A stretch of DNA of 63,636 nt, the filler included, from Sluysia triapertura (Eukaryota): NCBI GenBank assembly GCA_046118255.1. It is 5 parts of 5 records of this genome, joined end to end, with 100 filler letters (N's around TTAATTAATTAA, not from the genome) between each part and the next. Parts side by side here need not be neighbours in the genome. Positions count along the whole stretch, not along the records: positions 28,033 to 39,672 come from JBJNIA010182535.1; 4 more parts are not named here. One strand, 5' to 3'. The position numbers and the translations under genes were made by a program. The notes under the pieces are model-generated. The model did not search any database, was not told where the DNA came from, and was given only the letters and a program-made list of their open reading frames with translations. Shown here piece by piece: positions 1 through 63,636 of this stretch. Positions within the stretch are counted from its first letter, which is position 1, and each line of letters starts with the position of its first letter.

Positions 1-1050
1 TTTTATAATAGATTCTGCATCGTTGGTTTCTGACTTGAAATCCTTCATTTTCATTTTCATATGAATAAAAATTTACATACCCGAGAAATTAAGAAGGAAT
101 GTAATTTTATAACTTTTTTTAATTGCGAATATATTCTTGTAATATATTCTTTGTAATATAATGTTTATTTTATAATTTGAATTTATAAAATTAGTTATAT
201 TTACAAAAATGTAATTAAATTTCCCTGAAAATTATTCATAACTATATTCCTATTATTCATAAAATGGGCCATAGAATTACAAAATATATGTACATTAAGG
301 ACATATATAATATAAATTTGCTTTTAATTGAGTTAACTAGAGTGAGAAAATAACTGCAAAATTCATAGAAATGAATGGAAAAATTATTTGTCATAGTACA
401 TTTTAAGTGAAAAATACTATTTAAAATAAACGTTATAATTTTCATCATTTTTTCGTTTCGATCTATAATAAATTAATTTTCAAAATTAATAATATCTATT
501 TATAGTTTCACGAAGTTCGAAACTGATTTAATAACTAACTACAAGGAATATTAACAATAAAATATCTAAATAAATATTTCGAATAAAATAAAGTGAACAC
601 ATTAAACTCAAAATTACCTAAAAATTATTTGTGGTCTTAAAGCATGTTAATTATTTTAACCGAGTTTATCTTTATTGGGCATAGTAAACTGAGACTAAAT
701 AAATTTCGAATTAAACAAAATTTGTATTTCTATCTTTCACTTCCTCAATTTAAGAGTTTGATTTTAACATAATTTGAATTAATTTTAAACTTTTCTAAAG
801 TAAAATTATTGAATATTTGTGAAGTTGAATATTTATATACTAAACTAATAAAATTTTAGTAGAAATTTCGGAACATAGATATTTACTAATCAAATCTGAT
901 AGCGCCTATTACTGACACTAAACAAAAATAGAATTATTTTGTAACTTTGTTAAGTTTAGTAATTTTCAGTAAATCAGGATCCTTTGTTCAAGTCATTCAT
1001 TCAAATTCTAATTTCAGCAATAAAAACTATAATAAGATGTTTTATTTTAG

Positions 1051-1464
<414 letters not shown>

Positions 1465-1469
1465 TTATT

Positions 1470-2010
1470 TGAGTGGATGTCAATTGATAAATATTTGTGG
1501 TTGAACAGTATTCATTTTCTCCATTTCTTAGTTTTTTTTGCATCAACAACTTTCCTTATTATTAATTCAATATTTGTCTTAGTAGCATTTTTGATCGTAA
1601 AACTTAGATTGAAATTAATCGAGCTAGCATCATTTTGGGCAATTGATGCAATGACAATATTTAAAACGTTTACTTCTGCTTCAACCTACATAACAACTCG
1701 ACAATCGACATCCAACGAGTTGCATTCACACATAACCAAGAATTACAATGTTATAGTAATCCACTTGATTGTCACCATAAAAGTATTATTTCAATCGATT
1801 ATTTTAGGAGTAGCACTGTTCTATTCTATTAATAAATTATTGACAGCACAAAAAAACTTTTTCGAATTATTACGAATTGCTTGGTCAATTTTACAATACA
1901 GCTTCTTGGTGTAATATCTAAATGTCATCTGGTGAAGATATTTTTTACAATGAAGCTAGTTTTATTATTTAATTCTTTTATGCTAGTTCTTCACTTATGG
2001 TTAAAAGGAT
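1470..2010 (-). pseudogene. Degenerate C-terminal fragment of the unidentified repeated family (copy G)
   Basis: Minus-strand FRYYTKKLYCKIDQAIRNNSKKFFCAVNNLLIE*N..NNTF and VEAEVNV align by eye with HRYYMSDAMYLNISNQIKERFYRSTLKLIEEN..NTF and VEVDVRV of ORF 33852..35558. Confidence 0.5.
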
Positions 2011-2176
2011 AAATTCATATTAATAAACAAATATCCAATGAAATGTGAATTTGGTATTGAGGTAACCAATTAACATTTGATTAGATTACAAGACAAAATT
2101 ACAAGGACAGCCGTCTTGGCTTTTTGGTTAATTATTTAGGTAGTCATATTGGCTTTTTAATTTAGAAACTGATATA

Positions 2177-3660
2177 AAGTAAACTCCCGATTATTCGGGC
2201 TAATGATAAAAAACAATGAAAATACATTCAATGCTTTATTAAAATCGGTAATTTCTCAATGACTTTAACATCATCTCGAATTTTTCTTAAAGTTATTACA
2301 TCGTTATAGTCGAAGCTCCATTTATTCTAGTAAAGTATCGACAGAAGTCAGTGCCGTGTCGTGACTAATGCGGCTGGTAATACCTTCTACCTCACTTTCT
2401 GTCTCACTTTCATTTGGATTTGAAATTAGATTTGAAATCATATCCGTGTCACTCTGGTATCCGTAATCCTAGATAAGATGAATCAAATTTCATCAATTTC
2501 TCAATATTTTAGTCATCAACATTTTCAAAGCCATTTAAATTTCTCATTAGTTCACATAATTCTGAAATCGTACGTGTCTCAGGTAGGATAAAGTCCGAAA
2601 CATTACTCAATACATTTGACAAAAATTTCAACTAGTGTTATTGGCTTAATTTTGCTCCAAGATTTAACAGCTCCATATATTGCATTCAACATTGTCATTT
2701 TTTCAATAAATTCATTATCGCTGCAAAAGCTTTTAAGGAGATAATTGCGATAATGGCGTTTCAACCTTGATCCATAGGTTGAATTAAAGATGTTACATTA
2801 GGTAGTAAAAATTTCGCAGCTATAAGGCCGTCGTCCGTTTTCAGTGTGCTTTCGTTTGGATGACAAGGAGTAGTATTTAATAGCAGTACTGCCTTTTGTT
2901 GCAATCCTTTACTTTTTAAAAAAACTCGAATTTCTGAGACCAATTTATTTTTAAACCAGTGTTCATCCATGCTCCTTTTGATTGTAGTAGCCAACAGGAT
3001 GATTCTTTATTTCTGTTCCTTTAAATGATCTTGGCTTTTTTTCATTTTATGAGTTCTGGATGCATTGCTACAGCACATGATTGTGATACGTTCTTTAGAT
3101 GATTTAAGGCCTGGAGTCGATGATTCATTAGACGAAACAAGAGTCTTTGTAGGCAAACTCTTCCAATATAAGCCTGACTCATGGGCATTATATATTTGGT
3201 CGGATTTCAAATCATTTACTTGAACATATTCCACAAATTCAATCCGGAATTTAGTAGCAACGTCAACATCTCCGCTAAGGCGTTCTCCTTGGATTGGAAA
3301 CTCACGGATACCATGACGTTTCTTAAATCTGGTTAGCCATCCAGAAGATGCGTTAAAGTCTTTTTTTCCCTTTTCACTCATTTCAATTAACTTAACTTTT
3401 TGTTTCACAGTCAGTACGACTCTTTTGACAGTACAATTATTTGACATTGCGATAGGGTATTTTTCTAAAATAATCTAAAAATTAAAAAAATTCAAATTTT
3501 AATTATCATCAGGTATTTTAAACCTAAAAAATAAATACGTACCGGTAAATCAATAGCAAATCAATAAAATTAAAATTGTACTTCCTAAAATAAATAGATG
3601 CGTACTTATTTAAACAATTGTGCATTTTCTAATTATCTACGGATAATCGGAAGTTTTCTT
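2177..3660 (-). mobile_element. Tigger/pogo-family (jerky/CENP-B-like DDE_1) DNA transposon, defective
   Basis: TIRs aagtaaactcccgattattcg (2177-2197) and cggataatcggaagttttctt (3640-3660) match at 18/21. Transposase motifs KRVVLTVKQK, ASSGWLTRFKKRHG, IYNAHESGLYWK, SKERITIMCCSNA and LPNVTSLIQPMDQG lie in ORFs 3007..3447 and 2761..2994. Catalytic Asp positions are altered. Confidence 0.92.
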
Positions 3661-6099
3661 ACTTAAATATAGACTTACGAATAAAATAACTAAAGTGAGT
3701 ACACCAACGTACTAGACTTACCAGTTAGGGCTAGCCGTTGGGTTTTACTAAAAATTTGCAATGGAGGTTATCCTACGCTCTGACTAAAAAATGAACCTTA
3801 AATTATCAACTGTTAAATGTTAATTTACAATAGATCCTATTAAATGGATTCAAAAAATGGTGTGATTTACGTTGGATTCCTAAAATGAATCCTTTATTCA
3901 AAAGTATCAATTAATTTATCAAATACTTTTACGTTAGATCTTTTAAAAAGACTGAAAAAATCGTTACCATGACGGATAATGTTAATATCAGACAAAATTA
4001 ATTTATGATGTAATAATATCAGATTACGTAAATTAACTTTAATTTGGTTAATTTATTTATTCAAACGTTAATTATTTTATACGGGAACTATGAAAAAGTT
4101 TCAGAAGTTATAAAATCAAATTTTAGTAAGTATTACGTTGTACCTGATGGTACTAAACTTAAAAAATAAACTAATGACTATTGATTAATGTTATTTTCCT
4201 CGAAAGAAAAGGTTTGGAATCTTTTAGACCAGGTCATTCCTTCAAAATACTTTTAAAAATTTTATTGTTGCGAAAATTAAAAGATTGTGAAAATTTTGCA
4301 ATTGTAATATTGTGAAAAAATTACAACCATAAATATTTTTTGAATTGACCTTGTACTAATTGATTTAAACTTTAATAATTTAATTAATTTTAATTTAAAT
4401 AAATTTACTTTTAAAATTAATTTAATTATTCAATAATTTAAAATTAATAATATCTTACATTTCCAAAATATTTGTAAATTAAAATCCGAATATAAATCAA
4501 TAATTATATAAATAGATCAGATTAAATGTGAATCGAAAATCAAATGTATATTAAATCAAATGTTCATATTGTGTTTATTGACATTAAAATAAAAAATAAA
4601 TTTTATAATACAAATTATATTAATTATATTCACTTGCAATTTATTTAATAAATAATCGTTATAAATATTTTTTTTGTTATTTGTGTATTAAACAAGGATT
4701 GAAAATAGAGATGCAGGGTAAAGCTAGCTAAATATTAGATTGAGTAACTTCAAATAAAACTTAATCGAATTTAGGATTAACTTTAATTAAGGTTTGTATA
4801 AAGTAATTAAACAAATTTAGTAATATAAAATAAAATTTACAAGTTGTAGTGAAATTTAAAATAAATAAACCATAAAGAATTTAAAATCTTGTTAAGCACT
4901 TCCATTTCAGACCATCGAAACGAGTATACAAATTCACACTTCTAGGTAAGGTGAATATAATATAAAGTGCAAATAATACTTGTAGAATAAAACAATAGAA
5001 AGAGTTTATAGTGGCAAAAGTTTGTACCTTAAGTTGAATCCAAGTAGTAATATAAAGTGAGACTATTATTAGAAAAGTTAAGTTGTTATTAAAGAATAAG
5101 AATTTATAAATAAATTTAGATTATTAGCAGAAGCTACGGGTACATTACAAGCATACACAACATTATTAACAGCATTCAAACATATTAAAAATTTGTAACG
5201 AATCATTAAACACCATTTAACTTTTTTACATTTTACTTTTGTGAAAGCTGAAACTTCTAAGTTTGAATTCCAAATAGTTTCAAATAGTAAAAGTTACAAA
5301 ATCGATTAGATTTAGCGATGCGCGAAATTGGTTAGGCATATCCTCCAAAAGTTCTTTTTGATGATTTTAAGAAATGAAAAATTTTATTTTCAGGATATCA
5401 TATTTATGAAATAGTCAATATATACTTCAATAATATCGTTAAAATGCTGATACTTTATTCATTTATACATCAACACTTATAATTAGGTCGTATTTACTTG
5501 CTTACGAAACATTGTTCACAAATTTTAGTCAAACATTGTCTTAATTATACTTTATAATAATTTCTTCATAATCAATTCGTCTTTTTAATTAATTTAACCA
5601 TATAACCAATTTTACTCTACACATTTTAATCTTATTCCATATATTTTTTCTCCACTATGGCCAATTTCCATCCATTTTATTTATTTTTTCTATTATAGTT
5701 ATACATGCAATACTTACATCTGCCGTAGTATTGTTTCATGCTTTTGCAATTCTATGGTGTTTTTGCTTATTCTGCACTTCCTTTTTTGGCTAAGTAAGTG
5801 CGGTAAGTTCCATTCTTCCTTCTTATTTTTAAAATTATATTTAAAAATTATTTATGTACTACGCCAATGCACTACGCAATTAAATTTAAGTTCATGAGTT
5901 AATAATAATTTTTTAACTTTAAAATTTAATTATATGCATATCATCTAAAAGCAAATAACTGCGTGGTATTTTTGTTGCATCACGAAAAGCATTTATTAAA
6001 AATAATATGCTAAATAATCTATTACAGTTTGATCTATAGGCTTTTTAAATATTATTAAATAATGTATATTTAAATTAGATTAACACATTGATGAAATAG

Positions 6100-8690
6100 A
6101 TTTTGAGTTATAAAAATTAGAGTCATTTCTTTGTACAGTTATTTTAGTGAATAAATTATTAAAGTGATCCTGTTTGAATTCCAGTCTCAAAAACTGATCC
6201 AATAATTTCTGAAGCACTTCAAGTGATATCCAAATGTTAACTTAACTTTATCAGTCTTGTATGATTTCAAGAGGTCGAGCATCATTATTAATAAAAGTGT
6301 TAGACATTATTTTCATTAATATTACAAATTTTATCAATTCGAAAATTATTTTTTATTTAAATTATTGTTAAAAGTACTTTTTTGTAACTCTTTTTATGTG
6401 AATTTCTTTTTTGAAATAAATTTGCTTGTTAATTTATTTTATTTTCTTGCGTCTTACCTCGTTTTAGAAAAGTTTTCTTTCCGAAAATTATTATATCAAA
6501 AATAATAATTGATATATGATATAATTATAAAAATTGTACGTACATGATTTGGCACAAAGAATATATATGAGCTATGTTTAATGTCGCTTTATAATCTTCA
6601 GTCAAAAAAATAAAATAATTTGAATATAATTATATTGTTACACAACATTTTGGGCATATGTGACAGTTAATTAGTTAAATACGAATAATAATATATTATT
6701 AAATCATATATTATTCATATATCATAAGTAAATTGGCATACCATTATTGAACATATAATATGTAGTTTTAATTATAAATTTTAATTTTTTAATAGACCAA
6801 CAGTGATAATAAAACAAAATAATTATACAAATATAAATAATACATATTTGTCAAATATTTTACTGCCATTTTACCACCAGTTTCAATAACTTAATTTGAT
6901 AAGTTGCTTATAAATACTCAATAACTCTATACGAGCAAGACCGCTTTAATTGGCATCATCTATTCATAAGTAATAACACTTTATCTTTAATAAATTCAAT
7001 TTTAATAAATCTTGATTATTTTCTTTTTTGGATGATATTGATAAATGAATAAACATAAATTTATTATTAAAAGTTCTAACGATTATATAAAAAAGTGTCA
7101 ACTTTATAAAATTATAGATTGGACTGTATAGACTTTCCTGCTTGTGGTTCTCTTAATAATAAAAAATAAGAATCACATGTTTGGTTATCTAAAAAAATAT
7201 AAATTACTTTCAATCCTAAATTATCAGCATCAATGTAGAATTCAGTATTGTCCAGGTATTGAACTTGATGTTTGCTAGCTTGAAGATTATGATTAGTTCC
7301 GTTAATTTGTAGAGACGCTGCTAATTGTTTATACGTTCCATATGTCCATTGAGAATGTCATTTTTGATGCCAATGTAGTATATTTCTGAAATAGCGACAA
7401 GGAAAATCAAATTTACGACATATCCCAAATTCATCTACTTGAAATGGGCACTGCGCAGTATGTTTGTGTATAAATTTAACATCATCGTTTCCGTGATTGA
7501 TCAACTCAGCAGTTGTATCTTGTTTGTATTTGTCTTCATTTTCATTCATCATATCATCTTGTGATTGCACGTATTGTGAAAATAAACTTTCTTTATGAGT
7601 TACGGATGATAAGCTGAAGTGAATTTCTTGACGAATACGTTCAATGGTAAATTCAATTACAATATTTTTATTAGGTTCTTAAAACGGATGATACATCGTA
7701 TGGTCATTGATGAGTTCCATATTTGACATAATTTGCTCATACTTTACATCATTGATAAAATCGGCATCTATTTTAGAATCTCTTTGATTCCGAGGTAGTA
7801 AAACATCCTCAGAAGCAGCAATATTCAAACGAATAGTCTTATTTTTGAATATTACGTCATTATTTAAACCGTAAAACTCAATTTGAGTAGATCCATTCCT
7901 TTTTTTCATTTACTCTTACTTCTTTTATTTCTCAGTTTTTAAAATATTGTTTAAGATCATCTATGGCTTTATATCTGTTGAGATTATAATATCTTCATGA
8001 TTATTTTTCTTTTCAGTTACATTTAAAGGCTTAACAGCAATTTTAATATTACTTGTAACGCGATCAATATTAAAATTATGATAAAAATTATACGTATGAG
8101 AAAATTTTTGTGCTAAATGTTAATTTCATTTTAAATTAAATGTCAATGATTGGATGTCCAATCAAATATAATAGACAACACAGTATCAATGTCTACTTCA
8201 CTTGTGACCAATTTTGTGCCTACTATTGGTGTAACAATTTAAACCCATCAACCACTGGCTGACCAGTACGTATGCACAATAAAATGTATTAACACACTAA
8301 GTAACTGTGACAGTCGACAGTTAATAAGATAACCTGAATTGATTTTAATTAAACTGTCGACTGATGACAGGCTATATAATGAAAAATGGTAATCAAAATT
8401 AATGCTAATAAAAGTAGTCATAATAATGATAATAAAAATGGATATAATAATGATAATAAATAATATTAATAATAATAAAATAGTAATAATGATATATAAA
8501 ATAATAATAATAATAATATAAAATAAAAATAATAAGTAATGAATGGATAAAAACGACAACAAAAAACAAACTTATTTTAACTTAAATTCTTTATTTGTAG
8601 ATTTCTTTAAAATAAAATAAGAATGAAAATAATGATAAATAATACAAGGCATTTTAAATTCTTTGACACATAAATCTTTAATTTCTTTTC
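6100..8690 (-). pseudogene. Unidentified repeated-family copy A with degenerate CCCH zinc finger
   Basis: Colinear motifs KEIKDLCV (~8665), hydrophobic stretch, FDYHFS, HTYNFYHNFNIDRV (~8080), VIEFTIERIRQEI (~7640) and KHTAQCPF..C..C (7385-7465). One frame runs from ~8115 to ~7115 with several stops and includes ORFs 7679..7909 and 7358..7570. The 3' boundary is uncertain. Confidence 0.6.
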
Positions 8691-10079
8691 TTTAAATAAT
8701 TTCTTAATCTTCTACTTAAATATGACAGGAAATATAAAAGAAATTTATGCAGTAGAAATTATAAGAAATAACACGTAGTTTAAAATGATAAAAGAAATTC
8801 CGTTAATTGTAATGTTTAAAAATGATTTCGAAGTGTGAGTTTAATGTTTTTCAAAGACGTCAATGGTTGAGTTTTTAAGAATTGTAAACCTGAAGTGTTT
8901 TAAATAAATTTTGAAATGTACGTTTATTTTAATGCTATGAAATTGTAAATCTAAAATGTATTAAAATGCAAAATAACTTTAATGAATCTGAAAAAGTAAA
9001 ATATGAGATGTTATAAAATGTGATTTTTAGTCTGTGTATGATGAATTAAAATTTTAAGATATAAGGTTGGCCACCACATTAGCCTAATAGATACGTCTTA
9101 TAACTGGCTGAAGGCGGTCTACTAGGATTTACTCAAAACGCGTTAGTGGGCAAAGCCTACTTACAAAGGTTATTTATCAGTCACTAATACTCAGTTAATC
9201 TCTTAATAATAAAAGTTCAAATTTCGTTATTTTGTAGGTTGAACTAGCCAATTACGGTCTAGTTTTTTTGTGAAAGAATTTGAATTAGTCGACTATGGTC
9301 TAGCGTCCAAAAATCGAAATATTTTAGTTATTTTAAACGTTGAGCTAGCCTTTTAGGCCTAGAGTAAATCTATGGGGATTTTACTAAAGACAAAAATCAA
9401 TCATGTAGTTTAATACTTCTATTTAAAAAATAAAAACTAAAACTTTTACACTTTTACAAGAATAAAGAGAAACGTATATAATAACGATAATAATTTAATA
9501 TTTAAGTAGAACAACTCCACTTAATATTTAGATATGATTTTAAAGTTAAACTCTACCTTTAAGGCATAGTTTATAATTGCATTATTTATCTATGATATTA
9601 ATCCTTCTAAAAAGTAAGGCCCTTAAAAAATAAAATTACTTCGCAAGAATGGATTTTCTTTTATGGATCTCTTGTTAATTGTAATTATTTCTTATCAAAT
9701 CTTGTGTGCATTCCATTAATTTTTGATAATATTTATATTAAAAAATTCAACATGGTGATTGAAATTATTTTAAACAAATTTTCTTTTAAATGGTTATTAA
9801 AACAAATTTGTAAAATTTAATATTAAAATTTTTTGATTTAATATTTACTATAATAATGACAATATTTAATTGAAATAAATAAAATAAAATAATTAGAATA
9901 ATAAAATAAAATCAAAATAATATAGACAAATATATACATCATTTCGTCATCAGTTACTTAACCTTCAAACCAGCGAGTTCAAACCCAACATAAATAATGT
10001 CTAAATAATTTGCAAGGATATATAATTACAAAGTATTCTCTTTCAATTGTACAATAATTTATTTCAACTTTATTTACAA

Positions 10080-10770
10080 TCTGACTTCTCCAAGTTTCTC
10101 CAAGTGCACAATTGCTTGCATCTGTTATTAAAATAAAATATGAAAAAATCAATAGTTTTTCTTTTAAATAAACGAATGTTGTTCATAGTTCCTTATATAA
10201 TTTAAATTTAACTTTTTATAGTTAATTTTCTAAGTGGCTGTGCAATTTTTGCAAAATCTTTCACAAATCTTCTATAATAGTATGTACCTGATTTACATTT
10301 TTAGGCTGCGGAAATTTAACTATTTTTTCAATATTTTGAAGATTGGGTTATAACCATCTTTAGATATATCATGTCCGTAAAATTCAACTTGTTCTACTAT
10401 TCATACAAATTTTGTTGGTTTAATTTTAAATTTAGCACTTCTAAATTTTTTAAATTATCAATATATTTTACATGCGTGTTGAAATACTTAGAAATATTAT
10501 TATATCGTCGATATATATCATTAAATTCTTAAAACCACATCAAACGAAATGTTTCATGGGTGTAGGTTAACTCGAATAGGAATTTGTTGCATTCACATGA
10601 TTCATCGCTGCAAGTAAATATTGTTTTATATTTATCCTTTTATGCAATTTCTATCTGCAAGTAACCACTTTGCAACTCAAGAGTGGTAAAGTATGTTGGA
10701 TTTCCTCATTTATCTACCTTTTCATCTATTTTTTGATTACATATTGGGATTCTATATGGTTTCTTTCTGT
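10080..10770 (-). mobile_element. Ty3/gypsy LTR-retrotransposon pol remnant (RT + RNase H start)
   Basis: Manual translation gives GNPTYFTTLELQSGYLQIEIA*KDKYKTIF, IYIDDIIIF (YxDD at 10504-10515), VEFYGHDISKDG, FPQPKNV, YYRRFVKDFAKIAQPL and ITDASNCALG, with many frameshifts. Confidence 0.9.
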
Positions 10771-11699
10771 ATTATACAAATAATATATTATATTATTATA
10801 CAAATATTTCAATTAAGCAGTAATAATAATAACAATAATAATTTAAGAATAAAGTTGGTTAGGCTTTATTCAGAATTACAAGAATATTATAATTATGAGT
10901 TTATGGCCAGCTTACGTCCAGTCTCAAAAATTTAGTGAATTTATGTGATATTTTCTGACTCCTCTGAATGAAGAGTTTCCTTAATAACAATGAACTTACT
11001 GACTAATTTTAAATTATGGATAATTATTTTCTTCAAATGTTCTGCCAATAGTCGTATGGATAATTGATTACTTGATTATCTATTGATTATTGATTATTTT
11101 GAGGGAATTGATTTATTATCTAATTGAATGTTTCTTGATTATCAAATTTTATGACTAATTGTGTCTATTTCTGGTGAGTGAAACGTAATTTGGTAATTAG
11201 AAGCCATATTATTTATTTTTGATTTGGTAAAACAATTTATTTGTTTAATTTTTCTTTTGCAACAAAATATTTTTAATTTGATTAATTTAGACTATTAACA
11301 TTTAATTTTGTGGCTGTATAAATTTTTAATGATAATTTTATAGTTTTTTAATATATTTTTATAAATTATATAGTAAATAAAATAAATAAAATATAAAAAA
11401 TACATTTAGTCTTTTTCGACTAGCACAGTATTCTTAATTCCCAAAATGACTATATATGTTTTCTTCTTAATTATATCTCACTATCCTCAATTTTTCAATT
11501 CTGCTTATTCACTACTTATTTATTGTTCTACAGTTGGGAAATCACAAAAGAACTAAAAATAATTTTGTAAATCAACCTAATCGATACTAGAAACCTAATC
11601 TTTAACGAGTTAGAAATCTGACAACCAAGACATATTTTAGCCGTTATTGCAGATATAAATCCCTGAAAATCACGGTTTAATTTTCATAAGTTATTTAAT

Positions 11700-12967
11700 T
11701 ATACTGCATTTAAATGTGTGGATGAGCACTTATTTGTGAAAGACTTGGATCACATAAACTTTTCGAAACCAATTATGATTACAAATGATTGCAACATAAT
11801 AAATAATATTAAGAGTTTGGTACATAAAAATATTTGTTTAAAATATATTTGAGTTATGTTGTAGAATGAAAAGAATTTACAGATGCAATCATTCGCCAGG
11901 TTTGGATCAAAAATTAAATTAATTATTAATAAAAAAAGAATTTTATGTTAGAAATTATAAGGCATTACCATAAAACGAGATAGATAGCACGTTTTTGTAG
12001 TTCTGGAACCCTGCGATAAGAAAGCCAAAATAGGATAAATTACTGATATATCATTAATTAATAAAATTTTTCTAAAATTATTCGAATTATTTTGCTCATT
12101 TTGTTTAAATATTTGAAGCATATTTAACATTCTCATATAGGTTTATTAATTAATTCTTTACATAACTATATTTCACTTTTATTTTGCGTTTTTCGCTATT
12201 TCAGTGTTTGGTGGAAAATTCTAGTTTTTAAAATTGTATATTTTTATTCTTATATTCACCAAGTTCAAACAATTAATTTTAGCTAATTACATGGATATTA
12301 GCGTAGCTGAAAAAGATGTGCATGTAATTGGCTTGATGGCCACACACAATCATGAATTTTATTCATAATTTCATATGCATTATACTATTATTATAGAAAA
12401 TAACATAAATACACAAAGAAAATCTGACTTAATGTCTTATTCCTTGGCTTTCTTGTTAGTTCTTTGTTTCGCTCATTCTTTTTCTTTTTCTTTTTCTTGG
12501 TTTACGACTTTGTCTTTAAATCTTCTGCATACTTTACTATAACTACAAAAGAGTTGCGTAGAATTAACATAATTTAAATTCATTAAAGTTTGAAACTTAT
12601 ATCTATTTCAAGTCTTTGCATTCCATTTGCTTCACTTTTATTCTTTTTATTGCTGTGTAATTCTTTCCTTATATTTTTTTTCTGTGATATCTCACGAGAA
12701 TTGATTCTGAAGAATCTGAACTTACAACAATTCTTAAAATTTTTGTAGGAAATATTTCTGTTTCTTTACTATATAGAATATATCTGATTGCCAACAAGCA
12801 TGAAATTTGAAAGGTTTGAGAATCAACTGATAACTGAGAGGCTGATCGTACTTAGTGATTTCTGAAGAAGTGATACTAAGCAAATTCACTGAATAATGTA
12901 GTGGTGATATTTTATCATTGTGTAAATATAGTTTGTTGGTTCCAGGCGATCTTTTGAGTGGGTTCAT
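11700..12967 (-). pseudogene. Unidentified repeated-family copy B (N-terminal part)
   Basis: G-poor leader at ~12970-13230, ORF 12734..12967, K/R-rich stretch followed by DIKSDFLCVFMLF (~12410) and IYYV..NWFRKV (~11770). The order matches copies A, D and F. Confidence 0.4.
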
Positions 12968-13827
12968 TAAATGAATTGTTAATCGGTATCCCAGAAATGT
13001 ATTAAATGATCTGTGTTGTATTCAAACAATTCAAACAACTATGAATTGTTTGTAGAAAAGATTTGTTAATTATAATCATAATGTTAGGTGATTTTAAGCT
13101 TAAATGTTTGATTGAATAACATTGTGATGTACCTTTAATATGTAGAAAAATTATGAAATGTTTAAAGATTGAAGATTTTCTGAATTGTGTTATAAGTTGT
13201 GTGGTGTACTTTCATCACAAAAAGGTCTCATAAATGTTAAATATCAAAATATCTAACTATTTCAATTTGTACTATTTCAGGGTGACACAAAATGCAACAT
13301 ATTAGCAATAAATGATCATTTCAAATAGCTCAAACACTCTCAAAAAAGAGTGTATAAAGTTATCATGAAAATAAATATAATGATAAATTACAATATGGTA
13401 CAACTACTATTATTACTATTATCATTATTATTATCATTATTTTTATTATCATTATTATTATTATTACATCTAAATAATTCAGTAATCAATAAATATAAAC
13501 GTAGATCTTTGAGATTTAACAGCAAATGGAATGTTTATTTGCTTCTAATTGACTTAAGTTAATCCTAGATAATTCAAGATCTTCTTTTGCTTTCAGATAT
13601 CTGAATAAATAATACAATAACAGAAACGGCATGCGAGTGTTAATTATGTATTTGCATTAATATATAAAACCATGGTAACTAACCTGCCTAATTCAACCAT
13701 GGAATCATCCAAATCAACATTATCTTTGACACTAATTTCTTTAAATATCAATTTGTAATTCTGGAATTAAATGTGCAACTTTAAAAATAGCAAAATAATT
13801 GACAATACTCGAAAATGTCTTACACAC

Positions 13828-13894
<67 letters not shown>
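13828..13894. repeat. (ATA)n microsatellite
   Basis: Perfect ATA run seen directly. Confidence 0.97.
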
Positions 13895-13895
<1 letters not shown>

Positions 13896-14270
13896 TAATA
13901 GTAATAATAATAATGTTTATAATAATAATGGTAATAATAATGATAATAATAAATGTCATGAAGAACTAATACTTTAGGAGGTACTGTCACTACATCTATA
14001 ATAAACATAAATAGCGAGTTATATGTGCACATTTTGTGATTTAAATTTAGATTTACAATAGAAACCAGGAACACGAAAATATCGATTATTTTCATCGATC
14101 TTTTCAATATGAATATGATGTAGTAATATTTGTTTACGAAAGGCTACCAATTATAAATGTTGAATGTCATTTTAATGGGCCTTTATAATAGTGTGCTTTC
14201 TACAATTTGATTATTTTGTTATTTCTATATTTCAGAGTGGTAATTTTAATTATTTAATTTTGTATATCTA

Positions 14271-14828
14271 CAGTGGTGGCCAAATTATTAGACTAAAGAC
14301 GATAAAATTCAATATTTTTCAAGGATACTTTGAAACTATTAATCAAAAGTGTATAAAAACATTGTCAGGAAAAATGTAGAATGTTGGAAAATAACTACTT
14401 TCTCCAAAAAAATTCTGGTGAAAGTAAAATCATAGATAAAAATATTGAGATCCAAAATATACAGAAATTTTATTCATGTAGAATGTGGCAACACAATTTA
14501 CTACAAATCAAATATGTACAAACTGTTGTATCAGTATACTTTGTTTGACCTCCTTCGTTATCCAATAATTTCCTGATCCTTAAAGGCGCATGCCACGAAT
14601 GAACTTGGGGCACAAGTCTTTGATCTCGTCATCGTGATGCCATACTTTTATCAAGGTTTCAATAAGTTGCATCCTGTTGGTTGGTTTATGAGTAGAAACT
14701 CTCCTTTTGACAATCTCCTACAGATTTTCTATGTGATTCATGTCTGGCGAGTTTCCAGGCAGCCAGGGTAGCAAATATTAAGAAAACCATACTTATCTTG
14801 TTTTAGTCTAATAATTTGGCCATCACTG
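14271..14828 (-). mobile_element. Internally deleted Tc1-family element (558 bp)
   Basis: TIRs cagtggtggccaaattattagactaaa / tttagtctaataatttggccatcactg flanked by TA on both sides. The minus strand encodes PGNSPDMNHIENL*EIVKRRV..LIETLIKVW, the Tc1 DD34E C-terminal motif. Confidence 0.92.
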
Positions 14829-15489
14829 TATTAATGAATTGATCTATTGATGGTTATCGACGGCAAATATCGCAAGAATCATTGTTAAAAGTTGAAGTAA
14901 ACAGATAGTGCCTGTGAAGGGTGAAGTTGATGCACTGCCTGACAATATTTAGATGCTTCATCATCTAAACGAATAAGGTTTTAATGATGTGAAACAAACT
15001 AATCCTGTGGTCAGGGAACAGCGGTAAAGGTGAAATTGGGGTGAGGGATAATGATTTTAATTTTCAACAATGAAAAAAGTTTTATAAAAAAATTTACCAT
15101 CACTAAACACATTCAACTTGGAAAAAACATTATTACATTATTACGTGTATTACATGGTGTATAACTGTGTAAGGTGGTAGCAAATTGCAGATGTTGGAGT
15201 GGTTTATAATTTAGTAACACGGGAACAGAGATGAATCACCACAAATGGAGTAAAATCGTATTGGGATAGTGGAGGTAAAAGTTCCCCGATCACGGAACTA
15301 ATCGAGTCGGGAGTTCGAATTTGATCTTTCTTCAATAATTTATTCTAATTACAGAAAGAACACCTTGGTGTCTAATTTACAGGTGGAATATGAAATATGA
15401 AGAAATATGTGTATTACAAAATATTAAATCATTACCACCAAAATGGAATAATGATATAAATGATGACGATTATAATAAGGCATTAAAAA

Positions 15490-16181
15490 TGAGGTACGAT
15501 ATACTTTCTAGCAAGTTTCCTCTGAAATGTGGTCCCATTCGTGCTGAATACTTTGTTTTAGTTGATCTTTTGTCTTAGGGTTTTTAGCATAAACTGCATT
15601 CTTTAGAGCTTCCCATAGAAAATTCTAATCGTTTATCCGTGTCATCCTCATTAGGGCATCGGTCTGTATGGTTTTAGACCGATGTCGTGTAAGATACGGT
15701 GGAGTGAGGTTCGAGAAGTGTTCAGCTCTTTTGATGCCTGGTGGATAGATTTTTTTAGGACAATGAACAAATGCAGCTGCCACTATATCCTTGATTTCAG
15801 ATAACTGTTTTCAGACGACCTTCTTTAGGAGCATTTGATACACTTCCAGTTACTTCAAATTTGGATACAAAAGATTGAACATTGTCGACTTACTCGGCGC
15901 AGGTGTTCTGAATTTTGCTTCCTATCTTTCTTCCATATGCTTGTAGCTAGTCTTTGCATAGTAATTCTTAATAATAAAGATACGTTCGTTTAAATCTAAA
16001 GTCATTCACTTCATTTTTAAGCGAATAAAATTCACCTAAATAAAATTCAAACATTGACGTCAATAAGATCACGCAACAAAAATCATTCCAAAGACTACTA
16101 CTATTCGCAGAAGGAAATGAATATATACAAATAATTAATTTTTATTTAAGTTTGAGTTTCGGTTACTTTTGGCGCAACCTA
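15490..16181 (-). mobile_element. Deleted Tc1/mariner (ITm, DUF4817-type N-terminus) transposon
   Basis: TIR-like ta|taggttgcgccaaaagtaaccg at the right end. From ATG 16005: MTLDLNERIFIIKNYY..APSKST..SKFEVTGSVSNAPKEGR, fused to the C-terminal FLWEALKNAVYAKNPKTKDQLK. Confidence 0.82.
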
Positions 16182-16734
16182 TAAGTATGATTGGTTAAGT
16201 GATATTTATTAGGTTAGATGATTCATTTTTCTGATTATTAATCATTAAATTGACTTTGACTACTTAAAATAAATGACTCACACACTCTATCAACCAATCG
16301 AATCGCTCGAATTTGTATTCAAAATGTTCGAATAAATTTAGGACACACTTACAGTAAAATATTGAACAGTGGACAATTTAATCCAACTCATTCATCTATG
16401 TGATGGAATTTCTATCTTGAATTTTGTTTTAATCATTTAATTTGAGATAATGCATGTGATTGGTGAATTCATTCAATCTGAAGAATGCTAATGTCTAGTG
16501 CCTACAATATTAAAAATATCAAAAACTTATTTATTTTAACGTTATTAACTACAATCAGAAGTCACTGAATCGTATTTTAATTAATAATTTTATCCTTTCC
16601 CCAGATTTATGCTTATGCTTGGCAATACCTACCATACTTCCTTTCTCTTGCAGTTATTTTGATGTTGCTGTACATTTATTTGCAATTCCGAGTCTATTTT
16701 TTACAAAATCATATTTTATATCAATGTGGATCCT

Positions 16735-16834
16735 NNNNNNNNNNNNNNNNNNNNNNNNNNNNNNNNNNNNNNNNNNNNTTAATTAATTAANNNNNNNNNN
16801 NNNNNNNNNNNNNNNNNNNNNNNNNNNNNNNNNN
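16735..16834. other. Assembly join: N44-TTAATTAATTAA-N44 (artificial linker)
   Basis: An identical 100-nt construct recurs four times. Confidence 0.97.
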
Positions 16835-16938
16835 GTCAATATTTACAATTTTCATACATTTTTCCTAAATCATCATCTATAAAGACAATAAATCACCATA
16901 TATCTTAAGGATAAAAAATTCGGGGCTGAAAGGGTTAA
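16835..16938. mobile_element. piggyBac-like terminal fragment
   Basis: Ends ggggctgaaaggg|ttaa, the piggyBac terminal CCCTT/AAGGG plus TTAA pattern. Confidence 0.5.
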
Positions 16939-17202
16939 TTAATGTATACTTTGTTTTAATTGACTCTCATTTATTTTGCAACTCTCGTTAATGATTACCT
17001 GTTTATCTTTAAGTTCATTTAGAATATTTGTTTGATTTTTATTATTTTGTTTATTTTTAATCAATCCAGTTGTCGGTTATCGAAATTAGGAACCTCACAA
17101 ACGAAGTATTCGAATTTCAACTGTTAAAGTAACTGAATATTTTCGAATATTTGAAGATTTATAAAAAGCGAATAAAATAACAATTCCAAATATATTTTTA
17201 CA

Positions 17203-17237
<35 letters not shown>

Positions 17238-17271
17238 TATTATTATTATTACTATTATTATTATTATTATT
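17203..17271. repeat. (TTA)n imperfect microsatellite
   Basis: Seen directly. Confidence 0.95.
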
Positions 17272-17782
17272 ACACATACTTGGTAAGATTTAATAATTAA
17301 TAATGTAATAAATTGTAATAAAACAAAATTATTAAAATATTTAAAATAATCAATATTATAAAATTTCTTAACATTGATTTATTGTTTTATATGTATAGAA
17401 AATATTATATTTTGTTGTCCTAAGTTACATTCAATTTAATCTAATATTATGTCTATAATAATGATAATAATAATTATTATTATTATTATCATTATTATTA
17501 TTATTAATGTAATGACATGGACTGACAATATATGATTTGCAAATTGACACAATGAAAATAAGTATTCGTATATTTCGTAAATATTATGTCGAAATGTCAT
17601 CGAAATTTATATTTATATTTCAAATTGATTTTTGGAAACGTTCTGATTAAATCTTAATTTTATATAAAACTATTGATGAATAATTTTAGAAAAAACATTT
17701 ATTTTTTGAAAACTTAGAATTAGGATCATTAAATTCGTATCTTCTACAATCAAAATAGATTATTTTATTCATATTGCACAAT

Positions 17783-18266
17783 ATGGACAATGACATACTC
17801 GACGACAATTAAAACGATATAAGCGAAGAAGATGATGATTTAACTGAAAAAATTGATATGAATTCAGACGGAGACAATGTTAAAGGTATGAAGAACAAAA
17901 TGAAGCAAACGATCTGGTAATAGCAAAATCTAGCAGACATTACGAGAGTCTACAGAAAATATATACAAAATGTCATAAAAGAAACAGCAGTAATTACGCG
18001 AAAAGGAAAATGTGAGTCAATTATTGAATAATTTGTCAAATTTATGAACGAATCAATAGTTGAAAATATTGTTTACTGCCCTAGCCGACACATGAGCAAA
18101 GATATGTAGACACGACATTATATCGAATTCAACGAATTCCAATCAAAATAGAAGCAAGTTATCGTCAACAGTTAACTGGAGACCATTTTACAAAGCTTCT
18201 GAGTTGAAATGCAAAAAGTTAGTTTAAAATGTTCACTTGCACGAAATTTGTTTGTAAAACTCATCC
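17783..18266 (+). mobile_element. piggyBac transposase remnant, core deleted
   Basis: Acidic N-terminus (DISEEDDDLTE), NVIKETAVITR..FVKFMNESIVENIVYC, then a C-terminal Cys-rich CTKFVCKTH. Confidence 0.6.
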
Positions 18267-18514
18267 TAGGAACAAAACATTAAGTAACCTATGTCAATCA
18301 TTGCTCTATTACCTCTATAATGTATAATTGCATACGGTAATCATGTGGTGCACGGTTTACAAAGACATATTTTCCCTTATATTCAGTTGTATAAGTGAAG
18401 TATTTCCTTTTCTTAGTAATGTTTTGTCTTTGTATCGTTTGAAGTTTGATTATTGCATTGTTTAAATATGTTTTCTGTAATATTGTCTTAATATTTTCGA
18501 AAAATCTGAATATA

Positions 18515-19075
18515 CTGTGCGTTTTCCCGAAAATAAGACCTAGAATGATGTTTCAGGATGATTTTAATTTAGGACCTACCACTAAATAAGCCCTGCTTGA
18601 TATCCGATTAGGACACTTAATAAGAGTCAATAAATGGCTTATACTTCTGTATTTAAAGAGCACAATTAGCTTTCATTGTCAAAGCATTCTAGTTAATTTT
18701 CTGATTACAAGATTCTCATGTGATTCACTTTCAGACAATACTCCAAGTAAGATTTTATTAGCAAATATCACAGAAATATCCACGAGAATGACTTAAAATA
18801 CTGAAATTCAGTTAAATGAAACTGTGGAATCCAATGTGACTTGCAAGACATTCCAGAGGACGACGATATGGTCATTTTTCAATGATTTATAGTTAGTGGT
18901 GTTTTTAAACATAAAACGTGTTATTCATTAGTAAATGTAGATCGGTTTTCATGTTTTTTGTATATTTATAAATTTCACATATTTCTCTGTACTTGGTAAC
19001 TTAGTTTTTCAATAGATAAAATAGGACACCCCGGTTCATATCTTCGAGTGAAAATTAATATAAGCCCTGTCTTAT
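18515..19075. mobile_element. Non-autonomous pogo/Tc2-like element remnant
   Basis: Left end ctgtgcgttttcccgaaaataagacc. Internal repeats aataagccctg / aataggacacccc. Right end taagccctgtcttat (truncated TIR). Confidence 0.6.
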
Positions 19076-19817
19076 ATAAAAATAAAATTAATTTTAATTA
19101 AAAATTTAAGTAAAAAACAAACTATAATAAAAAAATAAAAATTATTTTCTATTATTAAAGTTACATTAATTTATTTTCATTGAAATTTTGAAGACAATTA
19201 AAATAAAATTACAATTGCAGTAGTGTCGTAATCATCATAAAAATACGAAAAATACAATTTTGATTTGATTATTAGTATTAATTTAATTTAATGAGAACTC
19301 ACTCTCAGACAAAGCGTCATACATCAGTTTTTGTCTACTGATTGACAATGAATTTCAAAATTTACTGGAAATTCGTTTACGTACACAGTGTGTTTGTCGA
19401 AATTATAATTATAATAATAATAATTATTATTATTATTACTGTTATTATTACAATAAAAGTGATAACTTACAAACGATACTCAAAATGTCATATGAATTAA
19501 CAATTCAATTTATACAAATTGCAACCGATCAATTCTATTTACACATAATTGAATCTGAGAGAGATAATTTTCAAATATTTTATTGAAATTTCTTTTTTGC
19601 AAACTTAATCTAACAAATGTTGCTTTTTGTCTAAAAAGTTTGATCAATATTTTCATAGGAAAACTAATTTTTGTTCATTTTCAAAATGTTGCCATGGATT
19701 TTAAGTTTAAGATTTTTTCTATTATTGTGTGTTACTGAAATCAATTAATTTTTAAAGTATCCTTGCCTTTGCGAAAAATGATGGCGATTGAAATTATTAA
19801 GAACGAATTGAACATTA

Positions 19818-19893
19818 CAGGAACTACTTTCTATCCGCCAATTTAATTTTACCATTTTTCATAGTCCCGTTTTTGGCGGATGAGTAGTTACTG
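19818..19893. mobile_element. 76-bp miniature inverted-repeat element (Tigger-like ends)
   Basis: ta|caggaactactttctatccgccaa ... ttggcggatgagtagttactg. Confidence 0.65.
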
Positions 19894-20363
19894 TGTGTGT
19901 AGTTGTAATATAATTCATTAATTATGGTCGATAAAACATATAAAGTTACATAAGCTGTGATGTAAAAGTCATAAAATTTCAATCTTGTTAAATAAAACTG
20001 TATTTTTTGAGTAGACTAATTAATTAAACACTTGATGTGTAGAATTTAGATGGTGAAGCAAAAAAATTTGAGTCTAAGCGTCGTAAACAATCCATAAGCC
20101 AATAAAACTACTGCATGGCATCATGAACATTTGAATAACATATAAGTGATTATTATAGACCCTAATAATAATATAATCATTGTTTTCATCATAAAATTAA
20201 AGAAATATCTCAAAAACTATAATTACCTTTTACAAAAGGCATTATAGAGTTTCACGAAATATGAATTTCATACTTCAATATCTTTCCATTTGGTGTCACG
20301 AAATTACACATCAACTCTAACCATTAATTAGTTAACTTACTTAAATGTTATATCTAAAAATCT

Positions 20364-20400
20364 TTAACCCATTCGTTACCAACCACGAATATACTCTTGA
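20364..20400. mobile_element. piggyBac-like terminus
   Basis: ttaa|cccattcgttaccaacc. A related end (ttggtaatagtaggg|ttaa) lies at 59041-59059. Confidence 0.35.
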
Positions 20401-23400
20401 TACTTTCAATATATATTATAGCATACAACTTGTGGAGCTTGGAAACCTTTTATGACCACAAACATAAATATACAAGTATAAAAAGTTGCAAAAAAACTAC
20501 AAAATGTTTTTACAAAAATTAAAAATGTCTATTTATCCTGAAATAATAAATCTTAGATAAACAATAACACTTAAAACAAAAATGGCAAAGCGAATAACTT
20601 GATACAATTCAGGCTTGGTTAATATTTAAGATTTTAAAATTTTTAAATCTGATTTAAGCAGTAAATTATCACATTACTAAACAATCGTTATTTTTTTGTT
20701 AAAATATATAATTATTAAGAACAGTAGAGTCTACATTATGCAACGAATGATAAATGTTTAACTTTTAAACTGGAGCTCATTTACTCACTATACTTCATAT
20801 ATCAAGAATTCTTATATATAAATCATTTATGATGCAACAATACATCATTCAACAAAGTAATAGAAATTGTTATTATTCATCAATGAGCATTAAACTTCAA
20901 TTAATTAATTAATTAATTGCTTCATAAGCATTAAACAGAATTTAATAATGCTTGACAATATTTAAATCAATTAATAAAATTTTTGAATTCATAAAATTGA
21001 AATATAAATAAAAAAACAAAATTACCTTAAAGAAACTTCAGAAAATTAATGTAATGTAACATCAGTTACCATCTTATAAATTCATATTTATATCGTATTT
21101 TATTGGACGACAGATAAATGTGATTTATCAAATTAAATTGTAGTATGTATTTAAACAAATAAAAAAGAACTACTTTTTTACATAAAAATTAAATATAATT
21201 AATATTGATTAAAAACAATTATTTTAATTAAATGAATATAAAATCAAAATTTAAAATATTTATTATATATATATTACATATTACAAGTATCTAAATATTT
21301 TACTACATTACAAAAAATGTTTGCATGAATGTAGTATGAAGTACAATTTATTCGATTCAAGAACTTGGATTATTTAAAAGTCAATATGTTTCGAGAAATT
21401 GATACACTAAATTGTGACCATAAAGAACAGACAATCTAATAGCAAGCCTAGAATTGTACACATTTAAGTCCAATGAATTTTTGCAAAATGTGAATCACTT
21501 TGATGAAAATTTCATATTATGAAAAAAAACTAATTTAATTATTTATTAAAATACTAAAATTTATAATTTCGCCTGAGTCATTGTTATTGTTTGTCTTCAT
21601 AACTTCATTTTCCGCAAACATCAACCAAATTTGATATCTATGTAAATTTGAAATTAGTAAAAATAAAAGTACTTAAAATATCTATAATCTCTAAAAATTA
21701 TATATAATAAATCCATTATATTTTGTAAATGTCTTATTGAATCAATAAAATTGATGTTTTAAAATAAAAATGTACTTATTCTAAGTAAAACTGATAAAGT
21801 GTTTTAATATTGTATTCAATTAAATAACAATGGTAATATGTATTACATTAATAAATCGATGACTCTCCATTATATTTATAACTTCTTTTATAATCAATGA
21901 TGTGAAAATTAATAAATGCCAATATATACCATAAATATTCCATTATTGATAAACTATTCAAAATTTGATTTATTCAAATTCATTTCTAATTAATTTTCCG
22001 CAAACTATGTAGAAACACTGATTGTTTACGAAAAAGATTCGATAAAATAAAACAGTTAATTTCATGCTTAATTACGATGAAATTTATTGAACAATATAAT
22101 AAAATGAAGTGGTTAGACAATTCATTTTTATACTAGAAAAAATTATAGCCTTTCACTAACCCGATTTTGGTATTTAAATTTCGGATTTGTCTATACTGAT
22201 ACAATATGTAATTTATTATCGCAAAATTTAGGTCAAATTTTATTATTTAAATAAATATCAAATAATATACCAAATTAAACTTTCAATTATTTACATAAGG
22301 AAATAAAATATTTGTTACAAATTATTTCAATAAAAAATATTTATTAAAAATAAAATGTATCAAATAAATAGTCGAAAATCATGAATAAAATATAACCTTG
22401 ACAATAATTTGGGTTATTTTAAACAAAATGTTTCTTTTAATATTCATATATCAATAAATAAATAAATTTTATGATTCACAAAAAGTTTTTATTTTCATTG
22501 TAAATTTATTAAAAGAATTTGTTCTTGTGAGTTCATTTAAAATAAAATTTCTTTAATAATGATAAGAAGTTACAGTGCAATCAATTTTTTTTCATTCGTT
22601 AAAACATTTAGAAATAAATTTGGTTTAATGCTAAAATTATATTGCTTTGAATTATTATTATTTTTATTATTATTAACTTAGAGTATATATTATTAAATGG
22701 ATAAATACAAATTATATATGATTATTTTATTGTGATAGTTGAGTTTTTTGTCAAACATTAGATAATTTATTTCTGATATTACTGAGTAGATTTAAAAGTG
22801 GGTTATAAAATTCTAATTAAATCGACATAATTCCAGAATTTATTGTTAGAGTTCTTACCGAGTTAGACATGTAAAGTATTTATAATATCATTAAAATGTA
22901 TAATAAAATTATTATTATTATAGAAATGAATGATAATAATAATAATAACAATGGTAATGATGGTGATAAGTGATAAATCATATGCAGCAGGAAAGCTGAT
23001 AATAAGACATTGTCATTTATGCCACATTATTTGAAAAGGTTTATCTCGAAATAAGTTTTAAGGTATAAAATTTGATAAAAGTACATTTTCTAATTAACTT
23101 AATTAAGTTAATAAAAAGTCATTTTGTCGGTTAAGTGAAATCAAAGGGATTGGGTGTATTTTTATTATTTGTTCGTGTGATGTCCCAGTCATATGCTCTA
23201 CTTTTATTACCACGTAAAGTCACATATTTGCATTAAATCCACTCACTAATATTTCCTACATTTCACAACCTCATCTCATATGTCGCAAATCATAAAACCC
23301 AAAACAAAATCATTAACACAAACTATTATAATTAATTGTATTTGTATCATAATTAGTTTTGTCGATATCGCCTCCCTCATCCGTTTTAGCATCACTATGT

Positions 23401-24324
23401 AACACTTAATAAAATACATCACTTTTTTGTAAATTATGTACATTATTTATAGTTTTTTCCTCTCAGAATTTTAACAGTAACAAGCACATTTTATTGACAC
23501 CTTTTATTGGTTTTATGATTTCGTGTATAATAATTCATTATAAGTAAAACAAACGGCATATTTTATTGATATTAATTTTATGATTTTGTGTATTATTGAT
23601 TTTAACTGATTTATTAGATTTTTAAAATTTAAAGTTTAAAGTTAATTCGGATAATTATTAAAGAATTCCGATAATTATTAAAGATTAATGTAAGTAATTG
23701 TTTTAGTTTAATATGTTAAATTATACATTTCAATTTTATTTTAAATCACTAAATTAATTAACATTATTTAACTTTGTTTAAAGTTATTATTATAAATAAC
23801 GAAACATTTTTATAACTTCACTTTAAACTTTAATTTGAAATTTTAATTTCCTAATTAATTAGTTTATTTTTGTAAGGGCGTACCGCACAGGTACATCGTA
23901 ATATCCGACTTAAACTTATTTGCGTTAATAATACGTAAAATCACCATTAAAATTTTAGTTTATCTAATTAACTTAAAATAGTTAATCCCTTAAATTTATT
24001 TTTATTTTTTATTACATTACGAGTTATTATAATCCAATTTCATTTCTATAATATACATTATTAATATATTCGTTTTGTTATTTAATAGTCAATTTAACAA
24101 TTTTGAAAGATAAAATAATGTCGACACTCGTTTTGTATTTCATCGACCTCGTAAAATAAATATACATAGCTTTTTGAATCCTTTTAACGGATTCCTTGAA
24201 AAATATCTTATTTCTGAATCATTTTAACGGATTTATCGTAAATACCTAACTATAAAATTAATTAATAAAAAGTTAATAATAAGATAGATTCAACTACTTT
24301 AATTATAACTACTACTTTAATTAA

Positions 24325-25050
24325 TTGCATGAACTCGGTCAAACCATACCTTCATCGAAATGTCTTTTCAAAACAAATACGTACGCAGCTTCAAATTCAA
24401 CATAGCATTCCTCATTCAAAAGTTATTCACAAAACTTACTTTTTCTTAATTAAGTTAATTAAGATTTTAATTAATTAATCTATTTTTAGACTTAATCTTA
24501 TTTTATGTTTAAAGGTTTTATTAAAGTTTCAAGGTTATTTAGTAGTTTATAAGGCATTCAGGAGGCTCTAGATGTTTTCACCGTCACCTCTCTGATTCCT
24601 TTTCCTACTTCTTCATGTTAATTATTTCTAGGTTAAACTTATCTTTATTATTTTGAACAAATATTTTATTTCTTAATGATTTTAAAGATTTTACACACTT
24701 CATAAGGTTACTTAAAGATCTCAAATGCTTCTCGATATTTCAAGAATGCTTAAAGGTTGCTGAAGTCTTAAATGACTCAAAGATTCTAAAATTCAAAGGT
24801 ACCTTAATACTTCCAAAAGTTCTTCAAATCCATCTCAAGCTCCGACAAGGTCTCAAACCCTTAATAGGTTTTTGGAACTCCAAGGTATTATTTAACTGTT
24901 AACATTATTATAGATGTTTTTACTTTTATGATTCTTATTTCAATAATGTTTACCATGTTCAATCCATCACTTTGTATCAGTTCTTCTTTATTTTATGATT
25001 TTATAAGTTTCTTAATCATCTCCTGATCTACAGTTGGACAATCCCAACAC
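24325..25050 (+). repeat. Diverged direct repeat, copy 1 (probably decayed coding unit)
   Basis: Alignable with 26728..27232 (ctcggtcaaacca.accttcatcgaaa, aacatagcattcc, ttcaccgtcacc, ttcaaaggt.cc.taat.cttccaaa, aatcccaacac). Confidence 0.88.
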
Positions 25051-25442
25051 TTCAGCAATGCCAACGATCCATAAATTACGTGTTTCTGAAATGAAAGCAA
25101 AAGCAAAACGATTCATGTTAAGCATCCATCAATTATCGCAGTTCACGGATACGAATGAAGGTAAAGCAGAATATATTATCTATTCATATGTTTATAACTT
25201 AAGTATTCTATTTTTTGTTATTTTTACGTTTTTTAATTCGTTTAATATAAAAAGTTCAACTTGTTTAGTGTTAAAGTTTTTAATGTTAAATTAGTTAAGG
25301 ATTTTGTTTATTATTTTAACTTAATCTTTTGTCAAACTGGAATAAAAAATAAAACAAAAAAATTTTAAAAGATTAAAAAAATTCAAGAGTTTAATGAATT
25401 TTAAGAATTTTAGTAAATAAAATTTTACTACGCCCTCGCCAA

Positions 25443-25625
25443 AAGCATTAATTTGATATATATTTTTATAATGTCATATATATTATTATAATTATGTTCA
25501 TTAAAATACACAGAAATTTAACTCTTTAATAAAGATTAATTAACTCTAATTAATTAATTAAAAATGACGATTTTACGTTATCTACGTTGACATGTTTTGC
25601 AGTCTCTCGGTATTCATAAAACTGA
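25443..25625 (+). repeat. Dispersed repeat, inverted copy at 54848..55003
   Basis: Shared aagcattaatttgatat and ttttacgttatctacgttgac. Confidence 0.8.
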
Positions 25626-26727
25626 TACATTTCATATTTTTATTTTATTATGTGTGATACCCGCTCCTTTGCAAACATTATTCGTAAAGTTATTGATTAA
25701 AAATGATTTTCAAACAATTTTAATAAATATGCTTACATATTTTTTGTAAAACTTTAGAAAATATTGATCCTTTTACCTTCAATCACTTTGTATAAAATGA
25801 AATTAAATATATTATATGAAATAAAAAGTAAAACAATTTCATTTTAATAGTACATTCACAGGTCTAATAGTAGTTATAACTTTCTACTTGTGTATTTTTA
25901 CAATGGATTTAATTATTAAAGAATTAACCAATAATGTAAATATTAGAAAATTAAAATTAAACTTCTTTGTAAATCATATTGTATTACATTTAATGACAAT
26001 TAGGAAATATTAGAATAATAAATGCTTATTCTTTCCAAAGTGCAGCCTAGAATTCAGAGGTTTAACATTGAAATAAAGGTTGCAAAATACTTTAACTAAT
26101 TCAACTGACATATCCAATTTAATTCAACTAACTTGAAAGGAACATATCCACTTATGTTACATTGATTAAAATTCACCATATCATGGAATCAGTGTTCGAC
26201 TTTTCATTGGTAATACAATTGATATTCTTAATGAATGTAAAATTTCCAAGTACTCGTTTTATACTTTTTTATTATCCAATCACTCTTAAGGTTTACAATC
26301 AAACATTAATGTAATCAAACCAATCATTACAACATTCTTTGAGAATTAAACCGACAGTTACATGATATAATCTGTCAAACTTTATGTTCATCTATTATTT
26401 TCCTTTACTCTACTCAACCAACCTTTACTTAAATTACTTTTCACATTAAAAGAACAATCACCAGTATTGTTAACATGCATAAAAATAATGAATTTAATTA
26501 ACTTTTGATTTTTCATGCCCATTTTTCTTATTGAAAACATTTAAGGTTCTAATTCTCAAACAAACCACTCTATAGACATTTTAAACTCACTTTTAGACTT
26601 CCTTCTTTCATAACAATCATCTCATAATATATTTCATTATCTTTTCATTATGCATAATACAAAAAATTCAACATTCCTTAATTAAAAATTAATTAAAAGT
26701 TAACTTTGTTCAATACTAAGGTTTTCC

Positions 26728-27232
26728 TTGCATGACTCGGTCAAACCACACCTTCATCGAAAGGTCTTTATAAAGCAAATACTAACACAGTTTCAACTTT
26801 AACATAGCATTCCGCATTCAAACAATATTCACAAAAAATACTTTTTTAATTAATTAATCTATTTTTAAACTTAATCTTATTTTATTAAGGTTCTAAAATT
26901 GCTTGTTACTTTTAGAACTCAGGAAGTTCTAGATGCTTTCACCGTCACCACTCTGATTACTTTTCTATCTCTTTTTGTTAATTACTATCGTATCAAAAAT
27001 ATCTTAAATAATAATGATTTTTCCTCTCATATATTTTAGAATTTTAACTTTTTTTTACTCAAAGATCTTAAATGTTTATGAAAGTTTCAACGATAATAAT
27101 GTTTTCAACGATCTCAAGGTTAAAAAGTTCAAAGGTGCCATAATTCTTCCAAAGGCCTTCCAAACCTCCGCAAAGTCTCAAATCGCACACTACTGCAGAT
27201 GATCTCATCCATCAGTCTGATAATCCCAACAC
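26728..27232 (+). repeat. Diverged direct repeat, copy 2
   Basis: See 24325..25050. Confidence 0.88.
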
Positions 27233-27932
27233 ATATATTCTACAGAAAAAGCTTCCAAGATAATGCAAATTATAAAGATAAACTCAGAACAATAAATAAC
27301 TCATTAGTGAAACGTATCGTGAATATTTATTATTTATAATGTTCATTAAGAATTGATTCTAAAAACAAATAATAAATTGTTTTATATAAAAACAGCATTT
27401 TTATATTTTCTAAATTTTTAGCAAATAATAAAATATTTAAGAAATATTTTTCATCCAACAAATTTACATTATATTATACATTAACTACAACGTTTCTATG
27501 AATCATTATATAATAATCTATTAATAATATTTTATTGCGTATTTAAAACATTAAAATATTATAATATAATTTAAATTTCATTAAAAATTATATAATAGTA
27601 ATGTTTAGAAGTTTCAGAGAACTTAAGTGAATGAATATTTAAAGAAGTCATTGATATATGTATAGTGAATTCTCAATCAAAATGAACAGAATCCAAAAGA
27701 AGGCATATTTCTCGTTATTTATTCAAATAAAATACAAATTAAATGTCTACACTTCCCCACGGCAACATCTATGAACGATTTGTTATTATTATTAACATTT
27801 ATTATTATTAATATTTATTATTATTATTATTATTAAAAATATTTCCATAAATCAATATTAATAAATAAAATCATAATTTTACGGTAGACATACTGCTTTA
27901 AGGAAAAGTTGAGATTAAATATGAATAATATA

Positions 27933-28032
27933 NNNNNNNNNNNNNNNNNNNNNNNNNNNNNNNNNNNNNNNNNNNNTTAATTAATTAANNNNNNNNNNNN
28001 NNNNNNNNNNNNNNNNNNNNNNNNNNNNNNNN
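27933..28032. other. Assembly join (artificial linker)
   Basis: N44-TTAATTAATTAA-N44. Confidence 0.97.
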
Positions 28033-28221
28033 TTTAATAATGTTCCACTGACACTGCAGTCCTAAGTTTTGACCCTTCTATCAACCCTCATTCTTTACTA
28101 ATCCCAACAAGTGTAAAATATTTTGAAATAAAAAATTATAAAATTAGTTTCAATTTAATTTAATTTAATTTGCATAATTGTCGATATAATTTAATATTTG
28201 TTATATTAGATTTCATAAAAT

Positions 28222-28288
28222 GGACTGAATCGAATACGGGACCTCTCGTTTCGCAGTTCGATGCTTTATCACTGATCTATCAGCCCCG
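28222..28288 (-). repeat. tRNA-derived sequence (SINE head or tRNA pseudogene)
   Basis: Minus strand cggggctgatagatcagtgataaagcatcgaactgcgaaacgagaggtcccgtattcgattcagtcc carries degenerate Pol III A-box and B-box. A second, partial copy is at 56108-56127. Confidence 0.7.
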
Positions 28289-28395
28289 TTTAATAATTTT
28301 ATTTTATTATAGTCAATTTTACCAAATGGCACTTTTATTATTGTTATAATTATCGTTATTATTATTTTATTTTATTAATATTATTATATTATTAA

Positions 28396-28396
<1 letters not shown>

Positions 28397-28444
<48 letters not shown>
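28397..28444. repeat. (TTA)n microsatellite
   Basis: Seen directly. Confidence 0.95.
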
Positions 28445-28446
<2 letters not shown>

Positions 28447-28549
28447 AAATTGAGTTTCATTGTTTGTTTCACAATTACGAATTTCATCATTATTTCATTA
28501 TTAAGTAAATAATTTCGCAAAATTTTTCAAAACATCATTAGATACTAAT

Positions 28550-29460
28550 TTATATTCGTCTGTGTCTTGTTATTTTCGCAATAGCTTCTTTATTAGATAT
28601 GTGATTTGTCATTTGTTGAGTATTTGTGTTAAAACTTGTACGAATTTCTGTTTCATTCATTATATTTGTTTCACTTGATAACTTTTTAGTTAACGATTCT
28701 ATAAAATTTTCATAATCATGAATCGTATTATGTTTCAATAATAGGTTTAATATCTTTTGTTTGTGTAGCTGTTATTTGTAAAATTTCACTGGCCTAATTT
28801 TCTTCTACAGAATTCTGTAATATGTCATTATTATCTTCAATTTGAACCAGAGTGCTATCAGATCAGTTGCATTTAAATCATTAGTAACTAGTGGTTCAGA
28901 TGTATCTTTGAGTTCAAACTCAGAACATCCATCAAAGTTCATCATTATCTGAATTGTTTAATTTCGATGTTAAGGTAACTTTAGGAATATCCTCGCACCA
29001 AACTAATCTTTTATCGGATCCGAAAGATACCAAACTTCCATTACTTTGTAATATAATTGAATTTTCTTTGATTATATATTTTGGTGTTTGATTCTTTAAG
29101 GATATTATTTGTGCAAAAGATTCATTTGAATGTCTCGTTAATGTAGGAAGACAATTAATTAAAGATTTGTCATTTGATTCTGATTGGATGATTTAATTGG
29201 TGAAAAATAGATTGGAATAATGTAGAAGGTGATTTCAAGGATTGCAAAGATAATGAAGGTGTTGATCTTGATCTTGAAGATCGATTTTAGTTAAATCTCG
29301 TTTAAATCACGAAGGTATTTCGGAAGATATGCGAGAATGATAGAATAAATCAAAATTTTTAATATTCATGCCAGCGTTCTGAGTTGCAAATTCTTTACAT
29401 TGTTTATTATTCACTGCGTCAAAAAAATGTCGTTGAATCAAGAGAATCATTGGATAAATG
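28550..29460 (-). pseudogene. Degenerate coding unit C behind a G-free leader; family membership uncertain
   Basis: Leader begins tggtgaccaag (~29620). Fragments LFYHSRIS, RSSRSRSTPS and LNHPIRIK weakly resemble LFYDVRIS and KCHPIRIQ of copy D. Ends in ORF 28550..28738. Confidence 0.3.
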
Positions 29461-30098
29461 TTTTTGTATTAAGAGTAGAAATTTCATTTTTTAATTAAAT
29501 TTTGAATTTTTTTAAACTGAAAAAGATTTTACGTTATTGAGATTTAATATTTTAAGTTATTTTGTTGTTATGTGGTTGTGTAGAAATTTTTGTGATAAAA
29601 TTTTGTGTAATAAGCTTGGTCACCAGAGTTAAGTTAAATATTTCTTAACTTTTCTTCCTTATGTTATGATCATATCACAACCCTTTAAAATCATTTAAAA
29701 GTCGTTATATTCGAAAAATGAAAACATGTTTTCTAAAAAATTAATTTATTTTCCACAAAAGAAAACATTTTCTAAAATTGAAAAAGAATTCTAGAATTCT
29801 ATTCGTTTTGGATTGGCTGTTGGTTAATATGTATAACTGCAGCTGAAACATAAAGACAGTTAATTTTCACGCAATTAAATTTTTCTGTTTTTGGTTTTGA
29901 AATTCGGACACATTATATTCCCTTGGATTAAAGAGCTACATCCTACTCGTATTCACTTGCGCGTCAGATCAACTCAATTTTATTGAAAAAACTCTACTTT
30001 TCTATAACTTTTGGTACGTTTTTTCCTGAAAGGTAATTTTAATTCTAGTAGTTAAACTTATAAAATCGATTCAAAATGAATTTTGTAACATTCCCGAT

Positions 30099-30118
30099 TG
30101 TGTGTGTGTGTGTGTGTG
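30099..30118. repeat. (TG)n microsatellite
   Basis: Seen directly. Confidence 0.9.
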
Positions 30119-30540
30119 TAATAGAGTGCACTATTGTGATTTGATTCCTGGTGGTAATGTTTTGGTTATAAATTATAATTTTGGTTATAATTTATATAAG
30201 AAAATCTTTTTGAACGAACTACTACGTTTCATCCATGCGATTATCCGTGAATACAAAATTATCCAAATAAATAAATAATTATTCCGAATAAAATATCACA
30301 AATTTTAAATGTGTTATAGCTTTTTGATTTGTTCTGTTTTTGTTATTATTAGTGTGTGAATTTTGTCGAGCTTATATACTATTTTCTTAAATGATTTCCT
30401 TTTTATTCAATGTTTACAATTAATTTAATTTTTTCATAAAATAAATAATTCATTTATGAAACAAATAAATAATTAATTTCCGGTTTAAGATTTTAAATAA
30501 TTTGTTTATTAATTAAATCATAAGTAATGAATTAATAGTA

Positions 30541-30710
30541 CACATTTCCCTCGTTTTACTATGTTAAAGAAAAATTTAAAATTAAATATTGAAAATAAAC
30601 TGCCATGATGATCAAAAGGAATAAATTTTCAATATTTAATTTAAAATTTTTTTTGAACCCCGTAAAATCGAAAATGTAAAATGTACTGTGTAAAACGAGG
30701 TATAGTGGTG
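30541..30710. mobile_element. 170-bp fold-back MITE
   Basis: TA-flanked. Outer arms cctcgttttac / gtaaaacgagg, inner arms aattaaatattgaaaat / attttcaatatttaatt. Confidence 0.72.
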
Positions 30711-32636
30711 TACATGTGAATAGTATATATCTCTTAAAAATATTTGCTAATCGCTTTCTAAGTCAAATATTACAATTGAAATTTCTGTTCCAATTGATAA
30801 TTAGTAATTTAAAAATATCACCCACTCAAATTTTCAATTCTGTTGTCGCATAGCAATAATACATTTGTAATTATTTTCTTTTCTTGCTGTAAAATTTTGT
30901 GATTTTTAGTGACAAATATTACTTCGTATCGTATTTTTCACTGTTACCACAAAAATGGCAAATAATATTTCGAATTTCACTTAGTGTTTCTATAATTCTT
31001 CGTTTCCTATAGTTAATTTTGTTTCATTCTAGAATAAAATATATTTATATAATCTTATTTTCATTTCTTCTTTATAGCACTTAATTAACACTGGCCACAT
31101 TATTTATTTAAACCCGCCTTTCGTTATTTTGTGCTTATTTTTCATTTCCATTTTTCTAAAATCGAATGTTTTTCTTTCTTATAGGGTTGTAGTGCTTTCG
31201 TTTAATCCATAGTTTATTCTTTCTAATTAAGTATGATGCGTTTTACTTCCTGTTCTTATTCTATTTTTGTTTTGTGTTTTCTTTTAGAAAATGATGCATT
31301 TTCGAGTTTTATAAATCTTATTGTAATACTTATAATAATACTTATTATTTATATAGCGCTAAAATTTACTTCTAAATTTGTATGAAAAATTAAACAGAAT
31401 TTGAGTAAGCATAAAATAAACTTAAAATGATTAATTAAAAATAACGAATGTGTCAATGCATAAGTTAATTTCAAATATAAATAATTCTGGTTTATTTGTT
31501 GTTTAATTTAATTAAAATAAAAATAAGAAATCAAATACTGCATATTTATAAAATAAAATAAATTTGATTTAGAATATAATTTTGATATAAATTTGGTAAT
31601 GGAATAAACTGTGAATCTGATTATTGATAAATGTCGCATATCAGTTAAATTATTGTTGTCAAAATTAAATTGATACAAGCGAGTTTCTCAAAAATGCTGC
31701 TGTTGATTCTATGTTTATAGAGATTAGCACTACAAATATTTGCTTTTATAAATCAAACCAATCAAACTAGTTTATAATTAATCATGCGGTGCTTAGTTCT
31801 CAAGAGATGGAATTACGAATCTAATTGAAATTAAAATCCTAGATTTCTACATTCAGAAAGTAAATTTATTACAAAAAAATTAATGAGATAATACAATTAT
31901 AATTAATAAAATAATCTCATTAAATTTTGTTAGGTTAACTTTGTTATATTCGTTATTAATAATTATCTACACCGAAATCTACCTAAATTTTATTGAGACT
32001 AATGCAAGTATGTGTTCTTTTTGGCAAACATCTTTTATTTTGTGCTTTTTGTTGTATTTAATTTATCCTGAACTTTAAATTTTTAACAAAGAGAAAATCT
32101 GAATCTAGTACCTGCCATTAAAAATGCATTAATTGACATCTTTTTGATGTAATAAAAATGGGATACAAATACCAAAAAACCAGTATATTTTACAAAAATA
32201 TGTATGATATTTATGATATTAACATAAAATTCTGAAAAAATTCGATTTATGTAATGTAACAAGTCTAATGTACTTCTTTCTTTTGTTTAGCACAATTTAA
32301 AATGTCAAATAATATTAAGATTTACAAAATAATCTCAAGAGTAATAAAGTTAAATAAGAAGAGTATTGTGTTTTAGAATGATGATTTATAGATTTGCTGT
32401 GGTTTTTCTAATTATTGAAATGTATTTCTAAACCGTAATACAATTTATGACTTTGTGGTTAACGAAAACATTAAATATAATGTAATAAATTTTAATGTAA
32501 ATGTAAAATATTTTTGTTTCTTTTAAATCTTTAAAAATCTATGCGTTATTTATTTACCTTTATTTTAAACTTTTGTCAATATGTCTGAATGCTATTTTAT
32601 ACTTTATAAATCTTATATGTACTTGTGAAATTCTTG

Positions 32637-33100
32637 TGTAGTGGCCAACCCCATAATTTAAGCTTAAATATAACTCCACTAAAACAATTTTAATCACAAT
32701 CATACTATGTAGCTATTATCACCACACAATTCACCGCATAAAACAACAATACACAATTATAACACTTTTCCAACTCACATCCACCAACGAAATAATCTCT
32801 ATCTCAAACATTCCCAACTCAATAAACTCTTACATTCATTTCAAACAACTCAAAACACTCACTCATTAAATACCTTACCAAACAATTCACAACCATAACA
32901 TAAACCTCATAAATCATAAACACAATAATATTCAAACCATACTAATAACCATTTTAGAAACAATACCATTCTACCTAAAATTTCAAGCAACAACAACAAG
33001 CTAATTCCACGTCACACAACCATACTCACCATTCATAACCAATTGCAAAAACATATTAGCACGTAAAAAATTATTTCGCAACAATCACTAAAAATCAAAT
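32637..33100 (+). promoter_or_regulatory. G-depleted leader of copy D (putative promoter/5' UTR)
   Basis: Starts tgtagtggccaacc (copy A has tgtggtggccaacc on the minus strand at ~9065-9078). No G from 32790 to 32956. Confidence 0.45.
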
Positions 33101-33199
33101 GTAGAAGACTTTAAAGAATTTATTAGATCTCCTTATCTTTTCCACTATTTCCTTTCATTTCATTTCGCATCTTATGTTCATTTTTTTTGTCATTATATA

Positions 33200-33850
33200 T
33201 CTCAGAATATAAAGATTCGAAAGAAGCAGCTCGTGTAAAAAGACATAAAGATTTATGCGTTAATTTTATTCATCATTGTTATTATTCTTATTATCACTTT
33301 TCATAATAATTTTATTATTATTATTATTCTTACTATTACTATTTTAATATTATTAGTATATATTTAATTTTATCATTTTAATATTATTATCACTCTTATT
33401 ATTATTAATTACATTAGTATTATTCTTATTATTATGCACTATTACTATTTACAGTTATTTAACTATTACATAATAATCTTGCAGTATTGAGTCACACTCT
33501 TGATGTAATAATTAATTTTATCACCAATCCCTCTACCAAATGTCACCCAATCAGAATACAGTACTACAAATATCAATCATCTACTTTTCAACGATCTGAT
33601 TGGGTGCACAAAGTCAGACAGCCATCTTATGACGTCATTATACATAGAATTTCAAAGACAGACATTAATTATTGGCAAATAATTTCCTAGTTGATGAAAA
33701 CAAAAAAGTACGCCAGCCATTTTTTAAAAGCACAAATTTTATGTTCAACATTCTCAATAATTTCTCGAGCTAAATTTTAAAACTTGCAGTTTAATCAGCT
33801 ATTTTTACAATTACGTTCATACCAGTCAGAATTTAGAAAACTGACAATTT
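33200..33850 (+). pseudogene. Disrupted 5' part of copy D
   Basis: KEAARVKRHKDLCV, a hydrophobic low-complexity stretch and QYYKYQSSTFQRSDWVHKV (ORF 33487..33690) match copies A, B and F. Confidence 0.55.
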
Positions 33851-33851
33851 C

Positions 33852-35558
33852 ATGTCAAGATTGGTTATCATTAGTTTGTTGATGGACTCTCAACATATAC
33901 CAAATACAAATCATTTATTTTATGATGTTCGAATTTCAGATATTAGACACAATTTTAGTGTATCCAAAACCGATACTATTGTACGGTATGTTAATCAGCA
34001 GTTCACTTCCAATGCAAGACATAATGGCGTATATGTTTTTAACCCGTTTATTGTAGATGAATCTCTGAATTTAAGTGCACTAAATACATCGTCGGTCGTA
34101 CAATTTAGATCAACCTATTCATTTGATGACAAAATAGTAAGTCACTATAAAGTAGATGCTAAAATTAATGACACGATCATTATAACCAACGTTACAAGTA
34201 GTCGAGACGATTTTATTTCTATTCGTTCTGATCAGTCGACTGACCCAAAGAAACAAAAATCAATATTACAACAGTTATTCCCAATTATTCATGCGCATGA
34301 AGATCTAATATTTCAGGTATGTAAAGCCAATCCTACTATCCATTTAGAGTCATGTATCCATCGTATATTCAATGAAATTTACTCATACCATGATTATTTG
34401 ATAAAAAAGGAACTTAGCTATTTTAAAGATTATATGTTCAATAAAGTTTATCCAGATTTTTATGTTTTAGTCAAAAAGGAACTCAGTAGATGTAAGGAAC
34501 AACATTATAGACATACAACTTTTATATTTGATGTTACCTATATAAATGTTAGTAAATCGATTAAGAAACAACGTCACAGATATTACATGTCAGATGCAAT
34601 GTATTTAAATATTAGTAACCAGATCAAAGAACGATTCTATAGATCCACTCTAAAATTGATTGAAGAAAATCTAAATTGTACACGTCATTTGGTCCTAATA
34701 TTCGATCACTTTCAGAATAATAGAGGTAATACTTTCACCTTAAATTTTATTTGTTCTGTTTATTGTAACAATTGTCTTTATATTATTTATTACAGATTAA
34801 CCTACCTGGTGAGCGATGAAAATGGAACGTGGTATGAGGTCAAGCTTGCAGGAAACTTCTCGAAGTCCAACATCTTTTACAATAAATCATCTTTATTAGG
34901 AATTTTAATAAATTATCAATTTGTGTATTTTTGTATAATTTTTCTTTACAATGTAAAATTAAAAAATAATTATAACAACTTCTCGCTACTTCTTTTTTTT
35001 AAAATCAAACTTGCAGATAAAGTGTTTACGAACATTAATGACATTGTGGAGGTCGATGTTAGAGTAAATTTCAACGATTCTGTTCTAAAAATAAAATGTA
35101 AATTGACGATAATATTTCTAATAAATTCAAAAAATATAAATTCAATGTTATCCGAAAATAATATGAGTAAATTTATAACTAGCCATAACATCACCAGACC
35201 TTCTAACTTTAAATATTTAAAAAACCACAAACAATCTTGTAAGAATAACATTGACCACAAAGGTAAACACGATGTTAAGTTCACTGTGTCTTTAGAGGGT
35301 TATCTAATTCACAAGTGTCATACTTCCGTTCATAAGATACTATTATGTGTTAACAACAAAACTGAATATAAACCCTCAAAAATTAGAATTAAGTTTTATC
35401 TCTTTTCATTCTCTATATTAACGCCCTCAAAGCCATCATATATCATACAACATACTTCAACTTACAACAACAAACCATTAACATCTTTAACATACCCCTC
35501 CATATATATGAGGTGGACTGATCCCTCAGATAATTTGCAATTAAGTGTAAGATATTAA
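33852..35558 (+). CDS. 568-aa uncharacterised protein, longest open member of the repeated family (copy D)
   Basis: 1.7-kb stop-free frame in very AT-rich DNA. Shares motifs with decayed copies elsewhere in the window. No recognisable known domain. Confidence 0.7.
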   Translation: MSRLVIISLLMDSQHIPNTNHLFYDVRISDIRHNFSVSKTDTIVRYVNQQFTSNARHNGVYVFNPFIVDESLNLSALNTSSVVQFRSTYSFDDKIVSHYKVDAKINDTIIITNVTSSRDDFISIRSDQSTDPKKQKSILQQLFPIIHAHEDLIFQVCKANPTIHLESCIHRIFNEIYSYHDYLIKKELSYFKDYMFNKVYPDFYVLVKKELSRCKEQHYRHTTFIFDVTYINVSKSIKKQRHRYYMSDAMYLNISNQIKERFYRSTLKLIEENLNCTRHLVLIFDHFQNNRGNTFTLNFICSVYCNNCLYIIYYRLTYLVSDENGTWYEVKLAGNFSKSNIFYNKSSLLGILINYQFVYFCIIFLYNVKLKNNYNNFSLLLFFKIKLADKVFTNINDIVEVDVRVNFNDSVLKIKCKLTIIFLINSKNINSMLSENNMSKFITSHNITRPSNFKYLKNHKQSCKNNIDHKGKHDVKFTVSLEGYLIHKCHTSVHKILLCVNNKTEYKPSKIRIKFYLFSFSILTPSKPSYIIQHTSTYNNKPLTSLTYPSIYMRWTDPSDNLQLSVRY

Positions 35559-36479
35559 AAAACACTAGCAATTATTATACTAGATTTATTTTTAATACCA
35601 ATAACAATGATTTTATTTCTGAAATATTTCAAAGATTTTAAATACCTTATTTATTCATAAGTATGGTTATATAAGTATAAACTTTCTATAGAGTAATACA
35701 ATCTACTTAAACTACTATTTTTTACGGTTAGTCATTAAGGCCAATCACAAAATCAACTTAAAATCTCAAATCTTTAGTTGGTCCTTAAGGTCAATTATAA
35801 AATCACAGGACAGAGTCTTCGGCTAGGTCCTTATTACAACTTAAATACTATTCATATTATAATTTTATTGTTTTTTGTATTATTAATTATTATTTATTCA
35901 TTTTATTAAATTAACGTTAATTATGTTTTATTTTTGTGTAATAAAAAGAAAATATATTAAAAGGATTTTTCAGATTTTATGAAATCTAAGCTGAATTCAT
36001 AATAAATTTGAGTCACAAAATAATTTTCATCTAGCATCAAGATTACGTCAATTTTAACATTACTTTTTATTGAATTTTAACGAACGCGATATCGAAGTTT
36101 AGAAATTTAATAATTAGTACGTTTTCATACTATCGTTATTTACTTAATTTTAACTTAAATATTTACCATATTAGCGTTGGTCTTACTTAGTTTTTTGAGT
36201 TATCTGTTGTAAAAAACGACGAATTTTGTCTATTATTGTTAAGATAAGGCGAAGCATCTTTTTGTACGATTAATTTGGATAATTGCTTTCAGATAATTTT
36301 ACAGGTACGCCATTAGTAAGTCGTATACTGTAAACGGACTCATAATAATTAATTATTTTGCTGTAGGTTAGGTTTTTAGATTATGAAAAACACCAGCAAT
36401 TGTTATTATGCGTCAACGAGAATTTCAATATTGCTCACGTATTTTAATATGTATCATCATGGAACCAAAATGTATGCTC

Positions 36480-38901
36480 TCAAGGAAACCACAGATACAA
36501 ATATAAAATCTGTCACATGATCGAAGATTACGAGTTATATATTTTGGAATTCGTTATTTGTCAATGATAATAGTTTTATTTTACATGTTGAGAAAAATGC
36601 ATTCATTTCAAGGTTTATATTATCACTTGTTACTCACTATTTATAACATTATTCGATTATTAAGAGTAAATTATTTTTGTAGTTTTTTTAGAAATAGTTT
36701 ATTAAAATATTTTCCATTATCATAATGAGAATTAAATTACCACTATGCATTTAGACAAAGTATTATTTACATTAGATCTTGTCAAATACGCCATTTATTT
36801 AGAATTTATTTAATGAAATTTATTTATTTTTAGTCGTTTATTGTTTTCTAACTCCTTGAAATTTGCCGACACTCAGCAAAACCGAGATTAGCGGAGTGTT
36901 ATCATAAGGATATAACTAAAAAGAAATTTATGTAAATGTAACGAATAACGAATAATGCTCATTTTCATGTGTATTTTAATTCTAAAATGATTTTAAAATC
37001 ATTAAAAAAAATTTAAAGTGAGATTACAAAGAGATTATATAAATTCAAAATTTAGTAACAAATGACGATCACTTTTAAATTGAAATTGGAGAAATAATTA
37101 TTTTAAATGAGATTGTATTAAAATTTACAAACATTAAACCTTACTATCACAATCAATAAAATCATAAGAATTAATAAAAATAATATAGTATAAATTTTGC
37201 ACATATTTTCCAATAGTAATTTTGTGTATTCTCTAGAATACTGTACAATTTATATTAATACGATTCAATTACTGTTCATTATACAATTTTATATTAAATC
37301 TTTTTATAATAATACGATTCAATAACAAAGGACAATTATACAAAAATTCATAGTGACAAATTCTGTATTATAAGTATAGAGACCCAATTCAATAATCAAA
37401 GAGATATTGATTGTTACCTGGAGAAAATTTCGTTCATTGAAGGCAGACTTAATAAACATCTTGTCAATCTGAATTCTGTCAAAGATTTCAGTAAGTTTAT
37501 TAATCGTCGCTTCAATATAAAAAGTCACTGTAAATTAATAGAAGTTTTCCTTAATATTAAAATCGCATTATTATAAAATAAATTTATATCTAAATTAACA
37601 AAATTATATCATTGATTAATATTATTGATTATTTATTATCATTGTTCACATGTTTAATTATAAATATAACCTTTTTTAATTTTATTTTTATTAACAGTTA
37701 GAAGAGAGGGAATGAAGGTAGAGCAACATAGTAAAGTTGAACCAAAATTAAAATTTTTATACAACGAAATTCTTATAATAAAGTTAAAATATAACCAAAT
37801 AACGGCAAAGTTTAAACATAAAACTCATAATCGTTGTAAAATTAAATTGTTTAGTACTTCCATCTTGAACAGCTGAGACGAGTAGTATTTGAATTCATAC
37901 CTTCAGATAAAGTAAATCTATGAGTAAAGTAAATTTTTCACTTATTCAACATTTATTTGCAAACATTTTTTAAAATAAATATCATGTTAATTTATCTAGG
38001 AATATCGAATAGTAACTACTGGTCATAGTTTGGGAGCTGGTGTTGGGATACTTTTATCGTGCTTATTGAAAACCGACTATCCTTCTATAACGTGCTATGC
38101 GTTTGGACCACCTTTGGCAACTGTAAAGTTTGTGTTTTATATACTGATTATTCATTTTTGAATTATAAACATTTAATCCAATTTTCATATTTACAGAATT
38201 GGCAAAAAAGTTCATAACAAATTTAAATAGTAATCTCCTAAATGATAAGCACACCAGTGTTAATGTAGTTTTTTGTTAAAAAACTTTGTTATTTTTAAAA
38301 TATATTATTGTTTCAGCAAAATTTTATTATTTTTATTAAAAACAAAAAGGAAGGACTTAAGGTCCTTTAAAAAACATATCATTGAACTGAAAAACAAACA
38401 AGAATAATTAATTCCATTTATTAAACAATTAGTATAAACAAAAACACCAAAAAATTTGTTATGAAAATCAAAACTAGATAAAATTTGTAACTTTATAAAA
38501 TTATTAAAACCTGGAACAAAGTAGTATTTCCAACTAAAACCTTGATCGCAAGAAGTGATTGCATTTCCGTAAGCAAAATAAAATTCTCGTAAATCCACGG
38601 CATTTTGAATTAAACATAAAACACAAAGATTAGCTCGAGTAAAACTGTAGTGAGATTCTTGATTTTTTTGAACTAGTTTAGCTGCCTTCCTTTCCTTCAG
38701 CTTCGCTTTTAGTGTAGCATAACTTAAAGACAATTTATTTGGAAAATCATCATCGCACAAAATCCCGTTTTTTTGAATATTTAAAATAAAAGTAACCTCA
38801 TTTACATTATCTAAATTATTTTTAGCATTTACTTGTTCAAAGTCTACAACGCGTACATTGACGTTTTTGTCTGACTTATTCTTGGCTCTACTTTGTAACA
38901 T
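36480..38901 (-). pseudogene. Unidentified repeated-family copy F (ORFs 38305..38901, 38063..38254, 37319..37528)
   Basis: KERKAAKL..ANLCV, QYIKHKLYSCQRW, IYFTHRFTLSE, YIEATINKL and LVIFDH (36517-36534; LVLIFDH in copy D) occur in the same order as in D. G-poor leader at ~39200-39660. Confidence 0.62.
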
Positions 38902-39672
38902 TCATATTTTTCTTAAAAGTTCATGTGAACTTTTTGGAAACATAAAAATATTTCTTCTGAAACGCTTTCTGTGAACTTTTTTAGTTTTAAAGGATTTAGT
39001 TTTATGAATTACCTTTAAATTTTAATATTAAAACAAAAATTAAAAAGGATAAAATATTTATGAAATTTCTTTTAAACTTTCTTTGTATTTAAATTTTGTT
39101 TTAGTTATTTTATTTAAGTATTCCTTTAGTTTTTATAGGTTCCGTGGATCTTTCAGAAATACTACAATGTTTCGTGCTACATGACAAATGTATAGTACAA
39201 CTAAAACAATAAAAATGATAATCACAGTAATACAGCAACAATGTGACCCGTGGTGGTGTTATGGAACGATACTGTAAAAAAAGTATTGGATCACATTAAA
39301 TCAAAAAAGAAAACGTATTTGGTTATTATGATTTTAGGGTGATTATATTAATTTTGTTGTAGAATTTTATGGTTCGAAGTTTTAATGCTTTGTAGTTATG
39401 TTAAAAGTGGTAAATTAATAATGTGTGAGCTGAATTAGGCGTATGACGATGTATTAGTAATAGAAATTTTTGTTGGAGTTTGCGTATAATTTACTGTGAA
39501 GTTTCAAATATATATTGACCGTATGTGAATGTTTTAAAATGTGTGAAAAGTATCAAAATGTTTTGTTTGTGAATCGTGTATAGGTTTCTGTTTGGAACAA
39601 GATCGTCGCATGTTTGTTGCATAACTTGGTGTCTGACTAATTGTGTGAGCTTTGCCCAAAGATTAAGCTATA

Positions 39673-39772
39673 NNNNNNNNNNNNNNNNNNNNNNNNNNNN
39701 NNNNNNNNNNNNNNNNTTAATTAATTAANNNNNNNNNNNNNNNNNNNNNNNNNNNNNNNNNNNNNNNNNNNN
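39673..39772. other. Assembly join (artificial linker)
   Basis: N44-TTAATTAATTAA-N44. Confidence 0.97.
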
Positions 39773-39878
39773 ATTTTATAATTTTATAATTTATAATTTT
39801 AGATAATTTATAATAAAGTATAATTTTATAATTTTATAATTTATAATTTATAATTTTAGATAAAGTATAATTTATATA
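39773..39878. repeat. (ATTTTATA)n-type short tandem repeat at contig start
   Basis: Repeated attttata/atttata units. Confidence 0.85.
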
Positions 39879-40372
39879 AAAATGTCTGTTTTATTTCCGA
39901 ATTTGAAATGAATCATTTAATTTAAGTTTACTTTAGTAATTTATTTTCAATAATAAAAAATCATTTTTTAATTTCAATTATTAATTCTATTAAAACATTA
40001 AATAAGCATTGAATTACTTAATTACGTTTGTTTAAATTAAGATTGTTGAAAATTATTTTATAATAAACATTAAAAATGTTAAATAATAATAAAAAAATTA
40101 TAAATATAATCTTAAACATTTATATATAGATTTGATTTAATGTTTCTAGTGCCACCCTGAAAATTAACAATTAGATTTTACTGAATTCATTTCCAGTAAA
40201 CATTTATATAGCCATAAAATGTAATGGATTTTAAATTTGAATAAATAGTTAAAGGAACTTACTAAAATTAATATTTATATATATATTTAGTTTAATATTT
40301 AAAAGAACTCATTTCTCTTACTAATTTCTATTTTTTATTATAAATATATCGCATTTCTTTTCAAGAGAAATA

Positions 40373-40389
40373 TTAATAATAATAATAAT

Positions 40390-40430
<41 letters not shown>
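40373..40430. repeat. (TAA)n microsatellite
   Basis: Seen directly. Confidence 0.93.
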
Positions 40431-40431
<1 letters not shown>

Positions 40432-55003: not shown

Positions 55004-55260
55004 AAAGAGAGACCAATTCAAATATGTTATTGAACTTGACATGTAAGGTACGGTTGATGCACAACGTATTAGTGCGGAATATTCCTGTGAGAAATAAATT
55101 TATTATTTCATTAATTTTATCGTTAAATTAAGTTGATAAATTACGTTATTATTATAAAAGCAATGTAACAATGATTTTAAATTTTAATTAGGTGATATTA
55201 AGGAGATAAGGGGATTGTTTGCCACAAATCCCATTATCTTTAAATAATTGGAATAATAAT

Positions 55261-55370
55261 GAAGTTGAACATAGACGGAAATTGATGTCGGCATTTAATC
55301 GGCAAAATTAGTCGGCTTATTGCCAACTAAAAGAAAATCTACAGCTTTAATTTCCGTCTTGTTTGATTTC
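55261..55370. repeat. Inverted repeat/hairpin with internal tcggc repeats
   Basis: gaagttgaacatagacggaaatt ... aatttccgtcttgtttgatttc. Confidence 0.6.
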
Positions 55371-56236
55371 TGATTTTTAATTTTACTAATTGCCATGAAA
55401 CTGTCACATAAGCAGTTTCTGCAATTAAAACAGAAGTAAAAAGGACAGAGTCAGGATAAATCAATTAAAGCAAACTTTTTAACTATGAGGAAGGTGCTTT
55501 AGTTCATCAGTGGATAACGGTGAAACTAAAGTCATTTCTTTAGCAATTGACTAAAATAAACCATTTTCTTTTTTAGGACAAGGGTTAGTAATATATTTCT
55601 TACTGTTTATGTTTTGCATTAATAAGGTGCGAAAATTTAAGTTGTGTCACCCCTAATTGTGATTTGTATTTAGAGAGTAATTTACGTTATAGAGAATAAT
55701 TTATAATATTGTTATAGAGAATAACGTGTATCTTGTTATAAAGAGTACTTTGTATTGTCGCTGTAATAAAGAATAATTTATATCTTTTGGTTGTAATTTT
55801 GTGATAATTCAAAGAATATATCGAGATTCTGAATTTGTTTAATTATTAAGTTTTAATTAATAATTTGTAAAATAAAAAGCATTAAAAGACACAACACTTA
55901 CAGCAAAAGTAATAACTATTGCAATGGTTTTTTTGCTAAATTAGAGCAAAATGTGGTTCTTTTTTATATAATGTTTAGATAATTTCTAGGAAGTCGGGAA
56001 TTCTTTATGTTCACAAAACATGTACTTGTAAAATATCCTCATTATAATACATATACGAGCCTAAATAATGATAGTACAATTGATTATAATAAAATAAAAT
56101 TGTTAGACGGGGCTAATAGCTCAGTTGTCATAATTATACTATGTGTGTAAATTCTTATCTTAAATTTTGTATTAATTTGTTAATAGAGAACCTTAATTAA
56201 GAATTTCAAAATATATTAAATAAATTGAAGATGAAC

Positions 56237-56366
56237 NNNNNNNNNNNNNNNNNNNNNNNNNNNNNNNNNNNNNNNNNNNNNNNNNNNNNNNNNNNNNNNN
56301 NNNNNNNNNNNNNNNNNNNNNNNNNNNNNNNNNNNNNNNNNNNNNNNNNNNNNNNNNNNNNNNNNN
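56237..56366. other. Assembly gap (130 N, no linker)
   Basis: Seen directly. Confidence 0.98.
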
Positions 56367-56449
56367 GCATACTGATCAAGAATAAAAGCCATGCAAAAAA
56401 GTCCACATAAAAAATGAATTTTTTAAATCATTAGAAAAAGTAAATATTT

Positions 56450-56977
56450 CAATCTCAATCGGTGAGATATTCTCCGCCACAATCGATTGCTTCTTCCACA
56501 GTTCCGTTACTTTGTCAATCTCACGTTTGAAGAAGTCTGGTGATTTTTGGACGAAAAATTCTTCAATCAACGTTGTTATTGCTTCTTAGTTTTCAAATGT
56601 GAGACCAGAAATATGGTCGACATGGAGCGGAAAAGATGCAGTTGTGTTTGAGCTAAGTCGGGCGAATACGAGAGATGGGGAAGACCTTCCTAGCTAAGCT
56701 ATTCAATAGCCAACTTTGTCATTATGGCGACATGAGGCCGAGCATTGTCATGCTGTAAAATTATCTGGTGGCTTCTGCATTGTTTAAAATAGAAAAGGAG
56801 TATATGCCGGAATAGATATCTGACACTCCATTTTAATGAGGGTAATGAAAATGAGAGTTAGTCTAAAATGATTAAATAGATAATTCAGCTGAATGAATAT
56901 AACTCAAATCAGTTAAAACAAGAAGTTGGTGTGTTTTCTTTACATCAAAAACCGCACGAACTTATGCACCAACACAA
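56450..56977 (-). mobile_element. mariner (DD34D-type) transposon remnant, N-terminal coding part deleted
   Basis: TIR ta|ttgtgttggtgcataagttcgtgcgg. Encodes ILQHDNARPHVA, LPHLSYSPDLA..HLFRSM and EFFVQKSPDFFKREIDKVTELW. Confidence 0.92.
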
Positions 56978-59113
56978 TAATAATAAAAATTATTATTATT
57001 ATTACTATTATTATTATTAATATTAAATATATTGTTCATAATTTTGATTGTTATTATAATATTCTTGTTTTTCTAAATAATAATTTGATATTGTGACATT
57101 TTCTCAGTGTTTCAAAAAATTGATGATGACTGTAACAAATCATATACAAATTTTATTAAGATTCTGCGAATTGATATTGATACAGATGAGACAGTTTACG
57201 AAGATAAAAAGATAGATACAAATTAAATTAAATTAATTAATCTTGAATGAACTTGGTGGAATTACATTATTTAATATTGAAGAAGTATTCATTTTGAAGT
57301 GACTCCATCATATAATATAATTCTGTTAGAAGGAATTGTGATGTATGATCAAAGATTATTAATTATATTTGAAATTATATATGATAACTTAGTTGACTAC
57401 TCATGTCTGAAATGAATTTTCAAATTCGTTTTTCAGTTTCTTATTTTTCTAAATTTGTTCATCGTAATTTCACATCACACAATATCTTATTTGACGAATT
57501 TGCAGAAGGATATATTGATCGAACTAAAAATACGGAAAATAATTAACCACTGTTTTGTATTTCCTGATATTTAAGATCGATACTGGTATTATTGAATATC
57601 CATCTTTATGTATATTTGAGAATCAGACTTAATATGACTACTATTCAAGGACAATTCATAAACTATTAGATTTTAAAATATTTCATACACTCAGTACATC
57701 AGAAGAAGTACCATTTTATTTGGATTTATTTGATGAAGGAGATGTTATTTGATATTGCAGCAAGATGAAAGAACTGTAACAAGTGTGGTTTTAAAAATTA
57801 AATATAAAGTATGTACGAGTTGAAAGATAACAAAGAGTTATAGAGAATTGATGGACATTGGTTTGAATTGTTATGGGAAGAAGTCAACTATCACGAATCA
57901 TGAAACAAAGTTTTATTATTATTACGTAAACATTATCATTATCTTGATGTAATTAGTATTTATTTTCTATGAATTTTTATTTCTTTCTCTTCTGAAACCT
58001 TCTCTTTGTACTTACTTAATGTCTTTTTTGATATTTATACATCGCCAATATTGATAATTCTTTGTGGATCTGCTCCTTTTTGATTTCTCTAACAGTATAT
58101 TAAGTATTTTCAAATCTGAAGTTCTTTATATTCTTCTTTCTTAAAACACAATTTACGAAATGTGAGCTTTATCTCATTGTTTTAGATATTGGTCTAATTA
58201 TTTATTCAATGATTGCCAACGTTTATCAATATCGGTTATACGAGTTTCTACTATTTTTGTTTCTTTTTCTGAAATATTTTTATTTTTAAAAGATTATAAG
58301 CTGATTTTCCTATCGAATGGTTCATATAATCTGTTTGAAATGATTCGCGATCTCTTAAATCAATTCGCTTTTGGTCAGACTCTTTTCTATGCAGATTGAT
58401 CTAATTTTATTATATGTTTGCCACGTGCTACGTAATTAGTCTGCATATATCAATCGAGTTTGATTCGTCAGTTTCTTTGAACAACACGACAAGGAACACA
58501 AACTGTTGAGCTGCTCAATTTTATTTGGAAATGATCTTTCTGTTGTCCAACTAGTTTCTTTTACGAGATTAATCCTAGGACTACTATGAGTAATACAATA
58601 CATATTTCTCTATTTTCAATAAACTGCACATTTAAACATATTCATTACACATTATTTCCTTCTTTGAATGTAAAAGACAAACATTATTTTTCCACTTACC
58701 ACATGTACTTGAAATTATTTTAGCTTTTTGATTTTCTTCAAGAGTGACAGAATATTTATAAAAAAAATAAAGCATGTTCTTGTTGTGAATATTGATGATA
58801 CTGTGTTTAAATTTTTTTCTGGGAATATGGCCTTGGTTCTGCTCAAAACATCAATGTGCGATGTTTCTTATTTTTACTTGAGGTTTAACTAACGCAAAAT
58901 AAAAATTGAACATAATATTAAAAATTCACATTCAAAGCAGAAATGATTTTTATAAAATTACAATAAAAACTTTCAAAACGTCAGCTCCATATGTTTTTTA
59001 ATTAAAAAATTAAAATAGCTGTGAACAGTTTTGTCCATGCTTGGTAATAGTAGGGTTAATTGCTAATTTGAAAGATATAAAAAGAAAGTGGTATAGAAAT
59101 TTCATTATCACAC

Positions 59114-60460
59114 TTGTCAGACTGTGGTTTGTGCTCTGCTCATATTAAATACAATTTTACACAGTCAGATGTATCCAAAAATATCATGCAAGATTTTATA
59201 AATAACCTGAAAGAATTAAATGATGGTGAAAATTTTAACTCGGAGAATCTTCTAGAATTATTTGAATCAATTGAACAAGAACCTATTAAGTGTCTTGTCG
59301 ATGATGAACCTGTAAATAATTTCAACATCAAGTGTTGTCCAATGGAATAATTTCCCTATCCCTTTTAACATTTGTGTCAAATAGCCACAGACATTAATCC
59401 TCAACAATCAAATTCAATTGATGATATGGTTAAAAGAACCTGGTGGTCGTAAAACATCATACGGTTGGAGAATCTATCAGGATCATTTAAGAGATTTAAC
59501 TATATATCAGTGCAAATACTATAAATCAGATCCTTCCAATTCTGATTTAATTTCAAATACCACGACATTCAATAATGCTTTTAGAAAAGGCCGAAGTTCC
59601 ACTAAAAGTACGTCAAAAAAGCAAAACATACTGAATCTCATGATTCTAAGAAACCAAATAAAAAGTTTTTAGTTGGTAACGAAACGAAAGATGTTAAATC
59701 AAATGAAAAAGCACAAGTTATTGAGAAATCAGATGAAAATTCACAGAAAACAAATGAAGTTGAACATTTTGTAGCTAATTCTGAAACGAGAAACTTGATG
59801 TTTAACAATCAAACCGATATTGCAAATATTAATTCTATATCAAAAGTAACGGAGATTGCAGGTAACATTTGGCAAGATGGTTATGAAGAACGAACAGTTA
59901 ATGCAATTGAAGCATCTTTCTTAGATGCAGAGATTACTGATATAGAAACTAATCCTCAGACATCAATTTCCAATATTCCGATTATTTTAAATCGAAATGA
60001 TAACACGATCACAAGCGTTTCATCGAAAATTATACAAACTAACAATTCCAATCCATTGCAAGTAATCAATTATCCCAGGAGAATTTTACGAAGCTCTTTT
60101 CAATCAAGTGATACAAGATTGTGCTTCAATTATTACCATGCAATAAACATGCAATTATTACCACACAGTTTATCAAATAAATTGTATTAAGTCTGATACG
60201 TCGTTATATGATTATCATCATCAACGTTTACAAAGACTAATTCAATCACTACGTTCTGGCAATTCAATCTACATGTCTACATCCAATACTATGCATCATG
60301 ATGTTATGGTGAATTACAGTTCCATAATGAATCTGAAGACAAAAACAGTAAAGTAATTAACAATTTCATGTACAGATTTTAACTAATATTGATATTTTTA
60401 TTTCAGGATCCTACAAGCCGATGAATACGTGGTTGTGTATACAAAATGGGCTACGTCCTC
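59114..60460 (+). pseudogene. Degenerate unidentified coding region, possibly transposon-associated
   Basis: Run of same-strand ORFs (59114, 59418, 59795) with protein-like composition and a possible gt..ag intron at ~60353-60406. No family recognised. Confidence 0.3.
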
Positions 60461-61294
60461 CAATCAATATAACATTAATATAAATTTAAAAATTTTCATA
60501 AATGTGTGTAATTCTGTGTTTGTATTATTCCTTATTAAAGTTCTTTTATAATGTGAGATCTGAATTGCTAAAATCAAACAAAAACATTAATATAATTTCC
60601 ATGGAAGACAAAGTTCTGCAGTGGAGATCTTTGTATTGTCAACTCCAACAATATAAACCTACTAAATATTTTATACTGATGGGGAGTGATATATTCACAA
60701 TCTATTGCAAGAAGTGATACCACTTTCGAAGTTATCAGTGAAAGTATTTATATAAAACATATAAATAAAACAATCTTTTCTAATATTACTTAAAATGAAT
60801 TATTTTAAAAGATAAATTATTTAAAACAACTGAAAAAATACATAAATCGCACTGGACAGTATTCAAAAGAAAATAACAATAAAACTATTGGTACAACTTG
60901 CATAATTTTATTTATAAACACGATTATCAGAAAAAACACAACAAACTAATGAGATAATGACATTTGTTATTCAATGGCGGTTAAGTACGGATACTCGTGT
61001 TCTTTTATTTTGAATCACAAACACACCAACTAATCTTGCACATATTATTTGGATCGGGACATATTATCAAACAAATGGAAAGTGCTATCGTTTTATTAGA
61101 AGTTGGCAGTGATAATTATTTAACAATTCTTGAGTATGGGAACTACAGAATTGAATAACCTAGAGAATCTGCCATAAAACAGTGTCGAATATACAAACGA
61201 AAATAACTAAGAAAATGCAGATACAAAAGAAAAGGAAAGCAAAATTATGTGGATCATGTAATTAATCAACACGAATCAGAGAGTAATAAAAGTG

Positions 61295-61800
61295 ATATAC
61301 AGGAAATAGAAATAATCAAAATGACAAGATGAAGATAACTAGGTCCATAATAAAATTAGAGATCTAGACAAGACAACTGTTACCAAATGTATTTATGAAG
61401 TTTGTAACAAATAAGTAAGCAATGTATTTTAAAGCAAACCTAACGAATGCATAAATTTAGAAAGATTTTTGAAGAATTTAATAAAGATTCTAAATGGTTA
61501 TAAGCTTTTAACAATGCAAATGTTAAATCCAAGGATTTCTACAAAATAACATTCCAGATCAAATTGCAGATTCTAAAGTGACTTCCTCGTGAATCATATT
61601 TTATACATATTTCCTCTAAAAATTTTCTTAGATGTATAAACTAGATCAAACTTGCAATGAGTAAACAAACTAGAAAAGACAGAATATTAAATGTTTAAAG
61701 AATTGCGATTAATTCAAACATTTCAAGAAACAGAAGAATCATTAGATAAATTGAAATAATCACAGAAAACAATTCAATATTGAGAGACTAAGAGCATGTG
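61295..61800 (+). mobile_element. Possible non-LTR (RTE-like) RT remnant
   Basis: Weak colinear traces EIEIIKM..LGP, LVNHILYIF, ETEESL and TKSM. No YADD motif seen. Confidence 0.3.
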
Positions 61801-63109
61801 TACTGTGTTGTGCATATTTTCTTCTCATGACATTTTTGACCACAGAAGAATATACAAGATTAATGTTTCAGATCAAGGAGATAATGTGTGGTTTATGTGA
61901 TAATTTTAATTCATTTGCATTTTAATAAAATAAATGCAATACATTAAGAATAATAATAATTATTATTATGTTAGAAAATTTAAGCCAATGTGGCTGCATC
62001 GATGAATTATCGACATAACATTAATGATGTAATAGACAATAGTTGCGTCACTATGGATTAATTGGCTGAATCATAAAGAAATAAAATTTAGAAAATTGGC
62101 CAATATGAAGACATTAGACAAACAAATAAGATGGCTGTCAGTAATCAGTCACATTTTTCAGTAGAATGCGAGTTTAAAACTCAAAATTAAACACGAAAAT
62201 CGAGAATTAAAGATCAACATAATTATGAATCGCCAAAAGCAAATAACTTTCATGAGATCGCGCAGCTTTGAGAGTTAGTTCACCAACAGGCATGTGTTCA
62301 TTTTTTAATGCAGGGTTATCAGCTAACAATTTAAAATTAATCATTGAAGATTTTAACTAAACAAGATGATATGGGATGACTATTCGATGTTAATGCTAAT
62401 CTTTTGTAACTGCAGAAATGTTTTTAAAACAGATTTAAAAAATAAGGATGAATACAAATTTAGTTATCTATCTTTACTAATTCTGCTGGAATCTATAAGT
62501 ATCAGTATTGTGAGCAAAATGCGGAAACATAATGAAATTAATGCTGACCAATTTCGTACATACACAGTTCGAATATAAATATTTAAATTGTACTTCAACA
62601 TTTTATTTATTATCCTTTTTTAATTTTATTTTACAAAAATAAATTGATCGAAAATATTTTTATTATTTATCTAAAAATTGATTTATTTAATTGACTTAGA
62701 AAATTATTATTTAAATTAATTTTAGAAGAGAGTGCTGTACCTTTATTACCACGAACAGGTATTATTAATTAAATTATAAAAAATTAATTTATAAAATAAA
62801 AATAATAATTAATATTGAAATTATTTTAATAAAATTAAATATCTTTCAATTAAGTATTATTAAATAATATATAATAATACTTAAATAATAAATAAGTATC
62901 ATATGACTAATATTAAATAAATATATTAAATATATTTAATTGTAAAAATTTAGAAAATATTCTATTTTTATTCATATTAGATAATCTATGTTTCCAATAC
63001 TTTGGAAGTATCTCAGTACTTTTTCTCAGTACATAGGAAATGAGAAGTATCAAATGAAACTCTATGAAGACTCAAAATACAAACACAATTTCATCAAAGG
63101 ATGGACAAA

Positions 63110-63385
63110 TTACATTTAAGAGAATGACATTTTGAATTGCAGTAACACCATCACTACAGAATAATTTGTGATATTGAAGAAGACAACGGAATATCCAATG
63201 GAATTTTTAAATACTCTTTTAGACATTGGTTTGCCTCAACATGAACTACACCTTAAAGTTGAAGCTATGGCGGTGACCTTAAGAAACTGGATATCAAAAG
63301 CAGTGGAGTTCGTTTTATCAAACACCATAGGTTGTAATGTTGTTGCAGGAAGTTTCGCAGAAAAACATGTCTCGTTTCTTAATTC
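63110..63385 (+). mobile_element. Helitron-type Pif1 helicase fragment
   Basis: EYPMEFLNTLLDIGLPQHELHLKVEAMAVTLRN matches the YP.EFLNSL...GLPPH.L.LKVG....LLRN block. It is followed by IGCNVVAGSFAEKHV. Confidence 0.85.
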
Positions 63386-63636
63386 AAATCTCAAGGACAA
63401 ATGTTTACAAAATTTGAATTCAACTGAATTCTTCAATGCATTCTTTGTAGATGCGGTGGTTCAGCTTTTTCTTAAAATTTTAAAGCCTTACAACGTCAAT
63501 AATTACGAAACAAACCAAAAATCATTCACACAGATATTAACACATATTAACATTCAACTTATAAAATTTATAAACTCTAAAATAATCGAAACAACAAATT
63601 AATAAAATTTCTGTAAAAGACAATTCAGTTCCTCTT

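What the first reader, a model, noticed from the sequence alone, without database searches (positions are those of the whole stretch)
33852..35558. 568-codon orphan ORF: the only long open copy
A 1.7-kb open frame is very unlikely by chance at this AT content. Its upstream family-homologous part (33200-33850) is disrupted. It is therefore either the youngest pseudogene of the array or a 5'-truncated copy kept by selection. It lacks the CCCH finger found in A and E, which suggests modular variation among copies.
Basis: partly seen in the sequence, partly recalled or inferred. Interest (0 to 1): 0.7.

Follow-up and report, generated by a model that had tools for sequence, protein, structure and literature searches.

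The report
Long orphan gene, function unknown
A 568-codon open reading frame in very AT-rich DNA of an intron-bearing eukaryote is far too long to be chance and has no detectable relative in any database searched. It is most likely a lineage-restricted protein-coding gene, and its function and expression could not be tested here.

Summary
The ORF is real. ATG 33852 to TAA 35558, + strand, 568 codons. It is the longest open run in the piece by far: 573 codons against 198 for the next and at most 177 in simulations. P of staying open by chance is about 1e-27.

It is an orphan. There were no hits in Pfam, PHROGs, NCBIfam, PDB sequences, the word search, an exhaustive phmmer run over 1.84 billion representative proteins, or viral and metagenome contigs. 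A single-sequence AlphaFold model was useless (pLDDT 32).

The piece comes from an intron-bearing eukaryote. It holds a class-3 lipase exon at 38000-38128, has 21-31% GC and shows no CpG depletion.

No second copy, array, LTR, TIR or zinc finger is present in the piece. The "family-homologous" upstream part matches only (TTA)n low-complexity DNA.

An in-frame 69-nt tandem duplication inside the ORF has diverged to 64% identity while the frame stayed open. A neutral ORF of this size would probably be broken after about 1-2% divergence, so this lineage was kept open by selection for a long time.

Beyond being open, coding signatures are weak, especially in the 3' half. N-glycosylation sequons are twice the expected number, and the N-terminus looks like a signal peptide.

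Best reading: a fast-evolving, taxon-restricted gene, possibly for a secreted or membrane glycoprotein. A young mobile-element ORF or a freshly dead copy is not excluded. The tools for expression and for paralogues were closed.

The parts
33852..35558 (+). 568-codon ORF (ATG to TAA), an orphan with no detectable homologue
   Evidence: open, P about 1e-27; no relatives
33834..33836 (+). In-frame TAG, 5 codons upstream of the ATG; it bounds the open frame on the 5' side
33480..33851 (+). GC-richer (about 27-38%) upstream region with promoter-like motifs; the function is inferred only
33544..33606 (.). Perfect 12-nt inverted repeat, each arm holding a CCAAT/ATTGG box (33544-33555 and 33595-33606)
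33630..33637 (.). TGACGTCA palindrome (CRE-like), the only one in the piece
33852..33884 (+). N-terminal M-S-R followed by an 8-residue hydrophobic core; signal-peptide-like by eye, no predictor was run
34362..34499 (+). In-frame tandem duplication of 69 nt (23 codons), the two units 64% identical
   Evidence: 38/54 matches against a maximum of 36 in 300 codon shuffles; best offset exactly 69
34726..35016 (+). Candidate in-frame intron or 'exitron' (GTAAT...CTTGCAG, 291 nt = 97 codons, no stop). It holds the only TM-like hydrophobic segment (residues 346-368). Untested.
   Evidence: read
33234..33450 (.).

Best explanation
The ORF is an intact, lineage-restricted ('orphan') protein-coding gene of an AT-rich, intron-bearing eukaryote. 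It probably has one large coding exon of 1.7 kb and its own promoter about 100-370 nt upstream of the ATG. Its sequence evolves fast and is strongly shaped by AT mutation pressure, so little coding signal remains apart from the open frame. Selection against stops and frameshifts has nevertheless kept it open for a long time. The product is most likely a secretory-pathway protein, either a secreted or a membrane N-glycoprotein. Shown: the ORF, its improbability by chance, the absence of relatives, and the old in-frame duplication. Inferred: the promoter, the secretory nature, expression, and present-day selection.
For: The frame is open for 573 codons against a simulated maximum of 177; P is about 1e-27. 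The in-frame 69-nt tandem duplication is statistically real and has diverged to 64% identity. Divergence of that size would break a neutral 1.7-kb ORF with near certainty, since P(no nonsense) is 0.009 at 5% divergence. The frame was therefore protected for most of that time. The 5' half shows three-base periodicity (chi2 29.4, p 5e-5), and G1, T3 and GC3 deviate in the coding direction even after conditioning on the absence of stops (z about 2). There are 16 N-x-S/T sequons against 8.3 expected (shuffle P 0.004), and only 2 and 6 in the other two frames. The N-terminus has R plus an 8-residue hydrophobic core, and there are 12 Cys. A promoter-like cluster lies directly upstream: paired inverted CCAAT boxes and the piece's only TGACGTCA. 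The GC-richer island 33480-35560 stands out from flanks of about 21% GC. No transposon hallmarks were found.
Against: Once the absence of stops is allowed for, the 3' half (34728-35555) has no significant coding signature, and its amino-acid make-up is close to a random translation of AT-rich DNA (G 1.2%, A 1.4%). The protein-language-model 'recognition' value was low (1582) and the best feature hits only reached 0.84-0.86. The AlphaFold2 single-sequence model had pLDDT 31.8. No orthologue or paralogue was available, so no dN/dS could be computed. The duplication argument shows past selection in the lineage, not that this copy is still alive. Promoter motifs in a single sequence are weak evidence.
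Confidence: 0.5

Rival explanations
1. The ORF belongs to a lineage-specific mobile or dispersed repeated element, for example an ORF1/gag-like or env-like accessory ORF. It is open simply because this copy is young; older copies elsewhere in the genome would be decayed.
For: An intronless 1.7-kb ORF sits in an intron-bearing genome, 2.4 kb upstream of and on the same strand as a lipase exon. TTA-rich low-complexity DNA lies on both sides of the 33480-35830 unit, as if the unit had inserted into a microsatellite. A second orphan ORF of 198 aa lies nearby on the other strand. Orphan-like accessory ORFs are common in transposons (general knowledge). The duplication argument fits equally well, because selection would act on the element family.
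Against: There is no reverse transcriptase, integrase, transposase, protease, helicase or zinc-knuckle signal in Pfam or in an exhaustive phmmer search. No LTRs, TIRs or poly(A) tail flank it. The only flanking direct repeat, a 10-mer at 33487 and 36008, is of a kind expected dozens of times by chance in 11.6 kb (and my estimate). No second copy is in the piece.
Confidence: 0.27
2. It is a recently dead copy: a pseudogene or relic that lost function under about 1-2% divergence ago and has not yet collected a stop.
For: Coding signal is weak once openness is allowed for, especially in the 3' half. The amino-acid composition is extremely AT-driven. There is no annotated or predicted protein matching it in a collection of about 15 billion predicted proteins. 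Survival of the open frame at up to 1% divergence is not improbable.
Against: It needs a functional parent gene or family, and none was found in any database. The start codon, the full-length frame and an intact promoter-like region are all present. Catching a 568-codon ORF inside that narrow time window is unlikely a priori.
Confidence: 0.13
3. Only part of the ORF is coding. It would be a multi-exon gene whose true mRNA removes 34726-35016 or other segments, and the long frame is the unspliced read-through.
For: A good GT donor at 34726 and a pyrimidine-rich CAG acceptor ending at 35016 define a 291-nt segment that is exactly in frame. That segment holds the most intron-like, hydrophobic and low-complexity codons. 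Coding signal is stronger in 33852-34725.
Against: The segment has no stop in 97 codons, which is about 2e-5 by chance at 0.104 stops per codon (my arithmetic). So it too has been kept open. The alternative short intron 34726-34795 would run straight into TAA. GT/AG pairs abound in AT-rich DNA and a third of them are in frame. This reading refines the gene model and does not offer a different nature for the ORF.
Confidence: 0.1

Closest known systems
Taxonomically restricted (orphan) genes of eukaryotes
   Same: It is an intact ORF with start and stop, has no detectable homologue in very large protein collections, sits in ordinary nuclear DNA next to a conserved gene fragment, and has a fast-evolving, composition-driven sequence.
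   Different: As far as I know (general knowledge), orphans and de novo genes are usually short, around 100-200 aa. This one is 568 aa and carries an old internal duplication, so it is more likely an old gene that has diverged beyond recognition, or of mobile or viral origin, than a de novo gene. Expression was not shown.
Accessory ORFs of retroelements (LINE ORF1/gag; env-like ORFs of invertebrate LTR elements)
   Same: It is intronless and orphan-like in sequence. The glycoprotein-like features (sequon excess, hydrophobic N-terminus) resemble env-like ORFs.
   Different: There is no adjacent pol/RT, no LTR, no zinc knuckle, no R-x-K/R-R cleavage motif and no C-terminal membrane anchor. The only hydrophobic segment is central, at residues 346-368.
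Exitrons (protein-coding, in-frame, stop-free introns inside exons)
   Same: 34726-35016 has canonical GT...AG ends, a length divisible by three and no stop codon, and it lies inside a larger coding exon.
   Different: It is predicted purely from one sequence. There is no RNA evidence, and such site pairs are frequent by chance in AT-rich DNA.
Nested or neighbouring genes near a class-3 lipase gene (Pfam PF01764)
   Same: A bona fide Lipase_3 nucleophile-elbow exon (G-H-S-L-G) lies 2.4 kb downstream on the same strand.
   Different: The ORF shares no similarity with lipases. No other lipase exon was recognised in the piece, so it is open whether the ORF lies in an intron of that gene or upstream of it.

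Membership tests
Taxonomically restricted (orphan) protein-coding gene | Intact ORF much longer than chance allows | tested here: met
   573 open codons against a simulated maximum of 177; P about 1e-27
Taxonomically restricted (orphan) protein-coding gene | No homologue outside the lineage | tested here: met
   0 hits in Pfam, PHROGs, NCBIfam, PDB, the word search, phmmer over 1.84e9 representatives, and viral and metagenome contigs. Caveat: how well these collections cover the source lineage is unknown.
Taxonomically restricted (orphan) protein-coding gene | Transcribed and translated | not testable with these tools
Taxonomically restricted (orphan) protein-coding gene | Purifying selection on the frame | tested here: inconclusive
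   The old in-frame duplication (64% identity) within a still-open frame argues for past selection. No orthologue or paralogue was available for dN/dS.
Transposable-element ORF | Recognisable element protein domain (RT, integrase, transposase, gag knuckle) | tested here: not met
Transposable-element ORF | Terminal repeats (LTR/TIR), poly(A) tail, target-site duplication | tested here: not met
   Only low-complexity matches were found. The 10-mer direct repeat at 33487/36008 is within chance expectation.
Transposable-element ORF | Multiple copies in the genome | not testable with these tools
   Only this piece is available and there is no second copy in it.
   No motif in the ORF and no Pfam hit
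Retroviral-type envelope glycoprotein | Signal peptide, basic cleavage site, fusion peptide, C-terminal membrane anchor, position downstream of pol | tested here: not met
   The N-terminus is signal-like and sequons are enriched. There is no R-x-K/R-R site, no C-terminal anchor and no pol upstream.
Pseudogene of a known gene | Homology to a parent gene plus disabling lesions | tested here: not met
   No parent was found and there is no lesion in 568 codons

The most novel reading that the evidence does not exclude
A long and evolutionarily old gene on which the only lasting constraint is that the frame stays open. Examples would be a protein whose function needs length, glycosylation or bulk composition and not a specific fold, or a locus where the act of translation matters and the product does not. 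An in-frame, stop-free optional intron (34726-35016) would add or remove a membrane-spanning segment, switching the product between membrane-bound and secreted forms.
Probability: 0.08. Interest if true: 0.6.

Novelty: new member of a known kind. Interest (0 to 1): 0.3.

Why it matters
If it is expressed, this would be an unusually long (568 aa) taxon-restricted protein with no relative among about 15 billion predicted proteins. It would also carry internal evidence, a diverged in-frame duplication, that the frame has been protected for a long time. Such cases help separate 'old gene diverged beyond recognition' from 'de novo gene'. In an AT-rich parasite or symbiont, such genes are often the lineage-specific surface or secreted proteins. 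If it turns out to be a young transposon ORF or a freshly dead copy, it is ordinary.

Tried and rejected
**Chance ORF.** Rejected.

**Alternative genetic code.** A ciliate-type code is rejected, because the frame lacks TAA, TAG and TGA alike and all Gln codons are CAA/CAG.

**Bacterial, phage or plasmid contaminant.** Rejected on the spliced-looking Lipase_3 exon and the lack of any PHROGs or NCBIfam hit.

**LTR or TIR element.** No terminal repeats.

**The 10-mer TTGAGTCACA at 33487 and 36008 as a target-site duplication.** Rejected. About 65 exact 10-mer pairs are expected by chance in 11.6 kb, and no poly(A) precedes the right copy.

**Short intron 34726-34795 (70 nt).** Splicing it would run straight into TAA, so it cannot explain the open 3' half (read).

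**ESM Atlas leads to phage Ig_J/fn3 domains.** Scores were 0.84-0.86 with about 120 shared features, which is within the range of shuffled sequences, so I did not pursue them.

**AlphaFold2 single-sequence model.** pLDDT was 31.8, so no fold search was run.

**A by-eye 'second lipase exon' at 30030-30275, and further lipase exons at 38169-38276 and 39105-39209.** No Pfam support.

**Ancient 69-nt array over the whole ORF.** Only two units are similar.

**Tools unavailable.**
- The search of earlier findings was not open.

**Joined spliced model.** A joined model (33852-34725 plus 35017-35555) was not searched or folded. The parts 33852-34727 and 34797-35555 were searched separately by reference.

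Full report
**What is there.** The ORF listing gives one ORF at 33852..35558 on the + strand: ATG start, 568 aa, TAA stop. The frame is open from 33837, just after an in-frame TAG at 33834.
- In the piece 28033-39672 only three ORFs reach 80 aa. The next longest open runs are 198 codons (38308-38901, - strand) and 109 codons.
- The piece has 21-31% GC, and the ORF region 27-31%.
- The other two sense frames of the ORF carry 0.104 stops per codon. P(568 open) is therefore about 9e-28, and about 2.5e-14 for the last 277 codons alone.
- In 300 Markov-1 simulations of 11.6 kb built from the ORF's own composition, the longest open run averaged 100 codons and never passed 177.

**What kind of DNA this is.** 38000-38128 (+) encodes a 43-residue stretch with the G-H-S-L-G nucleophile elbow.
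- It matches Pfam Lipase_3 above the curated cut-off (E 1e-8).
- It matches solved feruloyl esterase A and mono- or diacylglycerol lipases (E 4e-4 to 1e-2).
- It is flanked by an AG acceptor and a GTAAAG donor (read).
- The piece is therefore nuclear DNA of an intron-bearing eukaryote.
- CpG is not depleted (observed/expected 1.06).
- No tRNA or Rfam family is present.
- I could not identify the organism.

**Orphan status.** The ORF product has no hit anywhere:
- Pfam at E up to 1, for the whole protein and for the two parts 33852-34727 and 34797-35555.
- PHROGs and NCBIfam, and PDB sequences at E up to 10.
- The word-indexed search of 5.8 billion clusters.
- An exhaustive phmmer run against 1.84 billion representatives of about 15 billion predicted proteins: 0 at E up to 1e-3.
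- Relatives encoded in viral or metagenome contigs.
- The ESM Atlas gave only weak leads (0.84-0.86, low 'recognition') of the kind that shuffled sequences also obtain.
- AlphaFold2 without an alignment gave pLDDT 31.8, so no fold search was justified.

**No family in this piece.**
- tblastn of the protein against the piece finds only itself.
- There are no LTRs, TIRs or poly(A) tail around the ORF.
- There is no CCCH, CCHC or C2H2 motif in the product.

**Is the frame protected?** 283 of the 5112 possible single substitutions (5.5%) would create a stop.
- Under neutrality the frame survives with P 0.39 at 1% divergence, 0.15 at 2% and 0.009 at 5%. The figures are lower once frameshifting indels are counted, under my assumed indel rate.
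- So the ORF is either very young as a neutral sequence or under selection.

An internal clock helps decide between these.
- 34362-34430 and 34431-34499 are a tandem, in-frame duplication of 69 nt (23 codons).
- It is the best self-match at any offset (38 of 54 matches). It beats all 300 codon shuffles, which had mean 31.6 and maximum 36.
- The two units are now only 64% identical, with differences of 10, 5 and 10 at codon positions 1, 2 and 3.
- That much divergence after the duplication, with the whole frame still open, means the lineage leading to this ORF was kept open by selection for a long time.
- This speaks against a de novo or accidental ORF. It does not prove that this copy is alive today.

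**How coding-like is it otherwise?**
- The 5' half (33852-34725) shows three-base periodicity (chi2 29.4, p 5e-5). The 3' half is weaker (p 0.014).
- I compared the ORF with random codon strings of the same base composition that merely lack stops. Only the 5' half keeps modest signals (G1 z 2.1, T3 z 2.4, GC3 z -2.0). The 3' half has none.
- The protein is dominated by I, S, N, L, K, F and Y, with G 1.2% and A 1.4%. That is close to what AT-rich DNA gives when translated.
- So the sequence is only weakly constrained, or it evolves fast.

**Hints on the product.**
- There are 16 N-x-S/T sequons where 8.3 are expected from the composition (shuffle P 0.004). The two other frames have 2 and 6.
- The N-terminus has Arg followed by an 8-residue hydrophobic core.
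- There are 12 Cys and one TM-like segment at residues 346-368.
- Together these suggest a secretory-pathway glycoprotein. This is an inference; no predictor was available.

**Gene model.**
- A GC-richer island runs from about 33480 to 35560.
- Upstream of the ATG lie a perfect 12-nt inverted repeat holding two CCAAT boxes (33544-33555 and 33595-33606) and the only TGACGTCA of the piece (33630). An A/T-rich TATA-like stretch sits near 33725. These look like a promoter, but they are unproven.
- Inside the ORF, a good donor at 34726 and an acceptor ending at 35016 define a 291-nt in-frame, stop-free segment that contains the TM-like stretch. It could be an optional intron ('exitron').
- The shorter candidate 34726-34795 would hit TAA at once (read).
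- Such site pairs are common by chance in AT-rich DNA.
- I did not search or fold a joined, spliced product; the parts were searched separately by reference.

**Verdict.**
- Most likely (about 0.5): a real, fast-evolving, taxon-restricted gene, possibly for a secreted or membrane glycoprotein.
- Less likely (about 0.27): a young ORF of a lineage-specific mobile or dispersed element. No element hallmarks were found, but copy number could not be tested.
- Less likely (about 0.13): a freshly dead copy.
- A refinement (about 0.1): only part of the frame is coding in the mature mRNA.
- Orphan genes are a known kind, so this is a new member of that kind. It is notable mainly for its length and for the internal evidence that the frame is old.

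Noticed in passing
window 32733-33032 (wider: 32640-33060), + strand: A 300-nt tract with only 6 G but 88 C (A 45%, C 29%, T 24%; GC skew -0.685). It is not periodic and matches nothing else in the piece. It lies about 800 nt upstream of the ORF. The ORF's own 3' end (35352-35558) is also G-poor. Unexplained.
   Followed up: partly
window 38000-38128, + strand: A lone class-3 lipase exon with the GHSLG nucleophile elbow (Pfam Lipase_3 E 1e-8; PDB feruloyl esterase A and diacylglycerol lipases), flanked by AG and GTAAAG. No other lipase exon was recognised. The most obvious next exon, at about 38190, is out of phase with the GTAAAG donor, so the gene may be degenerate or spliced differently.
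   Followed up: partly
window 38305-38901, - strand: A second orphan ORF of 198 aa, longer than any open run in 300 simulations (maximum 177). It has no Pfam hit and no word-search relative, only a weak PHROGs hit of unknown function (E 7e-4). It lies just downstream of the lipase exon on the opposite strand.
   Followed up: partly
window 33544-33637: A perfect 12-nt inverted repeat carrying two CCAAT boxes, followed 24 nt later by the piece's only TGACGTCA. This is a promoter-like cluster 215-310 nt upstream of the ORF's ATG.
   Followed up: partly
window 28335-28445 and 33266-33435: (TTA)n microsatellite arrays of 38 and about 57 units. They explain the apparent 'homology' between the region upstream of the ORF and other places in the piece.
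   Followed up: yes
window 30554-30667: A hairpin with 43-nt arms (86% complementary, 28-nt loop) in AT-rich DNA, possibly a small foldback or MITE-like element.
   Followed up: no
window 28550-29450, - strand: Several protein-like open segments, for example 28935-29192 (86 codons, with a WD-repeat-like G-S-D-K-R-L-V-W stretch). They suggest exons of an unrecognised gene on the minus strand. No Pfam hit.
   Followed up: partly
window 35737-35830: A small GC-richer patch 180-270 nt downstream of the stop codon, with a roughly 21-nt direct repeat (35737-35757 and 35786-35806) and three GGTCCTTA motifs. It could be a 3'-UTR or element-end feature.
   Followed up: no
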